Assembly (NCBI RefSeq): GCF_006345805.1
Contig: NC_042997.1
Location: 185,132,001-185,196,000, forward strand
Length of the DNA stretch: 64,000 nt
DNA from: Octopus sinensis
Taxonomy: Eukaryota
Direction of reading: 5' to 3'
Part shown: positions 1 to 64,000 of the stretch, in pieces
Layout of the letters: each line of letters starts with the position of its first letter
Numbering within the stretch: the first letter of the stretch is position 1
Program-made: the position numbers and the translations under genes
Notes under the pieces: model-generated
The model's database searches: none
Told to the model about the DNA's origin: nothing
What the model saw: only the letters and a program-made list of their open reading frames with translations

Positions 1-99
1 CCTTTAAAAACAAGGAGTTACAACCTCTTTACTTGTGTGATTTTTTGCTACTCTAGTAACTCTTTTTTCGTGTTAATTGTTAACAAGGAAAATTCACTC

Positions 100-137
<38 letters not shown>

Positions 138-237
138 GAGTGTAACTCTTTTTTCGTGTTAATTGTTAACAAAGGACAATACACTCATCTATTTATATAT
201 ATATATATATATATAATATATATATATATATATAATT

Positions 238-955
238 AATTAACAATTGAGGATAAAATCTTTAAAAGAAATTATCAGTAGTCAGCGTGAAAAACCTCGT
301 AAGAGAAAAAATCCGTAAAATCTTCCTCTTTGAAAATATTCATTTATATTATATTGAGGGTACTACTATTCGTAGATACCAACACGCTAAGAGGGACCAA
401 TGCGGTCAAAACTACTAAAATAAACAAAATTTTACCGAATGCAAAACTTCAAAACACATCATTTTAAAAAAGAATTCAGTTACATATCACATGTGATTTC
501 GCATTTAATGCAGAATATGCATTTCATGTTCGTCAGTGCAACAAACTCAAGAAATATAAGAAAAAACATAACATTACAAACTCGATAGCCAACCGTAGAA
601 TTCGTCGTAGCTTGTACGAATGTTTATCCTTACATATCTATGAAAATGGCGGGCTTTTTCGCAATGCATTTCGGTGACAAATTGCCTAGTCGGAATAAAA
701 ATTCAGTATTGAACTATTCCGGTGAAAAATATAAATTAACAATTGAGGATAAAATCTTTAAAAGAAATTATCAGTAGTCAGCGTGAAAAATCTCGTAAGA
801 GAAAAAATCCGTAAATTCTTCCTCTTTGAAAATATTCATTTATATTATATTGAGGGTACTACTATTCGTATTTTGTTTATTTTTAGTAGTTTTGACCGCA
901 TTGGTCCCTCTTAGCGTGTTGGTATCTACGAATAGTAGTACCCTCAATATAATAT
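238..955 (-). mobile_element. Penelope/retrozyme-like non-coding element: 496-bp unit with partial tandem repeat and terminal inversion, inserted in (TA)n
   Basis: Direct repeat 238-374 = 734-870; 870-955 is the reverse complement of ~346-430; flanked by (TA)n; contains a hammerhead motif. Confidence 0.7.
479..542 (-). ncRNA. Minimal type-I hammerhead ribozyme motif
   Basis: Minus strand GUUGCA-CUGACGA-[acau ga aaugca uauuc ugcauu aa augc]-GAAA-UCACAUGUGA-UA-UGUAAC: stem I GUUGCA/UGUAAC, palindromic stem III, AUA cleavage triplet; A-C mismatch at 10.1/11.1. Confidence 0.75.
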
Positions 956-959
956 ATAT

Positions 960-1013
<54 letters not shown>

Positions 1014-1116
1014 ATATATATTGTTTTATTTATATTTCCTGAGCGCCATACTAATACAATTGTTCGTTTGTTTTCCACCTCCCTTCGTCTTTTGTTTATT
1101 TTCATAAAGCTTCCCG

Positions 1117-1166
<50 letters not shown>

Positions 1167-1499
1167 TAAATAGATGAGTGTATTTTCCTTTGTTAACAAT
1201 TAACACGAGAAAAGAGTTACTAGAGTAGCAAAAAATCACACAAGTAAAGAGGTTGTAACTCCTTGTTTTTAAAGGTAGAAACTTCGGGTTTACATGGAAT
1301 TTTTTGTATAATATATAAATAAATAAATGGAGTTTAACGTAGGTATAATTCAAATACTTTTACTTCCGACACATATTTCGAAGATTTCACTGATATTATT
1401 CCAAAGGAATAAATGTTTTGTCTCGGGTTCAACCCGAGCACCTTTTAAGCAGTTCTATATATTTCGTAAGAAAGAATATTATTATTATTATTATTATTA

Positions 1500-1540
<41 letters not shown>

Positions 1541-1682
1541 CATTTTATATATATATGTGTATATATAAACACTATATATGTGCGTGTGAGTGTGTGTACA
1601 TGTATATACACACATACACTCATGCGTACACACACATATAAAAATATACATACATATATGCAAGTATTTTGTATATATGTCT

Positions 1683-1920
1683 GGAGGGGTATGGCTTAGA
1701 AGTTAGGGGTATTGAACTCATAATCGTGAGATTGTGGTTTCTATTCTTGGACCTGGCATTGTGTCGTTTTCTTGAGTACCTTGCTCCAATCCTCTCAACT
1801 GACACAAATGAGTAATCCTGCGATGTCCCGGCGTCTCGTCCAGGGAGGAGGAGTATATACGCCAACGAATCTGCGAAATCGACCTTCTGAGCCTATGGCT
1901 CGGGAAAGATCTTTGATCCC
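1683..1920 (+). mobile_element. Diverged tRNA-derived SINE (family of 5026-5268)
   Basis: A-box-like tggcttagaagttagg, decayed B-box, shared aatgagtaa.cctgcgatg...cgtccagg core. Confidence 0.65.
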
Positions 1921-2061
1921 TTTTTGTATGTGTGTATGTATGTATGTATGTATGTATGTATGCATTATGTATATAAATATGTATGAACGTATGACTGTGT
2001 GTGTATATATATATATATACATACATATATATGTGTGTGTGTGTGTGTGCTTTTGTTTGTG

Positions 2062-2159
2062 TGGCCGAGTGGTCTAAGGTACGTGTGATGCACCTTAACC
2101 GGATCATTGAGTATTCTGGTCCACGAATGTGGGCATGGGTTCGAATCCCACCTCTGACA
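2062..2159 (+). pseudogene. tRNA-Leu-like (intron-containing, CAA-type) pseudogene
   Basis: tggccgagtggtctaagg D-arm; ttctggtccacgaatgtgggc variable arm; gggttcgaatcccacctctgaca T-arm/acceptor; 5' acceptor strand and anticodon stem are missing. Confidence 0.65.
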
Positions 2160-2272
2160 GATAAAGATTTCATTTTATTTTAAAGGCGGTGCTCCAGCAT
2201 GGCCGCAGTCAAATGACTGAAACAAGTAAAAGAGTAAAAGAGCATACACAGACACAACCACACATATATATG

Positions 2273-2331
<59 letters not shown>

Positions 2332-2428
2332 TGCATCTTTTTTAGTGTGTGCGTATGTACATAATTTCATAAACCTGTTATTTTATGCACTCATAAATAA
2401 TATACAACTAATTACAAACAGACTGCCT

Positions 2429-2474
<46 letters not shown>

Positions 2475-3407
2475 GAGGATCAAGCAAATACTCAATTAAT
2501 CATCGATTTTGAGTAATGACATTTGAGAATAGATATGTTTATGTACGTATAAACGCCTCTCTCCTTACAGCAACAGTAGAAACTAAGGCAAATTCCGGAA
2601 TAGTAAACATAAATATCTGAGAGTATGGCAGATGCAAATAGCTAGCATCAATCAAATGTGTTTCTTTGTTCACATACTTGCGATGTTTGATACATGAAGA
2701 TTCTATGATATATATTTCTGAGTCTATATATATTTTACTGAATACTTCCGAAGCTTTTGCGAACGGATGTGTCAGTAGTGAGGAATGGCTATATTACAAT
2801 GAGAATACGGATAACATGAATATATGCTTCTCTTATGAAGGCATTTAATTTGCTCCTCAGCATAGTAAAAAAAAAAAAATTGTGAATTTATGAACTGTGC
2901 TTGGATTTCAAAAGCAGTCAGCACTGTAATAGATTCTACAAGGTGGGTGGGAAAACAGGAAGTAGAATAAGGATAATCTGTTCTCCGTCCCACAGAAGCC
3001 TTTCTCTGCTTATCTGTACCCGATGTCCATTCTCGTTTACTAGAAAAAGCCAGTATCAATTTCCTCGAGTTTTCCTTTCCCTCAAACAGACTCGATAATC
3101 TCACAAGCATCTGTGCACTGGATTTTAATTTATTTAACATCATCCATATGATTTTTTGATTTCCATGTTATATATATATGGTGGGTTTATTCATACGAGA
3201 CTAATCTGCTGATATTCTTCGGGAAATACATTCTGAGTATGTGTTTGCATTAGTTCTCAGATCAATTTGTTCGCTTCTTTACAGTGTTATTTAAATAAAC
3301 ACGAAAAATATTTCTCTCGATGTGTTTTCTGTTAAGATCTATTCTACCTTTAGAACTTGTTCAAACCTTTCCTGAAATTTAAATAAATTTTATCTCTTTT
3401 CAGTTGT

Positions 3408-4405
3408 ATGGCGATGGGATGCCAAATAGAAAAGAAACATTCGACATCTGCCTCTCTTTACTGTTGATCAAGATTCCAAAACTGCTAAAGCTGTGTTGCG
3501 TACGGACAATGCACTATGACTGAACGAATTGCATACAAATGACTCTTCCACTTCAAGGATGGGCACATTGAGCTCACAGATTCTCTGCGTTCGAGTAGAC
3601 CTGTTAGGTTCGAAGAGGATAAATTGAATGAGATCAACTTCGAGGATGCATGCCAATCCACTAGGGAATTGGCTCAACAGATGTGATACTGTCATGATAT
3701 CGTCTCTTAACACTTTTAGTCGATGGATAAGGTCCAAAAACCCGGTGCGTGTATAACCATACGCTCTGAAAGAAAGGAACAAGCTCGAGCGCTTCTCTAT
3801 CACCGTTGGTTTGCACGTTCGGTACTCCACAACTCGTAGGCGCTGACATTTCTTTACCGAATCGTCATTGGCGATGAAGCATGTCTTTACGTTAATATGA
3901 AACACAAGAGTAAAACTCAAGACAAGCCAGAGTTGCAGCCACGAAACGCTATGGTCTGTGTGTTGTAGGATGGAGAAGTGCTAATAAACTACATGATCCT
4001 TGAAAACTAGAACTTTTCGTTTTGCAGATATACCAGCTCAATGAAGAGTTCCAGCAGAAACGACTCGACTGGTGACATAGCGTTCTTCTTCAACATGACA
4101 ACGCTCGCCTAACATGCCATTCATTTAATTTGACTAAAAAATGCTATTTAAGAGTTCGGTTTTACTGCAGCGTTTTACTGCATCCAACATATTCTACTGA
4201 CACAGTGACTTCAGACTATCACCTTTTACGGTCGCTTTCCAACAGTCTGCAAGGTGTTTCGTTCAATAACGACGTAGAGATAAAAACGTAGGTCGATAAA
4301 TTCTTTGAATCAAGACCCGATAATTTCTACCGACAAAGCATCGACAATCTTGGGGAACGATGGTGAGTAGCTGTGGACAATCAATAAAAATATATTATTC
4401 ATTGA
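3408..4405 (+). pseudogene. Decayed mariner (DD34D) transposase
   Basis: Recognisable motifs across stops and frameshifts: QSTRELA, RIVIGDE, VLLQHDNAR, HPTYSTDTVTSDYHLL (YSPDLAPSDYHLF-like), FYRQSIDNLGERW. Confidence 0.85.
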
Positions 4406-5025
4406 TTTCTTGAAAATGATGAAAAATACGGATTAAATGGAAACAAACAGATTTATTAGACAATGCAAAATGTGTGTATGTATACATGCATGTATGTTTA
4501 TCCTTGTATTATTTCTTTCAGTCAATATTTGGAGGTAATTTTTTTAGTTATTCGATAGCCCTCAGTGTATTTCATTATAAATGCCTTTATACGTAAGGCC
4601 TTTATACGTATAAAAACATTTACTTTTACTACGTATAAAGGCCTTATGATTTATTAGATCCTGAAATTTATTTCATATATCTCCAAAGGATACTAGGTAA
4701 GACAACTTGTGGCAACAAACAGCCAGAAACTTCTCGTTATACTGCTAATTTCGTTATACAGCAAATTTCTGTTGAAGACCGTCATATTTAAATGGTGAAA
4801 CAATCTAAGAAACGCAAGAGGCAAATATTATTGCGAAGTAGAGAGATGAAACTAAATACTAAAGAGCATCTTCTCCGGCGTTTTACCACTGTACTTCTTA
4901 TCTGTCTTTCTAATATCTTTATAAGAATAATCATATTAATAAACAATAAAAAAACTATTCCTTATTTCTCAGTACATACATACAATATAACTCCCTTACT
5001 CTTAAAATACGCTTCTATTAAGAGT

Positions 5026-5268
5026 GGAGGCGCATGGCTTAGTGGTTAGGGTGTCAGCATCATGATTATAAGATTGTTGTTTCGATTCCTGGACCGAGCG
5101 ACGCGTTGTGTCGAGCAAAACACTTCATTTCACGTTGCTCCAGTCCACTCAGCTGGCAAAAATGAGTAACGCTGCGATAGACTGGCGTCCCATCCAGCTG
5201 GGGAACACATACGCCCTTGAAACCGGGAAACCGGGCCCATGAGCCTGACTAGGCTTTAAAAGGGCGCA
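5026..5268 (+). mobile_element. tRNA-derived SINE
   Basis: A-box tggcttagtggttagg, B-box gtttcgattcc, tail gaaaccgggaaaccgggcccatgagcctg shared with 63290-63340. Confidence 0.8.
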
Positions 5269-6359
5269 AAAAATTATTATTTAAGAACCTTTTGAATTAT
5301 TTATGAAGGACAGTATCGCGTTTCTATGTGTTCAAGGATCTGCTAGATTAGCAGCCCATATTCTCTGAAATCCCACAGCAATGTCCTTAGATTATCAGTA
5401 AAGCACCTTTAGATAATATATAGAACATCGCAAAAATGAAGTGGAGAAAAAAAAAACGGGATGATCGCAGTTGGAATGCTTTTAAAATGCATCTGATCAA
5501 ATGATACCGCTATGGGGTTAAGCAACAACACACCAACAAACGTAACTTTATATTTATTTCCTACAACTGTTGTTATCATACTTACTGACTCTACCCAATG
5601 GTTAGAAATTATATCTTCGGCAATTGTTGTAAAGAATCAGCCCTAATATTAAATATATATATCTCTGGACGCATAAATAGATAAAATAACATAGTTATGT
5701 ACAAGAGATTCTTTCAAATCTATTCACAACCCTCTAACGCTTTTCTACAACTATCACACTCTTTAATTATATACCTTAGTCTTCCTTCCAGCATAACTAA
5801 CAATTACCAACAAAGAACTTATTGATTTTCATCTCGCGTTTTGTATTTATTTTTAAAAATCTCATTTACAATTCTTACTTTATAGATACTTTAATTACTT
5901 CAGATCTATCATATAAAATCTTTTGCCTGGAATCCGTTTCCTTTTTCCTTTGAAGAAAATGTTTTGGAAGACCAATTTCAGCGACAATTTTTGGTTATTT
6001 TCTCAGCTATTTAATAAAGTGGTTTTACACTCGAAGAAAAGAATCTTGTTTATTTTAAACACCCTCACCTCCTAAGAATCTAAGCAGTGACTATCACAGC
6101 TTTCTCTTAAAATTTCGTCCTCTTCTCATATCGCCTTCCCATCTAAATATCACAGTTACTTTCAATGTCCATCATCAGCATCGTCATCATCGTTACTTTC
6201 TTCTTCTTCTTCTTCTTCTTCTTCTTCTTCTTCTTCTTCTTCTTCTTCTTCTTCTTCTTCTTCTTCTTCTTCCCCGCGCCCATCATCATCATCATCATCA
6301 TCATCATCATGACCACCACCATCGTCATCGTCGTCGTCGTCGTCATCATCATTATCATC

Positions 6360-6441
<82 letters not shown>

Positions 6442-6559
6442 ATTGTTGTTGCTGTTGTTATTATTATTATTATTATTTATTATTATTCATATCATTATTA
6501 TTATTATTATATCCGTTCTTTTCAGCTATCTAATACTTTTCTGATTATTCTAGCCATGC

Positions 6560-7625
6560 CAAAGAGGCAAACCTTTTGTAACAGTCCTACTGGGCAGTCT
6601 ATTCCAAAATTCCTTTACATTCCTCTTGATGGCTTCTGATACTGTTCTAAAGGACCCAACAGTAATTGGTACTGTCTTCACCTTCTTCATTTTCTATAGC
6701 CGGGCTATTTCGTAAAAAGTCCCAGAGGATTTTTGCCCTCTCATTTTCGTCCATTATCTTTTCCTGTGTATGTTTGTAACAAGCAACCTTTACCTCATAT
6801 CCATACTTCCGGCATAGTAGCCAGTTAAGGCTTGGGCTACCTTGTCGTGTCTGCGCGTGTATTCTTTTGGCACAAGACTTTCGGAAGCACTAACAATGTG
6901 AGTCAAGCTTTTGACCCTCTTCCCACATATTTTGCAGAGTTGTATTTATCTATCTTTTCGCCATCCATCTTGACTATTCGTGGGTCAAAGGGGGAATGCA
7001 ACATCGACTATATAGTATATGTGGTGCACCTTGTCGACCACCACTAGCTCCGCTCTGTTATGCACTAGCACCTGATCTGTTTGGATTGAAAAAATCCTAG
7101 AGGATTTTGCTAATCTCTGACTCCGCCCCTCTCTGCAGCTTGTGTTCATATCACGTCCTCCCTCTCTCGGGCTCCCACTTTTCGCACAGTTTCCAATGTA
7201 GCACTTTCGCCACCTTGTCGTATCGCCACAAATTGTAATGGTTTGGGGCAAGTGTAGAGTATTCGTTCCTGATACGAGCAAGGATTTCATCCACCCTGTT
7301 GCAGATGTGGCACAGCGGAGACCCTTGCTCATTCCTAAGGTTGACCCACCAGTTCGTTGCCAAAGCTTGGTCCTGCGTTGCCAATATAGTGCTATACTCT
7401 TTTACTCTTTTTACATTTTTCAGTCATTTGACTATGGCCATACCGGAGCACCGCCTTTAGTCGAGAAAATCGCCCCCAGTATTTATTTTCTGTGAGCCTA
7501 GTACTTATTCTATCATTCTCTTTTGCCGAACTGCTAAGTTACGGGGACGTAAACACAGCAGCATCGGTTGTCAAGTTATGTTGGGGGACAAACAAAGACA
7601 CACAAACACACACACACACACACGC

Positions 7626-7718
<93 letters not shown>

Positions 7719-8280
7719 TACGACGAGCTTCTTTCAGTTTCCGTCTACCAAATCCATTCACAAGGCTTTGGTCGGCCCGAGGTTATAGTAGAAGGCACTT
7801 GCCCAAGGTGCAACGCAGTGGGACTGAACCCGGAACCATGTGGTTCATAAGCAAGCTACTTACCACACAGCCACTCCTACGCCGACGGTCTCCTTTTTTA
7901 GGATGCCTTTCATCAGCCAATCCTACCTATTTTTTCCATCAATTTCTGTTGTGGCTACATGGAATTAATTGTGTCGTCCCTTGTTGCGTAATTCTTCTTC
8001 ATGTGCTTTTTTGCACTTCTTCCTTTGTTTCCCTGTTTTGTCTGCCCTCAATACTCCCGCTAACTGTCACTAGCAAAGTTCCCTTATTTTGGGCTAGGTA
8101 TCTCATTAAGCCTTTGAATTCAATACGCACGCAGTCTTGCACATTTATCCGTCCCTTTCCTCCATTTGATCTCTTCATGTATAGGCGATCAGTGTCTGCA
8201 CGTGGATGATGGGCTCCATGCATCGGTAGGAGCTTTCTTGACTTATTATTATTAATGTCATTTACTTTTAATCTGCATGT
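6560..8280 (-). mobile_element. Decayed R4/Dong-like (restriction-like endonuclease) non-LTR retrotransposon 3' region, interrupted by a SINE
   Basis: HHPRADTDRLYMKRSNGGKG, QDQAL, CHIC..., DKVAKVLHWKLCEKW, IQTDQV, VDVAFP motifs; adjacent to (ATT)n tracts. Confidence 0.75.
7395..7883 (-). mobile_element. Major bipartite tRNA-SINE (family A; internal (TA)n/(TG)n, gagtaaaa tail)
   Basis: Head ggagtggctgtgtggtaag...gggttcagtcccac; tail gcagtcaaatgactgaaacaagtaaaagag; more than 12 related copies in the window. Confidence 0.9.
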
Positions 8281-8427
8281 TTGATGCAATCACTTGCCGG
8301 GGCACACCCAGCGCCCTAGGGCAAGTGAAGGTTAAGAGTTGTTGAAATATAGCTGAAAGCTTGGGGAGGGGAGGTTGAGAAATATCTCCATGTAATACAA
8401 CCAAACATTTACATTGATAGGGTTTTT

Positions 8428-8520
8428 CTAAGGATGTGGGCAGTACTTGTTAGCACAATCTTTTGGATTTCCTTGAGACATGGTTCTCCAGGGATATTGT
8501 CTAGGTGTTTCTGACATCCC

Positions 8521-8588
<68 letters not shown>

Positions 8589-8899
8589 TATGTTTGACTT
8601 TTGCTTTATGTCTGTACAAGTTGGCTCCAAGTCTCACCCAGAGACCTCAAGAGACAACAAGTAGGAAGTTCTGTGCCATATATTTGGGTTTTTTTTTTTT
8701 TTTGGTGTTGTACTAGTGAATGTCTAATACATAAAAATAAAATAAAAAAAAACAAAATTAATTAATAAATAAATAAATAAATAAAAAGTTTGTTTTAAAC
8801 CTTGGGATTACATAGAGAGTATTTTGCGTAGGATATGAGCAGTTCCCATGGAGCACTATCTTTTGAATTTCTGCCATTTTGGGGTTTCCTGGTATCTGA

Positions 8900-8900
<1 letters not shown>
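8428..8900 (-). mobile_element. Two short R4/Dong-like 3' ends in (AAT)n microsatellites
   Basis: IPGEPCLKEIQKIVLTSTAHIL and QIPGNPKMAEIQKIVL...; each abuts (ATT)n. Confidence 0.7.
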
Positions 8901-8939
<39 letters not shown>

Positions 8940-9029
8940 TATTATTATTATTATTCAACCAAAGCCTGGGATAGAACATAGTCAAGGGTGAAATATAATG
9001 ATTTGAAAATAAGTTACTCAAATGGATCA

Positions 9030-9520
9030 GGTCATTTGAATATCTTGGAGGTATAAAGTTTAAGCGTACTCTTGATGACGAAATCTATATTAGAATATCT
9101 AAGACTACAAGTGCTTTCGGAAAACTCTTCCAACGTTTATGGAATTAATACGATTTCAGTTTGAAAATTAAAATAAGTGTAAACAAATCTTGTATGTGCA
9201 GAATCATGGAGTCGCTACTACAGACTTATAAAGATACTGGAAACCTTTCACATGTACCTATTTCTTTATTACCCACAAGGGGCCAAACACAGAGCAGACA
9301 AACAAGGACAGACATAGGTATTAAGTCGATTACATCGACCCCAGTGCGTAAGTGGTACTTAATTTATCGACCCCGAAAGGATGAAAGGCAAAGTCGACCT
9401 CGGCGGAATTTGAACTCAGAACGTAACGACAGACGAAATACGGCTACGCATTTCGCCCGGCGTGCTAGCGTTTCTGCCAGCTCGCCTTTCACATGTACCG
9501 TGTTACGCAGTTGATATCTT
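9030..9520 (+). mobile_element. RTE-like LINE reverse transcriptase fragment interrupted by a SINE
   Basis: FEYLGG...LDDEIYIRISKTTSAFGKLFQRLW. Confidence 0.65.
9259..9485 (-). mobile_element. tRNA-SINE family B (Meta-domain-like core) with 15-bp TSD
   Basis: ggcgagctggcagaaacg...gagttcaaattcc...gcctttcatcctttcggggtcgat; TSD cctttcacatgtacc at 9244 and 9486. Confidence 0.85.
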
Positions 9521-9799
9521 CAGTATCAAAGTCATGCTGTTGAGAATCCAATGTAGATGAGCTGGACAAGTTTATCGAATGCAAGATGATTGCATTCCGC
9601 ATATTGTTTTGTATGACCAATATGTAGGAGTATTCAGCGGTAAAGGAAAACCTGTCCTTAGGTATAAATATACGTTGAAGCAATGACTAAAATCACAAGT
9701 GCTTAATTTAACGTCTAGGGAAAGTTATTACCTGGATCGATCTGAATGGCATTAAATGTGTCATGACGCAACTAAACTATTTGAGCTGAAGAAACAGAA

Positions 9800-11560
9800 C
9801 AATAAGAGAATGTTATCCAGAAGTTAAAAGGCACATTTGTAAAGTTTCTGGCATATTCAAAAGCATAAATGTCCCCAATTTGACTTCATAGCGAGTTCCA
9901 TACCTGGATGCAAATTACATTCAAGCATCCACCGCAAATAGGATGCGACCTCTTTTATTTTTAATCCTTTGCTTCAAAGTCCTCCATTGTGGAGAACGTC
10001 TGCTTGGTAGTCTGCTATGAGTAGAGTTTGATCCTGAGTTCCATTGTTAAAACCTTCAGTTTCTGCCTTTAAGCATGAACTACACAAACACTGGGTGTTC
10101 TCTCTCTCTCTCTCTTTTTATCTATATCTGCTTCCCTTCGCTTGGGATACTGTCCATGGAGGAGACGCAATGGCCCAGTGGTTAGGGCAGCGGACTCGCG
10201 GTCATAGGATCGCGGTTTCGATTCCCAGACCGGGCGTTGTGAGTGTTTATTGGGCGAAAACACCTAAAGCTCCACGAGGCTCCGGCAGGGGATGGTGGTG
10301 ATCCCTGCTGTACTCTTTCACCATAACTTTCTCTCACTCTTACTTCCTGTTTCTGTTGTACCTGTATTTCAAAGGGCTGGCCTTGTCACTCTCTGTGTCA
10401 CGCTGAATATCCCCGAGAACTACGTTAAGGGTACACGTGTCTGTGGAGTGCTCAGCCACTTACACGTTAATTTCACGAGCAGGCTGTTCCGTTGATTCGG
10501 ATCAACCGGAACCCTCGTCGTCGTAACCGACGGAGTGCTTCCACAGTACTGTCCATGGAGCAGTTTCCCTTGCCATTTGTTTCTAAGCTTCCTCAGGCCT
10601 TCTTTAGCTTACAGGTTGTGTTTTGTTGATTATGCTGGTATTGCAGTTTCGTTGATTTACATCTCACTTTAGTTCTCTTTTATACTTCTGTGCCTCTTTA
10701 ATAACAGAAAGTATCATGTTATCCCCTTCATGTTGATTTACTAGCTCTATCATGCGGTCGAAGTTATTCTGAATTTATGAATTAAGTCCTATTTTGGTGA
10801 CCTCGTAGGATAATTGTTGATGGCTCAAGCCCCCTACCACTCTCTTTAAGGGGAACGTTGATTCTATGACCATCAGATCTTGGATGATGCATTTTGTTTG
10901 CGTTTATTAGTTTTCTCGATTTGGTGTCCATTCGTCGAAGTTCATTTACATTCTGTTAATTAATTTATTACTGTACTGTGCCACTGGGATACCAAGTGAA
11001 TTAATGGTTTGAATCCTATTCTGGGAATTCAGTTTCGTTTTGACAATCAGCCTTATTCTCCTATAATATTCTCTCCTGATTTATTCCTTCATGGTGATGT
11101 GTAGCATCCCTTTCCCTTCATTGATTCTCAGATATTTGTATGCTCCATCTTAGTCTCATTCTCTGATAGCAGTGTTGTCATTTAGCGTAATGAACGATGT
11201 AGAAATGAGTTTTTCCTGTTTAACTATTGCTATGGTACAATTAAAGCCAAATACCATATTAATAGTGTCACTAAAACTTTACACACTTGTTAGTACTCCC
11301 GCCAGATCAATATTGTTTTTGTATATGCCTTGAGGTCATCCGTATAAAAAAGGTGTGAGATGGTTCTATCAAAGATTTTGTAACCATATTATGTACGGTT
11401 CAAGTCACGTGAAGTACGTGTGCTAAACAAAAAGTTATGGGGGCAATGAGTCTCTTTGAAATACATTTTGGTTAATCGTGATACTGCCAGATGTACTTAT
11501 ATCTTTAGTATGATTGAGGTACAATTTTGTCTATCACATTCGCATACTTTAGCGAAATAT
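9800..11560 (-). mobile_element. Decayed R4/Dong-like LINE (RT through zinc-knuckle region)
   Basis: TISHLFYTDDLK, YKYL..., IRREYYRRIRLIVKTKLNSQNRIQTINSL, AETEGF...QDQTL motifs. Confidence 0.75.
10160..10546 (+). mobile_element. tRNA-SINE family C with TSD, nested in a LINE
   Basis: Head gcaatggcccagtggttagggcagcgg...ggtttcgattcc; TSD tactgtccatggag at 10148 and 10547; near-identical copy at 40026-40412. Confidence 0.9.
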
Positions 11561-12346
11561 TATAACCCCGACACTCAAGCAATTTTGTCAGTCGACCACC
11601 CTCAATATTTGCACCTAATTTAGGCACAAGGGCTGGAATTCTGAGAAGAGTGTTTGCCGGCTACATCGACCTCCGTACATGTCAGGCGCTTTAATAATAC
11701 CGAAAGTACATCCCAGTGGATTCAGAACGTTAAGAGACAGGTCTACAAACCCACAAGGCATTTTATTCTAAGATTTTGCCAATCGACCACTTTCCGGAGT
11801 TAAATCGTTAAGAGCGGGAATGATATATCAATAATCAAATAGACTAAAGGAAACTACACATTGTAAAATAGGCTTAAGCGCCATTTCGGAAATAAAGTTC
11901 CTTGAGAAAGCAGAAATGTCGTATTTTCATACTTTGTCCAAATATGAAGAAAATAAGAAAAAAAAAAAACAATGAAATTAAGGAAGCCAATATGTAAACA
12001 GGTCTCAAAAATAATTATCACATTTAAGATTGTCAACTTCAACTTTATTTCACACTCACTCTCTCAAGATAACTAAAATTAAACTGTATACGCATAAATT
12101 TACTTTCAAATGCAATTCTGGTTATCTTCTAGCCGTGGAGTCATAATCAGAAACTGTGGTGTTTAAGAGCTTCAAGTTTTTACAAAATATATATTAATCC
12201 AGTCGACTAGCATTAAAAAAATGTTAGGCACATTCTCACGAACATTTCACGTCTTTGAAATAAATAATATGAATTTCATGGCCTGTATATTCTAAGTGCC
12301 GATATATCGAGTATCTTGCTTTTTACGCATTTTCACTGCGCAGCTT

Positions 12347-12448
12347 TTACATATTTTTTTTGTCTTCTGTAGTAAATTGCGTATCTCCGGAACTTTCATC
12401 TCGCAGCTGCAGTCTCTCGCTCGTCTTCTTAAATTCTAAAAGCATGTC
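12347..12448 (-). CDS. Probable last coding exon of an unidentified minus-strand gene (DMLLEFKK...EDKKNM*)
   Basis: ttcctgaacag acceptor; phase 0 matches the upstream exon; open to TAA. Confidence 0.55.
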   Translation of the reverse strand, partial: DMLLEFKKTSERLQLRDESSGDTQFTTEDKKNM

Positions 12449-13572
12449 CTGTTCAGGAAATAATTAAAGCAGAGATGTGAGTATAAGGTGAATGCATGGT
12501 GAAAATATTACGACAGCCTATATCGATATGTTTAATATCCACACAACGTAACACTCAGTGACCTTTTATTTTATTCAAAAGAAGACTCTGGGTAGAATAT
12601 ACTCTTAAAAGAGAAGAAAAAGAAAGAAAATGCATTTCGAAATTATGTTAAAAGTCATTCAAGTAAGTAGAAATGAGTAAGTGGAGAAAAATTAACTTGA
12701 CAGTTAAGATATTTCTACAAAACCATGTAATTAGTTATAACTGATAGAATGCTAATTTAATAGTGGTCTTCTGGAAGGCTGCCTTCAATATTCAATTATG
12801 ATGCAACATTTTCAATAATATTTTTGAGAATGGTACGTAAATATCAACGCCTCCAGTCATTGCTATTATAAACTTTTCCTCATTTGTCAGTATTAGAAAT
12901 CTATGAGACAGTACTTTGATTAGTGATTATTGCAAGAAACCAAATTCTTCATATGTAATATTCGCATATATTTATTTAATAAGTATTGTCTTTAAAATTT
13001 AAAATCAGAAACTAAGTATGTACATGTGGTTATGTACCAGAACGTCCAACACAACTCTAGATGAGGGTAAATGAGAAGAACAAGTGATTGCGCTTGTCAG
13101 TAATAGCTTTCTTGAATTGATCAGTTATTTGTCGAAACTAAAATAGTTACTGAAAGCATCCTTAGCGTAATTTGGAATTAACGTAAAGTTAAAACACTAC
13201 TCTTTTACTTGTTTCTGTCATTTGACTGCGGCCATGCTCGAGCACTGCCTTTAGTCGAGCAGATCGACCCCAGGACTTATTCTTTGTAAGTCTAGCACTT
13301 ATTCTATCGGATTGTTTTGTCGAACCGCTATATTACGGGGGCGTAAACACAGCAGCATCGGTTCTGAAGCGATGTTGGGGGAACAAACACAGGCACACAA
13401 ACACACACATATATATACATATACATATATACGACAGGCTTCTTTCCGTTTCCGTCTACCAAATCCTTTCACAAGACTTTGGTCGGCCCGAGGCTATAGT
13501 AGAGGACACTTGCCCAATGTGTCACACAATGGGACTGAAGCTGGAACCATGTGGTTCGTAAGCAAGCTACTT

Positions 13573-15618
13573 TATTTCATTAAATTTGTCATGAAGACTG
13601 TACAAAGACTGTGTAGCTGTGCGGGCTGGACAAACACATTAATGAATGAAAATGAAATAGAATGAATAAATGAGAGACGAAACCCAACACCCTCCGGTTG
13701 GATTTTTCTCGAAAACATATTTTCTTGTTTTTTTAAAAATCAATATGAGGTTTCAAACCTCTTACAAGAAGGAGGCACTAAAACCTCTTACTTGACATGT
13801 TTTTTTTAAACACACAATTGAGGTTATAAACCACTACAAATAATACAATAAGATGAGGCTTCAAACCCTATAACGAGGGTCTTTCACCTCCTACTCTTCG
13901 ATATATCTTTCGATATATTCATCATTATCTTCAATGCCGCTTGAGTTCCTGTATGCTGCCATTTCCCATGCCTCACTCATGTAGGACATGTAAGTCGTGT
14001 AAGAGCCACCCGGCCATATGCGACACTCCTCCCCAAATCCTTTAAGCCTTTCCCACAAGGGGAATCTTAGGACCTCCACAGCTATCTGCGGAGGCCATTT
14101 GGGATCCCGTGTGAAGGGCATATCTACTGTCTCTTTATGTTCTTCTACTATTTTTTCCACCTCCCCGCCCTTATAGAAAAAGATAATTAATTGATCATCT
14201 TTAAGGGTGGGGGTGGTTTATTCCACCGTGGGTGGCACAACTTCGGGACATGCAGACGGCACATCATCTCCCGGCTGAGATGACCCATTCTTCTTCCTTC
14301 TTTTTTTCCTTTTCTTCCTGATTTCGGGAGAGTGGAGCTCTTCCGCTTTGTCTGGATACTCTCCCCGCCTCCCGAAGCCTTAGGTTCCTTCGGCGGGCAA
14401 CTATTGTTGCCCGCCTTCTTCCTTTTTAATCCTTTTTGAGTTGAGGAGGCTGAAGCCTCCTCGACCACATCCACCACTCCCCTTGACCGGGTAGGGGAGG
14501 TGGCATCTAGTGACTGTTCCAGGACCTTACCATTGTCCGGGGGGCAGTTCCTTTTAATGTGGTCTGGCTGCAAGCACGAGTGACACTTGGGGGGACGTCC
14601 CTCAAGTATCACTTGATACCTGCAGCTAGCCATTTTCAAGAAATCTGGAAAAACCAGATCTGTTGCGGTCGATAGAGTCCACAGGGTCAAAATCGCTTTT
14701 GATCCTTCCCAATCGACCGCCGGCAATACCCTTACATTTAAGAGCCTGGGCCCGCCATCCCCCAGTCCCCGTCAGATGGTATCTTCAATCCAATCCGCTT
14801 CGGTGCCTGTGGGTAACCCACATACCCAGGCTCGTATTAATTTTCTTCCAGAATATAACGGAAGGAACAGAATTTCCTTGCCTTATAAAGGCTGACTCGC
14901 AAACTGGCGAGCATTTTCCCCGTTGTCAAACAGCAACCATACGGTTGCATGTTTGACACCAGGAGATATATATTTTAAAAAGGACAAATATTCTTTAAGT
15001 TCATTTTTTGACTTGTTTTGGGAAGACGGTGATGGAATTAAGAACTTTAGAATAAGTTCTAAGTACCATCGTCTTCTCCTCCATATCTTTTAACCACTGC
15101 TTAGGCGGGTTAATTTCCCACTCTAAGACAGAATTTTTCTTTTTAAGTTCCTTCTCTGCCATGTCAAAAAACAGTTCAAAAGTTGTTCAAAAGACAGTCT
15201 GCCAAAAAATTAAACCGAATAGAAATAAAACAAAATAAAAGAGAAGGTGAGGAAACTGAAATTAAAGTAATGAAAAGAATGAACCAAAAAGAAAGAAAAA
15301 ATAGAAGGGAAAAGTAAAAGAAAAATCTCACAAATGGCACAGACAAGGAATCCTTTGTATAATACTCCAAAAAGGTAATCCAAATGGCTTATTCTTATTT
15401 TTCTGGCGAGATACGCCCACTAGAATTTACAAAAAGAATTTTGAAGCGAAAATTCTCAATTCACCGTTACAGTGATGAGAACCCAGTATTTTGCTCGCTA
15501 AAGCGAGCCATAATTGACAATTTTTCTTTTTGTTTTTTTTTCTATTTACGGAGCCGAAACTCACATCTTCCACTGTAACAGTCCAGACCAACTAGTGTTG
15601 TATTCGGGTTAACCGGAA
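13573..15618 (-). mobile_element. Non-autonomous ORF1/Gag-only retroelement (HAL1-like) with 15-bp TSD
   Basis: TSD gtaagcaagctactt (13558-13572, 15619-15633); terminal AATAAA; single CCHC knuckle; no RT or endonuclease motif seen. Confidence 0.75.
13891..15162 (-). pseudogene. Gag-like ORF1 with CCHC zinc knuckle (disrupted by stops and frameshifts)
   Basis: MAEKELKKKNSVLEW...; EGRPPKCHSCLQPDHIKRNCP; segments lie in different frames. Confidence 0.75.
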
Positions 15619-15833
15619 GTAAGCAAGCTACTTACCACACAGCCACTCCTCCGCCTATAGTTTAACGATATGTTTAACTACTAGTTTAACATATGACATT
15701 TTACTACGAATAAATCGTTATACTCAATATTTTGTGGCATGACAGAAATATTCAATTGCAATTATAGAAAAAAAGCAACTTTTCGAACATTTAGAAATGC
15801 TAATATCGCGTGGAGTTGTCACGATTTCATTAC

Positions 15834-15981
15834 CGACATTCCCCATGTTACAATGCTGTCAGATACAAAATTTACAAACGTCGTCCTGGCGTCATCGAAA
15901 TAATGGTGGATAAATAACTGCTGGATTGGATTGAAAAAGTCAGAATACAAATCTGTTGTTTGGAAGACACCTGGCATGTAG
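15834..15981 (-). CDS. Exon of unidentified gene (YMPGVFQTTDLY...VTWGMS)
   Basis: ttctttctgtcag acceptor, gtaatg donor, 148 nt, phase 2 to 0, open. Confidence 0.7.
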
Positions 15982-17162
15982 CTGACAGAAAGAAGGTCTT
16001 TCTTCCCATATTCACATATTAAATCGACCTAAAAATTTTATCGGCGGTGTGCGGTATTTTCGTCAATGAGAGGAATATTCTCATACGGTATTTGATTCAA
16101 TATTTGCAAAGATCTTTAATCAACTCATGTCTCAGAAGACATTAAAAACCACAACAGGTAGTTTACGTTGTACGGTATTCAAATTTTTGCATTTAGATCG
16201 ATCTGAAATAATTAGTCAGGCACATCCGAAAATTTAAGTTTCAAGCACCCAACAGATCCTCTTCTCTAAAGCATCAACGGATATCATTTCTGCTATGCTG
16301 GAAGCCATTTTACCATTTATTAAGTACGGATGTTGTTCAGTTTGCTAAGACAAATACATAACATTGTTATCACTATATTTAGAGAATAATATTATTAATT
16401 ACATTAAATTGATAAGTATATTATATCTACATTCTGTTTCTTACCATAAAAATTATATTTCTTATCTGGAGTTGAGCAACTTAGACAACGGATATGCCCA
16501 TATCATGCGAGATATTATAGCAATCACGTTAACTACCTTTAATTACATATCCCATTCTAAGCTCCTTATCGGTTAATATTTTAACTTCAACGAAGACTAA
16601 ACTACTTATGTGTCGTCCTGTCACAGAAATTTTATACTTTTAAGCTTATAGGCTTTGAAACGCTTTAGAGGAACATTCAACAATACGAACTATATTCAAC
16701 ATTTTCTATGAATATCCAGGAAAGAGAATGTAAATGTTTTAGTGTTTCCATAACAGCAGTTAGATGGCTGATACTGTTTAGTAATTAATTGACCATACTT
16801 TGGAATATATACCATGAAAGTGAAATATATATACTTTGTGGTCCATAATAAGTATCTTACACATTTCCATAAGAAACAGAACTGCACTTATGAAATAAAT
16901 ATGTCGTTCCGTTCTTTTTAGTCCATCCATTTATCTTTAAGCGATATATATATATAGGGAGAGATAGATATAGATATATGTGTATACTGCTATGTATATA
17001 TCTATCAATCAATCTATCTATCTACCTGTATGAATACATACACACATGCACACATACACACAAACAGATAGTTATAAAGACCTACATACATAACATATTA
17101 AGATATATTCATACCTGTAATGCGTGTTTTAAGAAATACAGTATATACATTGTCCCCACACA

Positions 17163-17231
<69 letters not shown>

Positions 17232-17265
17232 GTATATAAACACACACACACACATATATATACAT

Positions 17266-17297
<32 letters not shown>

Positions 17298-17418
17298 CAG
17301 ACATGTATATATGTGTGAGTATATGTGGTATCTTTATGCATGCACACACAACCACCCACATGGATAGATAGATAGATGGATAGATAGATAGATAGATAGA
17401 TGGATAGATAGATAGATA

Positions 17419-17494
<76 letters not shown>

Positions 17495-17532
17495 GTGGAA
17501 CCGATTTTTGTTTTTGTGAAACTATAACATAC

Positions 17533-17633
17533 TTTTTCAAAATATCAGATTCTGACACATCGATTTCTCTTGAACCATCTTTGTCTAAGTTTAGATAGTG
17601 TTGTTCTGGATTCCCAACATATGTTTTTGCCTT
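17533..17633 (-). CDS. Exon (KAKTYVGNPEQHY...SDILK)
   Basis: ttgatag acceptor, gtatgt donor, phase 0 to 2, matches the next exon. Confidence 0.7.
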
Positions 17634-17700
17634 CTATCAAGGCGAGTAGATTTGAAATGATCTATGCATCAAAATTTGACGCCAACCGAATGATGCTTAC

Positions 17701-17781
17701 AGGCGCCAAATTAATTAATGAAAATACTCTTTTAATAGCACAGCAAACCATGGTCCTGCCATACATATGTAAGTCGATGTG
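17701..17781 (-). CDS. Exon (HIDLHMYGRTMVCCAIKRVFSLINLAP)
   Basis: Long pyrimidine tract plus cacag acceptor, gtaagc donor, followed by a 67-nt intron. Confidence 0.7.
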
Positions 17782-17935
17782 CTGTGCGTACAGACGAAGA
17801 TGTAAAATGAAAATACAAAAATGGCATAGACAAAAGTGGGGAAAAAAAAGCAATTCCGATTCTGTATGAGCAAGGTCAATTTGTAATAATTCATGTCATT
17901 GAAATGACCTCAGCTGTCAATAATTTTTTATTCCT

Positions 17936-18027
<92 letters not shown>

Positions 18028-18436
18028 TGTATGTATGTATGTATGTATGTATGTATGTATGTATAAGATCCACTGAGTGTCTGCAGAGCTCCTAGTATAG
18101 CAAGCTATTATAGTCTTATCGGGAGCAATTATTAAAATTTTCCTGCAAACCTGACAGAACATTTAGCACTTCAGTGAAGCTATCGTTCTGGACCACCCGA
18201 CTTCATTGCTTGTGATGTTCTACAGCAATGCTTTTATTTATTTAAATGATATTATAGTCTTTAGAAAGAAATATGTTTATCGTGATTTTTATAAAAATAC
18301 TACACGGGTTATAACAACTAGCCATGTAAGCCAGAAGTTAAAACTTGTTATGAAATATTGATCCGGGTCCTAGATCCCGTCTTTTTTTTTTCTGTAGTTA
18401 CCTAACTAAGTACAGTGATGGAACGGGAAAAAATAC

Positions 18437-18595
18437 CGAACATAGGTTAATCTTTATTATTTGGGCTACAAGTAGTCTAAATACTCTGTCTACTTTTAAA
18501 ACTGAAGCTAAAATTGAATGATTATAAATATTCCGTGGTCGTGAATTTAATTTACTACACAATGATTTGGCTTCTTCATAAAATTGTGTCCTGTC
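18437..18595 (-). CDS. Exon (DRTQFYEEAK...KINLCS)
   Basis: ttttcaag acceptor, gtattt donor, 159 nt, phase 0-0. Confidence 0.55.
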
Positions 18596-18695
18596 CTTGA
18601 AAAGCAGCAATTATTTTTATATTATTGAAGGAAAAGAGTTCTCATTAAAGATATATAAAAGCTCTAATGATCAAGTGAGTGTAAACGCACAATAG

Positions 18696-18748
<53 letters not shown>

Positions 18749-19736
18749 AAAAAAACATAAAAAATTATAGACCGTTCGGGTCATTTCAATGACATGAATT
18801 ATTACAAATTGACCTTGCTCATATCGTAACTTAAATGAAGAATCGTAACTTAGATGATTAGCCAGTAAAGCAGATATCAAAAAAGAAATAAAGATTATAC
18901 ACGCTTTTATATCTTGATAAATCAGGAAAATATTGTTTTACCAGGATTACTACGTCTTAAATGTGTCATTACCTTTACCTTAAGTAAGATATGTGATGTA
19001 GCCGAATTGAGAGTAAAAGTTATCTGTTATATGAAAAATAAGCAACACCCGGTGTATTTAGATGCTTCTGTATGTAAAGAGTAAAAAGTTATCTCTGAAC
19101 GGTGATACAATATGAAACGTAATATGTTCCTAAATTGTGCGTTGCAGCTCGACCATTTGGCCTGTATAACTTGTAAGCTGTATAACTTCTACTGAAAGAA
19201 AGTTTACTGCAATGTCAGTAGAGCTCAATTAAAAAAAGATTGACCATAAATTATTATTGTGCGATTGCAATTCAAACTAACTGAATTTTGATGATTCCAT
19301 TAACGGAAATCAGAAACTGCCGGCGTCTCATACACTTCAGAACACTCAGCTTTCTGTACCTATGTCCTTATTTGCCTACAAACAACTACTTCTGTCTGCA
19401 ATTCTAGTATTATGACAAGGTCTGCTTGTTTTCATATATATTTGACGTGTTAAGTAAATTCATTGTCATAAAACATAGACATCTTAAACTATTTCAACTA
19501 GCCTTAGGAAATTAACTTTAAAGCTAAGTTTATTATTCTTAAACTTTTATCGTCTGTCGAGTAAGGAGAGAGAATTGCAAATAGCCAAGCTTACCGCTCT
19601 ATCACTAGCTACATATGAAATTCTGTGTATCTATTTTACCTACCTAATCAATTAACTATATCATTTTGAAAAGCTTAAGACTTTTCACTAGGGGTATTGA
19701 ATCATGATATTTTTGATTATGTATGTTTGTGAATAC

Positions 19737-19838
19737 CTGACTTTTATTGTGGTTTTTAGGCGCTAAGATGACTAGCGATTTTGTATGGGGGTTTTTAAGT
19801 TTCGCTTCGGTGTAGGGATCAGGAATCGCGTTTACTTT
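19737..19838 (-). CDS. Exon (KVNAIPDPYTEAK...NKSQ)
   Basis: cccaag acceptor, cag/gtattc donor, 102 nt, phase 0-0. Confidence 0.5.
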
Positions 19839-19936
19839 CTTGGGAGTGTCATAAATAATAATTATACCAATAAGCACATCAACATAATGAGTCTAATGCT
19901 CAGTTGATTTGAGCGAACTGTATTTTAAACAATTAT

Positions 19937-20170
19937 CTTATTTCTTTATTGCTCACAAGAGGCTAAACATAGAGGGGACAAACAAGGACATGCAAAGGGA
20001 TTAAGTCGATTACCTAGACCCCAGTGCGTAACTGGTACTTAATTTATCGACTCCGAAAGGATGAAAGGCAAAGTCAACCTCAGCTGAATTTGAACTCAGA
20101 ACGTAACGGCAGACGAAATAAGGGTATGCATTTCGCCCGGCGTGCTACCGTTTCAGTCAGCTCGCCACCT
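19937..20170 (-). mobile_element. SINE family B
   Basis: Matches 9259-9485; further copies at 22040-22213, 35476-35710 and 43636-44080. Confidence 0.85.
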
Positions 20171-21425
20171 TTTAAAGAATTATCTATTATGTTACTCTAT
20201 ATATCTCTTTTCAGTCTTATTGAATGTGTTGTAAATATTTTTGAGCGGATTGAATTAGGTTTCAGTCACATATGCATAGTAGTCCTTCAGCTGTATATTA
20301 TCCTTTTACAAAAATTATCCATCAGGATAACTGTATTTTTCAAAAACAAATTACATTCTGTGCGCTTGTGTATGTGTGTATTTTTAATAGACAGATATGA
20401 ACGAATAATGGAAAATCGATTACTAGTAAACGTAATGCAAATGTCTAATCTAATTTATTTTACTTCATACCATTTACAATAAAAATAAATATGGAAAGAA
20501 GGAAAGAATTACCACGAACTCCCTTCATCTATATACATCACCATCTAAGCGGACACATGAATCATGTACCTTCACAAGGTCTACTAAAATTTCATTTAAT
20601 AAACCGATACACGGAGGCCAAAATTTGATACTAATACATGTCATACCTAGTATAGTGTTTGATTAAACACTTCGAAGCTCCATGTACATATTATGAGCAC
20701 ACTGATAGTTAAAATCAAGATTTTCACTGATTATTATAAGGATTATTTCGTGCTAACTAAAACATAAATTTCGCATTTTTAATGAAAATCGTATATAAGG
20801 TCGGTAGATTACATTCTAACTCTATGGTACTGTCATTACAGAGAAATTGCGCTTTAAAAAGAAATTAGAGGAATAAGTGGAATTTCCTGATATCTTTTTT
20901 TAATACCAGGTATTTTCTGCTTGGAGTGCAATTGTGAAATATATATCATAAACATTTATTAAGTCTTACATTCCCTTCCTCTGTATTTTTATTTACGCAT
21001 TGATACATCTTAAGGCCATATATATTCATTTTATAATTATTAATAATAAGTGATAGGGAATTTTGTTTAAATTGTGAGTGAAATTAAAAGAGAAACCAAA
21101 CATTTTATTAGAAAGTACATCAAAAATGCGAAATATTTCATCGAGGAAGGCAAATATAATAAAGATAGTAAAAGTATAAATCGCGTGGAAAAAGGCCCAC
21201 AGGTAAATGAAACCAAACATACTATAAAAGGTAGTATGGAACGAATGTTAAGAGCCTGGGAAAAACGAAAACAAAATTATATTAAAGAGGCAAAATAGTA
21301 AAATAAGGAGCATATAAATAAATTAAGACAGTAATAAAGAGACAGATATCAAATAAAAGACAAAACATGGCGGTATATTGATAATATACGAATGGATATA
21401 TTGACTCATGTACATATAACGCTGC

Positions 21426-21460
<35 letters not shown>

Positions 21461-21463
<3 letters not shown>

Positions 21464-21693
21464 CGGAGATGTACTTGCATAGCGAGTGACTTGATCTGAG
21501 ATCGTGTGCTGGAACGAAAACAATTGCAGCGGGGGAAGGTGTTTATAAGCCATTTAAGAAACACACAAAACCGTTAGATTCACTTCAACATTTAAATTTA
21601 ATTTGTCAAAATATTTTCGTCGCTTTGAGACCGCGACCTGTTCACTGACAAAACTTCGTGCTGCATCTCGTGCTAAGATGCAGCACGAAGTTT
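21461..21693 (-). mobile_element. Small (TA)n-associated element carrying a variant hammerhead
   Basis: Reverse-complement copy at 33656-33865; partial copy at 46840-46945. Confidence 0.75.
21602..21652 (-). ncRNA. Type-I hammerhead-like motif, G3:C8 variant
   Basis: UUUGUCA-GUGAACA-G-GUCGC-ggucucaaa-GCGAC-GAA-AAUAUU-U-UGACAAA. Confidence 0.6.
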
Positions 21694-21696
21694 CAT

Positions 21697-21878
21697 TGTG
21701 CCTGGGGAGAGTTATTCTCTTTTAGTGCCTTATTACTTAACACAATCACGGGTTCGATTTCGACTCATTAATTTATTTAATTTTCTACAAATATAAATAA
21801 GTAATTGAGTGGAAATCAAACCGGTGAATGTGTTAAATAATAAACCACTAAAAGAGAATGACTCTCTTGAGACACAAA
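21697..21878. repeat. Diverged foldback (~80-bp arms)
   Basis: ttgtgcctggggagagttattctcttttagtg... vs ...cactaaaagagaatgactctcttgagacacaa. Confidence 0.75.
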
Positions 21879-22401
21879 ATATGTGTGTATGTGTGTGTTT
21901 GTGCCCTTACAATCTGAGGTAGAATAAATTGCTGGGGAGGTAGACAGCTGTGCAAGGAACAGAAACGATTAGCTATTTCAAAAGAAATAATACAAAGTTA
22001 CATAATATTAAATACGAATTTCAGCAATTTCCAGGGGTAAGTCGGTGATACCGACCTCAGTGTTCAACTGGTACTTATTCATTGACAAACACATGCTGAG
22101 AGGATGAAAGGTAAAGTTGACCAGAGCGGAATTTGAACTCAGAACGTAAAGACGAACAAAATGCCGCTAAGCATTTTGCCCGGTATGCTAACGATTCTGC
22201 CAGCACACCGCCTTCCGTAATATTAAATATTGACACCAATTTACTCCAAGAAAAATTTGAAGTTTCGAGTTCAGTTTGCGCATAACCAAAAAAGCAGGAA
22301 AGACCAGGAATTATAAGAATAGAGAAATTACCCATTCATATTTACAGTAATATCTGTCTCTCTTTTTCGCTTTTTAACTTTCTCTCTCTGTCGCTCTCTC
22401 C

Positions 22402-22446
<45 letters not shown>

Positions 22447-22565
22447 CCTGCTCGCTTAGCCAGCGGGGTGGCGTCATTCGAAGGCTAAAACAATGCGAAC
22501 GCATTGTGACCAGCGATGTGTAACAACGTCTGATGGTCTGGCCTGTCATGTGATCATGTGATCAT

Positions 22566-22676
<111 letters not shown>

Positions 22677-23069
22677 GTTGGAGTGGCTGTGTCTTCTGTG
22701 GCCGACCAAACCCTTGTGAGTAGATTTGGTAGATGGAAACTGAAAGAAGCCTACCGAATATATAAATATTTATATGTATGTATTTGCGTGTCTGTGTTTC
22801 TCCCCCAGCATCGCTTGACATCCGATGTCGGTGTGTTTACGACCCCGTAACTTTAGGGTTCGGCAAAACAGACCGACAGAATAAGTACTAGGCTACAATT
22901 GATTAAGGCGGTGCTCAAGCATGGCTGCAGTCAAATGACAGAAACTAATAAAAGAAATAAAAGAATGCATCTATGCATTTCCAAAAATGAGTTTACGGGG
23001 TTATATAATCGTGACGGTTGCCGTGCTTCGTCTTCGATTTCACGTGTCGGCCCACCCACAACAGTTCTT

Positions 23070-23483
23070 TAGTGACATCCGAGTTAACAATAAGTTACAA
23101 GACCTTGGTTGTTATCCTCGCTTAGTAAATCCGAGTATCCTTTTCTTGACTACATAGTTACTGTAGAGCAAGTAATAGTATTAATAATGACAAAGAGAAA
23201 AAGATTTTCCACATCTATAAACAGTTATTTGTAGCATTCTTTTCTAGACCTCCGTGCGTTTCAATTGCAATCGACGCAGATGAAAGGTGTGTAGGCCCAG
23301 AAAAGAATGCTGTTAGTGGCTATTTAATAAAATTATAGATGTGGAAAATCTCTTTCTCTTTATCATTATTTAAACTGTTACTTGCTCTACAGAGACTATG
23401 TAATCCAGAAAGGACACTCGGATTTGCCAAGCGAGAATAATAACCAGAGTTTAGCAATTTATTGTTAACTCATGTATCACTAA
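23070..23483. repeat. Diverged long inverted repeat / old MITE (~170-bp arms)
   Basis: tagtgacatccgagttaacaataag...agattttccacatctataa pairs with ttatagatgtggaaaatct...ttattgttaactcatgtatcacta. Confidence 0.85.
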
Positions 23484-23530
23484 CGGGCTGTGATTTGAAA
23501 AAAACTCCGTGCTTCCTATCATTATTGATA

Positions 23531-23569
<39 letters not shown>

Positions 23570-23574
<5 letters not shown>

Positions 23575-23780
23575 TACTCTTTTAATTGTTTCAGTCATTT
23601 TGACTGCGGCCATGCGGGAGCACCGCCTTTAGTCGAGCAAATCGACCCCAGGACTTATTCTTTGTAAGCCTAGTACTTATTCTATCGGTCTCTTTTGCCG
23701 AACGGCTAAGTTACGGGGACGTAAACACACCAGCATCGGTTGTCAAGCGATGTTGGGGGGACAAACACAGACACACAAAC

Positions 23781-23825
<45 letters not shown>

Positions 23826-23998
23826 CATATATACAACGGGCTTCATTCAGTTTCCGTCTACCAAATCCACTCAGAAGACTTCGGTCGGCCCGAGGCTATA
23901 GTAGAAGACACTTGCCCAAGGTGCTACGCAGTGGGACTGAACCCGGAACCATCTGGTTGGTAAGCAAGCTATTTACCACACACCCACTCCTACGCCTA
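23570..23998 (-). mobile_element. SINE family A
   Basis: Full-length match to family A. Confidence 0.9.
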
Positions 23999-24044
23999 TA
24001 TATATATATATAATATATATATGTGTGTATGTATGTGTGTGTGT

Positions 24045-24362
24045 GTGTAGAACATTGAGAAGGAACACACGAGTTGATATACATGGTAAAAAGTCAAGGT
24101 AGAAAATGCAGCTTCACATGCGTTTTCAGAGAACCTGATATACGCATTAACCGGCTCTGGGTGTCAAGAGCAATACATAGGCCAAACAAAAACAGTCTAC
24201 GCCAAAGGATGACTCTGCACAAATCCCAGATCAAAATTCCCCAAAACAGAAAAATAGCATTCAGCAAACACATCGACATTTGCGCCAATAACAAAAATCC
24301 AAGCTTCAGAATTTTTCCCCTTTACCAATTCAGGGACGATACAACCTGTAGCCAAAAAGAGT
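24045..24362 (+). mobile_element. Penelope-like element GIY-YIG endonuclease fragment
   Basis: ENLIYALTGSGCQEQYIGQT, then a frameshift into SLRQRMTLHKSQI...FSKHIDIC. Confidence 0.75.
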
Positions 24363-24549
24363 AAAAGAGTAAAGAGTATGTATAAGAATAACAGGTTTCA
24401 AATTTTGACACAAGGTCAATAAGCTTCTTACCACACACCATAGCGTTCCAAAAGCAGCTTTTTGACTTGCTGTGTGACTTAGTAAATTGCTAAATTTCTC
24501 TAATTTTCCATTCGAAAGGTCCTTGGAAATTTGGGATAAATTTTCTTAC

Positions 24550-24648
24550 ATTGAGGACCATTAGTAGTGAATGACTTCAAGTTATAATAAAATGGGATTA
24601 CGTGTGATGGTAAAGGACGTAGGGTACGTGACGTCAAATATAATGTAT
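24550..24648 (-). CDS. Candidate exon (TLYLTSRTLRPLPSHVIPFYYNLKSFTTNGPQ)
   Basis: acag acceptor after (TG)n, gtaaga donor, 99 nt, phase 1-1. Confidence 0.45.
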
Positions 24649-24652
24649 CTGT

Positions 24653-24684
<32 letters not shown>

Positions 24685-24690
24685 ACACAC

Positions 24691-24727
<37 letters not shown>

Positions 24728-25025
24728 GAAGGTGCACGGTTCAGTGGTTAAGGTGTTGCGCTCACGATTGCGAGATCGTGAGATCAATTCACAATCCGGC
24801 GTTGCGTTGTGTTCTTGAGCAAAGCACTTCATTTCACGTTGCTCTGCGATTATTTCGTCATCTGACATGAGGAACACTGTGCACCTGGACAGGTAATGTT
24901 GAGTTGATGGATGGAGCGAGCTTAACGTGTACAAAAATATTTGATCACTATAAACAAATCATCTGTGTGGTTGTTCAGCAAAAATTGCCGAACCGTTATA
25001 CGTCGTCTAAAGACGGGAAAGTCCA
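24728..25025 (+). mobile_element. Diverged tRNA-SINE
   Basis: ggttcagtggttaagg A-box, gttgtgttcttgagcaaagcacttcatttcacgttgctc core. Confidence 0.65.
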
Positions 25026-25274
25026 CGATACACATACATACACACATACGTACTCGTTGTTTGAAAAAAGTCCGTTTCCATGTTTTTGTTTTTATGTTTT
25101 CGCTTCTCATTGTGTTCAAGGTTTTTTTTTTTTTTTGGTATCCTGTACCCATATATGCATGTATATATACATGTAAGATGTAGGTATGTACATATATGTA
25201 TGTATGTATGCATATGTTTTATATACTATTTTGTTATTATATGACCGAACGCCACGCATCCACTTTCAAGTAAG

Positions 25275-25309
<35 letters not shown>

Positions 25310-25352
25310 GCACACATATGCTTGAGTATTCTATTCTTCTACGAATTATTGC

Positions 25353-25451
25353 CTGTGTAAAAGCGTGTATTCTTGTTGTTTACGACGGCTATCTCCATTC
25401 TTGCTACTGCGTAAGGTATAGTTTTAGTAGTTCTAAATATAATCCGATTTT
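25353..25451 (-). CDS. Candidate exon (NRIIFRTTKTIPYAVARMEIAVVNNKNTRFYT)
   Basis: ctcacag acceptor, open frame, phase 1-1 if a GC donor (ag/gcaata) is used. Confidence 0.4.
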
Positions 25452-25486
25452 CTGTGAGATTTTTATTATTATTATTATTATTATTA

Positions 25487-25525
<39 letters not shown>

Positions 25526-26067
25526 CATTATTATTGTTATTGTTATTAAATGAGCAGTCATTGTAGTAGTGGAGATCGTTGTAGCAGAGGTGGTAGAATC
25601 ATAACTAAAGAAGTTACGTCGAAATCACATAAAGTGTTATTATAACACAGCGGAGAAAAGAATTCTTCCATTACAAAAGAAGAACCATCAAAAGCAGATG
25701 TTCATTCGTGACAAGGCACATTGAAGTAACGTTCTAAGACATGATATTACCATTATTATTATTAACTTTTTTTTTTACCTCTTGAGAAAGAAGCAATAAT
25801 GACGCTTAGCATTCCTGCTAGGCAGAAAATGATATGTAACGACCGTCATGTTGTAATTCTTAATTCAATGATGTCTTGGGGCTTAGCGCGCAAATATTGT
25901 CAAGAGATCACTACAGACACATTGGAATTCAATCGAAATTATTTTCTTCGTGGGGGATTCATGGTTTTGTCAAATCGAGATCATTTCTGATTCTAAGACA
26001 ATTAGCATCTAAATCTAACGATGACTTACGCTGAGAAAGAAAAACTGCAGAAACAACAACAACAACA

Positions 26068-26160
<93 letters not shown>

Positions 26161-26814
26161 TCGAGTTATCTTTTTATTCGTACTCGTACATCAACAGAAA
26201 GTTATCAGTAAAACCGTGCTGGAAGATTAACGAAAAAAGAAGGAAAAAGAAAAGCTGGGGCTTCAACATCCGCAATAATTTATTTTATTCATATTCACTA
26301 TATCTTAGTATGGAGACAATGGAAAGAGACAAACAGCTCCAAAACATTCTGGAGATATCTCTATCTATGAGCTCTTGTAGCTCTTCAAAACATTTCTCAG
26401 AATATAATATTCATGTTCAACTTTAATATTCGATCAATATTACTATGGAAACTGTTCGTGTTACTGAATGGCGTGATATTCAGTGCAAATCATAGCATTA
26501 TAATAACCAATTAATACACTCTAAAATGCATTATATCTGTTTTAAGAATATCTGTTATATTTCAAAAGCACCTACTACTAACCATTTGAAATTCTTAAAT
26601 AAACTACCTCGAAATGGTTTAATTTTTCTCGTTGTTGTTGGAAGTAATATGATGCAGAAGGTGCATTAGAAATACAAGGTGTTTTGTTTTTGATTATGTT
26701 TCGGTTTGTTGAGAGAAATCTGTGCTCATAGACTTCAGAGATACTCACCGAATTTGAAGGTCGATGCAGCTGATGTTCAGCTCTTGTAGTTACGTTTTCA
26801 AGGCGCATACTTGC

Positions 26815-26900
26815 CGTTAATAATTTTTATTCCTTTGTTATGGCAATATATCATATCTAGAAGTTCATATTGCGTCTTTCCTATGTTTTGAAACTGCAGG
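26815..26900 (-). CDS. Candidate exon (LQFQNIGKTQYELLDMIYCHNKGIKIIN)
   Basis: ctccag acceptor in phase 2; g/gcaagt GC donor in phase 1. Confidence 0.4.
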
Positions 26901-27941
26901 CTGGAGTTTAAATGAGATTTAGCAACAATTCCTAGCACCCGAAGCGCTCTAAAACGCCATCGTCGACTCGAGATTTTCTATGATAGGATAGAACAATGAA
27001 CTTATTAGACTGGTATACAACTTCATAGATAAGAAAACGAACTTTTGCATTAATGGTAGAAGAGCCTGAAATATGTTACAGCTTCATTGTCTACTTATGG
27101 TTGTTGTGTGTTACTGAGTAAAGATGTGTTAGTTAGTTGGGTGGCCTCACTTAGGGGTAATCTATAATGCTTTTATGTGGAGTGTACTCGAGAATGTTTG
27201 AACGTGGACTAAGTTTATTTGGAAATTCTGATTACTAATGAAAAAGGAATCCTAGGCAATTTGCTCGTCATTCCGTGGAACTTGGCAAATAAAAATGTAA
27301 TGCAAAGAGATTAAACCTGTACATTTATTTATTAGAAAAGTGATTGTACCTACTCGACAGCATTACCGATGCTTTTATATAATACAGGATATATGACATA
27401 TATTTGTTGCGTAGTGGAAGATTGTGTATGTAATGTTGGACAAAAACAAAACGATCTACGCTAGATTCGAACTAGGTGAAGAAAATGACATTTCGTTCTC
27501 TGTCTGTGTGGGAAAAGAAAATTGAAAATAAATGAACCATTGCTCAGATGACTGATGGTTAATTATGGGATTTCTATTAATTGATGTAAAAGTCACAAAT
27601 CACGGTTCACAATCTTATTGATGTTTAAAGCATTCTACACCATCATCGCCGTATGAAAACCAAGACCAGCAACAACGAGACGAAGTTAAACAGCGTTACC
27701 AACAGCACTAAGTTCATCAACAATCGCAACAACGTTATACACTTGTATGAATTCAATTTAGAAACGCCGATTGAGCAAAACAATCGTTGTTTTTATTTCT
27801 CTGTAACTAATTAGATTTTTTTGAGTTTGTCTACTGTTCGTACGTAACTTTCCATGCAGACCTTGTATTTAATTAAATTTCCAGTTGAATTTTGTTTTTA
27901 ATTGCGTTCCACTCATCAAATTCGAATAGAACGTAACAAAC

Positions 27942-28085
27942 CGCAAAGATAGCTCTGATCCTCGCCAGCGTTTAGTTTTCTTTAATCGTTCTCTTAATCT
28001 AATAACATTTCTAATACGCTTAGCCACACAGTATTTCATGTTTCTAGAGCAATATCCATCATTATTTGCCCATTGATGCTGATAA
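27942..28085 (-). CDS. Candidate exon (YQHQWANNDGYCSRNMKYCVAKRIRN...ELSLR)
   Basis: cttctcctgcag acceptor, gtttgt donor, 144 nt open. Confidence 0.55.
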
Positions 28086-29157
28086 CTGCAGGAGAAGCTG
28101 ATGGCGGAATATTTCCAAATTTTACATATCACCCGCTCACACTAGGTTGTTAGAGTATGTATTTGCGTTGAAGTCAATATCTCATGTTTCTGTATTTCTA
28201 TTTGTGAATATCACGTGATACTTCTTACAAGTCCATCGCTCCATCTCCAACGTAAATTATGCGATTTTATGTTTGCTCTTGTGATTTGGACTTAGTTGGT
28301 AATCTTAACTTTGAAATTTTCTGTTTATATATTGAATTTACTGTTGTTTCGCTGCTGCTTTTGTCGTTGTTGCTGCTACATTTATTGATATTTTTAAACA
28401 ACATATCAACTCTGTACATACTTTCTAGTCTCCTATATTAGTTAATTTTCTATTTCATTGTTATTTTTATATGCAACAATAGAAGCAAACAATTTATCAA
28501 ATCAATATTCATTTAAGTATTACTGAATAATAATAATTAATGGTTGCGCCATCACAAAATAGGGACTATGTATTTTTCAATGTCATAAAAAAGGAAATCA
28601 AAGAACGAGCAAATAAATAAGTGTTCCATTCATTAAGTGAATTGCTGAACTGATTTGCTTAAAACATATAAGATCGATAGAGCGTTTGTGCAAAGGGAAT
28701 TAAAGTTAAACAGTACTATAATCTAAGAGCAATGTTTTCTTTAATGAAAAATACAAAATAAAAATCAATTGCTGTGTAAAAATAGTTTGTTGAACCATGT
28801 CTTAGCTTCTTTATGTATATTTTCATTGATGTATTTTTGTATTCTGGTTCTAAGTTGGTTTGTTTGCACAAGAAATTTTAGTGAACAATACTTAGAAAGT
28901 CGATTGTTTGGTTATTATTATTTGAATTCTTTATTATTTATTTAGTTCATTTTGGATATACTGTTTAATATGTTCTTACAAGGGTTGGCAATTGTTGCAA
29001 TAGCTTGTCGGTTAAAGAGTTAACGGATCGTATCATATGAACGGCGTTGGAAGATATTCTTGTTTATACACTTAATTCAAAATGGTCTGACCTGTTTAAT
29101 AGATACATAAGAGAAGGCAGTGTGAAAAAGTTTCTTACATTAATTAGTTTTACTTAC

Positions 29158-29234
29158 TCATGTATGAAGCTGATAGCTCTTGAAGTCGAGTATTTTCAAT
29201 TTGAAGTGCCAATCTTCCTTCCCTCTGATAAAAC
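29158..29234 (-). CDS. Candidate exon (FYQREGRLALQIENTRLQELSASYM)
   Basis: ttttctag acceptor, gtaagt donor, phase 2 to 1. Confidence 0.55.
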
Positions 29235-29580
29235 CTAGAAAACTATTGGAATCATACTAAATATACTAGGAAAATACTAAAATACCAATACCAAGAAGTG
29301 AAGTAATTGCATCGGAGCTTTCTTAAAATTAGCTGATAATACACTCATATACATACACTAAGGTATGTATCTACATATATTATTAGTGGTTATACTTCAG
29401 CGATACGAATATGTAGAGTTAGTTATCAAAGCGTCGATTTGTGAATAGCATTGCATGTGTATAATAAAGTGCTTTCATAAAATTTTCTCAGATGTATTCT
29501 TCACATTTTGTAGCAAAATTTTCCAGGATCTCTTTCTGTAAAATTCTTCACTTTTTAAAATCGGGAATTGTTTTACATAC

Positions 29581-29654
29581 AGTGGAAGATATTTTGTTTT
29601 CCCCATACTCTGCATCTTATACAGCCTATTAATTTCCACATGAATGTAGTTTCC
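29581..29654 (-). CDS. Candidate exon (GNYIHVEINRLYKMQSMGKTKYLP)
   Basis: tttttag acceptor, gtatgt donor, phase 0 to 2, matches the next exon. Confidence 0.55.
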
Positions 29655-29866
29655 CTAAAAATTAAACTACCATAATTTGGAAGTAGATAGGAAAAGAGTA
29701 GAAATTCCAGTTTTTATTAGAAATCATCAGAAAAAGAAAAACAAAAGAGGAAAAATGAACCGTCCAAACAAACCTCCGAGAGGACAAAAAATTACTGCAA
29801 TTATGGGAAGTAAAACGCAGGAATGAGTAAACAATGATATCATCACGAAAGATATTCACTTGTTAC

Positions 29867-29949
29867 AAAGAACAGTAAAAATTTTCTCAAATGATATCCT
29901 GCCAAATTTTTAAAGAAATGACACCCTGAATAATGTCGTCTTTCACATC
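29867..29949 (-). CDS. Candidate exon (CERRHYSGCHFFKNLAGYHLRKFLLFF)
   Basis: tttttcag acceptor, gtaaca donor, phase 1 to 0. Confidence 0.35.
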
Positions 29950-30514
29950 CTGAAAAAGTAGCGATTGGTTTCGGTCGGAACGCCTATCATAATTGGAGTC
30001 TTCTATTAGCGCGTAACAGGGGATTATACGAAAATCGAGGCAGCAAACAGCTAGGGCATCGGCTCTAAATGGATATTAATGCGAAAATCGAAATAGGCAC
30101 CATAAAGATTTTCATAAATGATATATTGAAATGTCAGATAAATGCTATATGATCTATAACGTGAGTTTTGGTAAATAAATTAAATAAAATATTTGTGCTT
30201 AGACATTATTTACACCAAGGTGAATTGTTGAATACCGAGTCATTCAATTATCTCAACGTAGTTAGTTTTTTTTACCAAGTTTTTCTACGTTATTTTAAGA
30301 AGGAAAAGAAAAAACGTTTTCTTGTGAAACGCATTATTATTGTGAATGAGAGGTGTCAAATGCATGAAACAACAAAAAGACAAAACAATATAGTACTGTA
30401 TAAATTTCATATAAATAAAATTTATTACTATATATTCACAGAGAGAGATTAATTGATAAATAAATACATAGACATAGATATGGATATATAAGCATATATC
30501 ATATATGTCTTGTC

Positions 30515-30579
30515 TTAGAAGTTAGTTGAAGATGTTTTAGAAGTTAGTTGAAGATGTTTTAGAAGTTAGTTGAAGATGC
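30515..30579. repeat. 22-bp minisatellite, 3 copies
   Basis: ttagaagttagttgaagatgtt repeated. Confidence 0.9.
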
Positions 30580-31152
30580 ACGCAGTTTCTTGCACTTATG
30601 TATAGAGTTACACTTTCACTCGGTCAGATAATATTTGTAAAAAGAAGTGGTGTATCCGTAACACACTACCAAGGCCATTTCTCACTGGCCAAAAAAAGAT
30701 CAGATGGTCGAATAAGTAGCTATAAATATCGTTGAAATTTGCTCAACAACAATGGTGTAAGGAAAAGTATGTGTTCTAGATTTGCAATCATCAAGCGGAA
30801 ACAACTTAGCGTTACTTATCGAATCGGAAACATGTGACTTTTCAGACGCATTGAAGCTGCCCAGGAGACTTTTTCGCATATAAAGTCAACTACATAATAT
30901 ATCACATCTATGATGAATCTGAAGTAACCGCCCAATTTTTCATCAAAATTGGTATCCTGACAAAAATGCACTATTTCACTTAGCACTGCTTTATAAAATA
31001 TGATGGTTCAGTAATCTCGTAGATAGATATAAAAATGATTATTCGGAGGAATATTTAAAGTAGAGCACCAAATTATCGATAATTAACTTTGAGGACATAA
31101 CACTAGATTTAATCACAGACGAATGATGCTCTTGCAGAAAACATATATATAT

Positions 31153-31366
31153 ACTCTTTTACTCTTTTACTTGTTTCAGTCATTTGACTGTGGCCATGCT
31201 GGAGCACCGCCTTTAGTCAAGCAAATTGACCCCAGGACTTATTCTTTGTAATCATAGTACATATTCTAACGGCCTCTTTTGCTGAACCGCTACGTTACGG
31301 GGACGTAAACACACCAGCATCGGTTATCAAGCGATGGGGATGGGGGACAAACACAGACACACACAC

Positions 31367-31402
<36 letters not shown>

Positions 31403-31466
31403 CGACGGGCTTCTTTCAGTTTCCGTCTACCAAATCCACTCAGAAGTCTTTGGTCGGCCCGAGGCT
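31153..31466 (-). mobile_element. SINE family A (5'-truncated)
   Basis: Family A body and tail. Confidence 0.85.
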
Positions 31467-31479
31467 CTCTCTCTCTATA

Positions 31480-32975
31480 TATATGAATTTCTGCATGTAA
31501 ATGAGAGAAAGGGTGATTACAGATGGGTACTCCCGAGTGGTATCTGGGTGTTACTCCATTCGGATTTACAGCTGAGTGTGGATATGTACTCTTGTAAACA
31601 GACAGCTCCAGTGACTTGTCTCAGCATTGCATCAGTGACATGTGTAGATAGGATGCTAACCGAAGTCTCCCTAAGTAGCCATTGTGGCAGTCTACAGCAT
31701 GCTGATAGATGATGTAGTTCGTTTTTGTCTCACTTATATCTATCAAATGGATATGACTTACTTAATATAAATTCGATACTCCTACCTGTCTGTTCTACAA
31801 CTTTGATCTAAAGACCAGCTGTGCGTAGGATCTTCTTAAATATCTTACTTAAATCGTTCTTAGTTGTGGCGTCAACAAACAGTACCCTGCGAAACTTCTT
31901 GTATTATTTTTTATTTCTATTGTAGGTGTTTCTCTCCAACCCATTCCAGAACTTGTTGCGGTATAGTGGGCATATACCGTTTTCATCATGTCTTAGAATG
32001 CGTTCGAACCTTGTTTTCGCTCCTTTGTACACTACTTCTATCGTACTGTGTGTAACCGGAACGTTGCATTCGGTATATGCAGTGCTGGATGTGTTATCGT
32101 TCTTGGGATTGGCATTGTACGGGTACGTTCCTCATTACTCTAAGTCGGATACGTGGATGTTGATTTTGATTCAAATATGAACACTTTGCTAGATGAAGAA
32201 CAGATGACAACTATGCAACACTTAGCTGACTCTATTCATAGTAGTATAAAGGTTACTGCAGTCTACCCTTCTGAATACCTCGGAAATAGATTACCTGTCC
32301 TGGATACTGAGCTGGGGATAGAAGATACTATGATCAACGGAACTGCTTAAACCTCGTTACTTCACTCGCACTATTATAAACCTATGGCTAATCCACTAGT
32401 AATCCGTAGTGACTCGGCGATGTCGGGTACTACCAAAATCAACATCCTCGTTGCAGACTTAGTGTAATAAGGAACGTATCCCTAATATGACAACCACAAG
32501 AACGACAACAACACATCCAGCACTACATTTTGACATGTGGTTTCGTTTGATAAAATCACGTGTCAAATAATTATGTAGTATGTTCTACAATCCCACATGT
32601 ATACTGTAAAACCAGATTAAGTGACAGGAAGGGACTTATGCGGTTCTCCCAGAGTCCTATATAGGTGAGACATCTAGGAGTATCAATGACAGGTTCAAAG
32701 AATATATGGATAACTACACTGAGAAAAAAACCGAACTCCATCTTTTATCAACGTGCTGTAGACTGTAACAATGGCTCTTTACGGAGGCATAGGTTAGATA
32801 ACCTATCTACACATGCCACTGATGCAATGCTGAGACAAGTCACTGAAGCTATCTATATACAGAAGTGCAAACACAACCTCAACCGTAAATCCGAATGAGG
32901 CAACACCCAGATACCACTCGGGAGTACCCATCTATAATCACCCTTTTCTCTAATTTACATGTAGAAATTCATATA
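31480..32975. mobile_element. Penelope-like element remnant as two divergent inverted 3' halves
   Basis: Plus arm: IKVTAVYPSEYLGNRLPVLD, HYYKPMANP, ESYIGETSRSINDRFKE, DAMLRQVTEAIYI; 31480-31730 is a diverged reverse complement of 32720-32975. Confidence 0.8.
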
Positions 32976-32992
32976 TACATGTTGAGATACAT

Positions 32993-33402
32993 AGTGGCTG
33001 TGTGGTAAGTAGCTTGCTAACCAACCACATGGTTCCGGGTTCAGTCCCACTGCGTGGCATCTTGGGCAAGTGTCTTCTGCTATAGCCGCGGGCCGACCAA
33101 AGCCTTGTGAGTGGATTTGGTAGAGGGAAACTGAAAGAAGCCCGTCGTATATATGTATACATATATATATAAGTGTGTATGTGTTCGTGTGTCTGTGTTT
33201 GTCCCCCTAGCATTGCTTGACAACCGATGCTGGTGTGTTTACGTCCCCGTCACTTAGCGGTTCGGCAAAAGAGACCGATAGAATAAGTACTGGGCTTACA
33301 AAGAATAAGTCCCAGGGTCGATTTGCTCGACTAAAGGCGGTGCTCCAGCATGGCCGCAGCCAAATGACTGAAACAAGTAAAAGAGTAAAAGAGTAAAAGA
33401 GT
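32993..33402 (+). mobile_element. SINE family A
   Basis: Near full-length copy with gagtaaaa tail. Confidence 0.9.
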
Positions 33403-33562
33403 ATATATAATTATAAGGGTAAAATAAATAAATTAATTAATAATTCCACCAAGTAGTGATTCGGTATGTAAAAGACCGTTATCGGTAAATTTAAACAATA
33501 TTTATTATTATAATAGGGGTTAGGAATTTGTGTAGTGAAGCAAATTCTTTTGCCTAACCCTT

Positions 33563-33612
<50 letters not shown>

Positions 33613-33674
33613 TAATATATAATATATATATATATAATATATATATATATATATACATGAGATGCAGCACGGAC

Positions 33675-33724
33675 TTTGTCAGTGAACAGGTCGCGGATTT
33701 TAGCGACGAAAATATTTTGACAAA
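33675..33724 (+). ncRNA. Type-I hammerhead-like motif, G3:C8 variant (second copy)
   Basis: UUUGUCA-GUGAACA-G-GUCGC-ggauuuua-GCGAC-GAA-AAUAUU-U-UGACAAA; only loop II differs from the first copy. Confidence 0.6.
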
Positions 33725-34399
33725 TTAAACTTAAATGTTGAAGTGAATCGAACGGCTTTTGTGTGTTTCTTAAATGGCTTATAAACACCTTCCACGCTGC
33801 AATTGTTTTCGTTTCAGCACACGATCTCAGATCAAATTACTTGCTATGCGAGTACATCTCCGTAATATATATATATATTTATGTATATAGTGTATATGGG
33901 AGACATACGAGAAATAGAAAGGGAAGCATTAAGAAGGGAGAGAGATTTAGATGAAAATACGCAGATGAGTACGAAAATAGACAAAGAGCGGGTAATTAAG
34001 AAGAATACGTGTAAGGCTTATGCGTAGCTTCCTTATGTATTACTAAATCTACAAAACAATGACGTGTTACCGATATTTGTTCAAATGCAATGCATACGTT
34101 TTGTTAAAACTAATGGAAATGAAATATATCAGACATGATGGAAGCGAAAGAATATTTAATTAAATGCGCGCCTCGACTTAAAAATACATTCTCGAACACT
34201 TAAAGAGACACAGTTTTGTATATGAAAAATGTTGCATGCACATAGGAAACGGATTAAAATACTTCTTCATTGATACCCAGAGATGCGTATATAAGTATGT
34301 GCGTGCGCATGAGTTTGAGTACAAACACATACGTATATAATAAATTGGCATATGTATAAATGTATATATATATACACTAATATATATATATATATACAT

Positions 34400-34435
<36 letters not shown>

Positions 34436-34582
34436 AACATATATTAAATAAGCAGTGACTACTTCTATAGTTCCTCTCTGAAATAAAGATGCATTCATTG
34501 ATTATTTAATATATGAAGACACATATTTAATTTAGTATATATTAACTTGTAATTTATTGCAACCATTCCGCTTGTAACTGAT

Positions 34583-34618
<36 letters not shown>

Positions 34619-35931
34619 ATATATATATAATATATATATTATATATATATATATAGATAGATATATATACATACATATCCATATATATACATATATATAT
34701 ATATGTGTATATGTATACACACACATATATCTTTATCTATATCTATCTATCTGTTATATTTATATATGTATCACTTTCTCTATCTCGTGTGGTGGTGGTG
34801 TGTGTGTACAATCATCCTGGAAGAAAATGGAATCAGAAAATAACGAACAAAATATTAAATAGAGATCCTATGACGTCAATTGAAGCTATAAAACGAGAAA
34901 GCAATTATTCTAAACATTATTCATTAGGAAGATTATATGAAGCTGTAGCTTTGTAGATGCAATACAAGTGCGCAATTCTTAGACTCTCAGGCACAGATAG
35001 ATAAATTCATGCGCACATACACAAACACACACACACTCACACACACTCATACACACGCACATAAATATATCTATTTAGTGTTAACTGAGATTAATATATT
35101 CTAGAGTGGTCGAGGCAGAATCTAGTTAGCCTGAGTTGCACGTGTGCGTGCACAGGTGGGTTTATGACTCCGTATGTTAACACTTTGGCAAAAGAAACCG
35201 ATAGAAGGACTCGGCTTTAAAAAAAAGGACTGGCGTTGATTCCTTCGACTAAAGTTCCTCTAGGCTGTGCCCCTGCATAATTGAGGTCAAATGATTGAAA
35301 CAAGATAAAAGATACAAGATATATGCATGTCTCTTCTGTTTTATTTATTTAAATTCTTCCTCTGAAGAAAGGAGTTGGTTTCTAACAAAGATACAAAGTT
35401 CCATCTTTGGAATGTAAATAATGAAAAGAAATTCCCATTTTAAAATTGAAAAAAGTCTTGCATAGTTTTACTATTCTTATTTCTTTATTGCCCACACGGG
35501 GCTAAACATAGAAGGGACAAACAAAGACAGACAAAGGGATTAAGTCGATTATATCGACCCCAGTGTGTAACTGGTACTTAATCTATCGACCCCGAATGGA
35601 TGAAAGGCAAAGTCAACCTCGGCGGAATTTGAACTCAGAATGTAGCGGCAAACGAAATACTGCGAAGCATTTCACCCAGCGTGCTAACGTTTCTGCCAGC
35701 TCGCCGCCTTGCATAATTTTACTCTTCTACATTCAGATTGTATTTGTAATGTGCGAATCAGTTGGTTGATTTCTTTTTCTGAAAATCCAGACTGACAATT
35801 TTGCATTTACTTACAAAACCACGTGTTTCTGTTATCATTAGCACAGATGTAAATTTGTAATCCGGATATAGAAGTTGAAGATTTCGAAGCAGTTGTACAT
35901 AGTTAACTTCTTTCTCTTTGATTTTCTAAGT

Positions 35932-36339
35932 ATACTCTTTACTCTTTTACTTGTTTCAGTCATTTGACTGCGGCCATGCTGGAGCACCACCTTTAATCGA
36001 GCAACTCGACACCGGGACTTATTCTTTTGTAAGCCCAGTACTTATTCTATCGGTCAATTTTGCCGAACCGCTAAGTAACGGGGACATAAACACGCCAGCA
36101 TCGGTTGTCAAGCAATGCTAGGGGGACAAACACAGACACACAAACACACACACGCATATATATATACATATATACGACGGGTTTCTTTCAGTTTCCGTCT
36201 ACCAAATCCACTCACAAGGCTTTGGACGGCCCGAGGCTATAGTAGAAGACACTTGCCCAAGGTGCCACGCAGTGGGAATGAACCCAGAACCATGTGGTTG
36301 GTAAACAAGCTACTTACCACACAGCCACTCCTGCGCCTA
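35932..36339 (-). mobile_element. SINE family A
   Basis: Full-length match. Confidence 0.9.
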
Positions 36340-36724
36340 TGTATGTATGTAGATGTATGTATGTATGTAGATGCAAAGAAGTACCGGATCTTAATAACTT
36401 TTATTAAATATGATATGATATGAAAATTATACATGCTTATAAACGTTTGGTGTGACTTTTCTTTTGTTTGAGACCAAATAAACTCAGATCTATAAATTAG
36501 ATAATGACTATAGACTGAAATACAATCATAACTCTCCACAAAGAAGGCGAAAGTAATACAGCTGTAGCAAAAGAAGCTTAAAATTAACTGGACAGCAGTT
36601 TGGAGAAATTTCAAGAAATTTTAAGGGACTGATTCCATCACTTATCGATCTGAGGGTGACTGAAAAAGAAATGTGCGGACCGCTTAGCTTCTCAAAAGTA
36701 CCAGATAAAAGATACGGCAAAATC

Positions 36725-37150
36725 CCCGTCGTTCGGTCAGAAAACTAACCGCCACAATAAAAAAATATGCCGAATATCGATGTATCTAGTGCTGAAAGAG
36801 GATCTCAGGATCCATCCCTACAAGATGATCCGCCGTCACGAATTCATACAAGTTTATAAGGCCACGAGACTGGAGAGAAGTCGTCAGATTGTAGAAGGCA
36901 TGCTGCTCAACCTGGTGTTCACTAATGAAAAGAAATTTGACATCAAACAGACAGTAAACCACCAGAATTAGCGATTTTGGAGTGTATTTGGCTCCGTCGA
37001 GGATACATCGTAATTCGACTTTAAAATCCACAGTCAGATATGGTTTAGGCGGCTGTAACAGCCACTGGAAGCCTCTTTTCGTCTTTCTGCCCTCGGGTGT
37101 TACAGTTAAAACCCAGCGATACATTAGTGACATTCTGGAAGCCATGCTTA
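36725..37150 (+). pseudogene. Tc1/mariner (DD37D/maT-like) transposase fragment
   Basis: LKEDLRIHPYK, LVFTNEKKFDIKQTVNHQN, MV*AAVTATG...VFLPSGV...QRYISDILE. Confidence 0.75.
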
Positions 37151-37206
37151 GTATATATATATAAAATATGTATGTATATATATGTGTATGCATGTGTGTG
37201 TTATAC

Positions 37207-37261
<55 letters not shown>

Positions 37262-37262
37262 T

Positions 37263-37749
37263 AAATTGTGTCTAAAGCCAGCTGGAGACGATGATCTCCT
37301 GGGGCTAAAAAGCTACAGTAACACCCACCCCTAGTGGTTAGCCATATTGAGATGGCTAGTATACTTTACGTTGTTGAGCGCTTACTGTTTACATCTCGCT
37401 CAGAGATTTATATTTGCTTGCGTCACTGATTTCGAAAAACGGTCTGACCGTTTTTCGAAATCAGTGACAGTGGTTACTGGGAAAAACATTAAATAGATAT
37501 TCGCAAACAGGTCTCTCTTATCGAAAACCCGTGATTAGCGTGTGTTGACAAGAGACAATAATCTCGAAACTGCAGTCCATGCGTATCACTTAGGTTTACG
37601 AGAGGGGTGACCTCCCTTTGCAAATATCATAAGGGCACAGAAATTGTGTCTAAAGCCAGCTGGAGACGATGATCTCCTGGGGCTAAAAAGCTACAGTAAC
37701 ACCCACCCCTAGTGGTTAGCCATATTGTATGGCTAATATACTTTACGTT
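37263..37749. mobile_element. Small element with ~110-bp terminal direct repeats and an internal palindrome, in (TA)n
   Basis: 37263-37372 = 37641-37749; perfect 23-bp-arm palindrome at 37422-37468. Confidence 0.7.
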
Positions 37750-39394
37750 ATATATATACGATTTGATGATTAATAAATAAGGAGATGAATACTTAGTTTG
37801 GGAGATAGACAAACAGATAGCAAGAAAGAAAGAAAGCGAAACTATAGATAAAAAGTAGATAGATAGATAGATATGAAAGGTCTCGACATCTTTAGAATGA
37901 ACAAATTTATTAAACGTATTTGCTTTTCTGGGTCCTCAAATTTCACCACTTGCAGTATATTTTAAGATCTAAATCAAGACTGAAATGTTAATTCTTAATG
38001 TAAAACTTATCTATATTTATTAAGGAAGACATTCGAGCAATTTAAATTTGAAATGTTATGATAATCTTAAAAGAAAATTGTCTATAATATAAAGACATTT
38101 ACGCTTCAATTAAAAAAAAAGCTAACACTGTTAATTTTAATTTTAATTTTTTTTTACTGGCGGTGCCCCACCATAGTCAAATCCTTTGGGCAGAAACACA
38201 CACACAAAAAAAAAATAAGATTGCGAAACGTGCTGACTTTTTCAGTAACCATGTTTTACTTTCGATATAACTGATGCAGCTACGTGGTAGACAACTGTTA
38301 TGCTAAACATGACGTTCTCCATTTTTCAAAATCTCATTGCCTCTAAATATCCACGTAGTTCTGTTACAACCGTACAACCATATCGCACAAGCAACATAAT
38401 TGGGATAATATCATACACAGGCCCAAGGCCCATATCCTGTTTTAAACAAACAAATATATCAGTGTGCGGCCTGATAAATTCTCTGAGTTTACATACTCCG
38501 TTCTTGCACCTTGTGTTATACAGGTGGTTGACTAGCAGAGGTAATCGATTGAAGGAATGTGGAACAAAGAACTTGTGGCGATAGTGTTCTTTTGTTTGTG
38601 TATGTGGTGTATGGGAGAATGAGTGCATCTGTGTGTTGGGGGGGGGAGTGCACGCGTCTGTGTGAGTGTGTGTGTTCGCTGAGTTCAAATTTAGCCGAGG
38701 GCAACCTTCACAGTGCCAACGTGGATAAATAATGTAGCAGTTAAGTACTGATGCCAATTTTTCTCTCACTCAAAATCTGCTACGTTGTACAGTTTGAAGG
38801 TTGCGAGAGACCACCCACAGTTTCCTTGTATAAAAAAGCTTCCCATGCAACATGCTATAAAAATCGTCTATGGAAACCAGCAACGTAGACTAATATATAT
38901 CTACCATAAACACTTAATATATTATATCCAAAATCTCCTAAGGCCACCTAACTATCACTATTCTTCTCCCTCATCATAATCATCATCACCACAAGAAATT
39001 CACACATAAATAAACAACGTAAAACCATTATTTTAATCTTGAAAATTGTCCCAACAGAACATTTCCATACTAAAAGGAATCAATGTTTGTAAACTCCAGC
39101 AAATCCATAAACATCATCATATTACAGAACATATATCTGAAAGAAAAAAAAAAGATTATAAAACGAACGTAAAATGATACAAAATATAAAACTTATTTTT
39201 ACGTAATTCAAATAAACAAAATGTATGGAAGTGAGGTCAATTTCAAACTTAATACACAAAACAGCACACACTATAGAAATAGAAACCACCATCAAACAAC
39301 TAAAGAAGGAAGAAACAAAGAAATTAGAGGAGAAAACTTGGAAACGACAAAACAGTGAAGTACTATATATATATGTGTTTGTGTGTGTGCGTGG

Positions 39395-39425
<31 letters not shown>

Positions 39426-40025
39426 ACTCCAAGAAAGTTAGGGGTTGTGTGTCCAACCCACTAAGGGATAATATCTATCCAATATACTGCTGGTAGAATA
39501 CCCAATTATTAATACACAATTGTTTTTTATTGCATTGCAATTACATTACATTGTGTATTAAATGGGTGAAGGTAAAGAGATATTTTACCATTAATTTACA
39601 TTGCAATTAAGAAAATGGAGGAGAACAATAGTTGGTTCATCAACTTTAGGATATCAAAAATGTTAACTTATTTATTTATTAACACTGCATATGTCATAAT
39701 AACATCATAATAACATCAGAGCACAAACTCCGCTTAACTACAAACATCAAGAAAAGACTGAGATTTTGTCGACAAAACCCATACAAAAATACAAAACAAA
39801 AACTCCAAAGGAACGGACAAGACAAATATGTACATCTTGCGTTGTCCACAATGTAGAAAAAGCACTTCTTTTGTCAGTTACTTACAATCTACACTTCTCT
39901 TGAAACTAAAACAAACGACAATACATTCCCACTTGGACAAAACTTTCGAATAACTTCATCGTTATTCTCTTACAAATTATTCAAAGTTTCTTTCAGAATC
40001 AACACAAAAGACTGGTTCCCATATG

Positions 40026-40412
40026 GATGGAAGCACTCCGTCAGTTACGACGACGAGGGTTCTGGTTGATCCGAATCAACGGAACAGCCTGCTCGTGAAA
40101 TTAACGTGTAAGTGGCTGAGCACTCCACAGACACGTGTACCCTTAACGTAGTTCTCGGGGATATTCAGCGTGACACAGAGAGTGACAAGGCCGGCCCTTT
40201 GAAATACAGGTACAACAGAAACAGGAAGTAAGAGTGAGAGAAAGTTATGGTGAAAGAGTACAGCAGGGATCACCACCATCCCCTGCCGGAGCCTCGTGGA
40301 GCTTTAGGTGTTTTTCGCTCAATAAACACTCACAACGCCCGGTCTGGGAATCGAAACCGCGATCCTATGACCGCGAGTCCGCTGCCCTAACCACTGGGCC
40401 ATTGCGCCTCCA
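40026..40412 (-). mobile_element. SINE family C with TSD
   Basis: Reverse complement of 10160-10546; TSD ggttcccatat. Confidence 0.9.
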
Positions 40413-41869
40413 CGGTTCCCATATACATATCAGAGCGCCTAGGCTAAGTAGTATACAAGGAAAACACCTCTAAGTTTTGCAATTTCCCGAATGGATTACT
40501 ATCCGTTATCACATCCACATATTTTAGTCCGCATTAGGCACACGAACTTTCCATCCCACTTATATGTATATGTGCGTGCGTATATGTTTGACCCCCCCCC
40601 CAGCATCACTTGAAAACCGATGCTGGTGTGTTTATGTTCCCGTAACTTAGCGGTTCGGGAAAAAAGACTGATAGAATAAGTTCTAGGCTTACAAAGAATA
40701 AGCTCTGGGGTCGATTTGCTCGACTATAAAGGCGGTGCTCAAATGACTGAAGCAAGTAAAAGTGATTAAAAAGAGATATATTTGTAGATTAACAGGAGCA
40801 ATGCTCTTTTGTATTAGATCATAACCGTAGTACAGATGCAAAGAATACAAATGTAGAATTTTTACTTACATTTCTTTGTGGAGAAATATGCAGATACATC
40901 TTGATATAAATATTCTAGCTCATGCGCGCACGCACATGAAGGCACGCGATCATTCACTCACAAACCTACACGTTTTGACGTATAACGATTTTCATAAATT
41001 TGTAAACGAGGAGCTATCATTTATGAAATAGTGAGCTCCCAGTTTTTTTTTTTGTTTGTTTCTTTAAATTATCTGCAATTACGCGCATTTACATGCTTCA
41101 TGAAAAGAAACATTATTTAGATTTATTAATTAATTTTTATCATGAAAGGCAATGGGAGATTACTCCATAGGCCATATGAAATTTTAAAATCCTTCTCTTC
41201 ATGAATTCATGTGTGTGCGCGTATGCATATATATGTGTGTGTGTGTATGATAGTATGTATGTATTCTGCAAATTCATGTGTTTGTCTGTGCATGTCTATG
41301 TGTTTGTGCGTGTCCGTGTGTGTGTGCGCGTATTTGGGTGTGGACCTCTGTCTCCTTGTATGCGCGTGTTTGTGTGTGTCTATGTGTATGGTTTATAATT
41401 TGATATTTTTCCATCACACACCCGCTATCTTATCCAATTCTCTCTAAACGCCCACTGACATCACAAGCTACACATCTTCTCAAAAGTAAACTCAAAACAC
41501 AATCGTGAATATACATGAACGTTGTAGAACATTTATGCATACAATGTAAATTTCTTTTCTCACGAATATTTATTACATGTATCTGTTTGTATTCTACAAA
41601 TGCTCTTTCAGCGTCTCTGTCTAGGACTAACTGTATTATCTTTGCTGTATAATTATGGTCTTCATTAAAGTCAGTAATTCAATTCCCATATCTTTCTTTC
41701 AGCAATTAATTCGGTCACTTGTTTCAACTTCCATTATTAATGCTACATGCATACGTACATAAATACTGCAAACATATATATTCAGACATTTAATAATAAT
41801 AAAAGTTAAACACACGCATGATTTCATGACTTCATTATTATTATCATTATTATTAGAGTTGTAGTTGTT

Positions 41870-41874
41870 GTTGA

Positions 41875-41917
<43 letters not shown>

Positions 41918-42339
41918 TTGTTGTTGTTGTTGTTATTATTACTATTGTTATTATGTTCATTAAGTCAGCGAACTGGAAGAATTGTTAGCATACCGGGCGA
42001 AATGCTTAGCGTATTTCGTCCGCCTTCACGTTCCGAGTTCAAATTTCGCCGAGCTCGACTTCGCCTTTCATCATTTCGGGGTCAATAAATTAAGTACCAG
42101 TGAAATACTGGAGTTGATGTAATCGACTTATCCCCTTCCCGAAAATGGCTGCCCTTGTGGCAAAATTTGAAGCCATTATTAATGTGCCGAACTGGCAGAA
42201 TCTTTACCATGCCGAGCAAAATGTGTATTTCATCTCTTTTTACGTTGAGTTTACTTTGCCTTTCATCCTTTCGGGGTCCATGAAATAATTGACTTATCGT
42301 CACTACAAATTTCGGGCCTTGTGCCTACAGTAGAAAGGA

Positions 42340-42401
<62 letters not shown>

Positions 42402-42825
42402 TTGTTGTTGTTGTTGTTATTATTACTATTGTTATTATGTTCATTAAGTCAGCGAACTGGAAGAATTGTTAGCATACCGGGCGAAATGCTTAGCGTATTT
42501 CGTCCGCCTTCACGTTCCGAGTTCAAATTTCGCCGAGCTCGACTTCGCCTTTCATCATTTCGGGGTCAATAAATTAGTACCAGTGAAATACTGGAGTTGA
42601 TGTAATCGACTTATCCCCTTCCCGAAAATGGCTGCCCTTGTGGCAAAATTTGAAGCCATTATTAATGTGCCGAACTGGCAGAATCTTTACCATGCCGAGC
42701 AAAATGTGTATTTCATCTCTTTTTACGTTGAGTTTACTTTGCGTTTCATCCTTTCGGGGTCCATGAAATAATCGACTTATCGTCACTACAAATTTCGGGC
42801 CTTGTGCCTACAGTAGAAAGGATCA

Positions 42826-42830
<5 letters not shown>
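41870..42830. repeat. Recent ~480-bp tandem duplication of composite SINE-B fragments bounded by (ATT)n
   Basis: 41915-42342 is nearly identical to 42398-42825. Confidence 0.9.
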
Positions 42831-42883
<53 letters not shown>

Positions 42884-42919
42884 TATCATTATTATTATTA
42901 TGGTTGTTGTTGTTGTTGA

Positions 42920-43340
42920 TATTTATGTTTGACTTTTGCTTTACATTTGTACAAGTTTGGCTCTACGTCCTATCCAGAGCCCTCAAGAGACAACAACGTG
43001 GAAGTTCATGTTGGTGTTATGCCTAGGGTGCCATACATTTGGTTTTGTATATAGTGTTGTCCTAGAGAATGTTTAAGAACCATAAGAAAATTATGTGTTT
43101 GTTTTAAAACTTGAGATTACATAGAATGTATTTTGCGTAGGATATGTGCAGTTCCCATGAGCACTATCTTTTGAATTTCTGTCATTTTGGGGTTTCCAGG
43201 CATCTGACCTAGGTAGCAATCAGCCCCTTTGCTATTATTCCCAGGGCACCTATGACAATAGGTATTGTTTTAGTCTTCAAGTTCCACATTTTTTGCTAAT
43301 TTCTATTTCAAGATCTTTATACTTGCTTAGTTTTTGGTAG
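42920..43340 (-). mobile_element. R4/Dong-like LINE 3' end
   Basis: YQKLSKYKDLEIEISK...PIVIGALG...PGNPKMTEIQKIVLMGTAHILRK; 3' UTR similar to 8590-8830. Confidence 0.8.
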
Positions 43341-43374
43341 GTTCTTCTTCTTCTTCTCTTCTTCTTCTTCTTCT

Positions 43375-43504
<130 letters not shown>

Positions 43505-44138
43505 ATTACAAGCTGACACAATCGTTAGCACGCCGGGCGAAATGCTTACTCCCCTTGCACCAAATTTCAGGCCTTGAGCCTATTGCAGAAATAATTATTA
43601 TTATGGTTACTATTATTATTACTACTACTACTAACGTGGTGAACTGGCAGGATCGTTACAGTACCGGACAAAATGCTTAGCGGCATTTCGTGAATCTGTA
43701 CGTTCTGAGTTCAAATTCCACCGAGGCTGACTTTGCCTTTCATCTCTCGGGTTCGATAAAATAAGTTCAAGTTAATCACTGGCGCCTTTGTAATCGACGT
43801 ACCCCCTCTCCCAATATTTCCGGGCTTGTGCTTATAGTAGAAAGGATTATTATTATCATTAATGCAGCAGGCAGAATCGTTAGCATACTGGACGAAATGC
43901 TTACGGGTTTTTTGTCTGTCTTCATGTTCGGATTTGTCATTCCGCCAAGATCAACCTTGTCTTTCATCCTTTCAGTTGAGGAAATAAGAACCGGTTAATC
44001 ACTGGGCTCAATGTAAGCTGGTAGTCTCCTGAACTAAAAAGAAAACGAAAAGCATAGGCCTTGTGCCTACTAAGGAAAGAATCATTGGTTATCGCTTACG
44101 TAAGCAGTTAATAAGTTATCTTCAGCTCAACTGCTTAT

Positions 44139-44550
44139 GTATTTCTTTATTGCCAGGGGGCTAAACACTGAGAAGACAAACAAGGACAGACAAACGGATT
44201 AAGTCAATTATATCGACCCCAGTGCGAATCTGGTACTTATTTAATCGACCCCGAAAGGATGAAAGGCAAAGTCGACCTCGGCAGAATTTGAACTCAGAAC
44301 GTAATGATAGACGGAATACCTATTTCTTTACTACCCACAAGGGGCTGAACACAGAGAGGACAAACAAGAACAGACAAACGGATTAAGTCGATTATATCGA
44401 CCCCAGTGCGTAACTGGTACTTATTTAATCGACCCCTAAAGGATGAAAGGCAAAGTCGACCTCGGCGGAATTTGAACTCAGAACGTAACGGTAGACGAAA
44501 TACGGCTACGCATTTCGCCCGGCGCGCTAACGTTTCTGCCAGCTCGCCGC
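44139..44550 (-). mobile_element. SINE family B head-to-tail dimer
   Basis: Second unit begins at the gtatt junction after aaagaaatag. Confidence 0.85.
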
Positions 44551-46562
44551 TTTTCAACTGCTTATAACTTATCATACTTCTGAAAATGTAATTCAATTCT
44601 TTACGCTTACTAGTTTCGATTTTCAAATTCAAATTAGAAATATTTATCAAGACAGAAAAGAGGAAAGCATCAGTACTTATAATAACGATATTTGATAATA
44701 ACGCTTCACTAACCTGCTTAAGCAACACCTTTGATCTACGCTTTTTCATGTATCTCAAACGATCTTTTCTTTATGAATACAATGGATATAAATGTCAGTA
44801 CACTTTTAAAATGTTATCTGAAAAATATTTAATTTTAATTGCTTTACAAACTAAATCGAGCAGATGAAATTACTCAAAGGCATCATCAACGTGTAAAACA
44901 ATAGTTGAGTTGGTGTAAACATATGTAAAGCTGTGGGCATCTAAATATTAATTCTCTATAATTATACGGCAGAAGAAAAGCAACATTCTTTCAACAATCT
45001 TCTTCATATATGATAATATTTAAGAGTTGCTGAAGGGGTCTCAAATGAGACTAAAACATGTATAGAGTTGTTTGCAGTACTTGCCAAAATGATTATTTAG
45101 TGAGATAATGATGTCTGTATCTTATCCCGTAATTATCATTTCCAATTGAATTGCTCACAATACTACATACGTTGACGTTATTGCGAAGTAGTGATATTCT
45201 CTTGATCAATCATTGTCTGAGCCTTCTGTTATGTTATATACATTTTGTTTTACTATAACTCTCTTGAAAATGCAAACGCAACGTATTTTCTGTTTTGTAG
45301 CTTAATAAGATCTTTAAAATTATCTAAGAAAATAACGTTTGGATTGTGCAGTTGAGGAAGTATAGATATTTAGCCGCCTTTTACGTATGTGTATGCGCGC
45401 GCTCGTATATGTTAATGATTTATAGTTCGGTTAAACGCCATCAATGGCACTTGGATACCGCTTATGAGGATCACAGCTGATAAGATTCTAGATTTGAGAG
45501 GATATATGTATGAGGTTACAGCCCTTCCGGTAACAGTATATTTGCTATAGTGTACTGATTGTCAGATTTAATATGTGGTTTCTTCTGTAACAATCTCAGG
45601 AAGTTGTTCTATGAGATGGGGCAGAAAAACAATATCACCTTTTTATTCATCTACATTTACTGCTTCGTGAACACAGCGTTCCGTGGGGCTCACTTTCAAA
45701 TATTGACTACCAGATTAGCTGCTTAAGGAGAAATGAGGAGTCGAGTTACGGTTGCTCCTCATTCGTAATTCCTCCTACCTTATCAAGGAAGAAAACTACG
45801 TGAAAGTTTGGAATCAAAGCAAATCTGTTGAATAATTTTCTTCGGCATATGTTAACACCCATGTTTCGGTATCAGCAAATTCCCACCCTTTGGCCTGGTA
45901 CTCCGTCGGTTGCCTCCACGTGCGTTCCATTTGATTCAATAAAATTAACGTGCAAGTGCCTAAGCACTCCACTGACACGCGTACCCTTCACGGAGTTCTC
46001 AAGGAGATTCAGTGTGAGAAAGAAGTGGCAATGCCGGCCCTTTGAATTAGATACAACTCATTTTTTTCAGACGAGTAGACTGGAGTAACGTGAAATGAAG
46101 TGTCTTGCCCAACTACACAGTGCACCGCCGGGAATCGAACTCACGACTGTAAGACTTTGAGCGGAGTACCCTAACCGCTAAGTCGTGCCTACCCATCCAC
46201 TACTTCCTACTAACATTCATTTATAACATTCCTTGATGGTGCCCCAGCATGACTGCATCCTTCAAGCTGAAACTAGTTTAAAGAGCTAAGGAGTTTATCT
46301 CTGTCGTCCAGGCAAAAATTTTATGCTACAAATTTGTGCCATATAGCGTTGCTAATACATTGCCCACTGACGTATTATTATTCAGTAATTATTCACATTT
46401 CTCCTCGAGCTTACAGCAATAATAACATTCAAATCCCTTTTTATTATTGTTCTAAATTCGGCTGCTTTGGCACTGCTTCCCGATCTTCTCCGCCTACCAA
46501 CAGCTAGTGGTTCGACAATCTAATTTTCTGCATTGAATATATCTATCAAAATACAGCGAAAC

Positions 46563-46652
46563 CATTATCCTTTCCATGGCTCTTGCTCTAATCCTCAACG
46601 CTGTAGCTACAAGGTCATTAAATGCCTCTACCAGCTCGTATCCGTAGACTAG
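46563..46652 (-). CDS. Candidate exon of a second unidentified gene (LVYGYELVEAFNDLVATALRIRARAMERIM)
   Basis: ctatag acceptor, gtttcg donor, 90 nt open. Confidence 0.35.
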
Positions 46653-47059
46653 CTATAGATATTTAGACAGTTCAAATAAATTTGATCTGATTTTAATATT
46701 TAACGTCTTAGAATATTCAACGACATTTATATATTTTGCACATATACCAGTAAAATATCTCTCTCATACAAATATATAAATTTGCCTTGGCTTTGTTGTC
46801 TCATTTTATTTAACCTATATATATATATATATATATAGTAATTGCAGCGTAGAAGGCGTTTATAAGCCATTTAAAAACACACAAAAACCGTTCGATTCAC
46901 TTCAACATTTAAAATTAATTTGTCAAAATATTTTCGTTGCTTTGAAACTTATTTTTAAAGAGTTAATTAGGTATCTATTTTCTATATATTAGTTCATTTA
47001 CTTATTCAGCTATAGATTTATATTTAGTTATATGTTTATACATTTATTATACTAGTGTA

Positions 47060-47275
47060 CCCTTTACTCTCTTTTACTTGTTTTAGTCATTTGACTGTTG
47101 CGATGCTAGAGCACCGCCTTTTAGTCGAGCAAATTGACCGCAGGACTTATTCTTTGTAAGCCTAGTACTTATTCTATCGGCCTCTTTTGCCGAACCGCTA
47201 AGTTACGGGAACTATACACATCAGCATCGGTCGTCAAGCGATGTTGGGGGGACAAACACAGAGACAAACATACAC

Positions 47276-47330
<55 letters not shown>

Positions 47331-47483
47331 CATATATACGACAGGCTTCTTTCAGTTTCTGTCTACCAAATCCACTCACAAGGCTTTGGTCGGCCCGAGG
47401 CTATAACAGAAGACACTTGCCCAAGGTGCCGCGCAGTGGGACTGAACCCAGAACCATGTGGTTGGTAAGCAAGCTACTTACCA
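47060..47483 (-). mobile_element. SINE family A
   Basis: Family match. Confidence 0.9.
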
Positions 47484-47836
47484 TGTAAATTTTTGAATAT
47501 ATATACGAAGGATTTCTAGGTATGAATGCGTTCATTTTACATTCAACGATGTGCTGTAATTATTTTTTCTTTGCTGAATACTTTGACGTTATATTTCCTG
47601 AAGAAAAACAACGTACAAAGAGAGCATCACTAAGGAACAAAAAGACACGAGTGTAGAACGAAACAACTTGATGAATTTTATTTTATTGAATCACATTCTT
47701 CAGGAATGGTGAAATATATGGGAATATCAATAAACGAATAAAGTTTCTGAAGTTTACATATAGCTTCCATTTCTCTTGAAACATGTTGCAGAGATTTATG
47801 AAATATTTTGTCACTAGAGTTTCCCAATATCTATAC

Positions 47837-47915
47837 TGTTGCCGCTGTCACTATAAAGAAGAGCAAGATTAACAGCGATGAGGACAATAACGAACACGTC
47901 AATCTCTTCTGGTTC
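47837..47915 (-). CDS. Candidate transmembrane-encoding exon (NQKRLTCSLLSSSLLILLFFIVTAAT)
   Basis: aatag acceptor, gtatag donor; phase-0 end fits the exon at 46652. Confidence 0.3.
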
Positions 47916-48744
47916 CTATTAATTTGAAGGTTTTCAAACAGATGTCTTGCGATGCGCGATTCTATGAGACTAGCTGTGTTTACTACTGAGACTCAGTTTC
48001 TAACCCCCTTTTATAATTAGTAGCAGCAACGCTATTATTTGGTTGAGGACCACATTAGACTAGAAATAACCAAATAAACACTGACGTTATCAAAACCGCT
48101 AAACCACCCCTCCAGAAAAATGTAGCAAAAACAAAAGAAAAATAAGGAAATATCGGAAGAGAACCAACGACGACGGCAGAACAAATAACAAATCCGGAGT
48201 GTTTAAGAGATTTTCTTACAGCTTATTTTATCCGTCTGCTCTTAGTTTATTTTCAACCAATGGCCGTTAAATATTTACGCGTAGATGAACTAGGAACATT
48301 CCATTGCGTTCATGATCTTTTTCGTCGACATTTTATCCTCTTGTCTTGCTGTTGTTCTCTGTTGGTAAAAACTGTCGTCTGTAATCTATTCCAGATTGTT
48401 TTACTTGAATGGTTTTTATCTGGAATATAAACTCGGAAAGAATGTAGGGTATGTTAGATGACAAAAACAAACCTGGGTGTTGAGAGACTTTGGGAGGAGA
48501 AAGAAAAAAAATTGCCAGCTTTTTCTTATAACGATAAAATGTAAAGCAGACAATGATCTTTGCCTAAAGCAGCGTTGGGACTTGACAATGTTCACGAAGC
48601 ATGTGTATGTTTACTCAAACAAACATAGGAAATATATAGAAACTGATTTCCAGAACTATAACAAACACGCATATATGTATATGGCCTCTTTCTCGTTCTC
48701 TCTCCTTCTCTCTCTCTTTCCCAATCTCTCTTCATACACGCACT

Positions 48745-48792
<48 letters not shown>

Positions 48793-48889
48793 TGGTGGTA
48801 TATGTATGGTGTCAACGATTTCCGCTTATTTTTTTTCTCAATTCTCAAACTGCCTCATAAACACAAATACACTCATACACAAACAAGCA

Positions 48890-49445
48890 CGTGTACGTAC
48901 GTATGTATGTATTGTATGTATGTATATGTATGTATGTAGTATGTATGTATGTATGTATGTATGTATGTATGTATGTACGTATGTATGTATGCAGTATGTA
49001 TGTATGTAGTATGTATGTATGTAGTATGTAGTATGTATGTATGTATGTATGTAGTATGTAGTATGTAGTATGTATGTACGTATGTATGTATGCATGTATG
49101 TATGTATGTAGTATGTATGTATGTATGTATGTATGTATGTATGTATGTATGTATGTATGTACGTATGTATGTATGCATGTATGTATGTATGTAGTATGTA
49201 TGTATGTATGTATGTATGTATGTATGTATGCATGTATGTATGCATGTATGTATGTATGTATGTATGTATGCATATATGTATGTATGTATGTATGCATGTA
49301 TGTATGTATGTATGTATTGTATGTATGTATGTAAGTATGTATGTATGTATGCATGCATGCATGCATGCATATAAGTATGTATGTATGTATGCATGTATGT
49401 TTGTATATATGTACGTATTATGTATGTACGTATGTCTTTATGTAT
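48890..49445. repeat. Long degenerate (TATG)n microsatellite
   Basis: Direct inspection. Confidence 0.95.
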
Positions 49446-49663
49446 ACAAAATGTTTCTGTACGATTTCTGTCTACCAAATTCACTTACAAAGCATTGGTT
49501 GACTGGGAGCTATAGCACAAGACATTTATCCAAGCCATTTGAAATCACGTGTTTGCCAACTGAAATTTTTAACTACACAGCGATTCTCATGCCCTATATA
49601 CATATGTGAGTGTACGTGTGTGTCTGTGTGAATACGGACACCTTTGTGTGTTTATAGTTATGC

Positions 49664-49694
<31 letters not shown>

Positions 49695-49732
49695 AATGTA
49701 TGTTTATGAGTGTTTGTGCGTGTGTGTATATG

Positions 49733-49814
<82 letters not shown>

Positions 49815-49819
<5 letters not shown>

Positions 49820-50161
49820 ATAAAGGGTGAAATTAATTTATAATTAATAATCTTACCAAGTAACGCGGTATGTTAAAAGAACTATTACCGGTAAACTTAT
49901 ACAAAAATTATTATAATTATAAACATAATTATAATTAGGGCTTGGCAAAAATTTGCTTCAAAACATGCCGAAATTTAGAAATAGCAGTTAAATACTATTT
50001 CACTACCATAATAGTTAAAACTAATTATTTCACTGTCTGGGAGATTTTCGTATGGTAGTGAAATAGTTAGTTTTAACTGCTATTTCTAAATTTCGTTATG
50101 TGGTGAAGCAAATTTTTGCTGAACCCTAATTAGAATTATACTCATAATTATAAAATTTTTG

Positions 50162-50165
<4 letters not shown>
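49815..50165. mobile_element. (TA)n-embedded element with internal inverted duplication
   Basis: 49900-50010 is inverted at 50050-50163; 5' part resembles 33410-33570. Confidence 0.7.
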
Positions 50166-50237
<72 letters not shown>

Positions 50238-50304
50238 ATTTTCCTTTTTAATGATACATTGCTAAACCGCTGCCTACTTTAGTTACGTATAAACCCCATA
50301 GATA

Positions 50305-50715
50305 TACTCTTTACTCTTTTACTTGTTTCAGTCATTTGACTGCGGCCATGCTGGAGCACCGCGTTTAGTCGAACAAATCGACCCCGGGACTTATTCTTTG
50401 TAAGCCCAGTACTTATACTATTGGTCTCTTTTGCCGAACCGCTAAGTGACGGGGACGTAAACACACCAGCATCGGTTGTCAAGCAATGCTAGGGGGACAA
50501 ACACAGACACACAAACATACACACACACATATATATATACATACATATACACGACGAGCTTCTTTCAGTTTCCGTCTACCAAATCCACTCACAAGGCTTT
50601 GGTCGGCCCGAGGCTATAGTAGAAGACACTTGCCCAAGATGCCACGCAGTGGGACTGAACCGGAAACCATGTGGTTGGTAAGCAAGCTATTTACCACACA
50701 GCCACTCCTACGCCA
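50305..50715 (-). mobile_element. SINE family A
   Basis: Full-length match. Confidence 0.9.
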
Positions 50716-51431
50716 TATGTGTACATAAAAACACACTTTTGTATGTATATATGTGTGGGTGTGTTCATGCAAATGTGTGTGCGTTCGTGTTTGTGTGTGC
50801 ATGTGTGTGTGTGTTTGTGCTTGCGTATGCAAATAAATATTGAACACACTTCAAAACATCAACTCATCAAAATAAAATAATATTTTATTACATTTTGAAT
50901 GTCTATAAATATAAGAAAGACCAAGTATTGGGGTATATGAAAGTGATACCCAAGGACGACCGTAGTCTCACTCTTTCAGTTATGAGAGTGCGGTCATGCT
51001 GGAGCACAATCTTGAAGAGATTTAGGCGAACGACCCCCATCCCTCCCCAGTACCTAATCTTTTTTAGGTGAGGTACTTCTACTCTCGGGCTCTTTTGCCG
51101 AGTCACAGGTTACTGGAACGTAAACATATCAACACCGGTTGTCAAGTACTGTTGAGGGCCGAAATAACACAATGACACACACTCTCTCTCTCACACACAC
51201 ACACATACACACCCGCATTAGCACATATAATGCACTCACACGCGCACACACACATACTCACACACACTCTCACACTCACACAGACACAGAGATACAACGA
51301 GCTTCTTTCAGTGTCTGTTAGCAAATCAAGCCACAAGGCTTTAGTAGGCCCGACGCTGTAGCAGAAGACATCTGTCTATGATGCCTCGCAGTGGAACTGG
51401 TTCTGGAATCATTTGGTTGGTGAAGTAAACT

Positions 51432-51832
51432 TCTTTATTTATTGCCCAAAAGGGGCTAAACATAGAGGGAACAAATAAGGACAGACAATGGACAGACAAC
51501 GACAGACAAGTCGATTACATCGACCACAGTGCGAAAGGATAAAAGGCAAAGTCGACCTCGGCGAAATTTGAGCTTTGAACGTAACAGCAGACGAAATACC
51601 TATTTCTTTACTACCCACAAGGGGCTAAACACAGAGGGGACAAACAAGGACAGACAAACGGATTAAGTCGATTATATCGACCCCAGTGAGTAACTGGTAC
51701 TTATTTAATCGCCCCCGAAAGGATGAAAGGGTAAGTCGACCGCGGCGGAATTTGAACTCAGAACGTAGCGGCAGAGGAAATACGGCTAATCATTTAGCCC
51801 GGCGTGCCAACGTTTCTGCCAACTTGCCGACT
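51432..51832 (-). mobile_element. SINE family B dimer nested in an old family-A copy
   Basis: Same internal junction; gaagtaaac duplicated at both flanks. Confidence 0.8.
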
Positions 51833-52407
51833 TAAGAAGTAAACATCTTACCATCCTGGCACACCTACACCTATACATCCAAATATGATCAGTTATCATT
51901 ATTTGATTTGTTGCCAAAATGTGATAAGCATCACACATTATTTATTCAATCCGTAGAACAATTTTATTCTTCTTTAAAACAAGTGATATTTTAATCAAGT
52001 TACATGGAAAAGCACGTGATATTTCCCCGTTATTAATATCATAGGCATAAAGTACCGAAGACCAAGAATATTCATGCAAATATCCATCCATCTTTCCATC
52101 CACCTGTATGCGTGTGTGATGTAAGTATGTGTGTATCCTCTGTATGTGTGTCTCCGTGGTCGTGTCTGTGTTATGTGTATGAAAGCAAATGATAGCAAAT
52201 GATAGCAAATTCTTTCATGCAGACAGAATTTTAATTTGTCAATCTTAACGTGTTTCTCAAATATAAACATTCCTGTCTACATGTTTATACGTAAAATTAT
52301 GTGTGCGTGTGTTTGTGTGGGTATAGCATAACCAAAATCAACTTTGCTTTTGTCAAAGCGAATCTCTAGGAAAAGCACTATTGCGTTCTCAGTAACATGG
52401 TCTTGAC

Positions 52408-52687
52408 CAGAGGTCCTCAACCAGTTTTTATCTATGAACCCCTTTGATCATTATTTTATTCTGACGGACCCCCATGGCAATGGATCTTTAAAAACTATAA
52501 CTATGTTGAATGATACAGAAAGAAACCGAGCTGTTTCTTGCAATACATACCAATACATACTTGTAAAGCAAAAATTTTTCAGGACTCCTTAAAATACTAT
52601 TGTGAATCCTCAATTTTGTTCTGTGAACCACGCCAAAATCTTATATGGACCCTGGGAGTCCATATGGACTCCGGTAGAGAACGACTA
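52408..52687. mobile_element. hAT/Charlie-like MITE
   Basis: Imperfect TIRs cagaggtcctcaacc / ggtagagaacgacta; 8-bp TSD gtcttgac/gtctagac (NTCTAGAN-type target). Confidence 0.7.
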
Positions 52688-53762
52688 GTCTAGACGGACA
52701 GTCTGAGCTTTGCAATCGTAGAAGGCAGCTACATTAGCAGGAGTAGAACCCCCAAGTATTTAGAGTCACAGCTTAGGAAATTCTGCGAAGAGATAAAGAC
52801 CAAGATAGTCACCAGAAGAGTAAATAAGGTCTAAGTGGACTCGGAGCCCCCCTCCCCAATATTCATTTCGATGAGCGTCTGAGAATGTAATGAACACTCT
52901 GTGTCTGAGATTCTCGATCCTCATCCATTCATTAATTCACATACACACACACACACACGCACACACAAACGCACAGACATACATACACTCGCATACACAA
53001 ACACACATGTACAAGCACATATGAATGTTTGATCGCACATATGTGTGTGTGTGTATATGTACATTTATATGTATATATGTACCTGTCTGTGTGTTTGTGT
53101 GAATGTTCATTATCGTCATAATTACTCAAAATTTATCATCTGATACTTCAAGACTACCTGTAGTCGCTTTGTCTGCCTATTTACAACATTTTGTTCGAAT
53201 AAAGTGTAAAAGCCGTAAAAATTATAAATTATAAAAGTTACAAAATATGAATTACACAGCTGTAACAAATGTAAATCCTGAAATGGTTACCAATTCCATT
53301 AATAGGAGCGTATAGAAAACACTAAAATTTATAAAGATATAATGTTAAAACATATAGGGAAATAACAGCCACAGGTTTATAGTTGTGCCCACACTATAAA
53401 TGTACATTTTCTCTTTGTTACTCTCTCTCTCTCTCTGTCTATCAACTTATCTCTCTCCTCTTCTCTCTCTATATACACATATGTATATATTATACGCGCG
53501 TGTATATATATATATATATATATATATATGTAAAAGTAAAAAATACAAACTGGGGCAAGAACGTGAAACATTTAGAAGACGACACAAAAAACACGGACGG
53601 GACATTCGAAGCCTTCAATCTTCAGTCAAAAACCGGATCATCTTCGCAATTTCGGCTGATTAATCTTGAGATTGCTCCGACCTGGCCAGCCCCAAAGGAA
53701 AATCTAAGCCAAGCGCATTAGATTCCTTGGAAGAAAGCCTCGAATGTATATATAACTATATA

Positions 53763-53806
<44 letters not shown>

Positions 53807-53838
53807 TATCTATATATATATATATATATGTATATATC

Positions 53839-53900
<62 letters not shown>

Positions 53901-53927
53901 ATTAATATATATATACATATATATAAT

Positions 53928-54275
53928 AGGCGCAGGAGTGGCTGTATGGTAAATAGCTTACTTACCAACAACATGGTACTGGGTTCAGTCCCACTGTGTG
54001 GCACCTTGGGCAAGCGTCTTCTATTATAGCCTCGGGCCGACCAAAGCCTTGTGAGTGGATTTGGTGGACGGAAACTGAAAGAAGGCCGTCGTATATATGT
54101 ATATATGTATGTGTGTGTATATGTTTGTGCGTCTGTGTTTGTCTCACCCCCCCCCCAAACATCGCTTGACAACCGATGGCTGTGTGTTTACTTTCCCGTA
54201 ACTTAGCGGTTCGGCAAGAAAGGCCGATAAAATAAGTACTAGGCTTACAAAGAATAATTCTTGGGGTCGATTTGC
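53928..54275 (+). mobile_element. SINE family A (3'-truncated)
   Basis: Family match. Confidence 0.85.
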
Positions 54276-54329
54276 GTAAAAGTGTTTAGTTACGTGGAAA
54301 TTATTTTAAAAAACTGCCGTTTAATATAT

Positions 54330-54573
54330 TACGTGATCACGTGATCGACCAGACCATCAGATGTTGTTACGCATCGCTGGTCACAATGCGTTCGCATTGT
54401 TTTAGCCTTCGAATGACGCCACTCCGCTGGCTAAGCGAGCAGGCCAACAGAAGAAAGAGTGGAAGAAAGAGTGGTGAAAGAGTACAGCAGGGATCACCAC
54501 CCCCTGCCGAACGAAACTGCGTACCTTCGACCGCGAGTCCGCTTCCCTAAACACTGGGCCATTGCGCCTCCAC
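54330..54573 (-). mobile_element. SINE with family-C head and a different tail ending in cacgtgat repeats
   Basis: The tail also occurs alone at 22443-22570. Confidence 0.75.
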
Positions 54574-54582
54574 AAAAGAGTA

Positions 54583-54630
<48 letters not shown>

Positions 54631-55008
54631 TCTTTATATAAAAGAAAGATTGTGGTCTGTCTACTCCGATTTAGATTCCTAACTACTCCCACATTTGCGT
54701 GATGCAGTTTAACCAAGACCGGGTATCTTATAGTCGTGATTCATATCGAGCCCTTCTGGGTATTAGCGCGCGTCTACGATGAGTCTACGATTTTAAAAAT
54801 AATTTACCATCATTTTTTTCCATTTTAATGCATATTTTTTAAATAAAGGGAAGTAACTCTCTAAAAATGTCTACGATGAGTCAACAATTTAAAAAAAATT
54901 TACCATAATTTATTTTGCATTTTTTTCTATCTTTTTGGCTATAACTCTCTAAAAATGCTTTATAGTTATTTCCCTTACAAACCCGAGCAACGCCGGGCGA
55001 TACTGCTA

Positions 55009-55009
<1 letters not shown>
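54631..55009 (+). mobile_element. Non-autonomous Helitron
   Basis: A|TC 5' end, subterminal hairpin cccgagcaacgccggg, CTAG|T 3' end, no TSD. Confidence 0.8.
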
Positions 55010-55053
<44 letters not shown>

Positions 55054-55659
55054 GGATGATTCAAAGAAATCAGGTACTTAAATAGTAGGTACCAGGTAGG
55101 GTCGAATTTAAACTTGTAAACAACACCTTTAATTGAATGGCTACCGAAGTACATCCAGTGAAAAATTCAGGTTATGTTGACAGAGAATTTTAACATTGAG
55201 TATTTCAATAGCTTATGGGTTAACCCAAATGTGTCCATTGCAATGGTCGCACTTTATTTGGTGTACTCCAGTATATCCTACGGGGCGGGATTCCAGTGAG
55301 GTGCATTAGAAGAAATAAATAAATAACAAAAAGATGAATAAGCGTTACAACATAACAGCTGTTCCCAGCGGATTTCTTTAATAGATTAATGAGAACATTA
55401 TATCATAACTAACTATTAGTTATCATACTCATTAATCTATGAAAGAAATACATACATACATTCATACATACATACATACATACATGTATATATATATGTA
55501 TATGTATATATACGTACCTAAATGTATGTGTGTGTGTGATAGACTTCCTCCTGTTTCCCTGTATCAAATCCACTCACAAGGCTTAAGATGCCACTCAATA
55601 GGACTGAACCCGGAAGTATAACGTTGGGAAACAAACTTCTTACCTCACAGCCGCGCTTG

Positions 55660-55697
<38 letters not shown>

Positions 55698-55729
55698 TCT
55701 ATATATATATATTATATATATATATATTA

Positions 55730-55794
<65 letters not shown>

Positions 55795-55799
55795 TATTA

Positions 55800-55848
<49 letters not shown>

Positions 55849-56933
55849 TGTGTGCGTGAGGACAATCCTATGCAGTTTACATTTACATATGTGGGTATAT
55901 ATATATTCATAGAACATGCTATATGTGTGTTGTTTATGTGAAGCTCTTCTGCGTGTTTGAATTTTTGTGTCTGTGTTAGCCCGTAGAGATAATCTTATAG
56001 GATTGCATTTCGCAGTTATATTATACACACGTATATATGAACATAGTTGTGTACATACGCGCTGTTTTATATGAGTTCTAACATTTCTATATATGTATGT
56101 GAATTGTGGTATAGCTAATTGTGGATCAATAAATAAATATCAAGTATCTAGCTTAGAGTCATCATATACTGGTTCAAGCTGCCAATAATGAATTACCTAC
56201 ATTTCAACGAATGACAACTGCAAAAAAAAAAAAAATCTGCGTAAACCAACTTAAACTCAGCTGATTACAGGAAGAGAGAACGTGATTGAAATTTAATAGT
56301 AAATATCAGGTAACAAAGAGAGAAATGATGTCGCTCATATAGCAAATGGAAGTCGTTTATTGTTACCAATATTACGAACGTTGGATTTGAAGGGATGGGA
56401 AGGTAAACGCAGAATGTAAATCTCGATGAACTATGGCCTCGAGCCGGTTTCTATTCCTGTTAAAACATATTCCAATATTCCACTAATTATGTTTTGCCGC
56501 TGATGTCCTGGGGGAGGAGAAGCGTAAACGTCAGACTATGCTAACATTCCTCTTTCTTACATTTATCGGTTTAATATAGAAGACAGGCGCATAAGAAACG
56601 TTGCAAACAAGAAGTAATCTTGAGAGTAACCAAGCCAGTAACCTACTTTCATTCTCTCTGGATACTGCTGCATTCATTGTTATTCTAAGTAGAAATGATT
56701 AAAAAATAACACGAGTACTAATTAATATCATAATGACAGTGTAATAACTACAAATTCATTATGTCTATGTTAGAAGTGGTTACTAAATATGGCGAAGTGA
56801 TTAAAGTAGCTAATAAATTAGTGAGCTTATCTTTAAGCTTGATAGTAAACGACCATGAGTATTACTGAATCAGAGTTTAAGCAGTAACCGTGTCAACTTT
56901 ACCTTTCATCCTCCATGGATAACTACAGTAAAA

Positions 56934-57533
56934 GGCGGCGAACTGGCAGAAACGTTAGCACGCCAGGCGAAATGCATAGCCGTATTTCGTCTGCCGTTAC
57001 GTTCTGAGTTCAAATTCCGTCGAGGTCGACTTTGCCTTTCATCCTTTCGGGGTCGTTAAATTAAGTACCAGTTACGCACTGGGTCGATGTAATCGACTTA
57101 ATCCGTTTGTCTGTCCTTGTTTGTCCTCTCTGTGTTTAGCCACATGTGGGTAGTAAATAAATAGGTATTTCGTCTGTCTTTATATTCTGAGTTCAAATTC
57201 CGCTGAGGTCGACTTTGCCTTTCATTCCTTCGGGATGGATTAAATAAGTACCAGTTACGTACTGGGGTCGATATAATCGACTTAATCCGTTTGTCTGTCT
57301 TTGTTTGTCCTCTCTGTGTTTAACCCCTTGTGGGTAGTAAAGAAATCGGTATTTCTTCTGCCGCTACGTTCTGAGTTCAAATTCCGCTGAGGTCAACTTT
57401 GCCTTTCATCCTTTCGGGGTCGATTAAATAAGTACCAGTTACATACTGGGGTCGATATAATCGACTTAATCCGTTTGTGTGTCCTTGTTTGTCCTCTCTG
57501 TGTTTAGCCCCTTGTGGGTAGTAAAGAAATAGG
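56934..57533 (+). mobile_element. SINE family B head-to-tail trimer
   Basis: One full unit followed by two units starting at gtatttc. Confidence 0.9.
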
Positions 57534-58677
57534 ATTGCTAAAGTAGGAAATAACAATAATTCACAGCGGTTCATTTAATCTGCCGAATCCGTTAGAAATA
57601 CAACGAGCATATAAGAAGTGCCACTGACGAATATCATATGACAAGAATGTGCTAAGCTTTAGAATAAAAAATGGATAACAAATTAGAGACTACATATTAA
57701 AGATGCAATTAAAATTTCTAATGCGTATCTAATGCTCTTTTTTATTATGTATGATTAATAAATTCTGTTATGAAGTATTTATGATTATCAAGTGATGTAA
57801 CATGAAATAGCCGGAATTCGAAATTCTTAATGAACACGTGTTACATCGGAGCGACAATAGCAATTTCAAAAGGAGTAAATTTCACTTAAAAGAAACCTAA
57901 ATTCTAATTAGCAAACAAATGTATCTTAACAGATAGGGAGACTAGCTGGGGAGACTTTACTAGTGGGAGAATACTTTGATATGATAGAATAACGAAAAAA
58001 AAAGCAACAATAAAGCGCCCCCACCCCCAGCTCACCAAGATATATTTTAATTGCACGTCGTCATATAGATCATATACATAGTAAAGAAACTAGTTACATC
58101 CCTCTTATGGCTCATAGCTCGGCTCGTAATGATCTTAGATTGAACTAGAAAGACATTACTTAAAAAAGACGTTCGTTTGAAAACTACTAATCTTGAATTA
58201 TACAAAGACAGGAAAACGGGAAGCGTTACCCAAAGGCAGTAATGTGTTTTATTTGTATGAGACAATAAATAACAATCAGTACATTTCCTTGCGAAAGCTA
58301 AGATAGAACATTGCATTAGATTTGTCATAAAATGCAATGTGTATGATGAAGAATAGTGGGTCAAAAACCCAAGGCAAGTTCACTTTATTGACATTATGAT
58401 TTTTGATTATTCATCTTATATTAGATGAATATATATGTCTCGCTACCTTCTCTTCACAATATCCATTTCACTTTCAATGGCATGTACTCACATACAAATA
58501 TGAATACTCTGTGAAGTTCTTATTTAGCCGTGAGGTTTTACAGTTTTAAGCGCGTAATGTTCCTTTTAGTGTAGCAATTTATTAGTGGTGTAACCTAAAT
58601 TAACTACTTCTAAACTAACCCATTGAACCTGCTTAGAGATTACTGCTTGATTTATATATAAGTTTAGGCAAGAAATG

Positions 58678-59089
58678 GGATCTTTTCGGTTTGAACGGCA
58701 GTTTTTTAAAATAATTTCCACGTAACTAAACACTTTTAAACTTCGTATACTGGTAGAATGTGTTAATAAAACATCTTTTTCTCTTGGCTTTATTGAGAAA
58801 ATTCTATAGTTTGTAAGATGTTTGTTGGTTTTTTTCTTCAATTTCTGCAATTTCAACCAATCAATGACGTCTATTTGAGGTGAAAACATTCTGTGCCCTA
58901 TGAATATGTCCCTCGTTTAAGAAATAGATTGGGTTTATTTACATTTCTGAAGAAAAAAGATACCCTTCGCCCAACCCTAACCCTAACCCTAAAACAGAAA
59001 TGCAATAGATCGATACTAGGGTCATAATTATGGGTGACAATTTCATATGACACTGCTAGAAAAAACTGCCGTTCAAACCGAAAAGATCC
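58678..59089. mobile_element. MITE with ~29-bp TIRs and 8-bp TSD (Merlin-like), with internal telomeric repeats
   Basis: TIR ggatcttttcggtttgaacggcagtttttt; TSD aagaaatg; ccctaa repeats at ~58970-58993; partial copy at 54277-54321. Confidence 0.85.
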
Positions 59090-60054
59090 AAGAAATGTTT
59101 GTAGCGAACCAAACCTATTCTGCCAACAACTTTGTTGAAGAGCAAAGTCATTACCATGGGGATTTGAACTCAGAACATAAAAGAATGTTGCAAATATCCA
59201 TATCGCTCTATACTCTCTGTCTGTATGTCTGTATGTCTCTCTCTCTCTCTCTCTCTCTCTGCTGTCTCTGTTGTCAGCTTGCTCTAAAGTTTATTCCTAA
59301 GTTAATAAGATTCGCGGATAACATAAAACATTGTTATTGTACAAAATTTGCATATAGTCACGTATATTACGTTAACAGGAATATCATATTCGCTTCATAT
59401 GTAGCAGAAATATATCTAAATACACTCTTACACATTCACAGAAAGGTTATGTTATTTTTCACCATTTAACTTTGTATTAACTATTTATTGAGTGAACTCT
59501 TTGCAAATGTGTTACGTGAAAATATGTACATACATTTGGTATCATGGAATCACTGGCAATTGTAAGGTAACTTAAAACTCTAATCAGATTCTATGGTAGC
59601 AATGGGAAATATAACGTTTTGCTAGAAACATCAATAGACTGTGTAGCTTATGATACAAACAGAGTGTTTGAAGTATATTAATGTCAACTAACTCTGGAGA
59701 GAAAAATTGAAATACCAAAACAGTCTTTTGAAGGCACAACAGAAGCTGCATATTTATCACTCTAAGCCTTTCCATTGTGAATTTGATGAATATATCTAAC
59801 TATCTATTCCTTATTGGTTTACAGAAATGCTTTGAACAAATTCATAACAGTCGTGGGATCCAACGTTTTCTTGAAGAAATAAAAGAAATAAATGTTGTCT
59901 TAGAAAGTCATCGATAAAATGTTTGCATGATTGCCGAGATGCATTCCTTTAAAATTACCATCATGAGATTAAGAAAAAAACAAACAAAAAAAAAAAACAA
60001 ATAGGGCATTAATAATTTTCCGAAATTTGATCATCAAACATAATTTCTTTACAT

Positions 60055-60718
<664 letters not shown>

Positions 60719-62462
60719 ATGGTTTATATGTATATGTATATATGTGTGTGTGTGGTTGTGTGTCTATGTTTGTCCCCCCAACATCGCTTGAAAACTGATG
60801 CTGGTGTGTTTACATCCCCATAACTTAGCGGTTCGGCAGAAGAGTCCGATAGAATAAGTACTAGGCTTGCAAAGAATAAGTCCTGGAGTCGATTTGCTCG
60901 ACTGAAGGCGGTGCTCCAGCATGGCCGCAGTCAAATGCTTGTAATAATTAAAAGAGTAAAAGAGTATCATATTTTGAGAACTCTGTAATTAGTGATGATT
61001 GCATGAACGTATTTCTTAGAGTCGTAGAATATTTTCTACCAGGATATTTATCTGATATTTCACTTCACTGTTATATCTAGATTATGCTAATAGAAGAGAG
61101 CATTGCCGTAAGTGTAACTGTTGAAGGCAAACTTAGACCTCTGTAACCTAAAGTAGCGTTTAGTGTTAATGCCTTCTTTTGTAGGGGTAAATATTCATGT
61201 TCTCATATATTTATTTGTTCTAACCCTTCTTTTCTATCAAAATATTTCTCTCAAACTAGTAAACTACATATATATTAGTCCTATTATTCTACAGTGGCCA
61301 ACAATAGCCGTGTGCTTGCTTGATTTGGGGCTAATCTATATGGAACGGCAGTGTATAGGAAAAAGACTCCTTAGAAGACTCAATATCTTCCCATTAACAC
61401 CATTAGCATGAATAAGGCTTCAGCATGTCTAAAAAGTGTGCAAAGGCTTCATAAAGTTTCTCAGAGAGTTTCAGCTGTATGACAGGCATTATATGGACTT
61501 TTTTAATGCGTTACATCTTCAAATATAGTTTGAGCCATTGATCCAAGTTTTACATAGAATATTTTCTCGGTTACTGGATATGGACAGTGGATATAGACAT
61601 TTTTTGGATAGTGTGTTACTCAGAGTACATATGATTATTTTAACTTAAACTTATAGATATGGTTTTTGTTATTGGAAGCTGAAGGCTTCATTTCCTCTCC
61701 GAAATAAAACCTGTAGAAATTCGTATTTATGAGCAATTAAGAAGTGATTTAAATGAAGCTATCATAATTAACAAATAGCTGGTTGATTAAAATTAACTTT
61801 TTAGAGAAGTGATGTTGAGTAAATTAATTGTTTTCCAAACTATTTTGGATACATATGATTATCTTAGCTGTCTCTATCATTTTAACTTTAAAAGAATAAT
61901 AGGTGTGAAAGACAGTTAAAAACATGAAGAATGATAACAGTCATATTGCATTTTTTAATGCGGCCTATGATCTTTGTGTGCAGCAGAAGCCTCACTGCAC
62001 AGTCTAAATAATGAAGACTTACTCCAATTTAGATCTCACTTGAGATCAGGAGAGAGTCAGTAATAAATCAAAGCTGAAACATTTTCTGGTTTTCAAAAAG
62101 TAATACAAATGCAGTTTTAGTGATGCTATGTACTTAAAGTAGCAAAGGAAGATCATAAAAGATCATAGGATCAAACATTTGTGTGCTTCGGCTTTCAATG
62201 TCCAAGAATAGAGAAGGCGAGATATGATAATATTTCTTTCATATGTGAGATAATTGCCATGTAACTTTTCATGGTTTATTCAAAGTCTCTGTCCATAGAT
62301 ATAGTGAAAACATCACGTAAACAGTCTACTTTGTATGTGAATGATATCAGTCTGCGGATATTGACCCATATCTGGCCCAAATATTCTACCAGTTTTACGT
62401 TAAAACTAATCAGATAGAACCTCTCCGACTTATCTTACAACATCATGCTAAAACATAAAAAC

Positions 62463-62663
62463 AGGCACAGGAGTGGCTGTGTGATAAGTAGCTTGCTTAC
62501 CAACCACATGGTTCCGGGTTCATTCCCACTGCGTGGCACCTTCGGCAAGTGTCTTCTACTATAGCCTCGGGCCGACCAAAGCCTTGTGAGTGGATTTGGT
62601 CGACAAAAACTGAAAGAAGCCCGTCGTATATATATATATATATATATTTATGTGTGTGTGTGT

Positions 62664-62702
<39 letters not shown>

Positions 62703-62920
62703 ATGTTTGTGTGTCTGTGTTTGTCCCCCCAACATCGCTTGACAACCGATGGTGGTGTGTTTACGTCCCCGTAACTTAGCAGTTCGGCAAAAGAGACCGA
62801 TAGAATATGTACTAGGCTTACAAAGAATAAGTCCTGGGGTCGATTTGCTTGACTAAAGGCGGTGCTCCTTCATGGCCGCAGTCAAATGACTGAAATAAAT
62901 AAAAGAGTAAAAGAGAGTAA
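62463..62920 (+). mobile_element. SINE family A
   Basis: Full-length match; a partial copy also lies at 60725-60966. Confidence 0.9.
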
Positions 62921-63287
62921 ACACACCATTGAAATCTTGAAGCCATGAGATAATGCGAGATTAATTCAAAATATTATGAATGAATAAACAATACATTTGT
63001 CAAAAGAGATATGAAAGCTAAAGGATTAAAGAGAAGAGAAGTGTGGCATCATCTGCATATCAGTGAATATTGGTAGAACCGACTGAAAGTAGGCCCCCTC
63101 ATGAACATCAAAGTAAACAGAATAAAGTTAGAAAAGATTTTCATCTGTAGAGGTTGCGATTGTGTGGTCTGACAGGATGTAAGTGAGGCTGCATTCAAGT
63201 TGCCGATAAAGACTTTTTGTCTCTCTATTTTGTCTACTTTAAAATATAAAATATTATATTTAAATATATAATGATAAACGATAAACA

Positions 63288-63602
63288 CCGCCCTTTTCAA
63301 GCCTACCCAGGCTCATGGCCCCGGTTTCCCGGTTTCTGTGGCGTATGTGTTCCCCACCACCCCAGCTGACCGGGACGTCAGTCCATCGCAACGTTACTCA
63401 AGAAACAGGAAGTGACAGGAAGTGAGAGAAAGTTGTGGCGAAAGAGTTCAACAGGGGTCGCCACCACCCCTGCCGGAGCCTCGTGGAGCTTTTAGGTGTT
63501 TTCGCTCAATAAACACACACACAACGCCCGATCTGAGAATTGAAACCGCGATCCTCCGACCGCGAGTTCACTGCTCTAACCACTGGGCCATTGCGGCTCC
63601 AC
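63288..63602 (-). mobile_element. Chimeric SINE: family-C head with the tail of the 5026 family
   Basis: Head matches 10160; tail gaaaccgggaaaccggggccatgagcctgg matches 5219-5265. Confidence 0.8.
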
Positions 63603-63657
63603 AAAATATATAATAATACGACTTCCTAAACATATTCACAACTTACGCGACGTTGGC

Positions 63658-63703
63658 GGCACAGTATTAATTACTGGAGCGCTCCAGTAATTAATACTGT
63701 GCC
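63658..63703. repeat. Perfect 46-bp palindrome
   Basis: ggcacagtattaattactggagc|gctccagtaattaatactgtgcc. Confidence 0.95.
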
Positions 63704-64000
63704 TTCAAAATTGTATTATATGTAATTCGCAATCGTGGTTTATAACTTAATACTAACCTTCTGTTACTCTCGTTCAGTTGTTTAAAAAGGGAAGGTAAAC
63801 GGTTTCTGATAAGTCGGAAGAGAGTCGAAATTAGCCTGTTCGATTCTTGCCACAAAGTTGTCAAAAAGCCCATGGCGTACATTCACACGTGAGAAAACAT
63901 TTATCTGTATACAATTACACATGTACACACGCGTGCGCGCACATAACCTAGCATATAAGCTTGTGCTCATTCTTTACAGACGAAAGAGTACACATGCAAT

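Follow-up and report, generated by a model that had tools for sequence, protein, structure and literature searches.

A decayed ORF1-only retroelement at a fixed base of a SINE head in Octopus sinensis and its likely autonomous LINE partner

The window, a stretch of 64,000 nt from contig NC_042997.1 of Octopus sinensis, contains a retroelement that is best read as a decayed member of an ORF1-only family, lodged at a fixed base in the head of a tRNA-like SINE and likely copied by the endonuclease and reverse transcriptase (RT) of a co-located autonomous LINE of L1/Tx1 type. To this reading as a whole we give a probability of about 85%.

Layout and copies of the window element

The features of the element and of its host SINE are as follows (positions are those of the window).

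13573..15618, minus strand: full-length copy of the ORF1-only retroelement, 2046 nt between 15-bp repeats
15619..15633, minus strand: 5'-side copy of the 15-bp target repeat, exact direct repeat
13558..13572, minus strand: 3'-side copy of the 15-bp target repeat, exact direct repeat
15163..15618, minus strand: 5' UTR of 456 nt, with a presumed internal promoter
13891..15162, minus strand: ORF1, ~424 codons, ATG at 15162, stop ending at 13891
13573..13890, minus strand: 3' UTR of 318 nt, without poly(A) tail
13571..13576, minus strand: AATAAA, 2 nt of it within the target repeat
14595..15105, minus strand: two predicted RRM domains, limits approximate and transferred from copy L012
14541..14588, minus strand: single zinc knuckle CX2CX4HX4C (motif; Pfam zf-CCHC)
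13894..14205, minus strand: C-terminal domain of ~90 aa with a WPPQ motif, common to the main ORF1-only clade
13613..13618, minus strand: AGCTAC motif of the tail, complement of a stretch of the target repeat
13587..13599, minus strand: 4-bp tail hairpin, also in the autonomous LINE; one pair broken in the window copy
15634..15656, minus strand: host SINE, 5' part of the tRNA-like head, A-box-like motif at 15635-15645
13201..13557, minus strand: host SINE, remainder, with a B-box-like motif at ~13531-13541, body, microsatellite and tail

Most of this layout had been anticipated in the original prediction, made from the letters alone. The 5' UTR, put there at ~450 nt, measures 456 nt, the additional C-terminal segment corresponds to the ~90-aa domain, and the single disrupted ORF does carry the CX2CX4HX4C motif together with two frameshifts (near 15005 and, in an A-run, near 14310) and three in-frame stops (near 14895, 14772 and 14219). 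The knuckle of the window element is matched by Pfam zf-CCHC at E=0.0038, below the curated cut-off. RT, endonuclease and LTR had been described as missing, in agreement with the finding of no ORF2 similarity across the whole window and of no long terminal repeat at the element. Two descriptions needed amendment: the 3' UTR and its terminal AATAAA are both present, but the hexamer runs 2 nt into the repeat and a poly(A) tail is absent; and the clean 15-bp target-site duplication (TSD) within a SINE is indeed an exact repeat at both ends, but it marks a fixed target and not a chance landing. Since the partner LINE itself often encodes the distal half of its 5'-side repeat, some insertions may have a genuine duplication of less than 15 bp.

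Removal of the insert in silico restores a SINE of ~390 nt, with 78-86% identity to uninterrupted copies elsewhere in the window. Its A-box-like motif is assigned by likeness to the Pol III consensus. At least ten more copies or parts of the host SINE lie in the window, all of them free of the insert (7409-7883, 22700-24000, 31163-31466, 32993-33384, 35943-36340, 47070-47483, 50315-50714, 53926-54275, 60722-60955 and 62463-62906).

Elsewhere in the genome, 24 other copies span both ends at ~2.0-2.1 kb and 88-93% identity (own-genome search, best 40 of 2244 candidates; genome searches in general scored the best 40-150 candidates), and the inserts of 30 fetched copies of the window family measure 2004-2086 nt. 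Same-length copies across the genome thus bear out the suggestion of a multicopy family as opposed to a one-off. That these copies would also have intact ORFs held in part: none of the 30 window-family copies examined has a complete ORF1, frames of 300-396 aa being common, and the family is therefore no longer young, while unbroken frames were found only in sister-family copies of the same architecture (430 aa in L269 and 415 aa in L270). Sixty sister-family loci were chosen by protein, with the C-terminal domains of two such families as queries (five of these loci had also come up in the junction search), and no ORF2 was found within 1.5 kb downstream of ORF1 in any of them; 48 end at the SINE site within 700 nt (either of two patterns), one ends there farther away and 11 have no junction match. 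Together with the equal lengths, these loci speak against the contrary scenario of the original prediction, that the other copies carry ORF2. The family thus shares with HAL1-like elements a constant length in many copies, with ORF1 and without ORF2.

A search that covered 1153 candidates gave a single protein relative of the window ORF1, a gene model of Octopus sinensis at 62% identity. This ORF1 is annotated in Octopus sinensis as an uncharacterised host gene, XP_029652367, which is most likely a transposon copy and not a host gene. Nested copies such as those described here get merged with the SINE, which matters for repeat annotation.

A fixed site and independent insertion

In 28 of 30 window-family copies, picked by the element body alone, the 3' end lies at one identical base of the tRNA-like SINE head. 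The two exceptions are L007, which is followed by the repeat and then by the tail of another element, and L025, whose 3' end lies outside the captured sequence. The A-box-like part of the SINE is also found upstream of the insert in 23 of the 30 copies. Genome-wide counts of exact junctions are 688 on the 3' side (control, 0) and, for the window family, 43 on the 5' side; exact empty sites number 36,998 and 28,031 for the two main SINE variants. The window family is hence sequence-specific for the SINE head, a property that had been missed at first reading.

As in tRNA-derived SINEs generally, the head resembles a tRNA gene: among 15 distinct genes, from 30 sampled tRNA loci, tRNA-Thr(TGT) aligned best (score 50 versus a shuffled maximum of 32.5), and the head itself was not called by ARAGORN or Rfam. 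The host SINE may resemble octopus OR2 / CORE-SINE. OR2 is named in PMC4758252. The resemblance to tRNA genes would suit a variant explanation in which an ORF1-only, site-specific family truly targets a tRNA gene, the SINE being matched by likeness, or in which its donor is another LINE; this is very improbable, given that the target 15-mer is absent from the 15 sampled tRNA sequences and that the tail shares its final ~35 nt with the LINE co-located at the SINE site.

Copies of the window family were inserted independently of one another. Flanks and orientation are identical in all copies, as they would also be after a single insertion into a SINE followed by joint amplification of SINE and insert by the LINE partner of the SINE. 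Such a composite history is largely refuted and keeps next to no weight, since the flanking SINE (84.8% alike) is more diverged than the element bodies (93.8%) and does not follow their genealogy (Mantel r=0.03, p=0.26, 28 copies), both element subfamilies are found in both SINE variants, both the 5'-truncated inserts, 41-900 nt long, and the tandem stacks terminate at the one fixed base, and ~18 diverged clusters as well as the autonomous LINE occupy the site. Truncated inserts with a SINE head of their own include L104, with 898 nt of the window family, and L040, L042 and L044. Private variants present in both flanking repeats were observed four times versus 1.13 by permutation (p=0.009), as anticipated for copies with distinct TSDs.

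Different family members are stacked in tandem at one site in L005, L007, L078, L079, L097, L120 and L145. Inverted arrangements also exist (5' flank of L028, L056, L068), with SINE or tail sequence reversed at the 5' junction; among these cases are two elements back to back, ~5.5 kb apart.

The ORF1 protein and its history

From its N terminus, ORF1 consists of two predicted RRMs, one knuckle, a basic low-complexity linker and the ~90-aa C-terminal domain. The N-terminal 220 aa were modelled by AlphaFold2 as two RRM folds (mean pLDDT 74.8); the model gave 55 Foldseek matches at E<=0.001, those among the matches listed being RRM proteins, and VIA Z scores of up to 8.8. The knuckle was modelled with low confidence and is matched by Pfam zf-CCHC in 12 of 31 aligned ORF1 pieces. 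Structure prediction thus retains the knuckle of the Gag-like protein originally proposed, but replaces the Gag likeness with a predicted tandem-RRM and CCHC fold. A retroviral or LTR-element Gag was rejected, since the model shows two beta-rich RRM folds at residues 25-191, where a Gag would have a helical capsid domain before the knuckle, and LTRs are absent. The same applies to a strict HAL1 assignment, with a type II ORF1 made of a coiled coil, one RRM and a CTD: two RRMs and a knuckle are modelled, and none of the 31 ORF1 members matches Transposase_22. Comparison with a fish ZCCHC3-type ORF1 profile gave a weak match (probability 4%, E=0.01), and ZCCHC3-RBD-like clusters with scores of 0.90 and 0.88 are a lead only.

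The C-terminal domain (model pLDDT 74) is shared with ORF1-only families outside the window family, at 18-52% identity to the window copy. It was not detected in six autonomous loci, in 30 partner 3' ends or in L132, a member of a second ORF1-only type described below. No Foldseek match was obtained at E<=0.001, the best VIA Z being 4.8 and Atlas scores reaching at most 0.82; these blank searches do not prove a new fold. The sole match among 1.84 billion proteins, an ankyrin-repeat protein, was discarded as spurious, being the sum of 18 weak pieces.

ORF1 was under purifying selection while the window family spread. In its cluster of 40 copies, changes found in at least three copies have a dN/dS of 0.18 (28 non-synonymous, 47 synonymous), versus 0.91 for private changes (251 and 83; p=1e-9), so that the comparison of dN/dS among copies that had been proposed as a check separates the two classes clearly. 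For the C-terminal domain the corresponding values, 0.29 versus 0.77, are suggestive (p=0.058), with a similar trend in the linker (p=0.075). Across the whole selection set of 64 copies in 18 clusters, the between-cluster median dN/dS is again 0.18 (1163 pairs, dS above 1), 47 saturated pairs having been dropped and the column similarity filter biasing this value somewhat downwards.

In a 19-row tree with midpoint root, the 13 rows of the main ORF1-only type form one clade (100/100) apart from the four autonomous rows, at 1.07 changes per column from the node uniting these four and two rows of the second type. The window family is part of an ORF1-only clade that is old, comprises ~18 clusters and stands well apart from the ORF1 of the partner LINE. 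As in HAL1-like elements, its ORF1 is homologous to that of an autonomous LINE: the window element and the partner are 20-31% identical, with local tblastn identities of 27-37% over 50-130 aa, and at just 20-31% identity the direct ancestor was not found.

These data bear on a competing explanation, in which the ORF1-only elements are recent internal deletions of an autonomous LINE, passively amplified, with ORF1 as non-functional baggage. The best-candidate searches may indeed miss a closer autonomous parent, and the ORF1 of the second ORF1-only type does lie nearer to that of the partner. However, the contrast between shared and private changes, the low between-cluster ratio at dS above 1, the separate clade of the 13 main-type rows and the lack of ORF2 downstream in all 60 sister-family loci make it improbable that deletion and passive amplification account for the family, and a long-lived ORF1-only clade with a selected ORF1 is preferred. 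The second type, ~1.45 kb long, occupies the same site (L132, G000:C2:122447011-122453629, and the upstream parts of L079 and L097); its ORF1 is nearer to the autonomous LINE and the C-terminal domain is absent. ORF2 has therefore apparently been lost at least twice.

The likely partner LINE, the shared tail and comparable systems

An autonomous LINE is co-located at the site. Its representative L061 is 5.46 kb long, with a CCHC ORF1 and Pfam matches to APE, RT and zf-RVT; the closest solved structure to its ORF2 is human L1 ORF2p (E=1e-33, versus 1e-17 for R2), and a named ORF2 relative is from Argonauta (60%). All 30 partner loci chosen by the last 673 nt end at the same SINE base. Among 38 further loci a recognisable tail is present in 37, the copies are 97-99% alike, and one of them, L234, has open frames of 467 aa and 1130 aa. 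An ORF2 with an N-terminal APE and an L1-type RT places this LINE in the L1 group, where it is a candidate Tx1 type by target preference and ORF1. The target preference, with more than 20% of flanks in one repeat according to the criterion of PMC4494074, is seen in 30/30 partner and 28/30 ORF1-only copies, and the partner has an ORF1 of the RRM/zf-CCHC kind, which PMC5203782 describes as compatible with Tx1; the name Tx1 is absent among the 240 homologue matches listed and among the homologue clusters of the partner. Of the 688 junction loci, 90 of the first 100 listed comprise 56 of the main ORF1-only type, 11 with ORF2 and 23 without ORF match, figures that give no copy-number ratio, since the junction pattern favours one SINE variant, and from which an excess of passengers over partner is not inferable. 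At 97-99%, the partner subfamily is younger than the window family, which points to some older relative as the actual donor. Roughly 22 kb before the window lies L163 (G000:C1:185107778-185111450), a young copy of the autonomous LINE that is 5'-truncated and has a SINE head and a duplication of its own.

A LINE sharing the 3' tail, whose existence had been put forward as a check, was thus found: the last ~35 nt, including the 4-bp hairpin, are common to passengers and partner. The hairpin is 92.6% paired in 47 sequences, with 14 double changes versus 2.8 after shuffling (0 of 500), a test inflated by the choice of the helix by eye and by the relatedness of the sequences; such compensatory changes favour a shared tail hairpin as support, not proof. 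In stringent LINEs, 3' hairpins of this kind are the ORF2p-binding signal (PMC4176376). From the shared site and tail, we infer that the ORF1-only family borrows its RT in trans. Its transcript would start in its own 5' UTR at a putative promoter and be bound by ORF1p, with its two predicted RRMs, knuckle, basic linker and C-terminal domain, and the common 3' hairpin would be recognised by the partner ORF2p. The partner endonuclease would nick the bottom strand at 5'-CTACTT/AC-3', a putative L1-like TT/A junction, and prime reverse transcription; a second nick would produce a duplication of 9-16 bp and restore the target site, so that more elements could stack there. The SINE, whose exact empty sites number at least 65,000, would offer a large, low-cost landing pad.

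Some features of the tail and of the 5' end might hint at assistance by RNA in targeting. AGCTAC is present in 57 of 87 tails versus 0.8 expected by shuffling, at ~-80 in the partner LINE and ~-45 in passengers, although shared descent reduces these 57 tails to few independent events. In the young partner copies L233, L241, L243, L246 and L257, the distal half of the 5'-side repeat agrees with the element sequence instead of with the 3'-side repeat, while L236 has a genuine 16-bp duplication. Furthermore, the partner lies in the SINE variant carried at its own 5' end in 20 of 25 informative loci versus 43% expected (p=0.0003), and the window family lies in the variant matching the partner 5' end in 2 of 18; an age difference between SINE subfamilies could be a partial cause of this preference. 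A bolder proposal, which we regard as doubtful, is that the ORF1-only clade acts as a hyperparasite, a newly gained C-terminal domain capturing the ORF2p or RNP of the partner and so beating cis-preference, and the RNA contributing to the choice of site, its tail motif pairing with the displaced target strand and its 5' end carrying a copy of the preferred target variant. If true, RNA would assist the targeting of an APE retrotransposon system that resides inside a SINE.

Several known systems offer parallels. HAL1 (half-L1) of mammals is a non-autonomous LINE derivative that encodes only ORF1p and arose more than once (PMC5753468), much like the two ORF1-only types of octopus. The mammalian L1 ORF1 from which HAL1 derives is of the coiled-coil/RRM/CTD type (PMC5203782), whereas the octopus ORF1 is predicted to be RRM-RRM-CCHC with an extra domain, and the octopus element lacks a poly(A) tail and is sequence-specific. 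Target-specific LINEs of the Tx1 clade (Tx1 in Tx1D, Keno, Kibi/Koshi, and Tx1-Mar with its SINEU passengers; PMC4494074, PMC4640811) are likewise APE-type L1-group elements that occupy one particular site of a multicopy sequence, other transposons included, with passengers that share the target. The targets named in the portions available of these two sources are DNA transposons, LTR elements, snRNA, 5S, satellites and microsatellites, with no SINE among them, whereas the octopus target is a SINE; moreover, SINEU passengers are non-coding while those of octopus keep a selected ORF1.

HeT-A and other telomeric ORF1-only elements of Drosophila have a zinc knuckle and are proposed to use the RT of a co-located element (PMC1636488, PMC13534243). 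Like the octopus elements, they are ORF1-only with a knuckle, site-restricted and arranged in head-to-tail arrays, and ORF1-only lineages beget ORF1-only families. They differ in belonging to the Jockey clade, in residing at chromosome ends, in benefiting the host and in the three knuckles of the TART ORF1, as opposed to an L1-group system with one knuckle at an internal SINE site, presumably cut by an endonuclease. In the stringent LINEs ZfL2 and UnaL2, a short 3' stem-loop with compensatory changes is common to the autonomous element and its passengers (PMC4176376, PMC3747384), as in octopus; binding was assayed there, whereas covariation is what suggests tail recognition in octopus. In the literature covered, no SINE-targeting LINE or ORF1-only family was found described in cephalopods, and repeat databases and supplements beyond this scope may contain such families; the available part of PMC13282606 lists L1-Tx1 families without target analysis.

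The octopus system brings together three known habits: a SINE that acts as a sequence-specific landing pad, ORF1-only elements that encode a protein and have radiated over a long time, and an autonomous partner that is still young. Through it, the idea drawn from Drosophila telomeres that ORF2 is lost repeatedly only where elements share a specialised site (PMC13534243) can be tested independently. It also raises the testable question of why selection maintains a separate ORF1 in a passenger. The partner, whose frames are near-intact and whose target is strict, is a natural system for the study of APE-type site specificity.

Two observations concern the 5' ends. The first ~28 nt are alike in autonomous and ORF1-only families (96% over 28 nt; L124 versus L071 and L081, and L132 versus the window element), which suggests that 5' ends may be exchanged between co-targeted elements. 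Many 5' ends also begin with GCGCATGCG-like or ACTTCCGG-like words (L066, L073, L094, L096, L113, L065 and the window at 15612-15621, where the second motif, ACTTCCGG-like, is completed by the target repeat), and these words may resemble NRF1 and ETS promoter motifs.

Follow-up and report, generated by a model that had tools for sequence, protein, structure and literature searches.

A hammerhead motif with a swapped G3:C8 core pair at the 5' end of a Penelope-like retroelement of Octopus sinensis

Structure and location of the hammerhead motif

The window analyzed here is the whole 64-kb stretch of Octopus sinensis DNA. When its letters were read for stems and core, a type I minimal hammerhead motif with a G3:C8 core was found on the minus strand at 21652-21602. 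Stem I has 7 bp, with UUUGUCA at 21652-21646 pairing with UGACAAA at 21608-21602, and is followed by the core GUGAACA at 21645-21639, in which G3 is 21645 and C8 is 21640. A single extra G at 21638 lies between the core and stem II, whose 5 bp join GUCGC (21637-21633) to GCGAC (21623-21619) and close a loop II of 9 nt. After stem II, counted as GAAA, then the palindromic AAUAUU and then U17, GAA occupies 21618-21616, and the 6-nt palindrome of stem III (A15.1 to U16.1) occupies 21615-21610 on the minus strand. U17 is at 21609, and the predicted cut falls between 21609 and 21608. U4, G5, A6 and A9, G12, A13 and A14, A15.1-U16.1 and H17 (here U) are all present, whereas the literal consensus of C3 plus G8 is replaced by G3 and C8. 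The layout is that of type I, with three helices round the core and an open-ended stem I, stem III being merely a 6-nt palindrome; the extra nucleotide after A9, G10.1-C11.1 and the palindromic stem III are marks of the minimal hammerheads that Penelope-like elements (PLEs) carry.

A relaxed hammerhead descriptor found 2 places in the window, as against 1 place in total over 200 shuffled windows, and the motif is real and not a chance match. Folding of a 209-nt RNA gave pair probabilities of 0.4-0.8 for stem I and 0.97-0.98 for stem II, while the folding z-score of the motif alone was only -1.7. The intermolecular AAUAUU duplex, all A-U, was calculated at -0.2 kcal/mol; full stem III pairing could form only between two ribozyme copies, and would be weak there. 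No hammerhead was present among all 13 Rfam matches of one scan or the best 150 of 196 of another, and the microsatellite-driven miRNA matches, the only kind among those listed, were rejected as relevant RNAs.

The motif lies in a short unit (21461-21669, minus strand) copied from the 5' end of a Penelope-like element, here called family A, and laid out as a G+AGATG start, the hammerhead, the start of a reading frame, a tail and then (TA)n. The first codons of this RT/GIY-YIG frame occupy 21461-21553 on the minus strand, with the ATG at 21553, 55 nt downstream of the predicted cut. Within them lie the position of the tail-less 3' end (about 21521) and a tail of about 60 nt (21520-21461), which may mark two priming sites. 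A short inverted copy of the 5' end of the unit (21676-21693, plus strand) forms a fold-back junction typical of Penelope insertions. A second full copy is located at 33659-33865 on the plus strand; it belongs to the loop II GGAUUUUA subfamily and carries a hammerhead at about 33675-33724, again with a G3:C8 core. The third copy (46840-46948, minus strand) is 5'-truncated and tail-less: the core is missing, as are the 5' arms of both stem I and stem II.

The first-pass annotation had described the stems, the GUGAACA core, the extra purine, GAA, AAUAUU and U17 exactly as they were found here, and its expectation that a standard search would miss the motif agrees with the Rfam scans. It had also counted three copies in the window; all three are present, but only two of them bear the hammerhead.

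Adjoining the first copy is an inverted pair of truncated copies of a related family, family C (21699-21883, 81-83% identity), both arms of which are without the core. The window also contains many copies of two more families of dispersed repeats, each about 300-400 bp long and probably SINE-like, one at 7402-7861, 13196-13572, 23574-24005 and 50310-50714, and the other at 9190-9487, 44154-44549 and 51532-51829. A 194-aa open frame with a CxxCx4HxxxxC zinc-knuckle (14187-14771, minus strand) is probably a retroelement ORF1/gag fragment.

The unit is the 5' end of a Penelope-like element

The partner element was sought through copies in which something other than (TA)n follows the tail. A shared continuation beyond the tail, leading into long elements, was present at 40 scored places among 49 candidates. 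The long copies are built as a terminal repeat, an RT/GIY-YIG frame and a second terminal repeat, and in L174 and L175 the hammerhead motif is present in both repeats. In L174 the 5' unit carries the tail, one frameshift divides the frame into pieces of 608 and 475 aa, and the 3' unit, which lies 4.4 kb away, is tail-less; L175 is similar, and both of its terminal units are 95% identical to the window copy. L321 has a 1,042-aa open frame, the first residues of which belong to the flank. Overall, identity between the unit and the ends of long coding elements was 90-95%. The data showed that the unit is the 5' end of a Penelope-like retroelement and not a separate mobile family. The first-pass annotation had proposed a mobile family of about 200 bp that targets TA; the unit of about 205 bp followed by (TA)n was confirmed, and its independence was not. 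Its assignment of the motif to the Penelope-type minimal hammerheads is supported by the motif in both terminal repeats of RT/endonuclease elements, and the partner element is identified in L174, L175 and L321.

The element protein contains the RT stretches LYGLRKDHK, SMDVVSLYPSI and RYVDD, the endonuclease stretch GIVYQI..YIGET and, ahead of the endonuclease, a Cx3CxxC linker (CQSNCAVC). By itself it gave nothing significant in Pfam or PDB searches, but it aligned end to end with a frame that matches Pfam RVT_1 and GIY-YIG (E 3e-10); among 41 aligned homologs, RVT_1 was matched in 6 and GIY-YIG in 3. A single frame with RT and C-terminal GIY-YIG is the mark of endonuclease-positive PLEs, and terminal pseudo-repeats, a tail at one end only, here lying inside the reading frame, and inverted 5'-truncated copies are marks of PLE insertion. 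It is nearly certain that the motif belongs to the Penelope hammerhead group. Neptune and Nematis are described as having a CX2-5CxxC linker before the endonuclease and (TA)n targeting (10.1101/2021.04.23.441226), so the linker and the (TA)n flanks would fit Neptune or Nematis, by clade definition and with an RT tree that holds no named reference proteins.

Several other candidates were rejected. An abundant GIY-YIG family of 781 aa, found with PF01541, was discarded as the partner because its loci have no match to the unit, and three pairs of nearby copies were discarded as element ends because no coding element lies between them. The near-identical 781-aa RT/GIY-YIG frames of L036, L037, L038 and L039 represent an unrelated young Penelope-like family, and the descriptor found no hammerhead in their fetched flanks. 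Canonical CUGANGA hammerhead-like motifs were seen beside other GIY-YIG elements, in L040 at about 6215-6265 (plus strand) and in L042 downstream of the frame.

Covariation of the 3:8 pair among related families

The homologous motifs of related families were compared at the same place in the same genome. Family C, whose RT is about 52% identical to that of family A and which is linked to its motif in L327 and L329 (e.g. L329:5281-5329, plus strand), gave 2,557 matches, and U3:A8 was present in 94 of the first 100. Family D, with an RT about 54% identical and linked in L322 (motif at 1654-1703, minus strand) and L323, gave 3,492 matches; of the first 100, 95 were C3:G8. Position 9 was C in 81 of these first 100 family D matches, including copies with long open frames, which shows that the core constraint in this group is not absolute. 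Family B, for which no linked RT was found, has C17; it gave 534 matches, and among the first 100 of them 86 were C3:G8. An older family E, about 75% identical, had G3:C8 in 5 of 8 copies.

A covariation alignment of 18 rows, hand-picked to cover the families, contained CG 8 times, GC 7 times and UA 3 times at 3:8, and 3 of the 5 stem II pairs changed on both sides. In this alignment 98% of the cells paired, as against 6-57% in slid controls; because the rows are related, the covariation count is not a probability. U4, G5, G12, A14, A15.1 and the G/U/A positions of stem II were invariant across the families. Since the 3:8 pair of the homologs is C:G or U:A and their stem II shows compensatory changes, G3:C8 is a natural covariation, which bears out the earlier view of it as a compensatory swap. 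The RTs of the families with the three Watson-Crick forms of 3:8 are only about 50-55% identical. In an RT tree without named reference elements, families A, C and D each formed a supported clade, with no order among them, and the best named protein relative was an Octopus vulgaris hypothetical protein, identical to family D over the tree stretch.

Copy number and decay of family A

The genome searched comprised 2.72 Gb. The core 17-mer had 5,965 exact matches and the downstream 17-mer 9,883, while the reversed 17-mer controls gave 0. Five patterns at positions 3/8 gave 6,386 matches in total, of which 5,965 had Watson-Crick G3:C8; the others were G/G (211), G/(A or T) (167), C/C (32) and C/G (11). 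The 11 canonical GTCACTGAAGAGGTCGC matches were rejected as family A revertants, being copies of other, older families, and locus L102, considered as a canonical-core subfamily, proved to be a C3-C8 copy of family E.

Private changes were counted in 123 units with CpG and anchor columns left out, and amounted to 2.7% in the core, 2.9% in the stems and 2.8% in the 3' flank: single copies of family A decay neutrally. Subfamily-defining changes were present in 0 of 10 core columns, 1 of 17 stem columns (U-A to U-G), 4 of 8 loop II columns and 8 of 109 flank columns. At this level the contrast with loop II was significant (p = 3e-5, from a separate count), but within family A the core and stems were not significantly more conserved than the flanks (p = 0.46, from that count). 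The first-pass annotation had held that a core varying as freely as its flanks would speak against a ribozyme. Single copies do vary in this way, but the source lineages, compared between core and loop II, do not, and since dispersed copies are expected to decay neutrally, the variation in single copies is no refutation. No variant at 21636-21652 reached 5% in runs of four organism labels. In four runs guessed to be RNA, the unit was covered deeply and the frame thinly; these are contigs, which are silent on expression, strand and cut ends.

G3-G8 mismatch copies made up 3.3% of the matches (the 211 above), as against 0.5% for G3-to-C. On contig C20, at 2.06-6.68 Mb and 17.73 Mb, 15 separate insertions (L385-L399) share one G3-G8 haplotype and have different flanks. 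The cluster resembles what one source with a broken ribozyme pair would leave by hopping locally; such a source therefore still transposed. The G/G excess is partly inherited and partly arose at or after insertion, the latter because the inverted partners of G8 units are mostly C8. For the same reason, and because family E is mostly G3:C8, G3-G8 was rejected as an ancestral intermediate. Among 30 G8 and 30 C8 loci that contain upstream sequence, none continued into an intact frame start.

Insertion ends and origin of the short copies

Family A copies are mostly single or inverted (109 inverted pairs among the fetched loci), 150-205 bp long and located at (TA)n, and the short 5'-end copies outnumber the ORF-bearing ones about hundredfold. 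In the inverted pairs at L033, L164, L171 and L275, the loop II haplotype differs between the arms, which suggests that a single insertion drew on two RNA templates. The ends of family A copies were surveyed in 96 units from 81 loci on contig C1, picked by an anchor 3' of the cut site and targeting the first 91 of 100 listed anchor places, the few that lie in other loci being omitted. The 3' ends fell at two sites, +144-151 in 37 of the 96 units and +205-209 in 47. At the other end, 42 units began at most 6 nt from ATGCAG and 9 extended into upstream repeat sequence. The predicted cleavage site was spanned by 89 of the 96 units. Only 2 started exactly at the predicted cut, both explained by stem I microhomology to the inverted partner, and no clear pile-up of 5' ends at the cut site was seen in the survey or the fetched loci. 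Among 41 distinct copies from all loci that start at AGATGCAG without upstream sequence, some of which share descent, 32 had an extra G in front, and the template base at that position was C or T in 24 of 24. An untemplated G is an outcome of copying a cap; the extra G could also partly come from fold-back junctions.

These ends suggest that the transcript begins some 16-18 nt upstream of stem I, and that the element RT would prime at two sites just inside the reading frame and run back to the capped 5' end, leaving thousands of copies of 150-205 bp at (TA)n. Reverse transcription of capped mRNA that had not been cut, with priming within its 5' end, is the most likely source of the short copies, most of which would be cDNAs of that end. 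If the templates are mostly uncut, cleavage would be slow, partial or confined to tandem transcripts, and insertion would not depend on it. The insertion pattern in the genome thus suggests that cleavage is weak or dispensable, and the 89 spanning units, the lack of a pile-up and the 15 G3-G8 insertions all count against a need for an efficient cut. One fold paired the 5' end with the distant priming sites, but five others did not, and such long-range pairing was rejected. A spliced first exon before ACTAAC..TTTCTCAG was also rejected, because the copies share no upstream sequence beyond one G. In L174 (815-845) and L175, this branch-point/acceptor-like ACTAAC..TTTCTCAG ends 14-16 nt before stem I, and no spliced copy was seen; in Drosophila virilis Penelope, an intron reportedly ends in such a position.

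The spanned cut site would also be expected if the motif no longer cuts. It could then be a hammerhead-derived fold kept for another job, such as binding the element protein or controlling translation from the ATG that lies 55 nt downstream. Alternatively, the ribozyme may have been inactivated recently and its 3:8 pair retained for folding. The 15 insertions of the G3-G8 lineage point the same way, as do the success of family D with C9, the spread of Penelope-like Naiads without a hammerhead (10.1101/2021.04.23.441226) and the lack of cleavage in 8 of 9 Xenopus retrozyme dimers reported as tested (10.64898/2026.07.22.740005). However, U4, G5, G12, A14, A15.1 and the G/U/A positions of stem II are invariant across families, and the 3:8 pair, kept in three Watson-Crick forms by families with such divergent RTs, is described as part of the catalytically active conformation (PMC3088659). 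Engineered G3:C8 hammerheads are moreover reported to cleave, and to do so better if position 17 is not C; here it is U. We regard loss of cutting as a serious but rather unlikely alternative.

Tandem units of about 400 bp, in which the 205-bp unit is combined with 188 bp of reading frame and the junction is the same, were found at L124, L180 and other loci. They would favor the ~200-bp unit being an independent non-autonomous retrozyme that spreads by efficient self-cleavage and circular RNA, and animal retrozymes have been reported as derived from Penelope terminal repeats (10.64898/2026.07.22.740005). Against this, copies start upstream of the ribozyme and not at the cut, and the unit closely matches the ends of long coding elements. 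The 400-bp junction is present at just 6 places, 5 of them on one contig (the other 3 matches were unrelated sequence), and 4 of 5 distinct junction units have a broken 3:8 pair; the retrozyme mark of tandem repeats with an intact hammerhead in each unit is thus absent. The tandem-unit loci include L180 (C30:11384500-11389000), L122, L181, L185 and L186. We consider this origin highly improbable. Where upstream repeat, hammerhead and frame are in one piece, the pair is broken in 3 of 4 independent copies. The octopus copies resemble non-LTR retrozymes in being short non-coding hammerhead copies akin to Penelope terminal repeats, but retrozymes are described as tandem repeats with a ribozyme per unit (PMC7229834; 10.64898/2026.07.22.740005), whereas nearly all octopus copies are single or inverted; they begin upstream of the ribozyme and extend into the first ORF codons.

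Discussion

The octopus motif agrees with the type I minimal hammerheads described by Cervera and de la Pena 2014 (PMC4209133) in its terminal-repeat site in an RT/GIY-YIG element, the extra nucleotide between 9 and 10.1, G10.1-C11.1, the short palindromic stem III, the U17 that is common in their Fig. S3, and copies that are mostly dispersed and single. It differs in that the 56 representatives of that figure are all C3:G8, U3:A8 or U3-G8, with none G3:C8; its extra nucleotide is G, as against A, C or U in their consensus, and its 7-bp stem I is longer than most of theirs. The minimal Penelope hammerheads are reported there to have low activity, as dimers. U3:A8 is a known natural covariation at 3:8 (Perreault 2011, PMC3088659), reported also from Schistosoma Cercyon elements (PMC4209133). 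G3:C8 is like it in being a compensatory change at 3:8, and family C is itself a U3:A8 variant. Unlike U3:A8, G3:C8 takes two transversions, and position 8, the 2'-OH of which has been proposed as the general acid, becomes C; in the literature found, G3:C8 is otherwise known only as an engineered mutant. No natural G3:C8 hammerhead was found in the literature search, which also returned PMC6765202, PMC13282606, PMC6155905, PMC11014351 and PMC7229834; key hammerhead and Penelope studies outside its coverage could contain one.

Engineered C3G/G8C is reported to rescue G8C partly (PMC8495972; PMC11167929), and in the hammerhead of PAc, a Penelope-like element of Anolis carolinensis, cleavage returns in part with the C3G/G8C double mutant (PMC11167929). 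A G3-C8 variant was stated to be more active with G17 than with C17 (given there as "data not shown"; PMC3884650), which suggests that a G3-C17 mispair is avoided by the U17 of the octopus motif; as ordinary Penelope hammerheads often have U17 too, this is permissive, not diagnostic. PAc is a Poseidon element (Frangieh 2024, PMC11167929) and, like the octopus element, has its hammerhead at the repeat/ORF junction and AT-rich targets. The PAc hammerhead is described as cleaving only with protein, uncut RNA being the main insertion substrate and the tail marking two internal RT starts (PMC11167929); two tail-defining RT starts inside the ORF and insertion of uncut RNA would apply to the octopus element as well. 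In contrast, PAc is C3:G8 and belongs to Penelope/Poseidon (PMC11167929), while the octopus element has the Cx3CxxC linker of the Neptune/Nematis type and its roughly hundredfold excess of short 5'-end copies.

The reading that we prefer, with a probability of about 0.68, is that the motif is a Penelope-like hammerhead with a naturally swapped G3:C8 pair that would probably cut weakly, either as a dimer or with the help of protein. On the comparisons made here, G3:C8 is a variant of the Penelope hammerhead in which the literal C3/G8 consensus is broken, the 3:8 pair is kept and cleavage would probably be weak. Cutting is likely to be weak because most copies run straight over the predicted cut site. 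The marginal, all-A-U stem III dimer duplex counts against this reading. More speculatively, and with rather low confidence, this could be the first natural active G3:C8 hammerhead, the octopus group having cycled 3:8 through C:G, U:A and G:C to set a low cleavage rate. A slow cut would then spare the capped 5' end for internal priming and flood the genome with short copies, and would still trim tandem transcripts.

Hammerhead searches usually fix C3 and G8, and for this reason a family with about 6,000 copies has been missed by the usual searches and by Rfam. The surprise is moderate, since engineered G3:C8 is already known to work partly and U3:A8 is already known in nature. Allowing any Watson-Crick pair at 3:8 should uncover more hammerheads. 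For priming at internal sites of uncut RNA, the in vitro evidence comes from one lizard element; the insertion ends support it at the genome level in a second clade. One octopus genome holds a natural series of homologous ribozymes, comprising C3:G8, U3:A8 and G3:C8 forms, a C9 form and a G3-G8 mismatch lineage, and this series, tied to related elements, is a ready panel for learning what Penelope hammerheads do.
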